NCBI GenBank assembly: GCA_963745035.1
Contig: CAVUVW010000014.1
Span: 832,001-896,000, forward strand
Direction of reading: 5' to 3'
DNA: 64,000 nucleotides
DNA from: an uncultured delta proteobacterium
GTDB lineage: Bacteria > Desulfobacterota > Binatia > UBA9968
Under the pieces are notes generated by a model. The model worked only from the letters and a program-made list of their open reading frames with translations, had not been told where the DNA came from and made no database searches. The translations under genes and the position numbers were made by a program. Below, piece after piece: positions 1-64,000 of this stretch; within the stretch, counting starts at the first letter, position 1; every line of letters starts with the position of its first letter.

Positions 1-868
1 TCTTGAGATCCATGCTGCCGTCGGGGGAAAGAATGCCGACCATGGTCTCGTAGGAGCGTTCCGCTTCGCTCGGGCTGATTTTGTAGCGCGCCGCGATCAT
101 CTTGACGGCTTCGGCGCGGTTCGCCCGTTGCCAGGCAACGGCGTCCATCACGGCGGCGATGGTTTTACGGACGCGCTCGCGATGGCCGCGGATCTCCGCC
201 TGGGACGTGAACAGTCCGACGTAGGGAATGTCCGCCAAATCGCCGAGGAAAAGAAACTTCTTATAGCCGAGCGACACCGCCTTGTCGTCGAACGGCGGGC
301 TCAAAACCGCGCCGGCGACTTGGCCACTCGTCAGAGCGGCAAAGCTATTGGAGGTTCCTCCGGTGGTGGCCAAGCCGACTTGTTTGTCGTCCAATCCGAG
401 TTTTTTAAATCCCGCGCGCGCGAAATAGTAGGGCGAGGATCGGATGTCCGAGATGGCGATTTTCTTGCCGATCAAGTCCGGCGCGCGATAAATATCTTTC
501 CCGGTTACCAACACCCAAGGCGTGTCTTTGTAAAGCGACAAGACGACGACGAGGGGAAGGCCGGATACCGCGGCCGAAATGGCCGACTGGGGCGAGGTAA
601 AGAAATTGATGTTGCCGTTCAAGACCGCTTGCGGCGCGATCACTGTGCGCATCTGAATGTACTCGACGTCAAGGCCGGCCTTGGCGTAAAAGCCTTTCTC
701 CTTGGCGATGTCGAACGGCAGTGTGGAAACGGCCGAAGAAGGATAGCCGATGCGGACGCTTTGTGGGCTGTCGGCGGCGCGGGCCCCGGCTGGAAGGCCC
801 GTCACGATCAAAATCCAAAGCAGGAGAAGATGATTACGCGTCGATAGCGATCTTGCGCAGGTCATCAT
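1..868 (-). CDS. ABC-type substrate-binding protein (NMT1/THI5/SsuA-like), runs off the window edge
   Basis: Manual minus-strand translation from ATG 868: MMTCARSLSTRNHLLLLWILIVTGLPAGARAADSPQSVRIGYPSSAVSTLPFDIAKEKGFYAKAGLDVEYIQMR; signal peptide plus typical 'A.EKGF..GLDVE' motif. Not in the ORF track. Confidence 0.85.
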   Translation of the reverse strand, partial: MMTCARSLSTRNHLLLLWILIVTGLPAGARAADSPQSVRIGYPSSAVSTLPFDIAKEKGFYAKAGLDVEYIQMRTVIAPQAVLNGNINFFTSPQSAISAAVSGLPLVVVLSLYKDTPWVLVTGKDIYRAPDLIGKKIAISDIRSSPYYFARAGFKKLGLDDKQVGLATTGGTSNSFAALTSGQVAGAVLSPPFDDKAVSLGYKKFLFLGDLADIPYVGLFTSQAEIRGHRERVRKTIAAVMDAVAWQRANRAEAVKMIAARYKISPSEAERSYETMVGILSPDGSMDLK

Positions 869-892
869 GAGCGTTTCCGCGCCGCGCCCGAG

Positions 893-2026
893 CTACATCC
901 CCGTCATGCCATAGTAGGTGGCGCAGTTGTCCCAGAGAATCTTGCGCTTGTCTTCGTCGGTGATCGGCAGCTGCAAAAAGCGCTCGACCGCTCTGGGATA
1001 TTTGGTATCCACGTGGGGAAAGTCGGTGGAGAAAACCAAGCGCTCGTTGCCGAGAAAATCAATGGCGTATTTCACCGGTTCCTCGTCGCACTCGACCGAC
1101 GCGTAACACTGTCTCTTGAAGTAGGCGCTCGGCGGGTTGGTGAGCGCCGGCGCCCACTGGTCGCCGTAAAGTTCCCAGTGTTCATCGAGACGCCACATAA
1201 GAAAGGGGATCCAGCCGCAGTTGCCTTCGAGAAAGGCGACGCGCAGCCTGGGATGGCGTTCCAACACGCCGCCGCCGCAGAAGCTGCCGACGGCGAGCAT
1301 CTGTTCGACGGGATGGGAAAAGGTGTGGCGCAGCATGAAATCGTAGCCGAATTGTTCGCCGACTTGGCGCGCCGCCGAGGTGTTCGACTCGTGAAAGCCC
1401 AGGGGCACGCCGAGATCTTCGAGCGCTGACCACAGCGGCTCGTAGTAAGGGTCATGCCAGTTACGGCCGTTGACGATGTTCGCGCGCAGAAAGAGCGCAC
1501 GAAAGCCCAACTGCTCCACGCACCGGCGCGTCTCGGCGATGGCGTCGTCGATGTCGAACGGCGAGATCATACCGGCGCCGATGAGCCTCGTCGGATCGGC
1601 CTGGCAGAATTCGTACAGCCAGTCGTTGTAAGCACGCGCCAGCGCGGCGGCGAACTCGCGGTCCAGTTCGGGAACGCTCAGGACGTTGAGGCCGCGGCTC
1701 GGATAGAGTATCGCCACATCGATGCCTTCTTCCGCCATGGCGTCGAGCTGCACTTGCGCGCTCCAGCCGCGCTCGTAGTGGGGTCGAAAGAGTTTTTGAT
1801 TCTTGTGAAAGATGTGGCCGGGCGGTGGCAGGGTTCCGGCCGGCGGATCGGCCGGGCGGCCCCAGGCGCGGCCGTCGGGGCCGACCAGACGCAGATCGCG
1901 CACGTGGTCGGTGGTGCCGATCGGTGCCCGATGCTTGAACTTTTTATCGATATAGCGCTGCCAGAGATCGGCGGGCTCGAGAATGTGCATATCGCTGTCA
2001 AGAACTTTGAAACCGTGGTTGGCCAT
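893..2026 (-). CDS. Amidohydrolase family protein (Amidohydro_2 / LigW-ACMSD-like)
   Basis: DSDMH N-terminal metal motif, LGFHE, FLEGNCGW, FSTDFPH, KILWDN. Confidence 0.9.
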   Translation of the reverse strand: MANHGFKVLDSDMHILEPADLWQRYIDKKFKHRAPIGTTDHVRDLRLVGPDGRAWGRPADPPAGTLPPPGHIFHKNQKLFRPHYERGWSAQVQLDAMAEEGIDVAILYPSRGLNVLSVPELDREFAAALARAYNDWLYEFCQADPTRLIGAGMISPFDIDDAIAETRRCVEQLGFRALFLRANIVNGRNWHDPYYEPLWSALEDLGVPLGFHESNTSAARQVGEQFGYDFMLRHTFSHPVEQMLAVGSFCGGGVLERHPRLRVAFLEGNCGWIPFLMWRLDEHWELYGDQWAPALTNPPSAYFKRQCYASVECDEEPVKYAIDFLGNERLVFSTDFPHVDTKYPRAVERFLQLPITDEDKRKILWDNCATYYGMTGM

Positions 2027-2091
2027 AAATCACCTCGTGATTTGCTCGGGCCGTTCAAGTCGTTCCAATACGGAAGCGAAGCATCGCGTGT

Positions 2092-3045
2092 TCACGTCGA
2101 ATCCGGATGCGTTGAAATATATTTCGCGGCCGCCGCCGGATCTACGTCCGCTCTAAGCTCCACGTTCGCGGCTTCCTCCTGCAAGCGAAAAGCGACGGTG
2201 TACGCCGATTTCTCGCCCCAGCCGCGATCGGCGGCGGCGACGAGTCTTTGTTCCGCGATGTTCGCCAGCGGCAAGGGGACCGCGAGCTCGCGCGCGAGCG
2301 CGGTGGCAAGGCCGACATCTTTGCGCAGCAGTTTGAGCGGGAACACAGCGTTGTCGTAATCGTTGCGAAAGACGGTCTGCGGGACCTGCACGTGGAGCAC
2401 GTGCATGCGTCCGACCATGCCGCGGCGAACGGCTTCCCAGAGCGATTTGGTTTCGACCCCGGCCTTGACACCGAGGGTCAGCCCCTCGGCGATCGCTTGA
2501 GAGATCGTGCTGTTGATCATTTGATGGACGAGCTTGCAGATGCAGCCGGAGCCCAACGGACCGGCATGGAGAACCTGATCGCCGAAGGCCCGCAGTACCG
2601 GTTCGGCGCGCGCGAAGATTTCTTTGTCGCCGCCGACCATGATCTCGTGGATGCCGCGGGCGGCGCCCGGCTGGCCGGAGGCAACGGGGGCGTCGAGGAC
2701 GAACGCGCCCTTGGCGCGAAAGAGCGGTTCGAGCCGCCGGATGAGCGCCGGCGGATTGGTCGAAATATCGATGTAGATCGATTGCGCGCGGATGCCCTCC
2801 AAGATTCCTTTAGCGCCGCGCACGACCTGCTCGACGTCGTCGGGCATCGGCAGCGCCGTAACGATCACGTCGCTGCGCCGCGCCAACTCGGCGGCGGAGT
2901 TTGCGACGCGTGCGCCGCGCTCGCGAAACGGCCGCGACGCTTGGTCGCGCAGATCGAAGACCACCAGAGGAAAACCGGCTCTGTGGATATGGCCGGCGAC
3001 GGGTGCGCCCATGTTGCCAAGACCGATGAAACCGACTGTTTCCAT
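2092..3045 (-). CDS. NAD(P)-dependent beta-hydroxyacid dehydrogenase (3-hydroxyisobutyrate dehydrogenase family)
   Basis: METVGFIGLGNMG Rossmann start at 3045, DAPVASG, MVGGD, F.LKLLRKDVGLA; true start lies inside the longer track ORF. Confidence 0.9.
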   Translation of the reverse strand: METVGFIGLGNMGAPVAGHIHRAGFPLVVFDLRDQASRPFRERGARVANSAAELARRSDVIVTALPMPDDVEQVVRGAKGILEGIRAQSIYIDISTNPPALIRRLEPLFRAKGAFVLDAPVASGQPGAARGIHEIMVGGDKEIFARAEPVLRAFGDQVLHAGPLGSGCICKLVHQMINSTISQAIAEGLTLGVKAGVETKSLWEAVRRGMVGRMHVLHVQVPQTVFRNDYDNAVFPLKLLRKDVGLATALARELAVPLPLANIAEQRLVAAADRGWGEKSAYTVAFRLQEEAANVELRADVDPAAAAKYISTHPDST

Positions 3046-3333
3046 TGTCGCTCCTGCGCCGCGATCGATCTTCAACCTATGGCAGAACCCCCGTTCGAGT
3101 GTCAACGCAGGCGCGGAGATCTCAAGCCATTCCTGCCGCAAAGGCGTGGAGCATCCGAAGGCGTAAGACAGTTGCGCCGGGTCCGAGGTTGAAGACAGGA
3201 TTCTGTGTACCGCGCGCCCGGCAAGCTTCTGTCCATCCCGGCGGCGCCTTGTTCGTGACTGGACCAAGCGCCTTTTTCGTTTGACGGGATTCTGATAGGA
3301 GTCGCTCAGCGAAATGAAAGGAGGATAAATTCC

Positions 3334-4320
3334 ATGGGATACATGATGCACGGTAAGTGGGTGAACGACGATCGCATTCCCGCCGACGCGCGCGGCCATT
3401 TCGTGCGCGCCGACTCGCAGTTTCGCAACTGGATCACGGCGGACGGCAGCCCCGGGCCTTCCGGCAGCGGCGGTTTCGAAGCAGAGCCTGACCGCTATCA
3501 TTTGTTCGTTTCGTATTCGTGCCCTTGGGCGCACCGGACGATCATCTTCCGCAAGCTCAAGAAGCTCGAAGATGTCATTTCGTTGTCGCTCGCCGACAAG
3601 CCCAAGAGCGAAGGGTGGGCGTATTCCGAAGGCATCGATGATCTGGAGCCGTGCGATGACGGCATCTTTCGCTTGTATCAAGTCTACGCCGCGGCCGACG
3701 CGAACTACACCGGCAAAGTTACCGTGCCGACGTTGTGGGACCGGGAACGGCGCACGATCGTGAATAATGAATCTTCCGAAATCATCCGCATGCTCAACGC
3801 CTCGTTCCGCGCCCACACCGACGTGAGCTACGATTTCTATCCCGAAGAGCTGCGCGGCGAGATCGAGCGCATCAACGCCATCGTCTACAGCGACTTCAAC
3901 AATGGCGTCTATCGCGCCGGCTTCGCGCGCAGCCAGGAGGCCTACGAAGAAGCGGTGCGGAAGATTTTTGCCTGCCTGGACATGATGGAGAATTTGCTGC
4001 GCGAGCAGCGTTATCTGGCCGGCGATCGGATTACCGAGGCCGATTGGCGCGCTTTCCCGACCTTGCTGCGCTTCGATCTAGTTTATTACAGCCACTTCAA
4101 ATGCAACCTGCGGCGCATTCAAGACTATCCCAATCTGGCGAACTATCTGCGCGAGCTGTATCAATGGCCGGGAATCAAGGAGACGTTGGATTTGGGCAAG
4201 ATCAAGGCGGGATACTACAGCCAACTCAACGTCAATCCGACGGGGATCGTACCGATCGGGCCCAATCTCGATCACTTGGACTTGGCGCACGACCGGAGCC
4301 GCCTGCGCGCAGCGGCATGA
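3334..4320 (+). CDS. yqjG: Glutathionyl-hydroquinone reductase (Xi/omega-class GST, YqjG-like)
   Basis: RYHLFVSYSCPWAHRT, TVPTLWD, IVNNESSEIIRMLN, NNGVYRAGFA, YYSHFKCN; strong RBS AAGGAGG. Confidence 0.9.
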   Translation: MGYMMHGKWVNDDRIPADARGHFVRADSQFRNWITADGSPGPSGSGGFEAEPDRYHLFVSYSCPWAHRTIIFRKLKKLEDVISLSLADKPKSEGWAYSEGIDDLEPCDDGIFRLYQVYAAADANYTGKVTVPTLWDRERRTIVNNESSEIIRMLNASFRAHTDVSYDFYPEELRGEIERINAIVYSDFNNGVYRAGFARSQEAYEEAVRKIFACLDMMENLLREQRYLAGDRITEADWRAFPTLLRFDLVYYSHFKCNLRRIQDYPNLANYLRELYQWPGIKETLDLGKIKAGYYSQLNVNPTGIVPIGPNLDHLDLAHDRSRLRAAA

Positions 4321-4408
4321 GGTATGAACCTTAGCGCGGCAGCGCCGCAACCAATCTCGGAATAGCATGTCCCACGCGAAGTCGAAGGAACGCAAAAACG
4401 GCAAAGAT

Positions 4409-4460
4409 GTCATTTCGAACGAAGAGGGAAATCTTTCTTAGATCCCTCGCATGTGCTCAG
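4409..4460. repeat. REP-like palindromic element (GTCATT-type)
   Basis: GTCATTTCGAACGAAGAGGGAAATCT-TTCTT-AGATCCCTCG with inverted arms GAGGGAAATCT/AGATCCCTC; related to 28300-28392. Confidence 0.5.
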
Positions 4461-4629
4461 GCTGCCAGCCTTTGTCATTTGGCGTCTTTACGACTCGGCG
4501 CGAGGGGCGTCCGACTCCGAGCCCTTTCAGCTTCCGGATCATTTGCGGGTTAAGCGAGGCGGCGCGGGCAGCATCCTTGCCGGCGCTCGATGCATTTTTG
4601 TCAGTTGATTTTTAAAGGAGCAATACAAA

Positions 4630-5565
4630 ATGGCGAATCACACGCCTTGCGGCATCGAGCTACCCCAAGTTTTTTTCGGCGGTCCCGTAGATATGGAGCA
4701 CATTCGGAAATTCGCGATCAAAGCCGAGACGCTCGGCTATGACAGCTTGTGGCTGCAAGAGCGGGTGATCGGTGATTTTGCCATGCTCGAGCCGGTAACT
4801 CTGTTGAGCTACGTCGCCGCGGTCACGACCAAGTTGCGGTTGGGGACTTCGGTCATTTTGCTGCCTTTGCGCAACCCCATTCAACTGGCGAAGGCCTATT
4901 CGACGTTGGACGTGATGAGCGGCGGGCGGGCCGTCATGGGCGTTGGTCTGGGCGGAGGCCATCTCGGCTCGCACGAAGATGTTTTCGGATATACGCGGGA
5001 AGGTCGGGTCACGCGCTTCACCGAAGCAGTGCAGATCATGAAGCTTCTATGGGCCAAGCCCAAGGCGAGCTTCCGCGGGCGCTATTGGCATTTCGATGAC
5101 ATCTCGATGGAGCCCAAGCCGGTGCAGAAGCCCCATCTGCCGATCATCTTCGGCGGACATCATGAGAACGCATTGCGCCGCGCGGTGAAGTATGCCGACG
5201 GCTGGATGGGCGCAGGCTCGTCTTCATCCGGATCGTTCATCCGCGAGTCGGCGCGCATCCGTGCCTTTCTCGAAGAAGCGAAGCGCGATCCGGGGACTTT
5301 TCATTTCGCCAAGCGAGTGTATCTCGCGGTCGATAACGACAATGCCCGCGGTGAACGGCGGATCAGAGAGTGGTTCGGCAAACGCTACAAGAACGCCGAC
5401 CTCGGTCCGAAGGTTTCGATCTGGGGAAGCAGCGCGGAATGCACGGAGAAAATCCAGGAGCTAGTCGGCGCCGGCGCACAGCAGATCGTTTTCAATCCGA
5501 TGTTCGATGAAAACGAACATCTGGACGTTTGCGCCAGGGAGATCATGCCGCATCTACAACGCTGA
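4630..5565 (+). CDS. LLM class flavin-dependent oxidoreductase
   Basis: AETLGYDSLWLQE, LRLGTSVILLPLRNP, LDVMSGGR, PKPVQKPHLPI, YADGW. Confidence 0.9.
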   Translation: MANHTPCGIELPQVFFGGPVDMEHIRKFAIKAETLGYDSLWLQERVIGDFAMLEPVTLLSYVAAVTTKLRLGTSVILLPLRNPIQLAKAYSTLDVMSGGRAVMGVGLGGGHLGSHEDVFGYTREGRVTRFTEAVQIMKLLWAKPKASFRGRYWHFDDISMEPKPVQKPHLPIIFGGHHENALRRAVKYADGWMGAGSSSSGSFIRESARIRAFLEEAKRDPGTFHFAKRVYLAVDNDNARGERRIREWFGKRYKNADLGPKVSIWGSSAECTEKIQELVGAGAQQIVFNPMFDENEHLDVCAREIMPHLQR

Positions 5566-5607
5566 GATTAGCCGCCATCGCGAAGCGGAGTGGGAGATGG
5601 GAATAAG

Positions 5608-6397
5608 ATGGATTTGGGATTGACCGGCAAAGTGGCGATCGTGACCGGCTCAAGCGACGGCATCGGTTACGCAGTGGCGCGGGCGCTGGGACAGGAGGGA
5701 TGTCGGCTGGTCTTGTGCGCTCGGCGCGAAGAACTTCTTGCCGAAGCACGAGACAAGCTTGCGACGGAGACCGGCGCGGAGGTGCTGGCGGTGCGCTGCG
5801 ACGTGCAGCGATTGGTCGACGTGCAAAATTTGGTGAATGAAACCGTCCGGCGATTCGGGTCCATCCATATTCTCGTCAACAATGCCGGCAGCGTTCCGAG
5901 CGCGAAGTTTGCCAGTGTGGACGATGCCCAATGGTATCAGATGTTGGAGGGGAAGCTGTTGTCGTACTTGCGCGTGACGCGCGAGGTCGTGCCGCATATG
6001 CTCAAATCCGGCTGGGGCAGGATCGTCAACGTGGCGGGCACCGCAGGGCTGGAGCCGAGTAATACTGCTGATAGCCGTCGGTCTGAACAACGCCGCGGTG
6101 ATCAACTGGACCAAGTCGTTGTCCCGTGAATATGTGGCGGACGGCATTCTAGTCACGACGGTGGCGCCCGGCTCGATTGAAACGCCGCGCCAGACCCGCA
6201 ATCGCGAGCGCGAGGCGAGTATCACCGGAAAGAGCTTGGATGAGCTGCGCAGCGCGCGCGTGCGCGATATTCCGATGCAGCGGCTTGGACGGCCGGAGGA
6301 AGTCGCCAATGTCGTGGCTTTCCTGGCCTCGGAGTGCTCGAGTTACATGACTGGAGCGTGCGTGACGGTGGATGGCGGTGTGATGCGCGGGATTTGA
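5608..6397 (+). CDS. SDR family oxidoreductase, split by one frameshift near 6070
   Basis: MDLGLTGKVAIVTGSSDGIG...ILVNNAG in one frame, continuing as WTKSLS...VAPGSIET...GRPEEVA...VDGG in the next. Confidence 0.85.
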
Positions 6398-6496
6398 ATC
6401 TGCGGCGCCGCGTTACCATCATGTTCCGCGACACGCCGCGAACAATACATGACCCCGTTCGCTTGTGATTTTAGCAAACCGATCCGTTCGGGCGCC

Positions 6497-6922
6497 TCAC
6501 ACGGTCGAGCGAAAGCGGAGCTTGCGGTGGCGCGTGCCGGAACGATATTTTTTCAAGCGCGGCTTCCCCGCGCCGTTTTGATTCAGGGCGGTCCAGCGAT
6601 TCAATCCACGCCGCAGGTAGCCGGGATCGAGCCCTAACGTTTCGCAGACGTTGGCGAAGGAAAAAATCCAGCTTTCCGCGTCCTCGGCGTTGACCCACGA
6701 ATGCGCTTCTTCGAAAGCCCTGCGCTGCTGCCGCGCGCCGCGGCGCGGGTTTTTGGAAAGGCAGGAGACCGCGTCCTCCAGAACCGCCACCATCAGCCGC
6801 CGCTCCGGATCGGGCATGTGGCTGCTTTTCAGAATGGCGTTAAATTGACTCGGCGCCAGCACATCGGGCTCAAACAGAAGGGCCAGATCCTGGTGGACCG
6901 CGAGGCCTGGGTGCGATTTCAT
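6497..6922 (-). CDS. Conserved hypothetical protein, possible HTH DNA-binding protein
   Basis: 141 aa ORF with RBS (AAAGGAG on minus strand); PERRLMVAVLEDAV...WIFSFANVCETLGLDPGYLRRGL; basic C-terminal tail. Confidence 0.7.
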   Translation of the reverse strand: MKSHPGLAVHQDLALLFEPDVLAPSQFNAILKSSHMPDPERRLMVAVLEDAVSCLSKNPRRGARQQRRAFEEAHSWVNAEDAESWIFSFANVCETLGLDPGYLRRGLNRWTALNQNGAGKPRLKKYRSGTRHRKLRFRSTV

Positions 6923-7034
6923 GATTTCCGCTCCTTTCGGCGCAACGCGCCTCCAATAACGGTAGGATAGAGCAAATCCTCATAGTTTGACAAATTCATA
7001 ATTTGTTACTAATTCATAGATTAAACCGAACTAT

Positions 7035-7934
7035 ATGGATTGGCTCAACTACCACCATTTGCTGTATTTCTGGACCGTCGCGCGCATGGGCGGCGTGGGG
7101 CGCGCGAGCGAGGAGCTTCGCCTTACCCAGGCGACCGTGAGCGCCCAGCTCAAGTCGCTGGAGCAGGCTCTGGGCGAGAAGCTCCTTCGCAAAGCGGGGC
7201 GCCATCTCGCGCTGACCGACACCGGCAAGCTGGTGTTTCGTTACGCCGACGAGATTTTTTCGCTCGGCCAGGAGATGATGGGGACGTTGCAGGGCCGCCC
7301 CGAGGGCCGCCTCGCGCGGGTCACGGTGGGGGTCGCCGATGTGTTGCCGAAGCTGGTGGCCTACCAATTGATCGAGCCCGCGCTCCAGTTGAAGGACGTC
7401 TACCGGGTCGTCTGCCGCGAGGGCACCAACGCGGAGCTGCTGCCGGCCCTCGCGGTGCACGACATCGACGTGGTTTTGACCGACGCGCCGGCCGAGGCCG
7501 GGATCAACGTCAAGGCGTTCCATCATTTGCTCGGCGAGTGCGACGTGTTGCTGTTCGCGAGCACGAAGCTCGCCCGGAAATATCGCCGCGGCTTTCCCCG
7601 CTCCCTGGACGGCGCGCCGTTCTTGTTGCCGACCCGTAACACGATCTCGCGGCGGTCCTTGGATCAATGGTTCGACCACGAAAAAATCCAGCCGAAAATC
7701 ATCGCCGAGTTCGAAGACAACGCGCTGTTGATGGTCTTCGGCCAGCACGGCGTCGGGATATTCGTCGCGCCTTCGGTGATCAGAGACGAAGTGGAGCGAA
7801 AGTACGCCGTGCAGGTGATCGGGCCGGTGGGCAACGTGCGCGAGCGCTTCTTTGCGGTGTCTCTCGACCGCAAGCTCAGACACCCCGCCGTGGTGGCGAT
7901 CTCAGAGGCGGCGCGCGCGCGGCTGCCCGATTGA
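7035..7934 (+). CDS. nhaR: LysR-family transcriptional activator, NhaR-like
   Basis: MDWLNYHHLLYFWTVA...LTQATVSAQLK, FRYADEIFSLGQE, AEFEDNAL, RKLRHPAV characteristic of NhaR. Confidence 0.85.
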   Translation: MDWLNYHHLLYFWTVARMGGVGRASEELRLTQATVSAQLKSLEQALGEKLLRKAGRHLALTDTGKLVFRYADEIFSLGQEMMGTLQGRPEGRLARVTVGVADVLPKLVAYQLIEPALQLKDVYRVVCREGTNAELLPALAVHDIDVVLTDAPAEAGINVKAFHHLLGECDVLLFASTKLARKYRRGFPRSLDGAPFLLPTRNTISRRSLDQWFDHEKIQPKIIAEFEDNALLMVFGQHGVGIFVAPSVIRDEVERKYAVQVIGPVGNVRERFFAVSLDRKLRHPAVVAISEAARARLPD

Positions 7935-8040
7935 TCCATCGACGGCAGCGGGACGAAAAAATCCGAGAGCCGCAACGCTGCAATTCACCGAGACGAAAGC
8001 TCAGACATCAAGCCGCTCGATGCGGCGGCGGCGGCCAGAC

Positions 8041-8684
8041 GTGAATCTCTTTTTCGATCTCGACGGAACCTTGACCGATCCGCGTCAGGGTATTCTGGCG
8101 TGCTTCCGGTATGCCCTCAACGCGCTGGGCGTCGATGCGCCGCCGGATCATCATCTCGAACCGCTCATCGGTCCGCCGCTGCGCGAGAGTTTTTCGGCGC
8201 TCTTGCCCGAAGAGGCGCTCGTCGAGCAGGCAGTCGCTCTCTACCGCGAGCGTTTCGCCCCGAAAGGCATGTTCGAAAACCGCGTGTATGCGGGAGTCGC
8301 CGGCGCCTTGGAACAGCTTCACCAAAGCGGCGCGCGGCTCTTCGTGGCGACCGCGAAGCCGGGCATGTTCGCCGACCGTATTCTGGAGTATTTCGATCTC
8401 CGTCGGTGGTTTCACGCGGTCTACGGCAGAGAGCTGGACGGAAGAAACGCGCACAAGCGTGATCTGCTCGCTCATTTGTTGGAGGCGGAATCGCTGTCGC
8501 GTGCTGGCGCGGTGATGATCGGCGATCGCGCCGCCGACGTTCTGGCCGCGAAAGCGAACGGGATTTTTTCCGTGGGGTTCTTTGGGGATTCGGCTCGCGC
8601 GAAGAGCTTGCCGGGGCGGGAGCCGACCTGCTGTGCACGACGCCGGGGAAGCTCGTCGAGAGTCTCGCCGGCCGGAGACTGTGA
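8041..8684 (+). CDS. HAD hydrolase (phosphoglycolate phosphatase-like), frameshift near 8575
   Basis: FDLDGTL motif I, VATAK, MIGDR..D; the C-terminal LWGFGSREELAGAGAD lies in a shifted frame ending at TGA 8682-8684. Confidence 0.85.
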
Positions 8685-8815
8685 TTTTTCGTTTGTGATT
8701 TTCGCCTGGCGCGCAACGGTCCACGAAGACCTTTGGAAGTTTCCGTCGGCTGTTTGCAATTTGTCCAATAATAATTCCAGATAGGATGCACCAACGCCGT
8801 AGGGAGGGCGTCTCC

Positions 8816-9988
8816 ATGCCGCGCGAGTATCGCTACTTTTCCGCCGACAGCCATTTTGAGTCGTTGCCAGAGACCTGGACTCACCGCGTGCCGGCGCAAT
8901 ATCGAGAGCGCGCGCCGCGTCGCGTCAAGCTCGCCGACGGGCGCGACGCCATCCTCGAGGAAGGACAGCCGCTCGAATACCGCGGAACGAATCTATTCGC
9001 GGGGAAGTCTCCCGAGGAATTCAATCCGGTTTGTTTGACGTTCGAAACCTCCGCCGGCGCCGGCACGCCGCAACAAAGAATCAAGGAGCAGGATGCCGAC
9101 GGCATCGACGGCGAGCTGCTGTTCGCCAGCGAAGCGCGCAACACAAAGATCAAAGATCGAAACGTCTTTCTCGCGCTGATCCGCGCGTTCAACGATTACT
9201 TTATCGAGGAATATTGCGCCGTGGATCCCGAGCGTCTGGTCGGCGTGGCGGTCATGCCGGACATTGGCGCGGGAGAGAACATCGCCGAGATGAAGCGCTG
9301 CAAGGAGAAAGGCTTCAAAGCGGTTCGGCTGCACACTTTTCCCAGCGGCAAAAGTTATCCGACCGCGGAGGATGACGAGTTTTACGCCGCGGCGTTGGAT
9401 CTGAATATGCCGATCACGATCCACACGTCTTTCCCGCGCCGCACCGACGAGCGCGACGTTTACCTGATGAAATATCCCAAGGAGCCGCAAGGCGAAGACC
9501 GGCCGTTCGACTTTTTGCAACGCCTGGCGCGCCAAGGGATCTATCATTGCGGCGCCGTCGAGGCGACTCAGTTGATTCTCACGGGCGTCTTCGATCGTTT
9601 CCCGAAGTTGCGTTGCTACTGGGCGGAGAACAACGTCGGCTGGATTCCGTACTTCTATCAGCAGATGGACCAAAGTTATAAAGTCAACTGCTCGTGGGCG
9701 GAGCGGCTCCTCGGTTTGCCGAAGTTGAAAAGACTGCCGAGCGAGTACTTGCGCGAGCACGCGCTCTGGGGCGTGTTCGACGATCCGATCGGCATCCAGC
9801 TCCGGCACATGATCGGCGTGGATAAGATTATGTGGTCGACGGACTTTCCCCACGTCGTCACGCGCTGGCCAAAGTCTCGGGAGCTGGTGCAAGAACAGTT
9901 CGCCGGCGTGCCGGAAGATGAAAAGCGTGCGATGCTGGCGGGGAACGCGGTGAAGTTTTTTCATCTGGATGGGCAAAAAGACGATTGA
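8816..9988 (+). CDS. Amidohydrolase family protein (Amidohydro_2)
   Basis: SADSH, ITIH, FDRFPKL, AENNVGW, MWSTDFPH; RBS AGGGAGG before ATG 8816. Confidence 0.9.
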   Translation: MPREYRYFSADSHFESLPETWTHRVPAQYRERAPRRVKLADGRDAILEEGQPLEYRGTNLFAGKSPEEFNPVCLTFETSAGAGTPQQRIKEQDADGIDGELLFASEARNTKIKDRNVFLALIRAFNDYFIEEYCAVDPERLVGVAVMPDIGAGENIAEMKRCKEKGFKAVRLHTFPSGKSYPTAEDDEFYAAALDLNMPITIHTSFPRRTDERDVYLMKYPKEPQGEDRPFDFLQRLARQGIYHCGAVEATQLILTGVFDRFPKLRCYWAENNVGWIPYFYQQMDQSYKVNCSWAERLLGLPKLKRLPSEYLREHALWGVFDDPIGIQLRHMIGVDKIMWSTDFPHVVTRWPKSRELVQEQFAGVPEDEKRAMLAGNAVKFFHLDGQKDD

Positions 9989-10085
9989 CTACGAAGGCAC
10001 GAAGCACACGAATCCGGAAGATCTTCTCATTGTTCACGCAAGATTTAGCCGATATCCGCCAAACTTCTGCGCCGAATCGCGTTAC

Positions 10086-10104
10086 GTAGGGTGCGCTTGC
10101 GCAC
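10086..10104. repeat. GTAG-type REP-like hairpin
   Basis: GTAG-G-GTGCGC-TT-GCGCAC: GTAG tetranucleotide 5' of a perfect 6-bp stem. Confidence 0.45.
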
Positions 10105-10153
10105 ATCGTTCCCAGGGCCACTGACCGTAACGTAGCAAAGGGAGACCTGCGAA

Positions 10154-11110
10154 GTGAGAATCGTTGTCGTAGCTTTGATTCTGTTCCTTCATCTTGGCGC
10201 GGCCGACGCGCGCAAGATTACCGTCGCGGTGCCGGTGCTCGACGTGACGCAGAGCGCTTTGTACGTCGCGCGCGACCGCGGTTTTTACCAGAAAGAAGGC
10301 TTGGACGTCGAGCTGATCCTCATGCGCGGCGGGGTGGCGAACCAGGCGTTGATCGCAGGCAACGTCGAATTCACCACGGTGCCGACGGCGGGATTGCAAG
10401 CCGCCCTGCAAGGCGCGCCGCTTAAAGTCGTGCTCAGCACGTTTCACAAGCCGATGTTTTGGCTCTATGCCCGGCCCGAGATTCGCGGCGCCAAGGATCT
10501 CAGCAACAAGAAGATTGCGGTATCGAGCTTGGGCGCGGCGGGCGACTCCGCGCTGCGCGAGTGGATCAAGAAAAACGGCATGGACGAGAACCGGGAAGTT
10601 GCGATCTTATCCATCGGCACGACCGCCACGCGTCTGGGCGCGCTTTCCGCCGGCGTGGTGGATGCCGCGATGATGACGTTTCCGCACAATCTCACGGCCG
10701 CCGAATCGGGCTTTCGCGAGCTGGTCTCGTTCATCGCCTCCGATATCATCCAGCTCCAGGGCGCCATCGTGACCCGCGAAGGCTTGCTCAGCTCGGAGTC
10801 AGGCATGGTGGAAAAGTTTCTCCGCGCCACGATCAAAGGAATCCTTTACTATTCGAACAATCGCAAGAGCGCGGTTTCGATTCTCGCGCGAAACGTGAAG
10901 ACCCAGGACGAGCTGGCGGGGAAAATCTATGATCTGGTCAAGCCGGCGCTGACGCCGGAAGGGATTCTCAGCGACGATTTGCAGAAACAGGTGATGGCGC
11001 CGCTGCTCGAGCGTGTCAACAAACGGGATCTCGCAACCGGCAGGTTCTTCGATTTCGCGCTGGCACGCAAGCTGAACGGCGAGCTCAAAGCGGAAGGCTG
11101 GAAGCCGTAG
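10154..11110 (+). CDS. ABC-type substrate-binding protein (NMT1/SsuA-like)
   Basis: Signal peptide, LYVARDRGFYQKEGLDVELI, KIAVSSLG, GVVDAAM. Confidence 0.85.
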   Translation: MRIVVVALILFLHLGAADARKITVAVPVLDVTQSALYVARDRGFYQKEGLDVELILMRGGVANQALIAGNVEFTTVPTAGLQAALQGAPLKVVLSTFHKPMFWLYARPEIRGAKDLSNKKIAVSSLGAAGDSALREWIKKNGMDENREVAILSIGTTATRLGALSAGVVDAAMMTFPHNLTAAESGFRELVSFIASDIIQLQGAIVTREGLLSSESGMVEKFLRATIKGILYYSNNRKSAVSILARNVKTQDELAGKIYDLVKPALTPEGILSDDLQKQVMAPLLERVNKRDLATGRFFDFALARKLNGELKAEGWKP

Positions 11111-11138
11111 ATTTGGCCGGTTGTTCCCAGTGGGCTTG

Positions 11139-11444
11139 TCAGATTCGCAGATCTAGTTTCGGGATAACCAACAACCGCTCGACGAAACGATCGTCGCCGA
11201 ACTTGCTCGCGTACAAGCCGAGCAGGCCGAGCGGCACAAAGAGCGCGGTCAAGCCCCACGCTTGCCACGTTACTTCGTAGCTCATTAAAGCCGCCAGCGG
11301 CGGCAGCGCGGCGACTTCCAGACAAACTCCGCTGCTGAACACGAGCAGGCTGCGTTTCCACCGGCTGGTCTGCAGGCGTATCGCCCGCGAATCACGCAGG
11401 CACAATAAAAATCCTTCAATCAAACCCAGTTCGCGATGCTGCAT
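11139..11444 (-). CDS. Small hypothetical membrane protein
   Basis: 101 aa ORF with two hydrophobic segments; no recognisable motif. Confidence 0.45.
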   Translation of the reverse strand: MQHRELGLIEGFLLCLRDSRAIRLQTSRWKRSLLVFSSGVCLEVAALPPLAALMSYEVTWQAWGLTALFVPLGLLGLYASKFGDDRFVERLLVIPKLDLRI

Positions 11445-11666
11445 CTCATATCGACCCCACGGCTAGAATTGCGCTGCTGCGGAATAGTGCCGAGGGCCGG
11501 ACGGGAGAAGAGAAACCGGTCGCGGACGAAAGGCGGCATTCTGCGCTACGCGAGAGATTCGGCGTATAGTAAGGTCCGCAGCGTTACAATGCAAATAGTT
11601 CTGGGCTGGCGAGGAGCCGCAGAACGACTGCCCGGACGCGAGAGTTACCGGGCGGGTTGCGATCTG

Positions 11667-11879
11667 CTAGCGGTAGCGCCAGTAATCCCTGCTATAGGAG
11701 CGGCCGGTGCGTCCTTCGTCGCGGCGCCGTTCAGCGGCGCGGCCGTCGCGATAGCCTTCACGATACGAGTTATTATAGGAGCTGCCGTAGTCGTCATAGT
11801 CGTCGTGCACGCCATAATGGCAGCCGGCCAAGACCGTCGCCGCCAATAGAGAACTGGCCAGGAAAGTTCGAGCTCTCAT
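11667..11879 (-). CDS. Small Tyr/Arg/Asp-rich lipoprotein (70 aa)
   Basis: MRARTFLASSLLAATVLAGC lipobox; strong RBS GGAGGAGG upstream on the minus strand. Confidence 0.75.
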   Translation of the reverse strand: MRARTFLASSLLAATVLAGCHYGVHDDYDDYGSSYNNSYREGYRDGRAAERRRDEGRTGRSYSRDYWRYR

Positions 11880-12153
11880 TGCAAGAATTCCTCCTCCTGG
11901 AGGGTTAGACGGTTGGAGGAGGCTGACTGAAACAATTAAAGGAGTGGAACGTAAACTCGCGGCGGGGGAAAACAACGTATCGCGACCTGCCCGAGCCTGT
12001 CCGCGAGTTAGGACAGCATGGTGATTTATCCGCCAAGAGTCATGGGATGTGCTGCGGAGAACGAAGGCGGCGGCCGACTACCGCACACACTGCGGCGATA
12101 ACGGGAGCAAGGTAAGACTTTGCAGCCGCCGGCAGCTCGCGCCGCTCAAAAGA

Positions 12154-12429
12154 TCAACGTGCGCGCGGTTGTGCGGCGGCGTTTTTGGACTGAAACTTCT
12201 GGTAGATCCACAACAGGACAAATGCGCCGACGATCGAGCCGATCCAGCCGGCGCCCTGGCCGGCTTCGTACCAGCCGATTGCGTGGCCGGCATAGGTGGC
12301 GACAAGGGAACCGGCGATGCCGAGCAAGGTCGTCACGATCATGCCCATGTTTTCCTTGCCGGGCATGATGAATTTGGCGATGACCCCGACGACAAATCCG
12401 ACAATAATCGCTATTAACAGACCCAACAT
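12154..12429 (-). CDS. GlsB/YeaQ/YmgE family stress-response membrane protein
   Basis: IIVGFVVGVIAKFIMPG...TLLGIAGS...WIGSIVGAFVLLWIY. Confidence 0.9.
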   Translation of the reverse strand: MLGLLIAIIVGFVVGVIAKFIMPGKENMGMIVTTLLGIAGSLVATYAGHAIGWYEAGQGAGWIGSIVGAFVLLWIYQKFQSKNAAAQPRAR

Positions 12430-12761
12430 AGCTCCCTCCTTCTAGTAGCACTGCCTCTCCGCACCCGTATAGCGATAATCGCCGCTCGGCGTCAAGCGCT
12501 CTGTGACACGCCCGCGCTCAAGATTGCGCGTGCCGAACCAAGTCGTGCCCGCAGAATCTCGGGTTCAACCAAGCAGCCCAGTTCCGAGTACGGGCGTCAT
12601 GAAGCGACTTTTCCGGCGGCGACCGAAGAGATTTTGCGCGATCGATTCGTTGCCTTTTCCGCTGCTTCGGCCGTTGCTTCTTTGCCAAATTTAGAGCTAA
12701 GCTCGGGCATCCAGCGGCGAGCCCATGATCACTCTGAGCTTAGCTGGGGAAGGAGCCTTCC

Positions 12762-13616
12762 ATGCGTCTTGACCAAGAAGAAGAAAGCCGGAATGTCGAA
12801 GATCGCCGCGGTATGCGGGTGTCGCGGGGCATCGCCGGCGGCGGTATCGGGACTATCGTTATCATTTTGATCGCCCTGTTTTTCGGCGTCGATCCGAGTC
12901 TACTGTTGCAGGGGAACGTGGAACAAACAGGCGCTCCGCCGCCGCAGTCGCAACCCTCTGCAAGACAAGACGAGATGCGCGAGTTCGTCGCGCGCGTGCT
13001 GGGAAGCACGGAGCGGACGTGGAGCGAGATCTTCAGGGCGGGCGGGCGCACCTACGAGAAGCCGACTTTGGTGCTTTTCTCGGACGCCGTCCAGTCCGCC
13101 TGCGGCTCGGCCCAGGCGGCGTCCGGGCCGTTTTATTGCGGCGGCGACCACAAGGTTTACATCGATCTTTCTTTTTACCGCGATCTCCGCGAGCGCTTTC
13201 GAGCGCCCGGCGACTTCGCGCAGGCCTACGTAATTGCCCATGAAGTCGGCCACCATGTGCAGAATCTCCTCGGCATTATGGGAAAAGTTCAGTCGCTGCA
13301 GAGCCGGGCGAGAAGCGAGAGCGAAGCCAATCAACTTTCCATACGCCTCGAGCTGCAAGCCGACTGCTTGGCGGGCATCTGGGCCAGCTATGCGCATCGC
13401 GAGCGCAACATCCTGGAGCAGGGCGACGTCGAAGAGGGATTGAACGCGGCGGCGCAGATCGGCGATGATCGGATGCAGAAGCGCATGCAGGGCTACGTCG
13501 TCCCGGAGGGCTTCACTCACGGCAGCGCCGAGCAGCGCGTGCAGTGGTTTCGCCGCGGCATGGAGAACGTCGATCTGAAGCAGTGCGACACTTTCTCCAG
13601 GCGTCCGCTGTCATAA
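12762..13616 (+). CDS. ypfJ: Neutral zinc metallopeptidase (YpfJ family)
   Basis: ESRNVEDRRG, SGPFYC, GDFAQAYVIAHEVGHHVQ, ELQADCLAG, FTHGSAEQR. Confidence 0.92.
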   Translation: MRLDQEEESRNVEDRRGMRVSRGIAGGGIGTIVIILIALFFGVDPSLLLQGNVEQTGAPPPQSQPSARQDEMREFVARVLGSTERTWSEIFRAGGRTYEKPTLVLFSDAVQSACGSAQAASGPFYCGGDHKVYIDLSFYRDLRERFRAPGDFAQAYVIAHEVGHHVQNLLGIMGKVQSLQSRARSESEANQLSIRLELQADCLAGIWASYAHRERNILEQGDVEEGLNAAAQIGDDRMQKRMQGYVVPEGFTHGSAEQRVQWFRRGMENVDLKQCDTFSRRPLS

Positions 13617-13671
13617 GCCGGCTCGGCGCCGCGGCCCGAGGGCAAAATTTCGGTTCTCACCGGAGGTGCTC

Positions 13672-14740
13672 ATGAAAATGTTTCGCGCGTTGGGTTTTTA
13701 TGCATTCATCGCCGGCTTGGCGTTTACCATCGTGTCTCTCGGAGCCGGCAAGGCATATTCTCAAGCCGATTTTTACAAGGGCAAGACGATCAAGATCGTG
13801 CGCGGGGGCGGCCCCGGCGGCTCCGGCGAGTTTCAAACCCGGGCTCTGGTGAAAGTGTTGGAAAAGCACATACCGGGAAAGCCGTCGCTGCAGGTGGAGT
13901 TCATCGAGGGCGCCGCGGGCCGCAAAGCGGCCAACGTGATTTACAGCAACACCAAGCCGGACGGGCTTACGATCGGGTCGATCGGCGCAGGCCTTGTGGT
14001 CGGGCCAATCTTGGGACTTCCGGGCACCAGCTACGATCTCGATAAGTTCATTTATCTCGGGTCGACGGACAGCGGCGACCCCTATATTTTTTACACCAAG
14101 GCGGAACTGGGACTCGATTCCATCGAAAAGCTGCGCGGCGCCAGCGGCCTTCGTTTCGCGGCCCACGCGGTGGGGCACCCGGTATATGTCACGGGACGAA
14201 TGATGGCGTATATGATCGGACTGAAAGAACCCAAGATTCGTGACAGGGTTCACCAACCCGGAAATTTACATCGCCTTTAACCGCGGCGAAATCGATGCCC
14301 ATGCGACCGGAGCGGCTCGATTCGCCATCGACCAGAAGGAGTGGATCGATAAAAAGCAGGTCCACCTTCATGCGACGCTCACCGTGCCAAAAGGGCGCCA
14401 TCACCCCATGTTTGCCAAGGTGGCCGAGCTGGGCACGTTTGCGAAGTCGGACACCGAGCGAAAGCTGTTGGATATGTTCCGCGCGTTCCAATACCCGCGC
14501 TGGCCATACTTGTTTCCTCCAGGGACCCCAAAAGAGCGCGTGCAGATCATCCGCGATGCAATACGCAAATCGTTAGCCGATCCTGAATTTACTGCAGAGT
14601 ATACAAAGCTCATGGGCGATCCGCCGGCGCCTATGGACGGCGAGGAATTGGAAAAGGCGATCAAGGAATTGCCGCGCGATAAAGAGGTCGTCGCGCTTTA
14701 TCAGAAAATGGCCGGCGCCGATCCTCTGCCGGCGCGATAG
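13672..14740 (+). CDS. Bug/TctC-like tripartite tricarboxylate transporter substrate-binding protein, frameshift near 14237
   Basis: DFYKGKTIKI, HIPGKP, KPDGLTIG; the second frame gives RGEIDA...PPGTPKERV...DPEF. Confidence 0.8.
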
Positions 14741-14973
14741 CTTTCTTCCGCGTGCACAAATATTTCGGCGTGAGACACGGACAAGTGCTCACGCCGAGAG
14801 CATTCATTGCTATGCGTCGACTTCGCTGATCTTTCGAGCAGACTTCCAGTCGGGATCACCAAGTCTTTCACGGATCGCTCAATCTTCCTGGACGCGCTGT
14901 CCGAATCGTCGTCAGAGCGCACTGCACCGCCGGCGTTTGCCGCAGGCGAATTCTCCGACTAGACTACAAAAAT

Positions 14974-17649
14974 ATGAAAGCGAAGACGACAAAGAAATCC
15001 GCCAACCGATCCAACGGCGCGGCGGCGGCGCCCGTCAATCCGGACGCGCGCAAAGTGCTTTTGCTCGACGGCCATTCACTCGCCTTTCGCGCGTTTTTTG
15101 CTCTACCCGATACTCTCGTTACCTCGTCGGGACAGGTCACCAACGCCGTTTATGGTTTTACCGCGATGCTTATCAAGCTTATGGCGGACGAGCGGCCGCA
15201 GGGGGTGGTGGTGTGCTTCGACAAAGGCGCTCCGCAGTTTCGTCTGGAACGCTATGCGGAATACAAGGCCGGCAGAGCCGAAACTCCGGACCTATTTAGG
15301 CAGCAGCTACCGCTGATCCGCGAGGTGCTGGGGGCGTTGCGCATCCCGATGATCGAGCTGGAGGGATACGAAGCGGACGATCTGCTCGCGACTTTGACGA
15401 AGCATGCCCGCGAGGAAGGCTGTGAAGTCGTTCTCGTCACCGGCGACCGCGACATTCTCCAACTGGTGCGCGACGGCGTCTCGGTGATCATGACCCGCCG
15501 GGGGATCTCCGACGTGATCCGGTATGACGTCGCGACGGTGATCGAGCGCTACGGCGTGCCGCCGGAGAAGTGGACGGATTTCGTGGCGCTGAAGGGAGAA
15601 ACGTCGGACAATCTGCCCGGCGTGCCCGGCGTCGGCGACAAAACCGCCGCACAGCTCATCAACAAATACGGCGACATCGAGCAGGTAATCGCGCACGCCG
15701 AAGAGCTTACACCGAAGCTGCGCCAAGCGATCCAGGAGCAGGCCGGACAGGTTCGCATCAACAAAGAGCTTGGCCGGCTGTTGGACGACGTGCGCTTGGA
15801 GCTCGATCCGGCAAAGCTGCGTTTGGAAAATTGGGATGACGAAGCGGTCCGCGGCCTCTTCATGTCGCTCGAGTTCCGGAGCCTCCATGAGCGTCTGAAG
15901 GAGATCAAGTTTCACACTGCCGCGGCGGCTCCCGCGCTCGAAGCGGTTTCGCTCTCGGAATTCAGCTCCGAGGCGGAGCTGAGCCCGGACGAGGCGGTAG
16001 CGCTGGCTTGGCGCGAAAAATGGCTGGCCATATCCGACCAAGTCGGGGCCGCGCGCGTGCTGCCTTTCGACGGCGCCATCGAGCGGCTCGCCGGCTCTTT
16101 GAAAGACCCGACCCGGCCAAAGATTGTCCACGACGCCAAGCCGCTGTATCGCGCCGCGCTGAGCGCCGGCGTGGAGATCGACGGGCTCGAGTGCGATACC
16201 AAGATTGCGGCCTATCTGATCGAGCCGGGCTCATCCTCTGGTTATACGGCGCGCGATACGATCAGCCGCTATCTCGGCGTCTCAATCGATGCCAGCAAGA
16301 CTGAGCTGCAGGCCGGCGAGCAGGCTACCCTCGCGTTCGCCGAAGACGAAAAGCAGGCGGTGTGCCGCGAAGCGGCGGCGGTGCGCGCGCTCGCCCCGGT
16401 CGTTTCGGAGCGCCTGCGGGCGCAAGGCAGTTGGGACCTCGCCAGTGCGCTCGAGTTCCCCTTGATCCGGGTGCTTGCGCGGATGGAGCACACGGGTATT
16501 CTCGTCGACCGCGACTACCTCCAAAAGCTCAACGCCGACTTCGGAGAGAAAATGACCGCCTTGGAGGCGGCGATTCAAGAGCACGCCGGCGAGTCGTTCA
16601 ACGTGAACTCCAATCCGCAGCTCCAGCGCATTCTTTTTGAGAAATTGGCGCTGCCCAAAACCAGAAGAATCAAAACCGGCTATTCCACCGACGCCGCGGA
16701 ACTGGAAAAACTTGCCGGCAGTCATCCGATCGTAGCCGCGCTGCTCGAATATCGCGAGGTGTCGAAGCTCAAGAACGGTTTTACCGAGATGCTGCTGGCG
16801 CTCGTCGATCCGCGGACGCGCAGGATCCACACGACTTACGAACAGACGACGGCTGCGACCGGGCGCCTGTCCTCGACGGCGCCCAACCTGCAAAATATCC
16901 CCATCCGCGGCGAGCTCGGCCGGCAGATCCGCCGCGCCTTTATCGCGCCGCCGGGGCACGTGCTGCTGTCGGCGGATTACTCCCAGATCGAGCTGCGCGT
17001 GTTGGCGCACCTTTCCGAGGATGAGACCTTTTGCCAAGCGTTCGCGCAGAAGCACGACTTTCACGCCACCATCGCCGCCAAAGTCTACGGCGTGGGCCTA
17101 AGCGAAGTCACCTCGACGATGCGCAATCAGGTCAAGCAATTTTCGTACGGCATCGCGTACGGCATGTCCACCTACGGAGTCTCGCAGCGTCTCGGTGTCG
17201 AGATGGACGAGGCGGCGAGCTTCGTGGAGACCTACTACGCGCAGTTTCCCAAGCTCAAAGAATTTCTCGCCGCACAGGTAGAGAAGGCAAAAGTCGACGG
17301 TTTTACCACCACGATGTTCGGCCGGCGCCGCTATCTGCCGGAGCTGCTTTCGTCCAACTTCCGGCTGCGCGCGCTAGGCGAGCGCATGGCTCTCAATGCG
17401 CCGATCCAGGGCAGTGCCGCCGACATCATCAAGAAGGCGATGGTCGGAGTCGATGCGGCTTTGTGCAGGGAACCGGTGGCGACCATGCTTCTGAGCGTGC
17501 ACGACGAGCTGGTCTTCGAGATGCCGGAGGACAAGCTCGATCACGCCCGGACGCTCATCGAGAACGAAATGATCAAGGCGGCCGATCTCCGCTGCGGCTT
17601 GGCCGTCGACGTGCACACCGGAAGCCACTGGGCGGAGGCGCACGCGTAG
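14974..17649 (+). CDS. polA: DNA polymerase I
   Basis: 5'-3' exonuclease (LLLDGHSLAFRAF, EADD, TGDRD, SDNLPGVPGVG) and Pol A motifs (TGRLSS..PNLQNIP, SADYSQIELR, NAPIQGSAAD, VHDEL). Confidence 0.98.
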   Translation: MKAKTTKKSANRSNGAAAAPVNPDARKVLLLDGHSLAFRAFFALPDTLVTSSGQVTNAVYGFTAMLIKLMADERPQGVVVCFDKGAPQFRLERYAEYKAGRAETPDLFRQQLPLIREVLGALRIPMIELEGYEADDLLATLTKHAREEGCEVVLVTGDRDILQLVRDGVSVIMTRRGISDVIRYDVATVIERYGVPPEKWTDFVALKGETSDNLPGVPGVGDKTAAQLINKYGDIEQVIAHAEELTPKLRQAIQEQAGQVRINKELGRLLDDVRLELDPAKLRLENWDDEAVRGLFMSLEFRSLHERLKEIKFHTAAAAPALEAVSLSEFSSEAELSPDEAVALAWREKWLAISDQVGAARVLPFDGAIERLAGSLKDPTRPKIVHDAKPLYRAALSAGVEIDGLECDTKIAAYLIEPGSSSGYTARDTISRYLGVSIDASKTELQAGEQATLAFAEDEKQAVCREAAAVRALAPVVSERLRAQGSWDLASALEFPLIRVLARMEHTGILVDRDYLQKLNADFGEKMTALEAAIQEHAGESFNVNSNPQLQRILFEKLALPKTRRIKTGYSTDAAELEKLAGSHPIVAALLEYREVSKLKNGFTEMLLALVDPRTRRIHTTYEQTTAATGRLSSTAPNLQNIPIRGELGRQIRRAFIAPPGHVLLSADYSQIELRVLAHLSEDETFCQAFAQKHDFHATIAAKVYGVGLSEVTSTMRNQVKQFSYGIAYGMSTYGVSQRLGVEMDEAASFVETYYAQFPKLKEFLAAQVEKAKVDGFTTTMFGRRRYLPELLSSNFRLRALGERMALNAPIQGSAADIIKKAMVGVDAALCREPVATMLLSVHDELVFEMPEDKLDHARTLIENEMIKAADLRCGLAVDVHTGSHWAEAHA

Positions 17650-17687
17650 AAGTTAAAAGGCGAAGCGCAAACGCGAATTCAAGATTC

Positions 17688-18753
17688 TTACCGGCGCGGT
17701 GGAGCGATGGAGAGAAGCCTTTTTGGCCCTTGCGACAGCGACTTCGGGTCGGATCGCTCCTCAGGGCGCGCTCGGCGGCGGGCTTCTTGCTTGAGAAACA
17801 GCGGCGTGTCGGTGGGAGTTAACAACAGCGCCGGCCGCTTGCCGGAGCCGGCAGCGCGGGAAAAGAACGTCGCAAGAATGTTTTCAATCGACAGAATCCC
17901 CGCCGTATTGTGATTGCCGTTGACCACGAGACCAACCACGTAACCGGCCGAGTCGACGACCACTCCTCCGCTCATGTGATTATCGATGCGCATGCCCCAG
18001 CGAGTGTCTTTGGCGACCCCTTGGCTCTCCAAATAGGAGGGCGTGTAGACCTCGAGATCGGCGGCAAAATAACCCCGCCGGTTCTTTTCCGTTAAATTCA
18101 AAAAACCTTCGGAGATCACGAAATCATGCTCGCTCGGGAATCCCGCGATGAAAACCCGCTTGGGCGGCAGCAGCGGCGTCAGGTTGAAATCCGCGGAGGG
18201 ATTGCTCACATCGACGCTGGTTTGATCGAAGTCGCGAAGCCGCCAGAACGAAAACGACTGGGAAGAGTCCGTTTTGATCTTGCCGATGACAAAGTCTCGC
18301 TGTTTGATGATTTCGTCGGGGCTGTGCTTTTCCTTGCCTTTGGTCGACTCAGATTCTTTTAAATGCGCGATAATCTCGATGGGGAACTCCCGATCGTCGT
18401 TGACGGCCACGTACCGGACGTTGGGACGGGCGGTCGAGCAATCGATCTGAACCGACAGAGCCGCTGATTTCCCGCTGCGCCGCTAAACAATACTTCATCA
18501 CGTGATAGGCGGTGACGAATAGCCCGTCCGGCGACAGGAGAAAACCCGATCCCAGATTGACGCGGCGCCAGACCTGCTCCTTATCGCGGTATTCGAGAAT
18601 GATCTTGACGCTCCTCGAACGCGCATGCGCCCAGGAAAAGGCGACGCCTGGAGACAGGGAAAATTCCTCGGCGCTCGTGATGAAGTTACTCGATGCCGGC
18701 GCGGGAAAGAGGAACAATACCGCTATAAGGGCTAGGAAGTGAACGTGGAACAC
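17688..18753 (-). CDS. Secreted trypsin-like serine protease, frameshift near 18460
   Basis: Signal peptide, GSGFLLSPDGLFVTAYHV (His), RDFVIGKI (Asp), HMSGGVVVDSAGYVVGLV (Ser) across two joined ORFs. Confidence 0.75.
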
Positions 18754-18928
18754 TGTGCAAATTTTTCATTTTTTATCCCATCCGGTGGCAAAAGGCAAAG
18801 TTTTTTTCCGATTGGGCAAAATTTTTTCGCTCTTGACTGGAAACTTTTCACGGACGGCGGGCGTCAGCCAAACACTTACAACGCAGTGGAGGCGAACATC
18901 ATCTTCGGGGTGACGATCGCTACCGACT

Positions 18929-18943
18929 TGGCATGTGTCTTGC
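18929..18943 (+). promoter_or_regulatory. Putative sigma54 (-24/-12) promoter
   Basis: TGGC-ATGTGTC-TTGC, 66 nt upstream of ATG 19010; matches TGGC-N7-TTGC. Confidence 0.65.
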
Positions 18944-19009
18944 GCCTTCAAATGGGCAGCAATGGGCGAGTCTGATTCGCTCAAATAAGATCGAGAGGAG
19001 TTTAGGCCA

Positions 19010-19198
19010 ATGGCTAGATATGGCGCAAAAGCGTCTGAGAAAGTTAAAAAAGCGATGCGTGAACGGAAGAAAGGAAAATTGCGAAGCGGGCGTTCGGGAA
19101 AGAAGGTGACGAGCCGCAAACAAGCGATCGCGATTGGACTGTCCCAGGCGCGCCGGGCCGGGGGAAAAGTCCCGCGCAAAAAATCCAAAAAGAAGTAA
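19010..19198 (+). CDS. Small basic protein (DUF6496-like)
   Basis: KVKKAMRERKKGKLRSGRSGKKVTSRKQAIAIGLSQARRAGGKVP; RBS GAGGAG. Confidence 0.85.
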   Translation: MARYGAKASEKVKKAMRERKKGKLRSGRSGKKVTSRKQAIAIGLSQARRAGGKVPRKKSKKK

Positions 19199-19287
19199 CG
19201 CGGACGGGTCGAAACCGATCTTCATGGAGCGCGCCGGCGAGGATCAATTATCTCGGGGCGCGCTCCATAGTTTCGTGAGAACAAACG

Positions 19288-19674
19288 TCAGCGGAAGAAT
19301 AGATTCCCGTGGGACGGAGAGCTTGCGCGCTGGTATAGTCGCCGCGTCGCCTGACGGCGAGATGACCCGGCGCGCAGCAACAGAATAAGAAAGAGAACGG
19401 CAAGGACGCCAGTGAAAAGCGGCGCAATCACCATCCAGAGAGCGCTTAAGTTAAGCAGAATCACCGCTTGAACTACGCCAAGAATAAAGAAGCAGAGCGC
19501 GAGCGCCACGAAACCAAGCCAAATCCAGACCGAGAGCGTCGCCTGCTTCGATGTGCCGAAAAAGAGCCGCAGCTCTTGCGGTCTTACCAGGTGTGTTCCG
19601 CGTGCCGTTCGAGCCAGTGCTACCGCCGCTAGGCCAAGCGGAACAAGCCAGAGAAAGAAAAGCATTTTCCACAT
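19288..19674 (-). CDS. Hypothetical membrane protein (3 TM)
   Basis: 128 aa ORF with three hydrophobic segments; preceded by a sigma54-like promoter. Confidence 0.6.
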   Translation of the reverse strand: MWKMLFFLWLVPLGLAAVALARTARGTHLVRPQELRLFFGTSKQATLSVWIWLGFVALALCFFILGVVQAVILLNLSALWMVIAPLFTGVLAVLFLILLLRAGSSRRQATRRLYQRASSPSHGNLFFR

Positions 19675-19729
19675 AAGACACCGTAGCGTTGGCGGATCGT
19701 GTTCGGGGCCACGCTTGAGAAAGTAAAAA

Positions 19730-19744
19730 GCAAACTACATTCCA
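19730..19744 (-). promoter_or_regulatory. Putative sigma54 (-24/-12) promoter
   Basis: Minus strand TGGA-ATGTAGT-TTGC (GG-N10-GC), about 55 nt upstream of ATG 19674; palindrome GTGAA-TAT-TTCAC at 19838-19850 further upstream. Confidence 0.5.
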
Positions 19745-19944
19745 CTCCGAGTAGCTTAATTTTGCTAGCGAAACTTTAGTAATGCGGATTTTCATAGTAG
19801 GAAAAACTCAGACAGGAAGAAGAAATCGGAAAAATGGGTGAATATTTCACGTTGATCCCTTAAGCGAAGGCAAGTAATCTGCCGTCAGCTTTGATCTCTC
19901 AGATATTCTCCCCTCGAATTGCCACCACGGATCGCGCGCGGCGA

Positions 19945-20601
19945 ATGAAGCGGGCGCGTTCTCGATTCACCATTTTTGCGTTTCTCGGCGCGCTTCTTTC
20001 CGGCTGCGGCGGCGACCGATTCGATGATCTTCGAAATATCCGCTCGCCGGGCGAGGCGATTGTCTGTTTCGGCGACAGCTTGACGGAAGGAGTTGGCGCC
20101 GGTTCCGGAGAGGATTATCCCGCGGTGCTCTCGCGCGAGCTCGGCAGGCCGGTGATCAACGCGGGCCGGCGCGGTGATACGACGGCGCGCGCTCTGGAGC
20201 GAGTTTCCGACGCGGTATTGAGTAAGAATCCAAGGCTTGTCGTCGTCCTTCTCGGCGGCAATGATTTCCTCCAACGATTGGCGCGGCAGGATACGCGCAA
20301 AAACCTCGAAGAAATAATCCAGCGCGTGCAGGCGAGCGGCGCGATGGTGGCCGTGGTCGGCATGAGGCTTGGCTTGTTTACCGACGAGTACGCGTCGCTC
20401 TTTGAAGAGACCGCACGGCAAGCCGGCGCGCTCTACATTCCGGGCGTGATGAAAGGCATTCTTTCGGATGCGAAATTAAGAAGCGATCCGATCCATCCCA
20501 ACAGCGCCGGCTATCGCCTGCTCGCCGAACGCATCGGTGAAAAAATCAAGCCGCTGTTGCGAGAGTCCGATCGCTTGAGAGGGTCGACCTTGGCCGGGTA
20601 A
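19945..20601 (+). CDS. GDSL/SGNH arylesterase (TesA-like) lipoprotein
   Basis: LLSGC lipobox, FGDSLTEG, NAGRRGDTT, LGGND, DPIHPN. Confidence 0.9.
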   Translation: MKRARSRFTIFAFLGALLSGCGGDRFDDLRNIRSPGEAIVCFGDSLTEGVGAGSGEDYPAVLSRELGRPVINAGRRGDTTARALERVSDAVLSKNPRLVVVLLGGNDFLQRLARQDTRKNLEEIIQRVQASGAMVAVVGMRLGLFTDEYASLFEETARQAGALYIPGVMKGILSDAKLRSDPIHPNSAGYRLLAERIGEKIKPLLRESDRLRGSTLAG

Positions 20602-21487
20602 GCTGCCTGACAGCCAGAGCCACCAGCAAGACGCCGATCCAGGTCGCGACGCCGCTCACGATCTTCGGATCGGTGGAGCCGAATGCCCAGCCGAGATCCT
20701 GCCGGACGAAGTCGCCGACGATGCGAATCGATCCAATGGCGACGATCCATCCCGCATGGAGGCCGATCGAAAGATACAAGTTGCCGGTCCGCGCCAGAGC
20801 ATAGCTGAGCACGACACCGATCAGGAAAAGCCCGATCAGTCCCGGCAGCAGCTCGAGCGGGTCGAGAAAAGGCTGGAAAGTCGTCAGCAGATGGCGAAAG
20901 CCGGCCAAGACATCCAACCGGTCGAGAAAATACTCTTGGCTCGGCTTCACGAAATGGAGCGCGGCATAGAAAAGATTGGCGAGCAGGTAGGCTCTCACGC
21001 CGCCGTGCGATCTTAAAATACTGAGAAACAGCATGCCACGAAAAAAAACTTCTTCCAGAAAGCCGGCGAACAGGCCGCCGGCCAGCGCGCTTGCCAAACG
21101 CCCGAGCGACCGCTCCAGTGACAAGCGAAAAAACGGCGTGTACACATCGGCGACCGTCATTGCGGCCAGCAGCAGCGCCACCGACCCGAACGCCAAGCCG
21201 AAACCAGCTAAAAAATTGCGCCGGGCCGGCGCAACCGGGACCGCAAGCAATGCTTTGATTTCAGTCGGGATCAGCTGGCGTCGCAAGAAAACAAACAAAA
21301 TCACGCTGGCGAGCATGAAAGATCGGTTAAAGACCCGAGCGAACGGAACGCGTTGTGACAGCACGCCCGGCCAGCCAGCCGCGACCCAGTCGGCGCAGAG
21401 CGCCATCCACGGCGCTGCTACGCAAGCCAATCCCAGGGCAAGGAGCAAGAAGATCAGCAAACGATTGTGTGTCTTGAGTGATCTCAT
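20546..21487 (-). CDS. CPBP (CAAX protease/Abi) family intramembrane metalloprotease
   Basis: EEVFFRG, FYAALH, IGLHAGW motifs; multiple TM segments. Confidence 0.88.
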   Translation of the reverse strand: MRSLKTHNRLLIFLLLALGLACVAAPWMALCADWVAAGWPGVLSQRVPFARVFNRSFMLASVILFVFLRRQLIPTEIKALLAVPVAPARRNFLAGFGLAFGSVALLLAAMTVADVYTPFFRLSLERSLGRLASALAGGLFAGFLEEVFFRGMLFLSILRSHGGVRAYLLANLFYAALHFVKPSQEYFLDRLDVLAGFRHLLTTFQPFLDPLELLPGLIGLFLIGVVLSYALARTGNLYLSIGLHAGWIVAIGSIRIVGDFVRQDLGWAFGSTDPKIVSGVATWIGVLLVALAVRQLTRPRSTLSSDRTLATAA

Positions 21488-21519
21488 GTGTTCTGTGACT
21501 ATGGTATAGGGCTCACTCG

Positions 21520-22263
21520 ATGGCAAGCAGCGGCGAGAAAGTGTTGTCAGGAAAATGTGCGCTGGTAACCGGCGCGAGCCGGGGCATCGGCCGGGCGATC
21601 GCCGAAGCCTATGCTCGAGCCGGCGCGAGAGTATTTATCTGCGGTAGGAACGAAAGCGGCTTGACGCAAGCGCTTGATGAGATGCGGCAAGTCGGCGCGG
21701 ACGTCGCCGGCCTGGCCGGAGATGTCGGCAATCCAACGGATGCGGATCGGATAGCGCGGGCGGCGATACATCATTGCGGAGCGATCCACGTGCTGGTCAA
21801 TAATGCCAGCATCCTCGGACCGCGCGAGACGATCGCGAGCTATCCACCTGCGGCTTGGGACGAGGTGCTCCGCGTCAATCTCACGGGCATTTTTCTCATC
21901 ACGCGGGCGATTTTGCCGACCATGCTGACGCAGCGAAACGGCTCGATCATCAACGTGACTTCCGGCGTGGGACGGCGCGGCAAGGCGCATTGGGGCGCCT
22001 ACGCCGTGTCCAAGGCGGGCCTGGAAGCGTTCACCCAAGTTCTTGCGGATGAAGTGAGCGAAGCAGCGATCAGGGTGAATGCCGTAAACCCTGCGGCCAC
22101 TCGAACCGAGATGCGCGCGCAGGCCTACCCCCTCGAAGATCCGCGCACGTTGCCGACGCCCGAACAAATCATGCCGGTTTTTCTCTATTTGGCTTCCGAT
22201 GCCAGCGCTTCGGTCAGCGGTCAATCGCTCGAAGCGCGCGATTGGCTCAAGCCCGCAGATTGA
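21520..22263 (+). CDS. SDR family oxidoreductase (YciK-like)
   Basis: TGASRGIG, NNAS, WGAYAVSK, NPAATRTEMRAQAYP. Confidence 0.9.
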   Translation: MASSGEKVLSGKCALVTGASRGIGRAIAEAYARAGARVFICGRNESGLTQALDEMRQVGADVAGLAGDVGNPTDADRIARAAIHHCGAIHVLVNNASILGPRETIASYPPAAWDEVLRVNLTGIFLITRAILPTMLTQRNGSIINVTSGVGRRGKAHWGAYAVSKAGLEAFTQVLADEVSEAAIRVNAVNPAATRTEMRAQAYPLEDPRTLPTPEQIMPVFLYLASDASASVSGQSLEARDWLKPAD

Positions 22264-22330
22264 CGGGCCCGGCGCGTTCAGCTACAAACGCTCTCATATC
22301 GCGGATTCGACTCTCTCGGGACGCATCACT

Positions 22331-23313
22331 ATGAAAATCCGGCTCGTGTTGTTGTCACTACTGCTGCTCGCCTCACCGATAGGCGCGCAGGAGCTCAAGA
22401 AAATCAAAATCGGCTACCCGGCGATTTCGTACAATCAAATTCACATATGGGTCGCCAAGGATGCGGGACTGTTTCGCAAGCATGGGCTGGATGCCGAAAT
22501 CGTTTTCTTTCGCGGCGGTCAAATGGCGACCCAGGCGCTGGTGGCCGGTGACCCGCCGATCGTCAACATCGGCACGGTCGTGCAAGCGGGGCTGCAAGGC
22601 CATGACGTGGTGCTCATCGGTTCTTCGGAGAACGCCTATAACTACTCCGTGGTGGCGCGCCAGGGGACGACTCAAATCGAGCAACTCAAGGGCAAACGGT
22701 TGGGAGTCAGCGGCTTCGGCTCGGCGTCGCACAACGCGTCGCTCATTCTCCTGAAAAAATTCAATCTCGAGCCGAACAAAGATGTTGCTTTAGTGGTCGC
22801 AGGCCCGACGAGCGATCGCCTGAGCGCGGTCGACGCGGGACGCATCGATGCGACGTTGTTAACGCCGTCCGAGCTGCCGCGCTCGCGCAAGCAGGGGCTC
22901 GTCGAAGTGTACGACCTGGCCGATCTCGGGATTGAAGTGCAGGGGAACGGCTTTGCGACCTCGCGCTCATTTATCAAGAGCCAGCGCGATACCGTCCTCG
23001 GCGCGCTCAAGGGATACGTCGAAGCAATTCATTACATTCATCGCAATCGCGACGAGGCGCGCAAGATCGTCGCCAAGTATCTGCGTTTGACGGATGCAGA
23101 AGTGCTCGACGCCACTTACACGGCGTTTGTGAAGACGGTTTCGAAGAGACCGACGCCGACTCTCAAAGGCATCCAGTTCATGCTCGATGAAGTCGCCGGC
23201 AAGATGCCCAATGCGAAAACGTGCCAAACCTGAGCAGTTCGTCGATTTGTCGCTATTGCAGCAGTTGGACAAGGAAGGATTTTTTCGCCGAAATGGCGAA
23301 GCGATACCCTTAA
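22331..23313 (+). CDS. ABC-type substrate-binding protein (NMT1/SsuA-like), two frameshifts near the 3' end
   Basis: Signal peptide, WVAKDAGLFRKHGLDAE, LKGKRLGVS; C-terminal AKPEQFVDLSLLQQLDKEGF..EMAKRYP* restored by shifts near 23215 and 23283. Confidence 0.8.
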
Positions 23314-23357
23314 GTACTTCCAAGCGAGCTACAATTCAGACACAGCGAGGTGCGAAC

Positions 23358-23862
23358 ATGAATCTGCAAATCGGCCAGCGTTTTCCCGATTTCGAGCTGC
23401 CGGATCATGACGGGCAACCCGTCAAAGCTCTCCGACGCGGTCGGAAAGTTTCCTTTTATCTTGTCGTTTTATCGCGGCTATTGGTGAGGCAAATGCCAGG
23501 TGCAGTTGCGCCACTATGTAGAACTTCAGCAAGAGCTGGCAATCAACTACTGTAAGCTCGCGGTCGTGAGCGTGGATAGCGTTGCGGTCAACGATGCGTT
23601 TCGGACCGGCCTCGGCGCCGCGTTTCCCTTCCTTAGCGACGAGGAACGGAAAGTCATCAAAATGTTGAACATGACGGAGACGTCGAAAAGCCGCGGCGTA
23701 ACCGCCATGCCCTACACATTCTCGCTCCTGCCGGACTTGACGATTCACAATCTGTACTGCGGCTACTGGTATCTCGGCCGGCCCACTTTGGATGAGCTGC
23801 GCATGGATTTGCGCGCCATGCTGAAGAAAGTGCGTCCCGATTTTGCAGGTCCGGTCGGTTAA
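23358..23862 (+). CDS. AhpC/TSA-family peroxiredoxin-like protein, probable selenoprotein (UxxC); +1 frameshift near 23424
   Basis: MNLQIGQRFPDFELPDHDGQPVK / LSDAVGKFPFILSFYRGYW-TGA(23485-87)-GKCQVQLR...VSVD...FPFLSDEERKVI; TGA is in frame at the Cys position of FYRGxWCPxC. Confidence 0.8.
23499..23512 (+). promoter_or_regulatory. Candidate bacterial SECIS hairpin
   Basis: GGTGC-AGTT-GCGCC stem-loop begins 11 nt after the TGA, with GT in the loop; outer TGCCAG/CTGGCA pairing also possible. Confidence 0.5.
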
Positions 23863-23969
23863 CACATTCTCGTGCGACCTGTGCCGGAGGCAAGATGCTA
23901 TTCGTGGGCACGCGCCGGCATCATCTGCACAGAGTTGCAAGCTCAGCGCTTAATCGGTAAGCTTTTTCT

Positions 23970-24224
23970 ATGATCTCCCCTGAAGAAATAAAGGAAACTC
24001 TGAGTAAGGCGATCCCTGTGAACCTGGTCGAAACGCAGGATTTGACCGGCGGCGGCGATCACTGGCAGCTTATTGTCGTTTCGCCTGCGTTCGAGGGCAA
24101 AGGACTCATCGAACAGCATCGTTTAATCAACGAAGCTCTGAAAGAGCCGTTAGGCGATCAACGGATTCACGCATTATCGCTAAAGACATATAGTCCGGCA
24201 CAGTGGGACAAACTGGGCTCTTAA
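23970..24224 (+). CDS. bolA: BolA family protein
   Basis: GGGDHW..IVVSPAFEGK..IEQHR...IHALSLKT. Confidence 0.92.
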   Translation: MISPEEIKETLSKAIPVNLVETQDLTGGGDHWQLIVVSPAFEGKGLIEQHRLINEALKEPLGDQRIHALSLKTYSPAQWDKLGS

Positions 24225-24248
24225 CAATTACCGGAAAAGGAGAAGTTT

Positions 24249-24572
24249 ATGGCCGAGGATGTCAAAGGTCGAATCGACGAAGGAGTTAAGAACAACAAGG
24301 TCATGGTTTACATGAAAGGCACGCCGGATTTTCCACAGTGCGGCTTTTCCGCGCACACCGTGGAAATTCTAAAATCCTACGGGGTTCCATTTGCCAGCGA
24401 GGATGTTTTGGCCGACCCTGCGATAAGGGAAGGGATCAAACGGTACTCGAATTGGCCCACGATTCCCCAGGTTTACATCGATGGTAAGTTCGTCGGCGGT
24501 TGCGATATTGTGCACGAGATGCACGAACGCGGCGAACTCGAGCCCTTGTTGAAATCTGCATTCAGCAAGTAA
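24249..24572 (+). CDS. grxD: Monothiol glutaredoxin Grx4
   Basis: YMKGTPDFPQCGFS, WPTIPQVYIDGKFVGGCDI. Confidence 0.95.
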   Translation: MAEDVKGRIDEGVKNNKVMVYMKGTPDFPQCGFSAHTVEILKSYGVPFASEDVLADPAIREGIKRYSNWPTIPQVYIDGKFVGGCDIVHEMHERGELEPLLKSAFSK

Positions 24573-24629
24573 GCAAGCAATATTCAGCGCGCCCGCTCGT
24601 CTAAGCTGCATCTGGAGAGGGCGAACGAT

Positions 24630-25028
24630 ATGAAAAACCACGCAATTGTATTCTTTATCCTCGCGACGATCTTTGTCAGCTCATGCGCTACGTTGGGCCG
24701 ATTCAACCCGGGATATGCCAGCTTCGATCAGGGTTTGGTATTGTTTAATCAGGGCCACTTCGCCGAGGCGGTTCCTCATTTCGAGCGCGCAACGCGAGAA
24801 AATCCCGAGTTCGGCGAAGCGTACTTTTATCTCGGACGTTCCTATGTGAGCCAGAGCAAATGGCGCGCTGCGATTCCGCCGCTGCGCACGGCGTTCAGGC
24901 TTTCGCCGCGCGAAGCGCAGCAGGAAATCATCAACCTGATCATGGACGCGACGTTTGCGGCGGCGCTCAACGATTTCAATTTGGGCGGCGCGCGTGGGCA
25001 ACCCGAGCAGTTCAAGGAAATTCTTTAA
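24630..25028 (+). CDS. TPR-repeat lipoprotein
   Basis: FVSSC lipobox; TPR pattern AEAVPHFERA...EAYFYLGRSY. Confidence 0.8.
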   Translation: MKNHAIVFFILATIFVSSCATLGRFNPGYASFDQGLVLFNQGHFAEAVPHFERATRENPEFGEAYFYLGRSYVSQSKWRAAIPPLRTAFRLSPREAQQEIINLIMDATFAAALNDFNLGGARGQPEQFKEIL

Positions 25029-25128
25029 GCCGTAGTTTTCCTTTCATTTCGACATGCATGGCGTTGCGCCGCACAAATGTGGCGACGTCGGCATCCGGTT
25101 CTCGAGCACACAGTAAGGGGGCGGGTGT

Positions 25129-25851
25129 ATGTTTAGGCCAATCCTGGTGGCCGCGCTGCTGGCGGCGACCGCCGCGCCGGCTTCGGCGCAGCTCGATAAG
25201 GTCTTGAAAGGCATCGGCGGATTGTCGGGCGGCGGCAGCGGGTTGAGCGATGCGAAGATCGGCTCCGGTTTGCAGGAAGCGTTGAAGTTTGGAACGGAGA
25301 ATGCGGTCGTTCAAACCGGCGCGCCGGACGGCTTTCTCATGAACAAAGCCATCAAAATTTTGATGCCGAGGCAGCTGCAATCGATCGAGCAGCCGCTTCG
25401 GTTGGTCGGCTATGGCCCGCAGATCGACGAGTTCGTCGTCAGCATGAACCGTGCTGCCGAAAAGGCCGTGCCATTCGCCAAGGAAATCTTCTGGGACGCC
25501 ATCGGCCAGATGACCTTCGATGACGCACACAAAATTCTCAACGGCAGCGACACTGCGGCGACGGACTATTTCAAGGCGAAAACTTCAAAGAAGCTGCATA
25601 CTGCGTTCCGGCCGCCGGTCGAAGGGGTCATGGCCGATGTCGGCGTTACGCGCCAGTACAACGATCTGATCGGCAAATATAAGAGCGTGCCCTTCGCTCA
25701 AAGTATTTCCTTCGACATCAATCAGTATGTAACTGAAAAAACGACGGATGGAATCTTCTTCGTCGTCGGCCAGGAGGAAAAGAAAATCCGCACCAACCCC
25801 GCCGCGCGCGCCACGGATCTCTTGAAAGAAGTGTTCGGTAGCAGGAGATAG
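25129..25851 (+). CDS. DUF4197 family secreted protein
   Basis: [46 protein letters not shown]. Confidence 0.9.
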
Positions 25852-25936
25852 CCGGGCTTTAAGTGTCGCAGATAAGACGGCGAGTCGAAGGGTTCTCGTC
25901 CCGCATCTTCCTGCGGAGAGAACTATTCTATCGTCC

Positions 25937-25966
25937 GTCATTCCCGCATGTTTTTAGCGGGAATCC
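25937..25966. repeat. REP-like hairpin between convergent genes
   Basis: GTC-ATTCCCGC-ATGTTTTTA-GCGGGAAT-CC with an 8-bp perfect stem. Confidence 0.6.
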
Positions 25967-26001
25967 AGGCGAATCCGAATCTGGCTCCCCGATAAAAGCG
26001 A

Positions 26002-26727
26002 TCAATTCGCCAGCGACGCCATCAGTCGTCCGAAGCCGGATACCTCCTGCTTCACCTTGGCCATCTTTAAGGCGTGCCAGATATAAGCCTGGCAGCTTGT
26101 GACTACGGGCTTGCCGATTTCCCTTTCGAGCAAATCGACATCGGTGATCGTCGGCCAGCGTGGGCAGGGGACGAAAACGCCGTCGGCTTCCGGCGCTTGT
26201 TCGTACAGGCGCTTGGCTATTTTGTAGGCCGCATGCACGTCCATATCGGTCAGGTCAGCGTTTTTTCTGACTCCATAGCCTTGAATTTTCAATACGTTAA
26301 AGCCAGAGGCTTCGAGAAAGACTTTCATGCGCTCGTTGAGCGTGTCTTCGTGCGGCGTGGCGACGACGAGTTTTTTTAGGCCGAGCGATTTGAGCGCTTC
26401 GACTTCGCCGGTGATGCCGGGTGAAACCGGCACGCCGAATTTCGCCGTGAGCTTCTTGCCCATTTCGATATCGCTGCCGTGGCCGAGCTTGGTGAAAAGC
26501 GGCGAGCCGCCGATGATGATGGAGTCGCACTTGTTCTCGACCAGATCCGCGGCGGCTTCTTCGATGCGCTGCAGCTGGCGCTCGAAATCGGCATCGACCA
26601 GTTGGCGGATGGTTCCCGTGCTGTTGAGGATCATGAATCCATCCGGGAGCATCTGATAAAATTCGTAAACCAACGTGTCGCCGCGCGATGGGGCGACATG
26701 ACCGATCTTTGCGCGCCAGCCGTACAT
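26002..26727 (-). CDS. Asp/Glu racemase superfamily protein (maleate isomerase / arylmalonate decarboxylase-like)
   Basis: MYGWRAKIG..PS, LVVATP, ADGVFVPC, LEREIGKPVVTS.QA..WHAL. Confidence 0.85.
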   Translation of the reverse strand: MYGWRAKIGHVAPSRGDTLVYEFYQMLPDGFMILNSTGTIRQLVDADFERQLQRIEEAAADLVENKCDSIIIGGSPLFTKLGHGSDIEMGKKLTAKFGVPVSPGITGEVEALKSLGLKKLVVATPHEDTLNERMKVFLEASGFNVLKIQGYGVRKNADLTDMDVHAAYKIAKRLYEQAPEADGVFVPCPRWPTITDVDLLEREIGKPVVTSCQAYIWHALKMAKVKQEVSGFGRLMASLAN

Positions 26728-26805
26728 TATTTCCTCCTAAGTAACGTTAACATCTTCTAGAGTTTCGGGCCTTTTCTTTGAACTTTGGCTTTGATTGAAG
26801 CCTTT

Positions 26806-26845
26806 CGTTCAAGCCGTTCAAACCGTTCAAGCCGTTCAAATCGTT
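26806..26845. repeat. 9-bp tandem repeat (CGTTCAA-RY) x4
   Basis: CGTTCAAGC CGTTCAAAC CGTTCAAGC CGTTCAAAT CGTT, intergenic. Confidence 0.85.
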
Positions 26846-26862
26846 TCGGATAGCTTGAGCCG

Positions 26863-27613
26863 TCACCAATTCAACCACGCGCCGTTGATGTGGATCGTTT
26901 GGCCGGTGATGTATCTGTTCTCGTCGGTGGCGAGGAAGAGCACGGCGCTGGCGATTTCTTCAGGTGTAGCGGTGCGGCCTATCGGGATCTGCGCCTCGGC
27001 AGCGGCCCAGGCTTCGTCGCTGAAGTGGCTGCGCACTCTTTCGGTAAAGACGCGGCCAGGAGCGACGGCGTTGATATTGATGCCGTCGCGGGCTACTTCC
27101 AACGCCAGTGATTTGGTGAACGCCGACACGCCGGCTTTGGCCGCTGAATAGCTCGAGCGTGTGGCGCTGCCGGTATAGCCGTAGATAGAAGAAATGTTGA
27201 CGATCTTGCCGTAGTTTTGTTTGAGCATGACGGGCAGCACGGCTTGCGAGCACAAAAACGACCGACTTCAAGTTCATGTCGACGACATGATCCCAATCCG
27301 CGGCGGTCATATCAATCACGGGTATTCTTTCGGCGCCACCGGCAACGTTGACCAGGATGTCGATGCGGTGCCAGCGGTCGAGGGCGGCTTGCATCATGTC
27401 GCCGACCGCTTTCTTATTCGTCACGTCGGCAACGAGCGGAATGGCATCGGCGCCTTGGGCGGTCAATTCAGCAGCCACCGCGTTCGCTGTTTTCGGATCG
27501 ACATCCGCAACGGCGACCTTGGCGCCTTCCGTCGCGAAGCGGCGGGCTATCGCGCCGCCGATGCCGCCCCCGCCGCCGGTGACGATCGCGATCTTGTTTT
27601 GGATTGCCCCCAT
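26863..27613 (-). CDS. SDR family oxidoreductase (FabG-like), frameshift near 27255
   Basis: TGGGGGIG, ILVNVAG, YSAAK, NAVAPG, ITGQTIHING across two frames. Confidence 0.85.
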
Positions 27614-27626
27614 GACTTCTTCACGC

Positions 27627-28199
27627 CTATTTCAAGTGATGCCAAAGCTCATCAAACTCGTGAATGCGCCGGACCTTCGGATGGCTAAACGCCTGATTGT
27701 AGGGGCGGTGCGGCATGAATACCAAAGCATCGGTTTCGTCCGCAACGTCCTCGCAATTTTCATGGCGATCATCGACGAAAAGCTCGATCTTGAGCGAGCG
27801 GATCAACGCGGATTTTTTCTCCTGGGTGAAATGGACCACCGGCCGCGTCAGTCCGTGCCTACGCAGCCAGTCGCAGGTGATTTGATGAATGTCGTAGGTG
27901 TCGCGCACCCAGCGATGGGTGACGAAGACGACGTCGTGCTCCTGGCTGATGCGTTCCAGAGTCTGCCACTGGTTGGATGTGAGCAGCGGTGTCATGGCGC
28001 GCCAGAATGCCGGATCATAGGACGCGCTTTCCATGCACTCGGAAATAATTTCCTTGGTCAGAAACGGATGCTGCATGAAATTCGGATCCGTGATCGACGC
28101 CGGATCGATGCATCCGTTGCCGCAGCGCGCTTCGAGGAGCTTTAGAAAAGGCGTGATAAAATCCGCCACCACGCCGTCGATGTCTAGTCCGAAAACCAT
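27627..28199 (-). CDS. HAD-superfamily 5'(3')-nucleotidase-like protein (NT5C-like)
   Basis: GLDIDGVVADF, FVTHR, FVDD, RPYN. Confidence 0.8.
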   Translation of the reverse strand: MVFGLDIDGVVADFITPFLKLLEARCGNGCIDPASITDPNFMQHPFLTKEIISECMESASYDPAFWRAMTPLLTSNQWQTLERISQEHDVVFVTHRWVRDTYDIHQITCDWLRRHGLTRPVVHFTQEKKSALIRSLKIELFVDDRHENCEDVADETDALVFMPHRPYNQAFSHPKVRRIHEFDELWHHLK

Positions 28200-28299
28200 A
28201 AGCTGTAGCCAATCTAAGTGAATCCCGTCAGCTCGTCAACGAAAAGGCTGGCGAATCATTTCCAATCCGGCGCAGGTCATTAGATGGTTCAGTTTCGGA

Positions 28300-28392
28300 A
28301 AGATCTCTCGCGGAGTTTATCCTGAGCGGAGACGGAGAGTTCGAGATGATATCTCTGGTTAAGTGTCATTCCGAGCAAAGGGAGAAATCTTT
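28300..28392. repeat. REP-like composite palindromic element (GTCATT-type)
   Basis: AAGATCTCTCG...CGAGATGAT...GTCATTCCGAGCAAAGGGAGAAATCTT with inverted terminal arms; related to 4409-4460. Confidence 0.55.
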
Positions 28393-28517
28393 TCCGTAAG
28401 ACAGAGACTTGGAAAATGGGAACTGAACCATACCTAAATCGCTGATTCGTTGTCAATTTTCGCCTCTCTATGTTACAGAAATTTATTCTAGAGGGGCGAG
28501 TTGGAAGGGAGTTTTGG

Positions 28518-29756
28518 ATGGAAGAAGAAGTTTTGCAACAGGTGGACCGCGATCGGATCGTGGAGGTGGCTTGCAATCTGGCCAATATCGTCAGCATCAC
28601 GGGCGAGGAAGAGGAAGTAGCAAAATATCTCGGCAGCGAATTCGAGAAGCTCGGCATGCAGGTCGATTATCAATACGTCGAGGACGGCAGGCCGAACGTC
28701 GTCGGCACGCTCAAGGGGACGGGCGGCGGCGCGACGTTGATGTTCAACGCGCACATGGACCACTTCGACAATCCCCAGGAGACGGTTGTCGATGAAGACC
28801 GCATCTACGGCCGCGGCTTGGTAAACATGAAGGCGGCATTTCCCTGCTACATCGAGGCGGTGTCTGCGCTTCAAAAGGCCGGCGGCAAATTGAAAGGCGA
28901 TTTGATCATCTCGGGCGTCGTCGGCGAAATCGAGAAAGCGCAGATCGGCCGGTTTCACGGCAAGACTTATCGCGGCGCGGGCGTCGGCGCGCGCTATCTG
29001 ATGGACCACGGCGTGATGGCCGACATGTGCATCATCGGCGAGCCGACCGGGTTGCAGTTGCAGATCGGCAACGCCGGCCTGCTCTGGGCGCGGGTCAGCG
29101 TGGACGGCAAAGCGACTAAGTTTGTTTTGGCCGCCTGCAAGGTGGCGCAGGCGATTCAGGACTGGGAAAAGGAATATCAGCGCAAGAACCCGCACAAGTT
29201 CATGCTGCCGACGGTGCAGATCGGCGCCATCGACGGTGGCAACGCTTTCAAGCCCGGCACCCGGCCAACGACGGATATCTTCGTCATCGTCAAGATGCTC
29301 CCCGACGCAGTGCCTTTGGCGATCAAGCGCGACATCGAACAGGTCTGCGAGAAGATAAAAAAACGCGAGAGCGATATTCTCGACATCCGCGTCGATCTTT
29401 ACCTGACGACGCCGGGCTATGAAATTTCCAAGAGTGAGCCTTTGGTGAAATCGATGGAGCGGGCGCACAAGACGGTATTCAACGCTCCCGTGCCTTACGC
29501 CAAGCCGATCCGCTACGGCATCACCAGCGATGGCTCGCGCATCGCTCAGTACGGCGTGCCTGCGATCACGTACGGTCCAGGATTCGGCACGCACCTGGTC
29601 GATCCCACGGAAACCAAGGCGGGCGCAGAATGGGACTCGCCCACCGGCGTGCGCCGCGGCGTCGGCATTACGAACATGGTGAACTGCACCAAGGTGTATG
29701 CGATGGCGGCGCTCGATATCTGCAATAGAAAAAGAGAAGAGGTGGCGAAGGCTTAA
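28518..29756 (+). CDS. M20/ArgE-DapE family metallo-hydrolase with atypical metal ligands
   Basis: RPNVVG, MFNAHMD, IYGRGLVNMK, IIGEPT, GVPAITYGPG. Confidence 0.8.
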   Translation: MEEEVLQQVDRDRIVEVACNLANIVSITGEEEEVAKYLGSEFEKLGMQVDYQYVEDGRPNVVGTLKGTGGGATLMFNAHMDHFDNPQETVVDEDRIYGRGLVNMKAAFPCYIEAVSALQKAGGKLKGDLIISGVVGEIEKAQIGRFHGKTYRGAGVGARYLMDHGVMADMCIIGEPTGLQLQIGNAGLLWARVSVDGKATKFVLAACKVAQAIQDWEKEYQRKNPHKFMLPTVQIGAIDGGNAFKPGTRPTTDIFVIVKMLPDAVPLAIKRDIEQVCEKIKKRESDILDIRVDLYLTTPGYEISKSEPLVKSMERAHKTVFNAPVPYAKPIRYGITSDGSRIAQYGVPAITYGPGFGTHLVDPTETKAGAEWDSPTGVRRGVGITNMVNCTKVYAMAALDICNRKREEVAKA

Positions 29757-29875
29757 GACTGGGTCAACCGTTCAAAAGTTTTAACGTCTCGGCAGTCACA
29801 TGAATTCTGAACTTGAACGAAAAATGCACTTTGCCCAAGAGGCACTTTGCGCCGAATTCTACTTTGGAAAGTGAA

Positions 29876-30758
29876 ATGGATATTACGTTTGCTCATTATC
29901 GAAATCGCTTCTGCATGTTTCGCACTTATTACGCCCTGGCGGTGGGAAAGGTGCAGCCTGACGGCATCAACATGAAAGTCATCGAGTTGCCTGATCCCCC
30001 GAGCAAGGAGCAGGAAGAGGCCCTGATCCGCGGCGACGTGCAGGCGGCCAATCTTTATCTGCCGAATTTTCTTCGGCGCAAGCTGCAGAACGCACCGATC
30101 GTCGGGTTAGCCACCGAATGGAAATCGACGATGAAAGGCAACGGTGTCTTCGTGCGCACGCAAGGGCCGGTCAAGACGCCGAAGGATCTTGAAGGGAAAT
30201 TGATCGCAACGCATCAGGGTCTGCACGCAATTCACCAGTACTTGTTGCGCCGCGTGTATAGCGTCGACGATAAGAAGCTTCGTTGGGAGTCTTATCCGCA
30301 AGAAAAGCTGCTCGACGCGCTACTGAGCGGTAAGGCCGACGCGGTGGTGCTGCTCGATCATTTCTTTTTCCGCGGCGAAGTCGCGGACGGCGTTACTTGT
30401 CTTTACACGGACGGTGAAGCCTGGAAAAAACTTCACGGTTTCGACGAACTGATCAAGCACATGGTGGCGGCGCGTGAGGATCTGCTCGCGCAGAATCCCG
30501 GCATCAAAGAAACCTTGCTCCGAGCGTTTCCGAGCTTCGTTCGCGTACAGCGAATCTCATCTGGAAGAGATCGCCGATGGCTTTATCGCCCGCTACGGTG
30601 GCGACAAGGAAGCTCTGCTGGCTTCGGCGCGCTATCCGCGCATCGAATTTACCTTCACGGAAAAGGAACAGCGGCTGGCGCAGGCGGAGATGGAGTTACT
30701 CGTCGAAGTGGGACAGATCCCGCGCACGGCGCCGGTCGCAACCCTTTTCGCGGCGTAA
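29876..30758 (+). CDS. Periplasmic-binding-protein-fold protein without signal peptide (MqnA/MqnD-like or SBP-like), frameshift near 30530
   Basis: YYALAVGKV, PKDLEGKLIA, LLDALLSGKADAVVL; second frame FRASFAYSESH.EEIA. Confidence 0.6.
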
Positions 30759-30783
30759 CGATGGTTCTAACCGCAACGCTGTG

Positions 30784-31755
30784 ATGGCGGTCTTGACGCC
30801 GTTGGCTTTTAGATTCGGCGCGTTCCTTGCAGTCGCCACGCAGATCCTGGCAAGTTCCTGCACGAGCGTAACCGCGCCGGATTCTGCCGCGCGGCTTCGA
30901 CAGACTGCCGGTCTCATCGAGGAAGTCAAAGCATTTGGAAAGACCCTCGGCATCGAGCCGACGGCGGCGCTGACCCGCACCGTGCGGGAGGAGCCCGCCT
31001 TGTCCATGCTGTGGCTCTGGATGCAGCGCGAAGGCACTCTCGCTCTGAACGGCCCGATGGATATCCGCACCGCAATTGGTTATTGGGCGGAGTCCGAGCG
31101 AGTCAAGGTCGAGCGAATATACCGAGTCGACGGCTATAGCGTTTACTATCGCCAGGGAGATGAGTTCGCCGACTCCCGATCCGTGGCTACGCCGGGGCTC
31201 GCCGATGAGCGGCTCGCGCGATTGGTGAAGGTCGTGCTGCACGAAGATCTGCACGGCGACAACAATTTCGCGCTCCCTTGGGAGATCGAGGAAGCGATCG
31301 TGACGCCACTCGGTTCATTGGCCGCGGCAGAATATTTCCGGCAAAAGGGTGATGAGCGGAATTTGCGAAGCGCGTTGGCTTCGCTCGCCGATGAGCGACA
31401 AGCATCAAAGGAATTGAATGCGCTTGTCGCGCGAGCGCAGATCATCTTGGCGCAGGAAAAGATCGATAGCGCGAAGGAAAAAGTCCTGGCGCTCCTCGGC
31501 GAGTACCCCGCGTATCAAAAACAATTCGAGCGCCAGGTCCGCGGCCAGCACACACCGACTGTTCTTGAAGCGAAGCTCAGTCACGATCTGGCGTATTATC
31601 GCTATTTCGATACGATCCTTACGCTCGCGGAATTGGCACCGAGCTTGAAGGCGCTGATTGCAGATTTGAGAAGCATTCCGGCCGACGCTACCCACGCGAT
31701 CGTCGACAAACATCTCCGTAGTCTAAGAACCAAGTACACCGCCGCAAGTCACTAG
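30784..31755 (+). CDS. Putative lipoprotein zinc metallopeptidase (gluzincin-like)
   Basis: LASSC lipobox-like; VLHEDLH followed by EEAIV. Confidence 0.55.
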   Translation: MAVLTPLAFRFGAFLAVATQILASSCTSVTAPDSAARLRQTAGLIEEVKAFGKTLGIEPTAALTRTVREEPALSMLWLWMQREGTLALNGPMDIRTAIGYWAESERVKVERIYRVDGYSVYYRQGDEFADSRSVATPGLADERLARLVKVVLHEDLHGDNNFALPWEIEEAIVTPLGSLAAAEYFRQKGDERNLRSALASLADERQASKELNALVARAQIILAQEKIDSAKEKVLALLGEYPAYQKQFERQVRGQHTPTVLEAKLSHDLAYYRYFDTILTLAELAPSLKALIADLRSIPADATHAIVDKHLRSLRTKYTAASH

Positions 31756-31772
31756 CAAGAAAACGCTTCAGG

Positions 31773-33002
31773 ATGAATTCAGTTTTCTCGAATCCCACCA
31801 TACGTGGTCTCAGCGCGCTTTACGCCGGAACTTTTTTTTCCGGCGCTTGGGCGATGGTTTTGCCGACGATTCCCGTCCTGGCGCAGCAATTCGGTGTATC
31901 GGCGGGCGGCGCGGCTCAGATTGTCACGGCCTTTGCGGCCGGGAAGTTTTTCGGCACGATCATCGCCGGCGTGCTTCTCGATCGCATGGGAACGCGGGTG
32001 GCGCTCATCGCTGGACCGCTCGGCGCAAGTCTGGCTGCCTTGTGCGTGGTGTGGGCTCCCGGGTTCTTCGTGATCTTATTTCTGGCATTGATGATGGGCG
32101 CTGCAGATAGTTTGTGGTCCATCGCGCGCGAGGTGGCAGGTATCGATCTCGCGCATCGCAGCCAGCGTGGCAGAGTGATCAGCGGGCTGCACGGCGTGCA
32201 CACCATTGGCGCGGCGTTTTCGCCGTTTGCCGGCGGCTGGCTTACCGAAACATTCGGCTTCGAGGCGGCCTTCGTCGGCTACGCCGTTGCGACCGCGTTG
32301 TCCGTTCCGTTGGGCCTTGCGGCACCGAAAGCAATCGTTCACCACGCGGAGAAACCCAACGATGTGCCCCGAGGCTGGAGTCCGCTGGCAATCATCAAGC
32401 GCCTGCGTGGGATAAAGGATCTCTATCGGGAAATCGATCCGAGCTTGCGGCCGACTTATTGCGCGATCACCTTCGCGACCTTGGTCAATCAGTCCCAGCG
32501 CGTGATCGTGCAGAGCATGCTGCCGCTCTACGCCGCTTATTACTTGCATCTTTCGCCCACGCAAATCGGCATGCTGTTCACCGTCTCGGGGGTCATTGTT
32601 TTTGCCATGATCTTGCCGGCGGGCTACCTCATGGATCGCGTCGGGCGGAAGTGGTGCACGGTTCCAAGCACGGCGATTCCCGGGGTCGTGTTTTTGCTTA
32701 TTCCCATGACCGGCAGCTTTGCGCAGCTTGCTATCCTGGCGGGCGTGACCGGCTTGGCGCAGGGACTTTCATTGGGATCGCTCGCGACTTCGACCTACGA
32801 CGTCGTGCCGGCGCACGCGCGCGGCCGCTTGCAGGCGCTGCGCCGGACCATCGCCGAATTGGGCAGCGGCGTTGCGCCTCTGATCGGCGGCTATCTGGCC
32901 AACGTGTATAACCCCGGCGTGCCGTTTTTGATCTACGCGCCGTTGCTTTTGCTCTCGGGGGCGCTGCTCGCGGTAATCGGCAAAGAGACGCTGCAGCGAT
33001 GA
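31773..33002 (+). CDS. MFS transporter
   Basis: GVLLDRMGTR and GYLMDRVGRK motif A repeats; about 12 TM segments. Confidence 0.92.
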   Translation: MNSVFSNPTIRGLSALYAGTFFSGAWAMVLPTIPVLAQQFGVSAGGAAQIVTAFAAGKFFGTIIAGVLLDRMGTRVALIAGPLGASLAALCVVWAPGFFVILFLALMMGAADSLWSIAREVAGIDLAHRSQRGRVISGLHGVHTIGAAFSPFAGGWLTETFGFEAAFVGYAVATALSVPLGLAAPKAIVHHAEKPNDVPRGWSPLAIIKRLRGIKDLYREIDPSLRPTYCAITFATLVNQSQRVIVQSMLPLYAAYYLHLSPTQIGMLFTVSGVIVFAMILPAGYLMDRVGRKWCTVPSTAIPGVVFLLIPMTGSFAQLAILAGVTGLAQGLSLGSLATSTYDVVPAHARGRLQALRRTIAELGSGVAPLIGGYLANVYNPGVPFLIYAPLLLLSGALLAVIGKETLQR

Positions 33003-33173
33003 GGAGGGCGATTCGGCTGCGAATACGTCTATAAACCTCAAACCTCTCGGAATCGCGCGGCTAAATACTCCGGCAGAGCAGTGGCCAGAACCGTCTCGGC
33101 AATCGGCAATCGACGATAACCTTTCGGGCGAACAGCCGGCATGGTCGCGACCAACCACTCATATGATCGGATG

Positions 33174-33647
33174 CTATGCCCCTCGGTCGCTGCGTCTCAA
33201 GTACATTTTTATGCCGAAATCGTAGAGAGTTTCGGGTGAGAAGCTCTCCATGTCATCGTCATAAGTCACCGTTGCCGAATTCTTCGACCAGTGAATGATA
33301 AATCGGCCGGCGCTTTTTCGGTCCAAGTAGTCGCCGAGCACACGTAAAGCGAAGGATAGATCGCGACGGTCTCGCGGGCTACCCGGTTCGCGCTGCAATC
33401 TTCGCTGCGTGTCGACCCGAAGAATTTCTGAAGCTGTAAATGATACGGGGTTGGGAATTTCCAGATCGTGCTGGCCGAAAAGTTTGCTCCTGACTTTTGC
33501 AAGAAGCCCTCGCTGTCGTTCTTTGCTAAACTCCGCCGAGGACACGATATATTCATCTCCGATTTTCACCAATTCGAAGGAGTCCAAGGACAGAACGCCC
33601 AAATTTTGACCGATGACCCTCAGAGATTGCGCGTTTGAAAGCGGCAT
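33174..33647 (-). CDS. Hypothetical protein with internal two-fold repeat
   Basis: 157 aa; AQSLRVIGQNL...SFTASEI vs SFALRVLGDYL...SFSPETL. Confidence 0.7.
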   Translation of the reverse strand: MPLSNAQSLRVIGQNLGVLSLDSFELVKIGDEYIVSSAEFSKERQRGLLAKVRSKLFGQHDLEIPNPVSFTASEILRVDTQRRLQREPGSPRDRRDLSFALRVLGDYLDRKSAGRFIIHWSKNSATVTYDDDMESFSPETLYDFGIKMYLRRSDRGA

Positions 33648-33760
33648 TGGTTTCGCTGCCGATGCGCCATGAACTCTTTCAAAGCTGCACGAATAGAGTA
33701 CAACTTGGTTCCCCGCCTAACAACGGGCAACCAACGCAAGAACAAAATCTACTCGCTTAG

Positions 33761-34038
33761 AGACCTGAGGCTTTGACGTTCACCGAGATGGCGCAAAAGC
33801 TATCGAGAGCCGTCGGGCGCATGATCACATTTATCGATGTGCCACCGGAGTCCATGCGCGCGGCGCTTGACGGCTTTGGATTCCCGCCCTGGCAGGCGGA
33901 CGGCCTGTTCGAGGAATTCGCGATTTATCGACGCGGCGAGGCTGCTACCGTCGAACCAGGTATGGATGAAGCCTTGCGGCGGCCCGCTCGTTCGTTCGAG
34001 GAGTTCGCGCGCGCGATTACGCGTCTACGCTCATGTGA
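33761..34038 (+). pseudogene. 3' fragment of an NmrA-like atypical SDR
   Basis: PEALTFTEMAQKLSRAVGRMITFIDVP...RPARSFEEFARDYA; Rossmann N-terminus absent. Confidence 0.7.
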
Positions 34039-34124
34039 TGAATACGCCGTGTAATCGAGGTTGTCGTTTTCACGGGGGTAAGGACCCTCAGCGAATTGTT
34101 CAGCGCGATACTCCGGTTGTCCGG

Positions 34125-35027
34125 TTAGCCTTCATACGCCTTGTGCAACTCGGCGAGATTGAACTTTTTCATTTTGAGGAACGCCTGCGTCACACGCGCG
34201 ATTTGCTCGGGACTGCCGTCGCGCATCATTTTATCCATCTCGGTCGGAACGATCTGCCAGGAAATGCCGAATTTATCCTTGAGCCAGCCGCACTGCTCGG
34301 CTTCAGGAACGGCGGATAGTTTCTCCCAGCAATAATCAATTTCTTTCTGTGTGTCACAGTTCACCATTAATGAGATCGCCTCGTTGAATTTGAAATTATG
34401 TTCGTGCGCGCTGTCCATCGCGGCGAACCATTGACCTTCGAGCATGAAATCAGTGAACATGACGGCTCCTTCTTTGTCGGGCGCCTGTCCTGCGCCGTAG
34501 CGGACAATCGCGCCGCGCTTGGCGTGCTTGAATGTTGAAAGATATAAATCAGAGGCTTCTTCCGCCTTGCCGTAAACATTTCCTACGAACAGAAGAGACG
34601 GAATAATGACTGGCCGCTCCTCGCCTTCGGGGTTTGTGAGGATGAGCTGCCACGACAGACCATAACGATCCTGTACCCAGCCGTAGCGCTCGCTGAATGG
34701 ATATTTATCGAGCGGCATCAATATATTCCCGCCCGCCGATAGTTTCTCCCACAGTTTGTCGATCCGCGTTTTGGCATCTTTGTCTTGCGACGGATCGAAG
34801 TTAACCATGAAAGATATTGATGGATTGAATTTGAACAGGGGGCCGGCACTGATGGCCATGAAACGGTATCCCCACAGCTCAAATGACACAAGATCGCAAT
34901 CTCCCGATGGCGTGTTATGGAGTGTGGTTATGTTCGTTACTTTTGAGTCTGGAAAAGTAGAAGTGTAGAACTCGGCCGCTTCTTTGGCCTCTTTATCGAA
35001 CCATAAGTGTGGAATGATCTTTTGCAT
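34125..35027 (-). CDS. VOC family protein (tandem PhnB / 3-dmu-9 methyltransferase-like domains)
   Basis: [46 protein letters not shown]. Confidence 0.92.
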
Positions 35028-35122
35028 AGGAGCTCCTTTCCATCAGTTTTGTTGTGAATAGCGTGAATCGAACTTGTTGGCGTTACATGTAGCCATCCGA
35101 TACGCGACGAAGGCGGCGGACA

Positions 35123-36070
35123 CTACCGGTAGTCGTTCGGGTCGGCATTTCGATCGCCATTCTCGACGGCCTGACTGTATCGCCACACGTCGGGGCGGGA
35201 CCCGTCAATGTCCGTGAAACCGTATTCCGCCGCGACCTGGGCCGATGTCACGGACTGCTGGTTCCATCGCTGACGCCTCGGGTCAGTCGCAAGCGCCACA
35301 ACCGCACGTCCCACATAGCGCGGCGATTCGGATACCGCGAACCCGGGCGGAGCCGCCGCCGTGCGCCAGTTGTTCTCGGTGACCTTGTAGGCGTCCAGCA
35401 TCATCTCTGACCGAAGCCATCCAGGTGTGATCGCCACTGCCGTCGCCTGGTGCTGCGTGAGCTCATGCCCTTGGGAGAACGCCAGGCGATTCACCGCCAC
35501 CTTGGCCAAGTCGTAGAACACCGAGATGCGGTATCGCGATGCGTTGTAATCCGACGTTCCGTCGGTCACCTCGACTAGGAGGCCTCCGGGGCGGTTAATC
35601 AGGAGCGGCAGGAGGTGGAACGAGGTTATCAGATGGGTATCAACGGCGAGGCGAACGATCCGGAGGCCTTTCTGTAGATCAAGTTGCCAGATGGGTTTGT
35701 TCCAGTCGGGTGGTCCGCCTTTGAGCTGTTCCGCGCCCCAGATGTCGTTCACCAATATGTCAATGTGGCCGTGCGCCTCTCGAATCTGGTCAGCCAGACG
35801 CCTGACTTGGTCGGCATCGAGATGGTCGACAATGACCGCAATGCCGTGGCCACCTAACGACGTGACGAGTTCAGCGGTTTCCTCGATCGTCTCAGGGCGG
35901 TCGTAGTCGGATTGCAGGGAGCGACTGCGGCTGCTGCGACCGCTACAGATGACTGTGGCGCCGGCCTCTCCCAGGGCGGCCGCGATACCACGGCCGGCCC
36001 CTCGCGTGGCCCCGGCAACGACCGCGATGCGACCATGCAAGGCGTCCGGATCTGGATACCATTTTGTCAT
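35123..36070 (-). CDS. SDR family oxidoreductase
   Basis: VAGATRGAGRGIA, ILVNDIWG, FYDLAK, TPGWLRSE, SESPRYVGRAV. Confidence 0.9.
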   Translation of the reverse strand: MTKWYPDPDALHGRIAVVAGATRGAGRGIAAALGEAGATVICSGRSSRSRSLQSDYDRPETIEETAELVTSLGGHGIAVIVDHLDADQVRRLADQIREAHGHIDILVNDIWGAEQLKGGPPDWNKPIWQLDLQKGLRIVRLAVDTHLITSFHLLPLLINRPGGLLVEVTDGTSDYNASRYRISVFYDLAKVAVNRLAFSQGHELTQHQATAVAITPGWLRSEMMLDAYKVTENNWRTAAAPPGFAVSESPRYVGRAVVALATDPRRQRWNQQSVTSAQVAAEYGFTDIDGSRPDVWRYSQAVENGDRNADPNDYR

Positions 36071-36212
36071 TGCGCCCTCCGATACCTTCTTGGGCTCCCG
36101 CCTGGTGCACCCACTTGCGCCTTCCCAGCTATAAATATACTGCCGAATGTCCGCTGGTAATCGCTTCTCCTTGCGTCATGCGACCAACGAAGCACTGGTT
36201 GTCGGAAATACG

Positions 36213-36285
36213 GCCTAACGGCATGCAGCTAAGCGGTCAAAAAACTCAATACCATAATCTACCACGGTTCCAGCGGGTTTTAGGC
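36213..36285. other. Degenerate attC-like site
   Basis: GCCTAAC...GCAGCTAAGCGG...CCAGCGGG-TTTTAGGC; 73 bp; R'' matches RYYYAAC, R' has one mismatch to GTTAGGC. Confidence 0.4.
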
Positions 36286-36316
36286 TTCGTTGAGCTCATG
36301 TTTTTCTTTCCTCATG

Positions 36317-37296
36317 TCACTTGTTCCCAAGATCATCCGCGATCTTACCGGCGTGATAGCCCTTGGATCCAACCTTTATCGACAACCGGCTACGAAACTC
36401 CTCATTAGAGCGTAACTTTCCGAGCACGTATTCAAAGTCATAAAGCGGTTTCCAAGCCAAATCTCGTCGCGCCTTTTCGTTGACATACACACGATCAATG
36501 CTCGGAAACATCTTCCAACCGCGCCGCGCGTATTCCTCTTCATAGCCGGGGAACCGTCGGCTCACCACCGGCGGCGCGTTCATGCGCAATCGAACAAGTC
36601 TTCAGGTGAAAACGGCGTTGTCGCGGTTATGATGTAGCGGCCGAAGCCAATCGAAGGAGCCCGCGCAAGCGCGAGCAAATGGGCGCTCACGACGTCCTCG
36701 AGATCCACACGGCGGTAGAGATACTCGTTCGCTTTGACGTTGCCGTCATCATACGCCTGCCGTGTCGCTTCGCAGTCGTCCTCTTCCGGAAAAAAGCGCG
36801 AAGTTCTCAGGATGACGCACGCCAAACCGTGATCGCGATGAAAGAGTTCGCAAAGATCCTCGGCCGCAGTCTTCGTCACGCCGTAGATGTTCTTGGGAAC
36901 AGGGCCGACGTCTTCGGTTATCCAAGCGGCGGGAGCGCCGACAGGCGGCGTTAATGCCCCGCCGAAAGCGCTGGTCGTGCTCGTGAAGACAAACGAGTGA
37001 ACGCCCTGCAAGGCGGCTTCTTCCAAAAGGTTGAGCGTTCCCTTGATGTTGGTTTCAACGAAGTCCTGCCGGCTATGTGTGATGACATGTGGCTTATGCA
37101 AGCCGGCCGTATGGAGCACCGCGTCGATTCCCTCCATGCACCGCTTCACATAAGCGCGGTCTGCGATCGACCCCACCCGGCTGGTAAACGGGGAGGTGAC
37201 AATGTCGAGGCCAACGACTTGGTGGCTCGTATCCTGCAACGTGCGAACGAGCGCTTCACCGAGGTGACCCGCGCTCCCAGTAACAAGCACTTTCAT
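36317..37296 (-). CDS. NAD-dependent epimerase/dehydratase, frameshift near 36590
   Basis: MKVLVTGSAGHLG, YGVTK, LRTSRFFPE; downstream frame IDRVYVNEKARRDLAWKP. Confidence 0.85.
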
Positions 37297-37880
37297 TCTT
37301 GTTCCTTTCCTTTAGGGACGTCCTCCATCGTGAGGAGCGGCCTGTGTTCGATTCTATGACGTCAATGCTCGCATTGCGCGGCGCGCACACCTTATTGCTG
37401 TCGTCAGCAATGATACCCAGTTGAATAAGCCGTTCGTTGAGGTCGTTGATCGCCACTGTTCAGTTTTTTGGTTCAGGACTTTGAACCAGCGTAACATAGC
37501 TCGTCGCAACGATCGTGCCCAACCGCATCGAACCTTACCTGATCAATAAGTCGCGAGAATCTCGGGCTTAGAAGCGTCACGTTTCGCGACGATGGAATGT
37601 TTGACTAATAGAATGTGCTGATGTATCGGCATCCGCCGAAATGATGGCATTGAGAAATTGAAGCGATAATGGTTGTGGTGATGGCGGCACAGGAACTCGA
37701 AACGTGCTCGTTGTCATTCGACAGCCGGGTCGCCTCCCGGTAGCCGCCCCTCACCGCTTGTGGTCCGCGGCCGACTCACCGAAGTGGGGAAGGGCCCGAT
37801 TGCTTGAGCCGTCGTGGCGCGGGATCGGAACGCTCTGTGAGCAGTCGTTGGGTTCATACCCCCCAACCACAGCCTCGGAG

Positions 37881-38372
37881 CTACTCGCCGATGAGGCGCA
37901 GGTTGTAGGCCGCCTTGAGGCTGGGAATCCAGTCGTCGAAGAATCGGATGCCGTGCGGCTCGCCAAGGCGATTCAGTTCGTCGAGTCCGATCGGCCCTTG
38001 GCGCAACCGCTCTCCGAAGTCCTTGAAGAAGAGCTCGAACCCACCCGGCGTGTACAGCTCGATGATGCGTGCGGGCTCGGGCCCCGCGTTCCACATGGTG
38101 TGGGGAATCCGGCGAGGCTTCAGCACCCAGCTGCCGGGCGTCGCCTTGACGACCTCATCGCCGACCCGAGCGTGCATCTCCCCCTCGAGCACGTAGAGCC
38201 ACACATCGTTCTCGTGCACGTGTGGCGGTAAGAGAAGACCCGGCTCGAACGGCTGCTCGATGATCGAGATGACCCCGTTCGTCTCCTCGCCGTAAAGCTT
38301 GATGATGACGCCGCTGGCGTCGTCACCCTCATCCCTAGCGATCAGCTTCTTGCCTTTGATGCGTTCACGCAT
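37881..38372 (-). CDS. Cupin domain protein
   Basis: PPHVHENDVWLYVLEG...KPRRIPH. Confidence 0.88.
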   Translation of the reverse strand: MRERIKGKKLIARDEGDDASGVIIKLYGEETNGVISIIEQPFEPGLLLPPHVHENDVWLYVLEGEMHARVGDEVVKATPGSWVLKPRRIPHTMWNAGPEPARIIELYTPGGFELFFKDFGERLRQGPIGLDELNRLGEPHGIRFFDDWIPSLKAAYNLRLIGE

Positions 38373-38470
38373 GGCTCGCCTCCTTGTGATGTATCGGTTC
38401 TTCTGGATTAAATTGTAGGTCTGGTATTTCGCGCAGCAATTCGCAAAACTTGCAGACGAGGTATGCGAAG

Positions 38471-39367
38471 ATGCACGGTTTGGATTGGGATGATCTGCGT
38501 GCTTTTCTGGCGGTGAGCGAGAGCGGCTCCGTTTCCGGCGCGGCGAAGTTTCTGAACGTGAACCATTCTACCGTGCTCCGCCGCCTCGCAAGTTTGGAGA
38601 AACGGCTCGGCGCTCGACTGTTCGACCGCTTGCCGAGAGGGTATGAGCTAACCGCGCAGGGGGAGGAGCTGCGCAATCGACTGCACGGTGTAAGCGAACA
38701 GATCGACAGCGCGCAAAGAAGTTTGAGCGGGCGAGACCTCGGAGTCGCCGGGGCCATTCGCATCACGACCACCGATACCTTGATGCACGGGTTGCTGATG
38801 CCTTATCTCGCCGAATTTCGCGCTTCGAATCCGGCGATTCAGATGGAGATCGTGATCAACAATACTTTCTTGAATTTGACCCGCCGCGAAGCCGATATTG
38901 CGGTGCGTCCATCGAACACGGTTCCGGAGAATCTTGTGGGCAGGCGCGTCGGTTGTCTTCGGACGGCTATCTATGGCTCGAAGAAATATCTGAAAGAGAA
39001 CGGGGGAAAGAAAGAGTGGGCCGCCCACGTTTGGGTCGCGCCGGACGAAGCGTTATCGCATTTGGCCCAAGCAAAATGGATGCGAGACAATATTCCCGCA
39101 GATCGCATCGTGGTCCGTATCGACAGTCTTCTAGAGATGGTTGCTGCCGTGCGAGACGGTATGGGAGTGGGACTGCTGTTATGCATTCTCGCCGACCATG
39201 AACCAGACATCGTGCCTCTCGCGGAACCGATAGACGAACTCGAAACCGACCTCTGGATACTGACCCATCCCGCTCTCAAAGGCGTGGCTCGTGTCAAAGC
39301 ATTGACTGACTTTCTCTATGACAGACTGCGCGCGAACGACAGGCTGCTTTGTGTCAGTCCACGGTAG
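38471..39367 (+). CDS. LysR family transcriptional regulator (divergent from the cupin gene)
   Basis: LDWDDLRAFLAV..GSVSGAA..L.VNHSTV.RRL, LTRREADIAVR. Confidence 0.93.
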   Translation: MHGLDWDDLRAFLAVSESGSVSGAAKFLNVNHSTVLRRLASLEKRLGARLFDRLPRGYELTAQGEELRNRLHGVSEQIDSAQRSLSGRDLGVAGAIRITTTDTLMHGLLMPYLAEFRASNPAIQMEIVINNTFLNLTRREADIAVRPSNTVPENLVGRRVGCLRTAIYGSKKYLKENGGKKEWAAHVWVAPDEALSHLAQAKWMRDNIPADRIVVRIDSLLEMVAAVRDGMGVGLLLCILADHEPDIVPLAEPIDELETDLWILTHPALKGVARVKALTDFLYDRLRANDRLLCVSPR

Positions 39368-39401
39368 TTCATGCCGGTAATATTAAAACGATCCCTCGAT
39401 T

Positions 39402-39824
39402 CTAAGGGCTTGTATACTGGGCAAATACCTCGGCTCCCGTGAGGTTCTTTGTCTCGTTGGAGAATGCATAGAACGAAGGCTTCTCATCGATGAAAATCTG
39501 TTGGTCAAAGACCCATTGCTTGCCGTCGTCGAGCAGCCCGACAGGAACCGCGTAGTGTCCCTCCTTCTTCAGGCGGTAGAAGAGATGGCTTCCACACCGA
39601 CTGCAGAAGCCGCGCTCGGCCCAATCCGAGGAATTGAAGACCGATATCTTGTCATCACCTTCGAAATGTACGTCGTGTCCACATTCGATGGCCAGCAAGG
39701 GGCCGCCGCCCCACTTCCGGCACATACTGCAATGGCAGGCACCCACGCTCTTCGTCGATGCTTTTACTGAAATACGGACCGCACCGCACAGACAGGTTCC
39801 TCTTCGTTCCTTCTCATCGGCCAT
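39402..39824 (-). CDS. GFA family (CENP-V/GFA) zinc protein
   Basis: GTCLCGAV, CHCSMCRKW, RGFCSRCGS; RBS AGGAGG before ATG 39824. Confidence 0.92.
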   Translation of the reverse strand: MADEKERRGTCLCGAVRISVKASTKSVGACHCSMCRKWGGGPLLAIECGHDVHFEGDDKISVFNSSDWAERGFCSRCGSHLFYRLKKEGHYAVPVGLLDDGKQWVFDQQIFIDEKPSFYAFSNETKNLTGAEVFAQYTSP

Positions 39825-39925
39825 ATTAATCCTCCTATCAATTGGTCGCCATCCGGTTTTCCTTTGTCTTTCGAAGCGCTCGGCTGCGGTGTTGTTAAGA
39901 TTTAGCTGGAACACTTTTCAGCCAC

Positions 39926-40495
39926 TCACTCCAGTGGGAACGATATCCAGCTGTCGATCGAGTCCAAGTCCACCAGTGAGATCTCGCCTTTTTGCCGCCG
40001 TGTGCGGCGCAGCAGTTTTCGCCTCATAACCTCGGTAATCAGGTGAGAGAGTGATACATGAGGTTCTGTCTTTAGGGAAAGGATTTCGTCACGCGAAAGT
40101 GGCGACATGAATATGCTTAGCCGTTCCACTTCAGCCAGAGCAGAGGAAGTCTGTAAGTCCCGCCCTACAAACGCATTGCCTTCGAAGAAAACGTCGCCAT
40201 GGTTCAGTGACTCCGATAAATGCTGAATGTCAAGGGCCTGTAGATCGCTGCGCACATCCAAAACGACGAACGAGTCCTTGCTCTTCAGATCTTCAATTTC
40301 GTTGCGAGAGCGAAAATGGTAGTCGACTCCGTCCACTTCCCCTGGTCGAGGCGCACGGCTGTTGTAAAGGACGAGAGGTTGTAAACTCTTTCGCAACTCA
40401 GGATAGAGTCTAGCGAGAGCTTTTGCCAAAGGGGTTTTCCCTACGCAGGAAGGGCCGGAAAGAATAACAAGACGTCCGCTGCGTTCGGTGGGCAT
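39926..40495 (-). CDS. Guanylate kinase-like P-loop protein, possibly 3'-truncated
   Basis: [29 protein letters not shown]; divergent C-terminal half. Confidence 0.7.
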
Positions 40496-40608
40496 GGTTG
40501 CCTCCCTTCTTCTCGCTCACGCCGGCGCCCGGCTTGGGTGGGCCGTGCCCTTTCGATTTCTGCTACGGGCTCGAAACAATCGGGCCGGCCGTACCGTGTG
40601 ACGTGGTT

Positions 40609-41202
40609 TCACCGTTTGATTTCACGAACGACGGGAAGATTCAGATCCACCTCCCAGGACAATCTTAGCTTCTCGTGACCTTTTTCCGACTCCGAATAGC
40701 TTCCCTTGCTTTTTAGCATCAGCCCCTTCCCGTCGAATTTGTAGTCAGAAAAGTATTTTTCCAGCTCTTCAGGTTTCCATGCCACGGTTCTGGCCACCGT
40801 CGTACCGGGGACCACATAACTCAGATTCGCCTGCCAGATCTTCCTGTCCTTACCCAGGTACAGCACAAGAGCCGCGTAGCTTGTCTTTCGCAATTCCTTC
40901 GCGTCATTCTCCAGAATGTCAGCTTTAGTTTTCTCCGTGACGGGCTGGGGGAAGAACTGCACTTCGAGCCCGTCGGAATTTCCCGGCATTAGGCCGTGCG
41001 CCAGTGTGACATACGCGGCTTGGGCTGCGATTTTGCTGTGCCCCGGCGTCAGCGGCCTGGAGTCTTTGACAACCAATTCAAAAACGGCCCGAGTCTGAAA
41101 GTCACGCAACGTAAAAGGCCCATACGAACTCCCGTGAAGGGGGCTCAAGGCAACCGAGATCACGACGATTACAGCTCGCGCCATCGCAGAAGTTAATCGC
41201 AT
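40609..41202 (-). CDS. Hypothetical secreted protein
   Basis: 197 aa ORF with N-terminal hydrophobic signal-like segment and beta-rich remainder. Confidence 0.6.
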   Translation of the reverse strand: MRLTSAMARAVIVVISVALSPLHGSSYGPFTLRDFQTRAVFELVVKDSRPLTPGHSKIAAQAAYVTLAHGLMPGNSDGLEVQFFPQPVTEKTKADILENDAKELRKTSYAALVLYLGKDRKIWQANLSYVVPGTTVARTVAWKPEELEKYFSDYKFDGKGLMLKSKGSYSESEKGHEKLRLSWEVDLNLPVVREIKR

Positions 41203-41489
41203 AGTTGTTTACTGCCAATGCCCGGTATATTAACCGAGTTCGTTGGTCGCGTGAACTAGCTTCTTTCAAACTGTGAGTCTGCGACAAAGACGCTCGGCTG
41301 GCTTAACCATAACTTAAAATTAATTTAACCTTCGGGCTTGCTTTGCCCATGCGGCTTGGAGCGCTATGTAAATCTTCTAGCCCAGTGGCTGGAATCTTCA
41401 GCGGTGGGCAGCCCTGCGGCTATTCCTCCATTTTGTATGGGCCGGTCCGATTGTTAGTATAGATTAGACTAGGAATAGGAGCTTGATCG

Positions 41490-42449
41490 ATGTCATTTTG
41501 TTTCCAGGAAGACGAATCCGTAGAAGATGGAATTAAGCGGATGGTAAGTGAGGAAATTCGCCAAGCGATTAAGGAAATCGACAGCCGGAAATTGAAGCGG
41601 ACCGAAGCCATCCATGAGGTTCGTAAACACTGTAAGAAAATCCGAGGCGTGCTCAGACTCGTAAGACCTCAATTCGAACAGACTTATCAGTTTGAAAACG
41701 TTTGGTTTCGCGATACGGCGAAGGGGCTTGCTGAACTCCGCGACGCCGATGCGATCATCGAGACCTACGATAGCCTGCTTGATAAGTTCGGCAATCAAAT
41801 AGACCGGCGTACCTTTGCGCCCATGCGTCGGGCATTGACCCTTCGACGAAAAAGGATCTTCGAAAAGAGCGGCGACTTGAACCAAAAACTCAAAAAGCTT
41901 CGCAGTCGCATGAATAAGGCGGCAACGCGGATTGCGGATTGGAAGCTAACGGCCAAAGAATTCGACGGCATCGAAGGCGGGCTTGTCGCCACATATCGAC
42001 AAGCGCGCAAATCAATGTTTGCCGGCTACCGCGACCCGACCGCCGAGAATTTTCACGAATGGCGAAAGCAGGCCAAATATCACGATTTTCACATGAGATT
42101 GCTGGCTGAGTTGTGGAAGCCAGTCATGAATTCACTCTTAAAGGAGACAGATGAATTGTCGGACGTGCTCGGTGACGACCACAACCTCGATGTGCTGCAC
42201 AAGACTCTGCTCCAATCTCCGAAGAAATACGGCAAAAAACGGGATATCCAGGTACTACTTGGCCTCATCGACAGGAGAAGCGCTGAGCTGAGGGCGGAGG
42301 CAAATACAATCGGCAACAGAATCTTCGCTGAAAGGCCCAGGGCTTTTGCTCGCCGTTTCAGGGGCTATTGGGAAGCGTGGCGGTACGAGGCTGAGCTCCC
42401 ATCGAAAAAATTGAGCGAACAACCCGCCGTCATCACCGCGGCCGCATAG
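41490..42449 (+). CDS. CHAD domain protein (polyphosphate-binding family)
   Basis: IHEVRKHCKKIR, LRDAD, FHEWRKQAK, LGDDHNL. Confidence 0.92.
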   Translation: MSFCFQEDESVEDGIKRMVSEEIRQAIKEIDSRKLKRTEAIHEVRKHCKKIRGVLRLVRPQFEQTYQFENVWFRDTAKGLAELRDADAIIETYDSLLDKFGNQIDRRTFAPMRRALTLRRKRIFEKSGDLNQKLKKLRSRMNKAATRIADWKLTAKEFDGIEGGLVATYRQARKSMFAGYRDPTAENFHEWRKQAKYHDFHMRLLAELWKPVMNSLLKETDELSDVLGDDHNLDVLHKTLLQSPKKYGKKRDIQVLLGLIDRRSAELRAEANTIGNRIFAERPRAFARRFRGYWEAWRYEAELPSKKLSEQPAVITAAA

Positions 42450-42519
42450 GTCGATAGAATGACATCGAGGTAAATGCGCCGATACAGCCAATTTTCTAAG
42501 GAGCATGGAGGGTATCCTC

Positions 42520-43527
42520 ATGATCGAAACAAAAGCCCGCCAAATCGTCCTTGCTGCACGACCGCAAGGTAAGCCTCAGCTGACCGACTTCCGTCTTGAG
42601 GAAACCGTGATCCCGACGCCAAGTGCGGGGCGGGTTTTGCTGCGAGTTCAGTATCTATCGCTCGACCCTTACATGCGCGGCCGGATGGATGACCGGAAAT
42701 CCTATGCGAAGCCGGTTGCGCTCGGTGGTGTCATGGAGGGCGAATCCGTTGCGACGGTGATCGCCTCGCAACATCCCGGCTACTCGGAAGGCGACATCGT
42801 CGTTGCCCGGACGGGCTGGCGCACCCACGCGCTGTCGGATGGCGCGGACCTGCGCAAGCTCGATCCGGCCCTCGCGCCGGTCACGACGGCGCTCGGCGTG
42901 CTCGGAATGCCCGGGCATAGCGCGTATGTCGGGCTACTCGATATCGGTCAACCAAAAGCAGGCGAGACTGTGGTGGTCTCGGCGGCGTCGGGCGCAGTCG
43001 GTTCGGTGGTCGGCCAGATCGCCAAGATCAAAGGCTGCCGCGTCGTCGGCGTCGCCGGCGGCGAGGCAAAGTGCCGCTACGTTACGGACGAGCTCGGTTT
43101 CGATGCTTGTGTCGATCATCGCGCGCCCGACTTTGTCGCGGCGCTCGCGCGCGCGTGTCCGAATGGCATCGACGTCGATTTCGAAAATGTTGCGGGGCCA
43201 GTGCTGCAGGCGATTTGGCCGCTACTCAACAATTTCGCGCGCGTGGTCGTCTGTGGTCTGATCGCGCATTACAACGACGCCGCACCACCGCCTGGTCCGG
43301 ACTTGAGATATGTGTTGACTAAGCGTCTCACGGTGCGGGGTTTCATTATTCTCGATCACAGCGCGCGCTTCGGCGACTTCTTGCGCGACGTGTCCGCGTG
43401 GCTGCGCGAAGGGCGGATTAAATACCGCGAAGATATTGTCGAAGGGCTGGAACACGCGCCCGAAGCCCTTGTCGGCATGCTGGAAGGACGCAATTTCGGC
43501 AAGCTGATCGTCCGAGTGGCCGCCTAG
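42520..43527 (+). CDS. NADP-dependent oxidoreductase (CurA/YncB, prostaglandin reductase-like MDR)
   Basis: LSLDPYMRGRM, VSAASGAVGSVVGQIAK, ACPNGIDV.FENV, GRNFGKL. Confidence 0.93.
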   Translation: MIETKARQIVLAARPQGKPQLTDFRLEETVIPTPSAGRVLLRVQYLSLDPYMRGRMDDRKSYAKPVALGGVMEGESVATVIASQHPGYSEGDIVVARTGWRTHALSDGADLRKLDPALAPVTTALGVLGMPGHSAYVGLLDIGQPKAGETVVVSAASGAVGSVVGQIAKIKGCRVVGVAGGEAKCRYVTDELGFDACVDHRAPDFVAALARACPNGIDVDFENVAGPVLQAIWPLLNNFARVVVCGLIAHYNDAAPPPGPDLRYVLTKRLTVRGFIILDHSARFGDFLRDVSAWLREGRIKYREDIVEGLEHAPEALVGMLEGRNFGKLIVRVAA

Positions 43528-43643
43528 ATGCCTGAAGGGAAGGACACACATGAAGATTCCACAATCGGTGCGCGAGCTGTTATCCAAAGCATACGCTGAT
43601 CCGAGAACCGAAGCCCATCAGTGCTCTGAGTCGTTCTCTCGGT

Positions 43644-43686
43644 TGCCGACAGTTCAGCAAATGCTGAAATTTCGGCAGTCTTTTTC
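43644..43686 (+). terminator. Possible intrinsic terminator
   Basis: TGCCGA..TTCAGC-AAAT-GCTGAA..TCGGCA stem followed by GTCTTTTT. Confidence 0.35.
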
Positions 43687-43792
43687 GATCGGCAGCTTAG
43701 GTATTTCCGAAGGTTATGCTTGGTCTTCTCATTGCTAGTCTGCCCTCGTCGAGAAGCAGTCAGCGAGAAGCAGTTAGAAGGGAGCAACGGTT

Positions 43793-44410
43793 GTGACATC
43801 AAAGCATTTTTTCGTTGTCATCTGTTATTCAGCGTTACTATTCATCGCGGCCTGTTCGGGAGTCGGCGGCGATGTTCTGGCCGGCCGTAACGCACTACAA
43901 ACCGGGCGGGCCAACGATGCCATAGGGTACTTGGCTCGGGCGGCTGATGCTGATCCCACCTACAAACTTCCCCAGCGGTTCCGGTCGGGGGTGTCGGTCT
44001 ACCTTGGACGAGCATACCTCGAAGCAGGAAGAGACATAGAAGCTCGAAAGACTTTGGAGAGAGCGGTCGCACTCGATAAGAATGATCCGTTGGCACACCT
44101 GTATTTTGGAATCGCGCTGTCAAAGACCGGCGAGCGCGAGCGCGGTCGCAAAGAAATCGAAGACGGTCTTAAAGCGATCGATGACACGCTCGAGTACATC
44201 GCAGAAGACCGCGTCTACGGCTTGTTTTGGGACCCCGCCATGCAAATTCGCAACGATATCCGAAAGTCTTTAGCCGCAAAGCTTGATGATACCCAGCTAA
44301 TCATGGCAGCCGAGCGCATCGGTCGTGACTTCGACGAGGAGATCGACAAAGCGCGACGCGATGAGGCGCGGCGACGCGGCGGCTCTGACAGCGGCGGCGG
44401 CGGGAATTGA
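43793..44410 (+). CDS. TPR-repeat lipoprotein
   Basis: IAAC lipobox; YLGRAYLEAG, PLAHLYFGIAL TPR helices. Confidence 0.78.
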   Translation: MTSKHFFVVICYSALLFIAACSGVGGDVLAGRNALQTGRANDAIGYLARAADADPTYKLPQRFRSGVSVYLGRAYLEAGRDIEARKTLERAVALDKNDPLAHLYFGIALSKTGERERGRKEIEDGLKAIDDTLEYIAEDRVYGLFWDPAMQIRNDIRKSLAAKLDDTQLIMAAERIGRDFDEEIDKARRDEARRRGGSDSGGGGN

Positions 44411-44890
44411 TCGTCCGAGGTTGAAACCACATGGAAGGAACGCATCATGAAAGCTAACGGACTGTTTCTCGCGGCCATACTCGCCGAAGCCCATCGCTGA
44501 TCGACAGTTCGAGATCGAGTTCGTGAGTCCAGACGTGGAGGCGTTTGCGTTTATCTTCGGTTAACTCGATGGCGGGTTTCGTAAATTTCACTTTTCTAAA
44601 CGGCCCGTACCGTAAGCACGCGGGTGATACTTGTACTTACTGGACGAAAGTGATCTTAGCTTTAAAGGGAGTATCTGAAATATGGCGCAGGGTCCTGCAG
44701 TTCTTTTATAGCGCGAACGGGCTTTGCAGATCTTTCAACAACTCTTCGCCTAGAACTCGCGATGCCGGTATCTTGGGCAATCCGGCTGAATCGGGAATTC
44801 TAGATTTTTTCTTTGCCCGCGGCATAGACGAGGCGGCTATTTCGACTGGCAGCGCTGCACGAACGCACGTCCGACACGAGGAGAAAAGAA

Positions 44891-45340
44891 ATGAGAAAAT
44901 TCAGCAAGGACCCCGACGCCATCTCGAAGCTCACGCCGGAGCAGTATCGCGTAACGCAGCAAAGCGGCACGGAGGCTCCCGGAACCGGGGAATATCTGGA
45001 TAACAAGGAACCGGGCATCTACGTCGATGTTGTGTCCGGCGAGCCGCTGTTCGTGTCCTCCGACAAGTTTGAATCGGGATGCGGCTGGCCTAGCTTCACC
45101 AAGCCCATCGAACCGGCCAACGTCAACGAGCTGCGAGACACCGCGCACGGCATGGTTCGCACCGAAGTGCGTTCGGCGCACGCCGACAGCCATCTCGGGC
45201 ACGTGTTTCCCGACGGTCCGAAGGACCGCGGCGGATTGCGCTATTGCATCAACTCAGCCTCCCTGCGGTTCATCCATCGGGACGATATGGAAGCCGAGGG
45301 TTATGGGGCTTACTTGAACCAAGTGGAGGATGTCCAATGA
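44891..45340 (+). CDS. msrB: Peptide-methionine (R)-S-oxide reductase
   Basis: [30 protein letters not shown]. Confidence 0.97.
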
Positions 45341-45858
45341 CTGAGGAACGCGCTGTTCTCGCCGGCGGTTGCTTTTGGGGCGTGCAGGATCTCATTCGCC
45401 GCTACGACGGCGTTCTGTCGACACGGGCCGGCTACACCGGCGGCACCAACTCCCATGCGACGTATCGCAATCATACGGGACACGCGGAAGCAGTCGAGAT
45501 CATCTTTGATCCCGCGCGGGTCAGCTATCGGCAGATCCTCGAATTCTTCTTCCAGATTCACGACCCAAGCACGCGCAATCGCCAGGGCAACGACGTTGGG
45601 ACCAGCTATCGATCTGCGATCTTCTACACCAGTGACGAGCAGAAACGGATTGCCGAAGACACCATCGCCGACGTCGATGCTTCAGGCCTGTGGCCGGGCA
45701 AGGTTGTTACCGAAGTCGTTCCGGCAGGCGACTTCTGGGAGGCCGAACCCGAGCATCAGGATTATCTCCAACGATATCCCGATGGCTACACCTGCCATTT
45801 CGTCCGGCCCAACTGGAGATTGCCGGTTCGGACCGACAAGGTTGCAAAGCAGGCCTAA
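45337..45858 (+). CDS. msrA: Peptide-methionine (S)-S-oxide reductase
   Basis: [34 protein letters not shown]; ATGA overlap with msrB. Confidence 0.97.
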
Positions 45859-46019
45859 CAGCAGATCGTCCAGCGAATCGCACGTTAGAGGTGTGCAAAC
45901 CAATGCACAGCGCCGGTACGTAGTACGTTGCTTTGTTGTTGCTGTGCGAGCGATTTCCTTTTGCACCGTCTTTTTGCCGTTGGCCGGATTCCGTGGGTCA
46001 CGACCAACAGGAGCATGCA

Positions 46020-46784
46020 ATGTCCGAAGGTATTATTGGGGCGGTATGGGCCTTCTGCTGGGGATTAGCTGCGGCGTCCGGCGCGCTTGTCGGGGCAATT
46101 CTGGGGCTAATAACGCACCTCCGGCACCGGAGCATCGCGGCTTTCATGTCACTCGGGGCGGGCGTGCTGCTTTCAGCTGCCTCGTTCAAGGTCGTATCCG
46201 AAGCGCTCATGCTGGCCAGCGCAGCATCCGCGGTAAGCGGAATTGTTGCCGGTGCCGCTACGTTCAGCATCGCAAACGCAGCTCTCGCAACCGCCAACGA
46301 CCGGAAGCGCTGCGGGGAATGCAAGCCGCAGCCGTCGGAAGCCGAGGCGCCGGGTAGCGGCACCTCCATTGCGCTCGGCACCGCCCTTGATGCTGTGCCG
46401 GAGGCGCTGGTCCTTGGCGTCACCCTGAGGGCCGGGGGACCGGATCTGGCACTGGTCATCGCGCTTTCGCTCGCGAACGTGCCGGAGGCACTTTCCGGGA
46501 CGGCCGGTATGCGTCTCGCGTCCCGCTCATCCAGCTATGTGCTGATCCTATGGAGCGGTACTGCGCTTGTTACTGCGGCGATCACCGCTCTTGCCTTCTA
46601 CTTCCTGAGTGACCTTGGCCCTCACGCGACGGGAATTCTCAAGTCATACGGAGCCGGGGCGCTCATCGCCATGACGGCGGAAACCATGATCCCGGAGGCC
46701 TTCCACAATGGACCCCGCTATTCCGGCGTTCTCGCCGCTGCGGGGTTCGCAGCCCTCATCCTTCTCGGCGAACTCGCCCGGTGA
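46020..46784 (+). CDS. ZIP family metal transporter
   Basis: LGAGVLLSA, LDAVPEALVLG, LANVPEALS, ETMIPEAF. Confidence 0.88.
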   Translation: MSEGIIGAVWAFCWGLAAASGALVGAILGLITHLRHRSIAAFMSLGAGVLLSAASFKVVSEALMLASAASAVSGIVAGAATFSIANAALATANDRKRCGECKPQPSEAEAPGSGTSIALGTALDAVPEALVLGVTLRAGGPDLALVIALSLANVPEALSGTAGMRLASRSSSYVLILWSGTALVTAAITALAFYFLSDLGPHATGILKSYGAGALIAMTAETMIPEAFHNGPRYSGVLAAAGFAALILLGELAR

Positions 46785-47026
46785 CTAGTGCGTATCTAAT
46801 TTAGCGGTGGCGGTTTACGGAGAATTGGCCCAAAGCGCTCCAAAAACTCGCGGTGCTATAAATGATGGAGTGTCCTTTGTAAAGAAAACTGCTCAACATG
46901 TCGCAAATGACAGTCTCCCAGATGAGCATCCGGAACACCACGCCGAGCCCTCAGCAGCGGCAGCATTGGCTCAGCGCTAATGTTGTCTTATTTCGATAGT
47001 TCCATACTTCATTACGAGGTTCACAG

Positions 47027-47476
47027 ATGAAGATTTTTGTTGTCAGGCACCGGACGTTCCTCGCACTTGCCGTCTGGGTCGTCATCGGGGTCGGCGGGAT
47101 GAGCCTGGCCCAACAAACCGGGAAGGGCGAAGTGAAGTCGACCCAGCTGTCCCGGCGGGACATCATCGAGAAGCTGGACGGGAAGGACGCTAGTGCGACG
47201 ATGCGAGAAGTGACCTTCGAGCCCGGCCAGAATGATTCGCCGCACCGCCACGCCGGCCCGGTGTTCGGCTACGTCCTGGAGGGCGAATACGAGCACGCCA
47301 TGGACGACGAGCCGGTCAAGACCTACAAGGCCGGTGAAACGTTCTTCGAACCGTCGGGGTCTGTGCACCGGGTGGCCCGGAACCCGAGCGACAAGACCAA
47401 GACCCGCCTCCTGGCTGTGGTCCTGCACCCCCGCGACGCCAAGAACATTACGGTCCGGGAGAAGGGCAAGAAATAG
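47027..47476 (+). CDS. Secreted cupin domain protein
   Basis: Signal peptide; HRHAGPVFGYVLEG...FFEPSGSVH. Confidence 0.88.
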   Translation: MKIFVVRHRTFLALAVWVVIGVGGMSLAQQTGKGEVKSTQLSRRDIIEKLDGKDASATMREVTFEPGQNDSPHRHAGPVFGYVLEGEYEHAMDDEPVKTYKAGETFFEPSGSVHRVARNPSDKTKTRLLAVVLHPRDAKNITVREKGKK

Positions 47477-47528
47477 GGATCGTGGGGGTAACCGATCGGC
47501 TGCACTTCGAACGCCCGGAGGGTGCTCC

Positions 47529-47635
47529 ATGAAAGCCATTCGACGCGGGGCCGCGGCGGGCCCGAGTCACTCGGCCTTCGAGGACGCACCGGCACCGTTG
47601 CCGGCGTCGGGCGCGGTCCTGGTCCACGGGCTTTC
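47529..47635 (+). pseudogene. 5' stub of an MDR/quinone oxidoreductase
   Basis: RBS GGAGG plus MKAIR...GGP(E)S..FEDAPAPLPASGAVLVH, then similarity is lost. Confidence 0.5.
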
Positions 47636-47697
47636 ACCTCGCGGCCAAGCACCGGGTTTGTGTTATTCATAGTTCCATTCTCCAAAAGGAGGTTCAC

Positions 47698-48639
47698 ATG
47701 AAGATTTTTGTTGCAGGGGGAACGGGAGCGATCGGTCGTCCGCTGATCGCGCAGTTGCTTGCCAAAGGACACACTCTAGTTGCTCTGACCCGTGCCTCAG
47801 AAAAAACTCAGGCTTTAGTGGAGCAAGGCATAGAACCTGCGATCGCCGATGTATTTGATGCCGATGCGGTCAAAGCAGCTGTCAGTCGCGCTCAGCCGGA
47901 AGTCGTGATCGAACAACTCACCGCCCTACCCAGAACCTATACCCGTGAGTCAATGAGTGCCGCCGCTGCGTTCAACACTCGCATCCGTTTAGAAGGGGGT
48001 GCCAATGTGCTGGCAGCCGCGCAAGCGGCGGGTGTGCGGCGTTACCTGAGGCAGTCAATCGCATTCTGGGCGGTTCCTGGTCCTGGCTTGGCAGATGAAG
48101 AAACGCCTCTAGCATTTGATGCCTCGCCAGCGGTTGCAGCAGATGCCCGCGTAGTAACTGAGCTTGAGAAGCGCTTACTAGGAAATCCCAACATAGAAGG
48201 GATTGCTCTGCGTTATGGCTTCTTATATGGGCCCGGCACCTGGTTCAACCCCGATGGCGATGTTGCCCAACAGGTGCGACAGCAACAGTTCCCGATCGTC
48301 GGGAATGGCGAAGGCGTCTGGTCGTGGTTACACATTGAGGACGCGGCGATTGCCACCGTTGCAGCAGCAGAGCAAGGCAATCCTGGGATTTATCTGATTG
48401 CGAATGATCAACCTTTAGCGGTGCGCGAATGGCTCCCTGCGTTTGCTCAATGGCTGAATGCTCCACCACCGCCGCAGATATCGGTTGAGGATGCTCTGAA
48501 AGCGAGTGGTGCGGATGCGGTTTACTACGGGACTCGGATGCGAGGCGTATCGAATGCCAAGGCAAAACGCGAACTGAATTTTCAGCCGCGGCCGTTGGAG
48601 TGGCTCGTTGACACCCATAGCACAATCACAAGCCATTGA
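47698..48639 (+). CDS. NAD-dependent epimerase/dehydratase family protein
   Basis: MKIFVAGGTGAIG, LRYGFLYGPG, HIEDAA, SNAKAKREL. Confidence 0.92.
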   Translation: MKIFVAGGTGAIGRPLIAQLLAKGHTLVALTRASEKTQALVEQGIEPAIADVFDADAVKAAVSRAQPEVVIEQLTALPRTYTRESMSAAAAFNTRIRLEGGANVLAAAQAAGVRRYLRQSIAFWAVPGPGLADEETPLAFDASPAVAADARVVTELEKRLLGNPNIEGIALRYGFLYGPGTWFNPDGDVAQQVRQQQFPIVGNGEGVWSWLHIEDAAIATVAAAEQGNPGIYLIANDQPLAVREWLPAFAQWLNAPPPPQISVEDALKASGADAVYYGTRMRGVSNAKAKRELNFQPRPLEWLVDTHSTITSH

Positions 48640-48677
48640 ACGAGAGAGCAACTTTAATGAAGATGGAGAACAAGGCC

Positions 48678-48878
48678 ATGAGTGAGAAAAATTCAAAGGC
48701 AACGCCGACCGATCTCAGCGGAAATGCGGTTAAGGAAATTTCAAGCGCCTTGCGGCGGCTGCTTGCCGACGTGTTTGCGCTATACGTGAAGACGAAGAAC
48801 TTTCACTGGTACATCAGCGGGCGGCACTTTCGCGATTACCACCTGCTGCTCGACGACCAGTCCACGCAAATCTTTGCG
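48678..48878 (+). pseudogene. Partial duplicate of the dps 5' half, in frame with the downstream cupin
   Basis: TPTDLSG.AV.EISS.LRR.LADVFALYVKTKNFHW.ISGRHFRDYHLLLD.Q.TQIFA, nearly identical to 55341-55518. Confidence 0.85.
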
Positions 48879-48908
48879 GTGCCTCGGGCAAAGAACGAAA
48901 GGTCAATT

Positions 48909-49301
48909 ATGCTGAGGAAGAAGATAATAATGGTGGTTCTGCTATCTCTCATGGCCGGCCCGCTGATGGCTCAGGAGGGCAAGGTCACGTCGCTCATAAC
49001 CAAGGATCTGACAGAATTCTCCGGGAAGGAAGGTCTGATGATAACCGTGGAGTATGCGCCCGGCGGATCAGACCCTGTCCATCGACACGATGCACATGCG
49101 TTTGTTTACGTGCTGGAAGGCTCCATCGTGATGCAGGTGAAGGGCGGAAAAGAAGTCACTCTGACACCAGGGCAGACCTTTTACGAAAGCCCCAAAGATG
49201 TCCATGTCGTCAGCCGGAACGCAAGCAAAACCACGCCAGCCAAATTCCTGGTTTTTTTTGTTAAGGACAAGAGCGCTCCGGTGCTAAAGCCAGTGAAGTG
49301 A
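48909..49301 (+). CDS. Secreted cupin domain protein
   Basis: MLRKKIIMVVLLSLMAGPLMAQE signal; HRHDAHAFVYVLEG...FYESPKDVH. Confidence 0.88.
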   Translation: MLRKKIIMVVLLSLMAGPLMAQEGKVTSLITKDLTEFSGKEGLMITVEYAPGGSDPVHRHDAHAFVYVLEGSIVMQVKGGKEVTLTPGQTFYESPKDVHVVSRNASKTTPAKFLVFFVKDKSAPVLKPVK

Positions 49302-49469
49302 CGCGTGGAGTGTCTTTTCCGCTTGCTCCCATCATTGGCGACGGAGCGCAGGGAATGATGGCTGACGATGTAGCCGACCTCTTCTTTAAGGGACAAGTTG
49401 ATTCTACCGGCGGACGCTCGCATCAACAAATCTCACTTTCGCTGAGACGACTGCATAGGAGCAAAAAAC

Positions 49470-50387
49470 ATGGCAAGTCCCATTCTGGTCACCGGCGCCG
49501 CGGGGCGCGTCGGCGCGGTAGGGCGCACGGTCACCGAACTACTGTTGAAGGAAGGCAAAGCAGTGCGTGCGATGGTGCGAAATGAAGACGAGCGCGCGCA
49601 GGCGTTGCGCGACATGGGTGCCGAAGTCGTGGTCGGAGATCTGCTCGATCTCGATTCGATGCATAGGGTGATTGCCGGCTGCCAGACGATGTACTTCGGC
49701 ATGTCGGTTTCGGATACCTATCTGGCCGCGACGGTCAACGCGGCGGCGGTGGCCAAGCATCACGGCGTGAAGGCGTTCATCAATATGTCGCAGATGACGC
49801 TCGCACAGATGAGCATTACCGAAACCACCCCGAGCCCGCAGCACAAGCTCCACTGGCTCTCCGAGCAGGCGCTGAACTGGTCCGGTCTGCCGGTCGTGCA
49901 CGTACGGCCGACAGTGCTTCTCGAAGGCTTCTTCCTGATTTTCACTGCGGATTCGGTCCGGCAATCAAATCAGATCAGACTACCGTTCGGCGAGGGCAAG
50001 ACTTCGCCGGTCGCAGTGGAAGACGTTGCCCGTGTGCTCGCCGCGCTGCTCGCCAATCCGCAGCCGCACATCGGCAAGATCTATCACCTGACCGGTCCGC
50101 AGTCCGAGAACATGCATTTCTATGCACAGGAATATTCGAAGGCGCTTGGCCGCACGATCACCTTTCAGGACATTCCGGTCGAGCCGTGGCGGGATGGGCT
50201 GCTCCAGCGCGGCTTGCCGGTTCACCTGGTGAACCACCTCGCGACGATGGCCGATCTGCACCGCGCGGGCCGCTACGACCGGATGTCGGACGACGTGCGC
50301 ACCCTAGTCGAGCGAGAGCCGCTGAGCCTGCAGGAGTTCGTCAGGAAGAATGCGGCGGCATTCACCGCGTCGGCGAAAGCGGTCTGA
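49470..50387 (+). CDS. NmrA-family NAD(P)H-binding protein
   Basis: ILVTGAAGRVGAVG, VRPT, VAVEDVA, YHLTGP. Confidence 0.9.
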   Translation: MASPILVTGAAGRVGAVGRTVTELLLKEGKAVRAMVRNEDERAQALRDMGAEVVVGDLLDLDSMHRVIAGCQTMYFGMSVSDTYLAATVNAAAVAKHHGVKAFINMSQMTLAQMSITETTPSPQHKLHWLSEQALNWSGLPVVHVRPTVLLEGFFLIFTADSVRQSNQIRLPFGEGKTSPVAVEDVARVLAALLANPQPHIGKIYHLTGPQSENMHFYAQEYSKALGRTITFQDIPVEPWRDGLLQRGLPVHLVNHLATMADLHRAGRYDRMSDDVRTLVEREPLSLQEFVRKNAAAFTASAKAV

Positions 50388-50403
50388 GTGTCTGCGGGTG
50401 CCA

Positions 50404-51552
50404 ATGAGCGCGCCTTTCCAAATCCAAACTCCGCCGCTCGCCGCCAATTGCCTGGTCTGCGGCATTCCGCTCGTGGGCTTGACCGCCGTCTTCTTGCGGT
50501 GGCGAGGCATTGGTCGAAGCCCGCGTAATCCTAATTGCTGCACACGGTGCGGCGCCCACCTAGAGGAGGGCCGCCTTGTGGAGATAACGGTGGTCTTCGC
50601 CGATCTCTCCTCTTTTACGGAGATAACCGGCCGCCTCGGGGCAACGACCACCTATTCGGTAGTCGATGAGTTCCTGCGCTTGGCTTCGGCCACACTGGTG
50701 AGCCACGGAGCCTTTATCGACAAGTACATCGGCGATGCGGTGATGGCCTTATTCAATGTTCCGATAAAACGCGCCGACCACGCGGCGGCTGCGGTCGCTG
50801 CGTCTGCAAAGCTGCAAGAGCTTCTTCCCGAGCTTTCCGAGCGGCTGGGCATGCCCCTGCAGGCCTCGATCGGCATAGCCTCAGGCTTTGCTCGTGTCGG
50901 GCGGCTGGGCTCAGATGACATCAAGGATTATACGGCCATCGGCGACGCCGTTAACCAGGCTGCGCGCCTGCAGGCGCAAGCCGGTCCCACCGAAATACTC
51001 GTGTCAGAGGACGTCTATAGAGAGGTAGCGTCAGCCTATCCGGGTGTCCCAGCCGAGACGCTCGTCCTCAAGGGATTCCCGCAACGCACCGTGGCCTATC
51101 GGTTGAACGGCAAGCCGCGTTCTGTGCTCTCCGCTGCCTCGTGGATGCCTGAAGGTCGGCCGGCGATGAACTGGAGCGCCGTGACGCTCGCCTTCCTCGG
51201 CAGCGGCTGCCTTGGGAGCAATATCGCCGCCGCACTGGTGCTTGCCTTTGGCGGAGGCTCGGCGGGTGCGCTTTATGCGCTCGCAAACTGGTTGGACGAC
51301 AGCGCCGCGCGCGTGCCCCTCCTCATGATATCGACATTGGTGGCTTCGATCGTCCTGGTCTCACTCGAGCGTCAACGCCGCATGCGCCGCGACTGTATAG
51401 CCCGTCGCTCGTGCCTTGAGATGACACCCCAGGAAAGTCGTCAGGTGCGGCTTGCGGCCGGCTTGGCGGCGGCGTCTTTGATGCTCATTGCCGTAGAACT
51501 CTTGCTGCACTACGTGATCGGCCATCCGCTGGTTAGACGACCTACCTTATGA
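50404..51552 (+). CDS. Class III adenylate cyclase with Cys-rich N-terminus and C-terminal membrane domain
   Basis: VFADLSSFT, IDKYIGDAVMA, YTAIGDAVNQAARLQ; N-terminal CLVC...NPNCCTRC; three C-terminal hydrophobic segments. Confidence 0.88.
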   Translation: MSAPFQIQTPPLAANCLVCGIPLVGLTAVFLRWRGIGRSPRNPNCCTRCGAHLEEGRLVEITVVFADLSSFTEITGRLGATTTYSVVDEFLRLASATLVSHGAFIDKYIGDAVMALFNVPIKRADHAAAAVAASAKLQELLPELSERLGMPLQASIGIASGFARVGRLGSDDIKDYTAIGDAVNQAARLQAQAGPTEILVSEDVYREVASAYPGVPAETLVLKGFPQRTVAYRLNGKPRSVLSAASWMPEGRPAMNWSAVTLAFLGSGCLGSNIAAALVLAFGGGSAGALYALANWLDDSAARVPLLMISTLVASIVLVSLERQRRMRRDCIARRSCLEMTPQESRQVRLAAGLAAASLMLIAVELLLHYVIGHPLVRRPTL

Positions 51553-51619
51553 GCTGGCAAATTCGACTGGTTCTAAAGAAGGAGTTTCGCCTGAACGGAT
51601 TTTAATCGGAGTTAGAAAA

Positions 51620-51697
51620 ATGGTCGAAGAGATCAACCACGATCGTCGTCGCTTTCTAGCCACCGCGATAGTGGTTTCAGAAAAGGAGACGCGATGA
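51620..51697 (+). pseudogene. 25-aa twin-arginine signal stub / possible leader ORF
   Basis: MVEEINHDRRRFLATAIVVSEKETR*; resembles SEEVKYDRRRFLSTAAM of the 52775 hydrolase; ATGA overlap with the ADH start. Confidence 0.5.
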
Positions 51698-52701
51698 ATG
51701 CTAAAGCATGGGTTGCAAAGGCGGCAAAACAGCCGATGGTGCTCGAAACCGTTGATCTCGGACCGCTCGGGGCCGAGGAGGTTGAAGTCGCTGTCGAACA
51801 CTGCGGTTTGTGTCACTCCGATCTCTCCGTCTTGAACAATGAGTGGGGTATTTCGCAGTACCCCGCGATTCTCGGCCACGAGGTCGTCGGTCATGTCACG
51901 GCCGTAGGTCCGAATGCCAAGGGACTCAAGGTCGGACAGCGCGTCGGCGTCGGCTGGTACTCGGGTAGCTGCATGCATTGTCATCAGTGCATGTCGGGAA
52001 GCCATCACCTTTGCCCGCAAGTGCAACCGACCATCGTCGGTCATCGCGGCGGCTTCGCGACCCACATCCGCTCGCACTGGGCTTGGGCCATCCCGCTGCC
52101 GGAAAGGCTGAACTTCGCCGAAGCCGGGCCGCTCCTGTGCGGGGGCATCACCGTCTTCGCGCCGCTGGCCATGTACGCCAAGCCGACCGACCGGGTAGGC
52201 ATCATCGGCATCGGCGGGCTGGGGCACATGGCCGTGAAGTTCGCCGCCGCGTACGGCTGCGACGTGACAGCGTTCACGTCGAGCGAGAGCAAGTTCGATG
52301 AGGCGAAGGGTTTCGGGGCGAACCACGTCGTCTCGAGCAAAGACTCGGCGGCGATCAGGAAGCTCGGTGGCAGCTTCAACCTCCTGATCAGCACCGTCAA
52401 CGTGAAGCTCGATTGGGATGCGATGATCGGCACGCTCGCGCCGAACGGCCGGCTGCATGTCGTCGGTGCCGTGCTGGAACCGATCCCGGTCGCGGCATTC
52501 TCACTCATCCTGCAGCAGCGTAGCGTCTCGGGTTCGCCGACTGGCTCGCCGGTGGCGATCGCGACGATGCTCGACTTTGCTTCACGACACAATGTCGCGC
52601 CGCAGACCGAGCATTTCCCGATGAGCAACATCAAGGAGGCCTTTGCCAGACTCGAATCAGGCAAGGCCCGTTACCGCATCGTGCTGGACGCGGATTTCTG
52701 A
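51694..52701 (+). CDS. Zn-dependent NADPH aldehyde reductase / alcohol dehydrogenase (Ahr/YjgB-like)
   Basis: CGLCHSD, GHEVVG, C..C..C......C cluster, PLLCGGITV, GIGGLGH, RYRIVL. Confidence 0.93.
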   Translation: MNAKAWVAKAAKQPMVLETVDLGPLGAEEVEVAVEHCGLCHSDLSVLNNEWGISQYPAILGHEVVGHVTAVGPNAKGLKVGQRVGVGWYSGSCMHCHQCMSGSHHLCPQVQPTIVGHRGGFATHIRSHWAWAIPLPERLNFAEAGPLLCGGITVFAPLAMYAKPTDRVGIIGIGGLGHMAVKFAAAYGCDVTAFTSSESKFDEAKGFGANHVVSSKDSAAIRKLGGSFNLLISTVNVKLDWDAMIGTLAPNGRLHVVGAVLEPIPVAAFSLILQQRSVSGSPTGSPVAIATMLDFASRHNVAPQTEHFPMSNIKEAFARLESGKARYRIVLDADF

Positions 52702-52774
52702 TTCAGACCAGCGAAATTGCTTCGCTAATGGCGGCGCTCATTTCGGTCGCTGGTAAATGAAAGGAGTTTTCTTC

Positions 52775-53858
52775 ATGACCATAAACGCAACAAACGCCGA
52801 TGAAAGGTCCGAAGAAGTCAAATATGATCGCCGCCGCTTTTTGAGCACTGCCGCGATGAGCATTGCCGCCGCCCAGCTCGGCATGGCCGGCTTTGCGGAC
52901 GCACAATCCAACAAAACAAAATCGGCACACTCGCCCAAGATGAAGCGCGGCATGAATACCTCGTTCGGATCATTGAAGCAGATCGATGCCGGGGTTCTGA
53001 ACATTGGCTATGCCGAATCGGGTCCAAGCGGTGGTCCTCCGGTCATACTTCTTCATGGCTGGCCCTACGACATTCACAGCTTCATCGATGTTGCCCCTCT
53101 GCTGGCTTCGGCGGGTTACAGGGTGATTGTTCCGTATGTGCGCGGCTACGGCACGACGCGCTTTCTGTCGAATGATACGTTACGGAACGGCCAGCCATCG
53201 GCACTTGCTGTCGATATCATCGCCTTCATGGATGCTCTCAAAATCGACAGGGCGATCCTCGCCGGTTTTGACTGGGGGGCGCGGACCGCCAACATCATCG
53301 TGGCGTTGTGGCCGGAGCGCTGCAAGGCGATGGTGTCGGTGAGCGGGTATCTGATCGGCAGTCAGGAAGCCGGCAAGATGCCGCTGCCGCCAAAGAATGA
53401 GCTCCAATGGTGGTACCAATATTATTTTGCCACTGAACGGGGCCGAGCCGGCTACGAAAAACATCGTAACGATTTTGCGAAGCTCATTTGGCAGATCGCT
53501 TCGCCGAAGTGGAGGTTCGATGATGCCACGTTCGAACGCACTGCGGCATCCTTCAACAATCCGGATCACGTCCAGCATCGTGATTCATAACTATCGCTGG
53601 CGGCTCGGACTGGCCGAAGGCGAGTCGAAATACGACGATTTCGAAAAGCGGCTTGCCGCATTTCCGGTGATCACCGTCCCGACGATTACTCTTCAAGGTG
53701 ATGCCGACGGCGCGCCGCGTCCGGACCCCAGCTCTTATGCCAAGAAATTCTCCGGCAAGTATTCGCACCGGACTATCAAGGGCGGTGTCGGCCACAATCT
53801 GCCGCAGGAAGCGCCGCAGGCCTTTGCCAAGGCTGTCATCGATGTCGACCGCTATTGA
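52775..53858 (+). CDS. Tat-exported alpha/beta hydrolase (epoxide hydrolase-like), frameshift near 53572
   Basis: DRRRFL Tat motif, LLHGWP, GFDWGA (Asp nucleophile), GHNLPQEAP in the second frame. Confidence 0.88.
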
Positions 53859-53904
53859 TCAGTCGTTATGAGGAGCATCGGTATAAAATCTGTCAGCTCA
53901 TCAG

Positions 53905-53995
53905 AAGGGTTTTCAGAGATCGGCTAGCACCGACGATTTGAAAAAAATGTGCCGGATCAGTAATGCTGATCTGCTGGCGTTCATCAAGGAGTTAG
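53905..53995 (+). pseudogene. Internally deleted 3' relic of a non-heme haloperoxidase paralog
   Basis: Fragments FSE..TDDLKK and NADLLAFIK match [12 protein letters not shown] and NADLLSFLK of the gene at 54308-55145. Confidence 0.55.
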
Positions 53996-54307
53996 CGACG
54001 AGTCTCGCCGGTTGTTGGAATTGAGCCAACTTCAACGGATCCGGGGCCCAGCCGATTGTCTAAGCCATGATCAAGTTCTTCCGCTTCTCACCGAGCCGAT
54101 CGCGCGACTTTTCCGGTGGTTTCGTTCTTCTGCCGACGAGTCAGTAAATGCCGAGATTTCGGCAGCCGGTTCGACCGGCAGCTTAGATATTTCAGAAAGT
54201 TATGTTTGGTCCTAGCCTTGCAGTTATTCGCGCGTAGCAAAAGCATAATTCACGATCGTCGAAACCGAACTAGATAGTCTCAATTTTGTTTATTAAGGAG
54301 AACGCCA

Positions 54308-55145
54308 ATGCCTCACATCACTGTCGGTAAAGAAAATTCCAGCAACATCGACATCTACTACAAGGACTGGGGCAGCGGACAGCCGATTGTCTTCAGTCAT
54401 GGCTGGCCGCTGTCAGGCCGACGACTGGGACACGCAGATGCTGTTCTTCCTCAAGCATGGCTATCGCGTCATAGCCCACGACCGGCGCGGCCATGGCCGC
54501 TCCACCCAGACCGGTGGCGGCCATGACATGGATCATTACGCCGACGACCTAGCGGCGCTGACCGCACATCTCGACCTCAAGGAGGCGGTGCATGTCGGCC
54601 ACTCGACCGGCGGCGGCGAAGTGGTGCACTACCTGGCGCGCCATGGCGAAAAGCGCGTCGCAAAAGCGGTGATCATCGCCGCAGTGCCGCCGCTGATGGT
54701 AAAGACCGCAGCCAATCCGGGTGGGCTGCCCAAGGAGGTGTTTGACGGGCTCCAGGCGCAGCTCGCCGCCAACCGCGCGCAGTTCTACCACGATCTGCCG
54801 GCTGGACCGTTCTATGGTTACAACCGGCCTGGTGCGAAACCTTCTCAGGGCGTGATCTGGAATTGGTGGCGCCAGGGCATGATGGGAGGCGCAAAGGCGC
54901 ACTATGACGGGATCGTTGCCTTCTCCCAGACAGACTTCACCGAAGACTTGAAGAAGATCACCGTGCCCGTCCTGGTGATGCATGGCGATGACGACCAGAT
55001 CGTGCCTTATGCCGATTCGGCACCGCTGTCGGCAAAGTTGCTGAAGAATAGCACACTGAAAACCTACAAGGGTTTTCCGCACGGCATGCCCACGACCGAG
55101 GCCGACACCATTAACGCCGACCTACTGAGCTTCTTGAAGGCGTAA
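54308..55145 (+). CDS. cpo: Non-heme chloroperoxidase / perhydrolase (alpha/beta fold), frameshift near 54415
   Basis: [21 protein letters not shown] / ADDWD...[29 protein letters not shown]. Confidence 0.88.
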
Positions 55146-55317
55146 CGCAGCCCATGGAACGGAAACGAGATGGAGCGCATCCTGTGTTTTGTGGCTCGAT
55201 CGACATGGCCGAGGTGCTTTCCTAATATGTCAAAAACGGTAGGCGCCTCGCCGGCACCGGAGATTATTTCGCTGAGCTTCAATCAATGAACTAAAGACCT
55301 GAAAGGAGAGCAGGACG

Positions 55318-55811
55318 ATGGGACAGAAAGATACAAAGGGAACGCCGACCGATCTCAGCGGCGACGCGGTCGAGGAGATATCGAGCAGCTTACGGCGAAT
55401 GCTTGCCGACGTGTTCGCGCTCTACGTGAAGACGAAGAATTTTCACTGGCACATCAGCGGCCGGCACTTTCGCGATTATCACTTGCTCCTTGATGAGCAG
55501 GCCACGCAAATCTTCGCGATGACGGATACGATCGCCGAACGGGCGCGCAAGATCGCGGCACGACGATTCGTTCGATCGGCGATATCGCGCGCAATCAGCG
55601 GCTCAAAGACAACAATAAAGAAGGCGTGAGCCCGCAGGAAATGATCGCCGAGCTGTGTGAGGACAACCAGCAGCTCACGCGGAGCTTGCGGGCAGTGCAC
55701 GAGGTTTGCGATCGACACAACGACGTCGCGACGGCGAGTTTGATCGAGGTCTGGATCGATGAGAGCGAGCGGCGCACGTGGTTTTTGGCGGAGATCAATC
55801 GCGAACTCTAA
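55318..55811 (+). CDS. dps: Dps family DNA-protection ferritin-like protein, frameshift near 55553
   Basis: KTKNFHWH, HLLLDEQ, D.IAERAR; second frame DVATASLIEVWIDESERRTWFL. Confidence 0.9.
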
Positions 55812-55829
55812 TTGAAGGGAGGTGAAGCG

Positions 55830-56501
55830 ATGGCCAGAGTTCTATCGGTCAACGTTGGACGGGCGCGCGAGTTTGATTACAACGGTCGACCGGCCAAAAG
55901 CGCGATTTGGAAATCGCCGGTTGCCGGCCGTATTGCGGCCCGGGGCGTAAATCTTGAGGGAGACGATCAGGCCGATCGTAAAGCGCACGGGGGGCCGGAT
56001 AAATCAGTGTATGCCTACTCCATAGAAGATCTGCGGTGGTGGCAAGAGAAACTCGGCCGATCGCTTCAATACGGCGTGTTTGGGGAAAACCTCACGACGG
56101 AAGGAATTATGGTGAACGACGCGCTCGTTGGCGAGCGTTGGGAGATCGGCACGGCCGTATTTGAAGTATCCGAACCGCGTATCCCTTGCTGGAGGCTGGG
56201 CTTTCGGATGAACGATCAGGGGTTTGTACGTCGTTTTACCGAGGCGCTGCGACCCGGGACGTACCTGCGCATCGTCGTTGAGGGCGCCGTCGGCGCTGGA
56301 GATGAGATCAGAATCATCGAACGGCCCGATCACGATCTCACGGTTCGAGACATATTTCGAATTTACACTCGAGATCGAGAAGAGGTTGAGCGATTGCTCG
56401 CCGTTCCTCGCATCTCGGAGAGCTGGCGGGGATGGGCGCAACATTTTCTCGAGGAAACGAAAGCTCGGCGCGCAGGCTCGGCTGCTCCTGGATGTTGCTG
56501 A
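55830..56501 (+). CDS. MOSC domain protein (YiiM-like)
   Basis: GDDQAD...HGGPDK, FGENLT, SEPRIPCWRL, G.YLR. Confidence 0.9.
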   Translation: MARVLSVNVGRAREFDYNGRPAKSAIWKSPVAGRIAARGVNLEGDDQADRKAHGGPDKSVYAYSIEDLRWWQEKLGRSLQYGVFGENLTTEGIMVNDALVGERWEIGTAVFEVSEPRIPCWRLGFRMNDQGFVRRFTEALRPGTYLRIVVEGAVGAGDEIRIIERPDHDLTVRDIFRIYTRDREEVERLLAVPRISESWRGWAQHFLEETKARRAGSAAPGCC

Positions 56502-56681
56502 TCTCCAAGCCCTGCACGCGTGACACGCAGCTTTGATCGGCGACTTTAACGATGGCGCGATCGCTAGTCTGATCGTGATTCTTGGCGGAGACCCTACACA
56601 ATATTTAAGAGGCACAGACAATTAATTTGTTTTTTGACCGGTGACTATTAACGTCGCCGCCTAACAAAAAAGGAGGATTTT

Positions 56682-57383
56682 ATGGCTATCTTCGAACCGG
56701 ACGGCAAGAACGCAATTCACGATGGAGTCGAACACGAACCCGGTGGAGGCAAGGGTTTGCTCGACCCCACGGATGCAGTCTTGTTGTTACTCGATCACCA
56801 AGCGGGGCTGTTTCAATCGGTGAAAGACATCAGCGTAGCTGAATTGCGGGCCAACACCACCATGCTGGCGAAGCTCGCGACTCTGATGAAACTGCCGGTC
56901 ATCACGACCGCCTCGGAGCCGAACGGACCCAACGGTCCGCTCATGCCGGAGATTCACGAGTCAGCGCCGCACGCGGTCTTTGTGCCGCGCAAGGGAGAAG
57001 TCAATGCATGGGACAATCAACTTTTCGTCAAAACCGTGCGGGAAACCGGTAAAAAGACTTTGATCATGGCCGGTGTCTGGACGAGCGTCTGCGTCATGTT
57101 TCCGGCGCTCGATGCGAAAGCGGCAGGCTTCAAAGTGTACGCCGTCATGGATGCGTCAGGCGACCCGAGCGAGATGGCATCGAGAACAACACTCGCGCGT
57201 TTCATACAAGCCGGCGTCATCCCCACCTCGGCCAACGCGGTCCTGTGCGAAATTCACCGCACGTGGAACCGCCCCGAAGCCGCCGAGCTGGCCAAGCTGT
57301 ATACGATGGTGGCGCCGAATTACCAGGCTCTCATAGAGAGCTATCAAAAGGCGCAAGACGTGATCAAGCAGCAGAATAAGTAA
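56682..57383 (+). CDS. ycaC: Isochorismatase-family cysteine hydrolase (YcaC-like)
   Basis: LLDHQAGL, SEPNGPNGPL, RKGEVNAWD, AGVWTSVCVMFPAL, DASG. Confidence 0.85.
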   Translation: MAIFEPDGKNAIHDGVEHEPGGGKGLLDPTDAVLLLLDHQAGLFQSVKDISVAELRANTTMLAKLATLMKLPVITTASEPNGPNGPLMPEIHESAPHAVFVPRKGEVNAWDNQLFVKTVRETGKKTLIMAGVWTSVCVMFPALDAKAAGFKVYAVMDASGDPSEMASRTTLARFIQAGVIPTSANAVLCEIHRTWNRPEAAELAKLYTMVAPNYQALIESYQKAQDVIKQQNK

Positions 57384-57424
57384 AAGCGATGGTCGCCAGT
57401 TATAGCCTGTAAACGCGAGATGCC

Positions 57425-57551
57425 GGGCGGAGCACATGCGCCAGCACGAGCGGTCACGGTGGCGGCTCACGAGGCCGAAGAAATGGCACGAGGCTTTCAC
57501 ATCGGTGATCGACCACGAGTTGTCGCGCATTTTATTTCCGCCGGCGAGTAA
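57425..57551 (+). pseudogene. 3' relic of an MFS_3 (transmembrane secretion effector-type) transporter
   Basis: AEHMRQHER / (V)TVAAHEAEEMARGFHIGDRPRVVAHFI* resembles the W.EH.RQH.R.T C-terminal signature of this family. Confidence 0.6.
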
Positions 57552-57560
57552 GGAGGCAAG

Positions 57561-58263
57561 ATGATTACCGTGCGCCATGGCGATGAAAGGGGACGTACGA
57601 GATTCAACTGGCTCGACAGCCGCCACACGTTTTCCTTCGGCGATTACCGCGATCCACAGCACATGGGCTTCAGCGATCTTAGAGTTATCAATGAAGATCG
57701 AGTCACACCGGGCGCGGGATTTCCGACCCATTCGCATAGCGACATGGAAATCATCACCTATGTTCTGGAAGGCACGCTTGCGCACAAGGACAGCACGGGT
57801 ACGAGCTCGGTGATTCGCGTCGGAGACGTCCAACGCATGAGCGCCGGAACAGGCATCAGCCACAGCGAATACAACGCGTCACCAACCGAGCCGGTGCATT
57901 TTCTGCAGATCTGGATCTTGCCCAACCAATCGGGATTGAAGCCAGGGTATGAACAACGCTCATTTGATTTAGAGAAGAATAGCGGAAGCTGGGTTCTTGT
58001 CGCAGCGCCGGATGCTCGCGATGGAGCAGTCAAGGTCCATCAGGATGCCGAGCTATCGCTTGCCGTTCTGCCTGAAGGTCAGACCCTTAGTTATTCTTTA
58101 AAGCCGCGGCCGGGCCGCCTGGCTGCAGGTCGCGCGCGGAAGTGTGACTCTGAATGGAACAGCGCTGCGCGCTGGCGATGGCGCCGCGATCTATCAAGAA
58201 AGCATGTTGGAGGTGAAAGCTGTCGAACGCGCTGAGGTTCTTGTGTTCGATTTGGCTGCCTAG
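57561..58263 (+). CDS. Pirin family protein (YhhW-like), frameshift near 58105
   Basis: [45 protein letters not shown]; tail AWLQVARG...LVFDLA* in a shifted frame. Confidence 0.9.
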
Positions 58264-58309
58264 ATGACAGTGATAAGGATAGCGCTGCTCACTCCAGACC
58301 CCAAACATA

Positions 58310-58477
58310 GATGTGGATGGCGCAGATAAGAAGGTGACTGTTGTCAAAGAGTCACGCATTGTTCGCAATGCCAAAGGAAAGTCGACCGACGGTTCGGTGG
58401 CCGCTCTAAGTGAGGCGCTCGGAGATCTGAGTCGGGGAATTGCTGACGCTGTTAGCGCGATCGACGAGAGGAAATAG
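58310..58477 (+). pseudogene. 3' relic of a PqiC-like ABC auxiliary lipoprotein
   Basis: DGADKKVTVVKESRIVRNAKGKSTDGSVAALSEALGDLSRGIADAV; no 5' portion. Confidence 0.45.
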
Positions 58478-58494
58478 GAGGAGCGAAAGAAGTG

Positions 58495-58649
58495 TTTTGG
58501 TGCCGTGCTCGGCAGTATCGTCGGTGTCCTGTCGGCTACCAGACACGAACACGACTCGTAAAAGCATGGGCTACAGGAGACTTTTACATCGCTCCAACGA
58601 GGATCTCCTGGCGGTCGCCGGCTCGTTATGGGTGGTGTCGGAATTTTGA
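58495..58649 (+). pseudogene. 3' relic of a membrane protein (DUF4126-like)
   Basis: Frame-broken GAVLGSIVG / GYQTRTRLVKA..DFYIA / EDLLAVAGSLWVVSEF*. Confidence 0.45.
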
Positions 58650-58673
58650 CGGCAGAACAGATCGGAGGAACAT

Positions 58674-58948
58674 ATGGCAACGCATGTGAGCATTTGAAAG
58701 ATTTAGCGGCGAAAGATTTTCCCCCGCAGAAAACTCCGAACGCCTGTGAGGAGTGCTTGAGCGAGGGGACGGTATGGGTGGCGCTGCGCGAATGCCAAGC
58801 GTGCGGCCACGTGGGTTGCTGCGACTCTTCGACTGGCAAGCATGCAACCAAACACTTTCACGCGACGCAGCATCCGGTCATGCGCGCGGTGCCGCCGGCG
58901 GCTTGGACTTGGTGCTATGTTCATGAGGCGCAGTCCAGTCTCGGCTGA
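58674..58948 (+). CDS. UBP-type zinc finger protein, probable 1-nt deletion just after the start
   Basis: CEH, CEEC, WVALRECQACGHVGCCDSS..KHATKH, WCYVHE; RBS GGAGG and ATG 58674 are out of frame with the body. Confidence 0.85.
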
Positions 58949-58996
58949 GCTGGATTGCGCTGCATTGTCCCGCGTAATATTTCTCGGAGAGCGATT

Positions 58997-59112
58997 TTGG
59001 ACGAAACGATCCAGTTTCTGATCCGGCACGGCTACGCGCTGCTGTTCGACTGGGTGCTGATCGAGCAGATGGGCTTGCCGATACCGGCGGTGCCGCTGCT
59101 GCTCGCGGCGGG
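58997..59112 (+). pseudogene. 5' stub of a DedA family membrane protein
   Basis: MDETIQFLIRHGYALLFDWVLIEQMGLPIPAVPLLLAAG, then similarity ends and a stop follows at 59149. Confidence 0.7.
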
Positions 59113-59253
59113 CGGTCGCGGGCGGCATCGACGGCTGGCTGGAAAATAAGTGTCCGTTCGAAGTGCTGACACCCTCAAGTCATCCGCCTCCGCTGCCTCT
59201 GTGACGGGCGCGGACGAGGGGCGGTGGAAGCAGCAAGAGCGAAAGGGAAACGT

Positions 59254-60171
59254 ATGAGTTGGCAATCTGCCGAAGAGCCGGAAACCAAAACGCCGTCCGG
59301 CTGTAAGGCTCTCGATAGAGTGATCGTGCCGCGCCCGCGCGACCTTGGCGGCTTCGAGGTCAGGCGCGTGCTGCCGGCTCTCGAGCGGCGCAGCGTCGGG
59401 CCGTTTGTTTTCTTCGATCAGATGGGGCCCGCGGATTTCGAGTCGGGCAGGGGTATCGACGTGCGGCCCCATCCGCACATCGGTCTCGCCACCGTCACGT
59501 ATCTTTTCGCCGGGACGATCATCCATCGCGACAGTCTCGGCACGATGCAAGCCATCGAGCCCGGCGAAGTGAACTGGATGACCGCGGGGCGCGGCATCGT
59601 CCACTCGGAGCGCTCGGACGCCGAGCTCCGAAAGCAGCGCCAAAAGCTCTACGGCATACAGATCTGGGTGGCTCTGCCCAAGCGGCACGAGGAGACAGCC
59701 CCTAATTTCGCCCATTATGACGCCGGGTCGTTGCCCCGGCTCGAAGGCGAAGGAAAGTCGGTGCGCGTCATCGCCGGCTCGCTGTTCGGCAAAACCTCGC
59801 CGGTCAAAGCTTTCTCGGAGCTGTTCTACGCCGACGCCGCGGCGCAGGCCGGAGCCGACCTCGTGCTCGCGGGCGAGCACGAGGAACGCGCGCTCTACCT
59901 TTTGGAAGGAGCGGTGGAAATCGCCGGCGAGCGCTTCGAAGCCGGGCGGCTTCTGGTTTTTTCCGCGGGCGACGAAGTGGTCGTCCGTGCGCTCTCCGCC
60001 GCTCGGCTTCTGCTTTTCGGCGGCGAGTCGCTCGACGGCCCGCGCCATGTCTGGTGGAACTTCGTTTCCAGCTCACGCGAGCGCATCGAGGCGGCAAAGG
60101 CCGACTGGAAAGAGGGTAGGTTCGCTGCCGTGCCTGGCGACGGCGAATTCATTCCCCTGCCGGAGAAGTAG
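59254..60171 (+). CDS. Pirin family protein
   Basis: [47 protein letters not shown]. Confidence 0.95.
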
Positions 60172-60266
60172 GCTCCAGCGCCATACCGCTAATCGAAATT
60201 TTCCCAGCGGGGGTGAAAGCGGCGTAATTCTCCGCCATACTAAGATTGAGCGCTTAAAAATTTCGC

Positions 60267-60896
60267 ATGGCACAAAGCAGTCTGGGCCGTGACAGTTTGC
60301 GGCACGCGCCGGACCGAGCCGAGACGGCGCTTTTGCTTATCGATGTGATCAACCCGCTCGATTTCGCGGGTGGCGACAATCTGCTGCGACAAGCTCTGCC
60401 GATGGCCCATGCTTTGGCGTCGTTCAAGCGCCGCGCCAAGGCCGCGCGCGTTCCGGCGATTTATGTGAACGACAACTTCGGCCGCTGGCGCTCGGACTTT
60501 CCCAAATTGGTCGAACAATTTCTGCGGCCGGAAGTGCGCGGCAGATCGATCGTAGAGCTTTTGATTCCCGAAGACGATGACTACTTCGTTTTGAAGCCCA
60601 AGCATTCGGCGTTTTTTCAGACCAACCTGGATATCCTGCTCAGATACCTCGGCGTAAGCAGCCTGATTCTGACCGGTATAGCGGGCGATATCTGCGTGCT
60701 CTTCAGCGCCAACGATGCCTACATGCGCGATTTTAAGATCATCGTGCCGTCCGATTGCACGGCTTCGGAGGACGCCGAACACAACCGTCAAGTATTGATG
60801 CTGATGCAGCGCGTACTCAAAGCGCGGATTCTTTCCTCCTCCAAGATTCAATTCGAAAGCGCCACGGCGCAAGCGCGGACCGAGATGGACGATTGA
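60267..60896 (+). CDS. Isochorismatase-family cysteine hydrolase
   Basis: ALLLIDVIN, KPKHSAFF, TGIAGDICVLFSANDA. Confidence 0.92.
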   Translation: MAQSSLGRDSLRHAPDRAETALLLIDVINPLDFAGGDNLLRQALPMAHALASFKRRAKAARVPAIYVNDNFGRWRSDFPKLVEQFLRPEVRGRSIVELLIPEDDDYFVLKPKHSAFFQTNLDILLRYLGVSSLILTGIAGDICVLFSANDAYMRDFKIIVPSDCTASEDAEHNRQVLMLMQRVLKARILSSSKIQFESATAQARTEMDD

Positions 60897-61068
60897 GCGG
60901 CCGGCGCAGAGATGGAGAGAATGACTGCGAATCGCACCCATAGGTCGATTCCTCGCGCGAGAAGATGTTTGAACGCGCGCGAGCGCGACTGAAACAGCTG
61001 GGACTTTGACTGCGCAGGCGATTTCACTTAATTTATGAGTTCGTCCCTGGAACCCCGGAGAAGATAGG

Positions 61069-61626
61069 ATGCCATTCGACACCGACGGTATGGACGGCGC
61101 GCTTTCGCTCAGCCAGCTCATTGAAGTTCTGAAAGAGGCAGCGGGCAATCTGGAGCCGGCGGGCATGGAGGCCATTCTTCAGCGGCTGGTTATCCCGGCG
61201 GCTGAGATTCAACAGCACACGCGCTTTTCCGATTTGACATACGCCCGCAATCTGGTTCATAAGTCCGACCGCTTCGAAGTCATGGTGATGTGCTGGCATG
61301 CAGGCCAGCGCTCGTCGATCCACGATCACGCGGGATCATTGGGCGGCTTGAAAGTCTTGCAGGGCGAGCTCACCGAATCGCTGTTCGGCAAGGCGCCCAA
61401 CGGCATGATCAAGTCCCTGACGTCTGCAGACTACGGGGCGGGTGCCATTCGCGTCGAGGAGACTTCGTTAATTCACCAACTCTCCAATCTCCAGAGTGAC
61501 AGTGGCAAATCGGTTTCGCTGCACGTCTACGTTCCGCCGCTGACGCGCATGAACGTGTATTCGCTCGAAGACCCCTCGGTGAGACACATCCTGCCGCGAT
61601 ATTTCAACTCGGGAGCGGGAATCTAG
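61069..61626 (+). CDS. Cysteine dioxygenase family protein
   Basis: YARNLV, CW..GQRSSIHDH, IHQL, SLHVYVPP. Confidence 0.9.
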   Translation: MPFDTDGMDGALSLSQLIEVLKEAAGNLEPAGMEAILQRLVIPAAEIQQHTRFSDLTYARNLVHKSDRFEVMVMCWHAGQRSSIHDHAGSLGGLKVLQGELTESLFGKAPNGMIKSLTSADYGAGAIRVEETSLIHQLSNLQSDSGKSVSLHVYVPPLTRMNVYSLEDPSVRHILPRYFNSGAGI

Positions 61627-61662
61627 CAGCACCTCCGTCACCTAAATACGACTTTAAGCCTA

Positions 61663-61690
61663 TCAATGATGGCTAATATTCCATCATTGA
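61663..61690. promoter_or_regulatory. Perfect 10-bp inverted repeat overlapping a putative -35 box
   Basis: TCAATGATGG-CTAATATT-CCATCATTGA; TTGACC (61687-92) N18 TAGTAT upstream of ATG 61727. Confidence 0.55.
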
Positions 61691-61726
61691 CCGCAATAAT
61701 ACTTCGATAGTAGTATCTGACGTCTC

Positions 61727-62401
61727 ATGGACGTGATCAAAGTCGTCATCGCAGACGACCATCTACTATTCCGGGAGGGGCTCAAACGAATCCTTTCGCT
61801 GGAGAAAGATATCCTGGTTATCGGCGAGGCGTCGTCGTTTGCCGAAGCGATTCAGATCAGCGCCAGGATGCGCCCCGACATTCTCCTTCTGGATCTAAAA
61901 ATGCCTGCGGGCGACGCGATCGAGTCGCTGCGCAAGATCACGGAAAAGAGTCCCGCTACCAAAGTCATCATTCTCACCGCCTATTCAGAGGAGCAGAGCG
62001 TCCTGAGCACGGCGCACGCCCACGCGCGAGCATATGTCCTGAAAGGGATATCCGTGCCGACGCTGCTGACGGCGATCCGCAAAGTAAACGGTGGCGAGAT
62101 CTGGGTCGACCCGGAGTTGCCCTCGGGAATGGACTTCTCGCGCATCGCGCGCAGCCTGCTGCTGGAAGTCGGCCCGCCGGCCAACGAGACGGTGCACGGA
62201 CTCACCAAGCGGGAGCTGGAGATCCTGCAACTTGTCGCCGAAGGTTTATCGAACGAAGAGATCGGCAGAAAAATTTTTATCAGCAGAAAAACCGTCAAGA
62301 CTCATCTGGCCAACATCTTCGACAAGCTTCAAGTCAACAATCGCTTCAAGGCCGCTCTCTGGATCATGCCCAACTGGAAAAAAACCGGCGCAGAGAAATG
62401 A
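61727..62401 (+). CDS. NarL/LuxR family response regulator (orphan in this window)
   Basis: IADDH, LLDLKMP, LTA, YVLK; LTKRELEIL...GLSNEEIG...KTVKTHLANI. Confidence 0.95.
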   Translation: MDVIKVVIADDHLLFREGLKRILSLEKDILVIGEASSFAEAIQISARMRPDILLLDLKMPAGDAIESLRKITEKSPATKVIILTAYSEEQSVLSTAHAHARAYVLKGISVPTLLTAIRKVNGGEIWVDPELPSGMDFSRIARSLLLEVGPPANETVHGLTKRELEILQLVAEGLSNEEIGRKIFISRKTVKTHLANIFDKLQVNNRFKAALWIMPNWKKTGAEK

Positions 62402-62574
62402 TTGGCCGGAGCGCGTCAGCGCTGTGACGCCGGATACGCTCGGCCAACGATCCGGTAATTCGGGTTTCACCTTGCCAGCCTGTGACCTCAGCGGGTTTTG
62501 CAACGAGAATCGGCAAAATTTCCCCTTGACGCTGGAGATGCGACTCAGTAGCTTTGGCCGTGGATGGAGCGGTC

Positions 62575-63312
62575 ATGACTATTTCATCTCTTTTAGGGGC
62601 CGAGCTGGCACCGGCGGGGAGGCTGCGGGCTGGCATCAATTACGGCAATCCCGTGCTCGCGAGCCGGGATCCGGCGAGCGGCGAGCTTCGCGGCGTCGCG
62701 GTCGATCTGGCGCGCGAACTCGGGCGTCGCGTCGGGCTGCCGGTGGAGCTCGTCGCCTTCGACGCGGCGGGAAAGTTGTTCGAGGCGGTGAAAACCGGCG
62801 GATGGGATCTCGCGTTTCTCGCCATTGACTCGGAACGCGCTCAGGAGATCGATTTCACCGCGGCCTATGTGCTCATCGAAGGCACGTATCTGGTCCCGCC
62901 CGGCTCGCCGTTTCGCACCAACGAAGAAATCGATAGCGCAGGCGTGCGCATCGGCGTATCGGCCAACAGCGCGTATGATTTATTTCTAAGCCGCAGTATC
63001 AAGCATGCCGAGCTTGTGCGCGGCTCCGGCCCCGAATCCGCCTTCGAATTGATTCTCGAGGGCAAAGTTGACGTCGTCGCCGGGGTACGCCAGTCACTCA
63101 ACGCCAATGCGGTGAAGTTGCCCGGCTCGCAGGTCTTTGCCGGCCGATTCATGGCAATCGAGCAAGCCGTCGGCATACCCAAAGGTCGCGATCGAGCGAC
63201 AAAGTATTTGCGCGAGTTTGTCGAAGACGTGAAAGCATCTGGGTTTGTTGCCCAGGCGATCGAGCATGCGGGCGTGCGCGGCGTGGCGGTTGCGCCCGCC
63301 GCCGCGCCTTGA
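62575..63312 (+). CDS. Polar amino acid-type substrate-binding domain protein (SBP_bac_3-like)
   Basis: LAPAGRLRAGINYGNPVL, WDLAFLAID..RA, SAYDLFLSR; no evident signal peptide. Confidence 0.85.
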   Translation: MTISSLLGAELAPAGRLRAGINYGNPVLASRDPASGELRGVAVDLARELGRRVGLPVELVAFDAAGKLFEAVKTGGWDLAFLAIDSERAQEIDFTAAYVLIEGTYLVPPGSPFRTNEEIDSAGVRIGVSANSAYDLFLSRSIKHAELVRGSGPESAFELILEGKVDVVAGVRQSLNANAVKLPGSQVFAGRFMAIEQAVGIPKGRDRATKYLREFVEDVKASGFVAQAIEHAGVRGVAVAPAAAP

Positions 63313-63349
63313 GGTTGACTTGTCCGCCGAGCGAGAAAGAGGACATTGC

Positions 63350-64000
63350 ATGGATCCGAACACGACGGTTGAAATTCCCTACACGGTGGAGACCGGAGAG
63401 AACCTGGTCAACGAAACCTTTGGTCCGAATAACATCCGCCGCCGCAAGACCGGCGCCCATGAGCTCAAGCCGATGGCGGTGCGGAACGGCCGGTTGTTCG
63501 CCGATCAACTTTCCCTCGACCAGAACGGTTTTATCCTGGTCGAGCACAAGACCAAGGTGCGCGACTTCTTCGACGCCGGGGAGTTGGAATCCGTCTATTA
63601 TCCCGAGGTCGAGCAGCTGATAAAGTCGGCGTCAGGCGCGGCGCGGGTGGCGATCTTCGATCATACGTTGCGCTCGGGCGACGAGACGGAGCGTGAAGAA
63701 AAGCTGATTCGCGAGCCGGTGCTCTCGGCGCACAACGATTACACCGAGTGGTCGGGACCCAATCGAGTGCGTGAGTTTCTCCCAGAAGAAGCCGACAGTT
63801 TGCTCGCGCGCCGCTTCGCGATCATTCAAGTCTGGCGCGCGATCAACCAGCCGATTCAGTCGAATCCGCTGGCGCTGGCCGACGCGAAAAGCGTTGCGAT
63901 GGAAGATCTGCTCGTAGCCGAGCGCCGCTACCCGCACAGAGTCGGCCAAACCTACCGGCTGAAATACAACGCCAAGCACCAGTGGTATTATTTTCCTCAA
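63350..64000 (+). CDS. CmcJ/NvfI/AsaB family oxidoreductase, runs off the window edge
   Basis: Manual translation: LDQNGF, YYPEVEQL, FDHTLR, AHNDYT, RFAIIQVWR, PLALADA, HQWYYFP. Not in the ORF track. Confidence 0.88.
   Translation, partial: MDPNTTVEIPYTVETGENLVNETFGPNNIRRRKTGAHELKPMAVRNGRLFADQLSLDQNGFILVEHKTKVRDFFDAGELESVYYPEVEQLIKSASGAARVAIFDHTLRSGDETEREEKLIREPVLSAHNDYTEWSGPNRVREFLPEEADSLLARRFAIIQVWRAINQPIQSNPLALADAKSVAMEDLLVAERRYPHRVGQTYRLKYNAKHQWYYFPQ

Follow-up and report, generated by a model that had tools for sequence, protein, structure and literature searches.

Selenoproteins with an AhpC/TSA-type domain have been tabulated before. Table 2 of PMC2398784 has an entry for UxxC selenoproteins named "Prx-like 1" (pfam00578), and a table in PMC13188914 has a "Prx-like thiol:disulfide oxidoreductase" (PF00578) with the motifs UxxC/UxxU. 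A gene at 23358–23862 on the + strand of the window (the whole 64,000-nucleotide stretch of DNA that was analyzed) fits this published class by domain and motif as tabulated, so its kind is already known. Judged by the tabulated entries of both papers, it resembles "Prx-like 1" in its PF00578 domain, in having Sec first in a UxxC motif, in a SECIS-like element just downstream, and in having Cys homologs. It differs from the tabulated UxxC class in its nearest Cys relatives, which carry C-P-[KR]-[DE] and not CxxC. A literature search on Binatota and selenocysteine found nothing related. None of the NCBIfam models passed its threshold, the best being the SelL-related NF040769 (34.7 bits versus a cut-off of 120).

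The best structural neighbors of the predicted protein are BCP/PrxQ peroxiredoxins and ResA. The BCP/PrxQ proteins (PDB 5epf, 3hjp, 2cx3, and 2ywn) match with a best profile E value of 8e-12 and fold TM scores of 0.76–0.85. Profile alignment to 2cx3 and 2ywn pairs Arg39 with Pro, Sec43 with Thr/Ser, Cys46 with the peroxidatic Cys, and Pro118-Tyr119 with the catalytic Arg. The position of the peroxidatic Cys is thus shared, whereas the PxxxTxxC of BCP/PrxQ reads RxxxUxxC in the studied protein. ResA/TlpA proteins (PDB 1st9 and 1jfu) have the same fold (TM 0.70–0.86) and, where helix 1 starts, a redox pair spaced by two residues whose first member is the attacking residue. They function in cytochrome maturation, are anchored in the membrane or exported, and have CxxC, unlike the studied protein, which has Sec and in whose sequence no signal peptide or anchor was found.

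Among Cys-containing proteins, the "peroxiredoxin"-labeled RG..C-P-K-[D/E] group (P0122–P0264) is 35–56% identical over the full length, has Cys at the Sec position, and shares the blocks FPD.ELPD, FLSD, and GRPT.EELR.DLR. Unlike the studied protein, these relatives have Asp or Glu in place of Cys46 (89 of 98 representatives), and many have C-terminal extensions. Neither the 120 best of the 979 database hits nor the 150 cluster representatives included a Cys ortholog with more than 56% identity. Some Cys-type relatives (P0122 and P0296–P0303; C-P-R-D, 283 aa) have a JGI-labeled cold-shock CspA domain fused C-terminally.

Gene structure

The gene has 167 codons that lie in two frames in the assembly. 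Direct reading places a Shine-Dalgarno-like GAGGTG (23347–23352, + strand) 5 nt before an ATG at 23358–23360, and a purine-rich GAGG/GGAG stretch occupies the Shine-Dalgarno place in all 15 aligned sequences. The ATG starts an AhpC/TSA-type N-terminus (MNLQIGQRFPDFELPDHDGQPVKAL...) that soon runs into junk in frame A. Codons 1–22 are in frame A (MNLQIGQRFPDFELPDHDGQPV, 23358–23423), and the N-terminus that they encode is alignable in 29/29 relatives. The frameshift site is AAAG at 23424–23427, a Lys23 codon plus one extra base where relatives have AAA or AAG. Codons 24–167 follow in frame B (+1; 23428–23859) and end at a TAA at 23860–23862, with 78–89% identity to same-genus orthologs.

The original prediction joined the two frames by removing one A and placed a TGA at 23485–23487 in frame with the listed open reading frame 23500–23862. 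The extra base is indeed present, in GTC-AAAG-CTC, and reading the sequence bears out the position of the TGA: the +1 frame runs ...KLSDAVGKFPFILSFYRGYW-TGA-GKCQVQLRHY... to the TAA, in the frame of the listed open reading frame. Pfam AhpC-TSA (PF00578) matched frame A at profile positions 1–20 (16 bits) and the +1 frame at positions 15–120 (57.8 bits, above the gathering cut-off of 26), and because both frames match the same family, they represent one gene spread over two frames. An intact ortholog scores 76.2 bits over profile positions 1–121.

A start at the in-frame ATG at 23407 was considered and rejected, as it has no ribosome-binding site and would lose the conserved N-terminus. A scan of 23100–24700 for consensus promoters and terminators gave nothing useful; the sole terminator-like site lies inside coding sequence, and such sites were fewer than in shuffled sequences. 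Contigs assembled from RNA runs (X15) span 23350–23501 and three further stretches of this gene, which is no proof of transcription.

Conservation of the in-frame TGA

Orthologs (E ≤ 1e-10) were found in 38 of 41 related genomes, and each of the 38 has exactly one in-frame TGA. They occur in 22 of 24 genomes of the genus and in 4/5 and 11/11 genomes of two other families of the order; the three genomes with no match are 80, 86, and 95% complete. The codon for residue 43 is common to all orthologs read, and in the 30 loci that were read through, the TGA always directly follows Trp (W-U-[G/A/P]-K-C; W-U-G-K-C in the window). A scan of public loci with one genome per species returned 325 stretches that encode a relative, and of the best 80 of these, all 80 keep the TGA at that codon. 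The 30-locus and 80-locus sets partly overlap (they share contigs of G015, G019, and G004, for example), and the counts include one unpublished locus (L018, genome G005), on which no claim depends.

Motif variants in the 80 public loci were WUGKC (39), WUPKC (30), and WUAKC (11). The U-G-K-C spacer, which had been called unusual for lacking Pro, is therefore ordinary within the family, where the residue after Sec can be G, P, or A. Titles of the relatives' records name Candidatus Binatia, Deltaproteobacteria, or Syntrophobacter(aceae) bacteria. Distribution is patchy, as even sampling across the phylum gave matches in 3 of 301 genomes, each with the TGA; the family is concentrated in the order of the window and among records whose titles name Methylomirabilota/Rokubacteria.

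More distant homologs were sampled as 150 representatives of 50%-identity clusters. The motif is covered in 98 of them, and 89 of the 98 have Cys at the Sec position, as the original prediction anticipated. Sequence 3' of the TGA is conserved in relatives, and contigs from four public runs, which derive from near strains, have TGA and no other letters at 23485–23487. These comparisons, together with the selenocysteine genes described below, support the core of the original prediction: an AhpC/TSA-like UxxC redoxin with Sec, split or overlooked by annotation. On these comparative grounds, the internal TGA is a selenocysteine codon, and we infer that Sec is inserted there. An alternative genetic code was also considered and ruled out, since ordinary TGA stops are used and Sec genes are present.

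A SECIS-like hairpin

In Escherichia coli fdhF, the minimal SECIS hairpin starts 11 nt after the UGA and has a short G+C stem and a G-U in its loop. The window has a stem-loop shortly 3' of its UGA, as a bacterial SECIS would be placed: the hairpin GGUGC-AGUU-GCGCC at 23499–23512 (+ strand), which resembles fdhF in its 11-nt spacing, its short G+C stem, and its G-U loop. It differs in that the genus of the window has a 4-nt loop with no bulged U; Methylomirabilota-type members differ from fdhF in a loop of 6–7 nt, with the 3' arm moved accordingly. The consensus fold of 30 sequences has a 5-bp stem, and 79 of 81 distinct sequences fold the hairpin with 5–8 bp and a loop that begins AG[G/U]U at nt 20.

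Constraint on the RNA is visible in codon usage. In 30 orthologs, codon entropy at residues 47–51 (Q-V-Q-L-R) is 0, 0, 0, 0.21, and 0.22, while all other degenerate conserved columns have at least 0.35 and most 0.8–2, so near-zero synonymous variation is limited to these five residues. Compensating changes were observed at pair 22-33 (GC in 65 sequences, AU in 2) and pair 19-36 (CG in 14, GC in 13), and loci L115 and L116 have G-C to A-U changes. The covariation score was 0.103, versus 0.047 in shuffles, and none of 500 shuffles reached it. Controls slid by +2 and +3 scored as high (0.121 and 0.125), which weakens the covariation statistic; we attribute these scores to alternative registers of the longer-loop Methylomirabilota-type sequences. 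Within the genus, the hairpin is invariant and there is no covariation. As a single sequence, the window's own 61 nt do not have an exceptional fold (z = -0.62; 50 of 200 shuffles as good), and a scan of 23300–23900 against Rfam at E values up to 10 gave no match.

Selenocysteine machinery and other candidate selenoprotein genes

The genome (7.4 Mb in 28 contigs, 92.6% complete) was searched for the machinery that the original prediction calls for, and all of it was found: selA (523 bits), selB (347 bits, in two frames in the assembly), selD (385 bits), and tRNA-SeC(tca). The three protein-coding genes are adjacent, and the tRNA-Sec gene is ~52 kb away on the same contig (C17). The selB gene (C17:316668–318705; loci L003 and L009) switches frame at ~C17:318071 through one extra base, at GAGCTTGCG (GAG-CTTG), where four of four relatives have GAG-TTGCG or GAG-CTGCG. 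If this switch were real, the UGA could not be decoded in the strain of the window.

Two other genes of this genome have in-frame TGA codons. The selD gene (C17:318846) has one at ...VKAAG-U-AAKLGP..., where SelD proteins usually have Sec or Cys. A second Prx-like selenoprotein candidate, 32% identical to the studied gene, lies on the minus strand at C13:192919–193332 (L016); its N-terminus resembles a signal peptide, its motif is FYRGYW-TGA-PAC, and a hairpin follows the TGA by ~17 nt. The studied hairpin shares no common motif with selD and this paralog, where the hairpins differ in position and loop.

The one-base frameshift

From Met1 to the stop, the gene keeps a single frame in all 29 relatives, which have AAA or AAG at Lys23. 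A DNA alignment was made with 14 same-genus loci, hand-picked from those of the 29 relatives with 380 nt or more of upstream sequence; in two of these loci, another gene lies upstream. Within the gene, only at position 23424 does the window have a base that all other aligned sequences lack. Over the whole alignment, the window has three extra bases of its own (~23222, ~23279, and 23424) and no unique gaps. Contigs from DNA runs (X1 and X2) lack one base at 23220, 23286, 23423, and six intergenic places, and the RNA-run contig X15 lacks one at 23424. The base-lacking contigs come from near strains ~93–95% identical over the stretch and not from the source sample; no sequencing run searched held more than 0.56 of the sampled words.

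The same type of lesion occurs elsewhere in the assembly. The upstream gene, which encodes an NMT1/THI5-like substrate-binding protein (22199–23313, + strand; Pfam NMT1, 65.7 bits), ends early at 23233 in the assembly, while relatives continue to ...EQFVDLSLLQQLEKEGFFAEMAKRYP and a stop (...FFAEMAKRYP). Its C-terminal end has two lone extra bases (~23222 and ~23279–23286), and its tail passes through two other frames. Comparison with three same-genus genomes revealed further lone insertions inside conserved coding sequence at ~27259 and ~30525 and also within 28500–29800. When the window was compared with three relatives by tblastn to count frame switches, alternative-frame open reading frames of conserved DNA aligned as well, which made the count too noisy, and single-site DNA alignments were used instead. 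In the same region, G019 and G004, two further assemblies of the genus that comprise few contigs, have unique lone insertions of their own. No frameshift was found in rpoB, rpoC, or dnaE, so the assembly is not error-ridden throughout.

All of the lesions are insertions, with no deletions. The base added at Lys23 (AAA|G) matches a synonymous variant that relatives carry, as does the one in selB (C|TTG), and the insertions at 23222, 23279, and 30525 adjoin a codon third position. This pattern is what would be expected of a consensus built over co-occurring strains. The frameshift noted in the original prediction is thus present in the assembly and peculiar to it; judged from these alignments, it is probably a consensus error and not part of the biology.

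Alternative readings of the locus

Gene callers have treated the TGA as an ordinary stop: of 979 public protein records, the 120 best are all ~120-residue open reading frames, each the piece that follows the TGA and 69–72% of the protein. If they were right, the real product would be 120 residues from the GTG at 23500, or there would be two separate peptides. We consider this very unlikely. Upstream of the TGA, all relatives keep the frame, and the 42 codons there change freely at synonymous sites while the encoded protein is conserved; homologs extend over the full length and have Cys where the TGA stands. The 120-residue product would have neither the first strands nor any of the redox motif, and the GTG from which it is called sits within the stem of the conserved hairpin.

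A selenocysteine codon could also belong to a gene that no longer works in this strain. The family would then be genuine and the strain's copy a pseudogene made by a real 1-nt insertion, with selB broken and the Sec trait in decay. That two Sec-related genes are frame-switched while rpoB, rpoC, and dnaE are intact speaks for decay. However, lone insertions of the same type occur in genes unrelated to Sec (twice in the upstream binding-protein gene and at ~27259 and ~30525); only insertions are found, several of them duplicating a synonymous alternative base; and the G019 and G004 assemblies have their own. Beyond the extra base, no additional stop or indel interrupts the gene, and selA, tRNA-Sec, and selD, TGA included, are intact. 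The lone insertions in the upstream gene, selB, and two further genes make a consensus error likelier than a pseudogene, which we regard as unlikely. Programmed +1 ribosomal frameshifting past the extra base has in its favor only that the site lies in an A-rich run (AAAG); it is contradicted by the absence of the shift in all 29 relatives, since a programmed site would be conserved, and we judge it extremely improbable.

The preferred reading, to which we assign a probability of about 0.8, is that the product is a 167-residue cytoplasmic redoxin of the Prx fold with Sec43 in a U-x-K-C center, and that the frameshift is most likely an artifact, in which case the organism makes the protein at full length.

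Predicted structure and mechanism

The AF2 model of the protein (pLDDT 83, pTM 0.83) has a thioredoxin/Prx fold with Sec just before helix 44–59. The canonical peroxiredoxin signature (PxxxTxxC plus a conserved Arg) was not found. Because the Pro, Thr, and Arg of peroxiredoxins are replaced, canonical peroxidase chemistry is not expected and the protein is not a canonical peroxiredoxin. The original prediction had offered thiol peroxidase as a function, and this could not be established: the Pro and Thr of PxxxTxxC are Arg and Sec here, and the Prx Arg aligns with Pro-Tyr. The protein is instead predicted to be a selenol/thiol oxidoreductase that cycles through an Se-S bond.

A possible sequence of events follows from this prediction. 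SelB with Sec-tRNA(Sec) would bind the hairpin at 23499–23512 and deliver Sec in place of termination, as in the established bacterial mechanism. If the extra base is a consensus error, the organism would make the full-length protein as its relatives do. Sec43 would then stand at the N-terminal end of helix 44–59, where thioredoxin-like CxxC proteins have their attacking Cys, with Cys46 one turn later at the position aligned with the Prx peroxidatic Cys. Sec43 would attack an oxidized substrate, either a disulfide or a peroxide. An Se-S bond with Cys46 would form next, to be re-reduced by a thioredoxin- or glutaredoxin-type partner.

Neighboring genes

Downstream of the selenoprotein gene on the same strand are bolA (23970–24224; Pfam BolA, 62.1 bits) and, after it, a glutaredoxin gene (24249–24572; Pfam Glutaredoxin, 79.4 bits). 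This arrangement, with both genes behind the selenoprotein gene and in its orientation, recurs in 59 of 80 public loci (the best 80 of 325) and in none of 13 Methylomirabilota-type loci. The linkage may reflect function or only shared ancestry. A gene for a small TPR protein (24630–25028) comes after the bolA-glutaredoxin pair and keeps its place in 41 of the 80 public loci, and it is followed by a DUF4197 gene (25129–25851).

Significance

The importance of this locus lies mainly in annotation. Public ~120-residue records of the branch are often labeled "peroxiredoxin," and because these records are post-TGA fragments and there is no NCBIfam model, the branch is missed in counts of the selenoproteomes of soil bacteria. 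The frameshift adds a caution of another kind, as lone insertions in few-contig metagenome assemblies can mimic pseudogenes. Tentatively, and with more doubt than confidence, the proteins may form a distinct and unnamed AhpC/TSA branch that exists only in the Sec form, in which U-x-K-C arose inside a family with monothiol C-P-K-[D/E] Cys members; the place of the gene directly before bolA and the glutaredoxin gene, conserved in the order of the window, would suggest that it serves as a selenium-dependent redox partner of the BolA/glutaredoxin system. The U-x-K-C proteins and their C-P-K-[D/E] Cys relatives are a natural pair for testing what Sec and a resolving Cys add.
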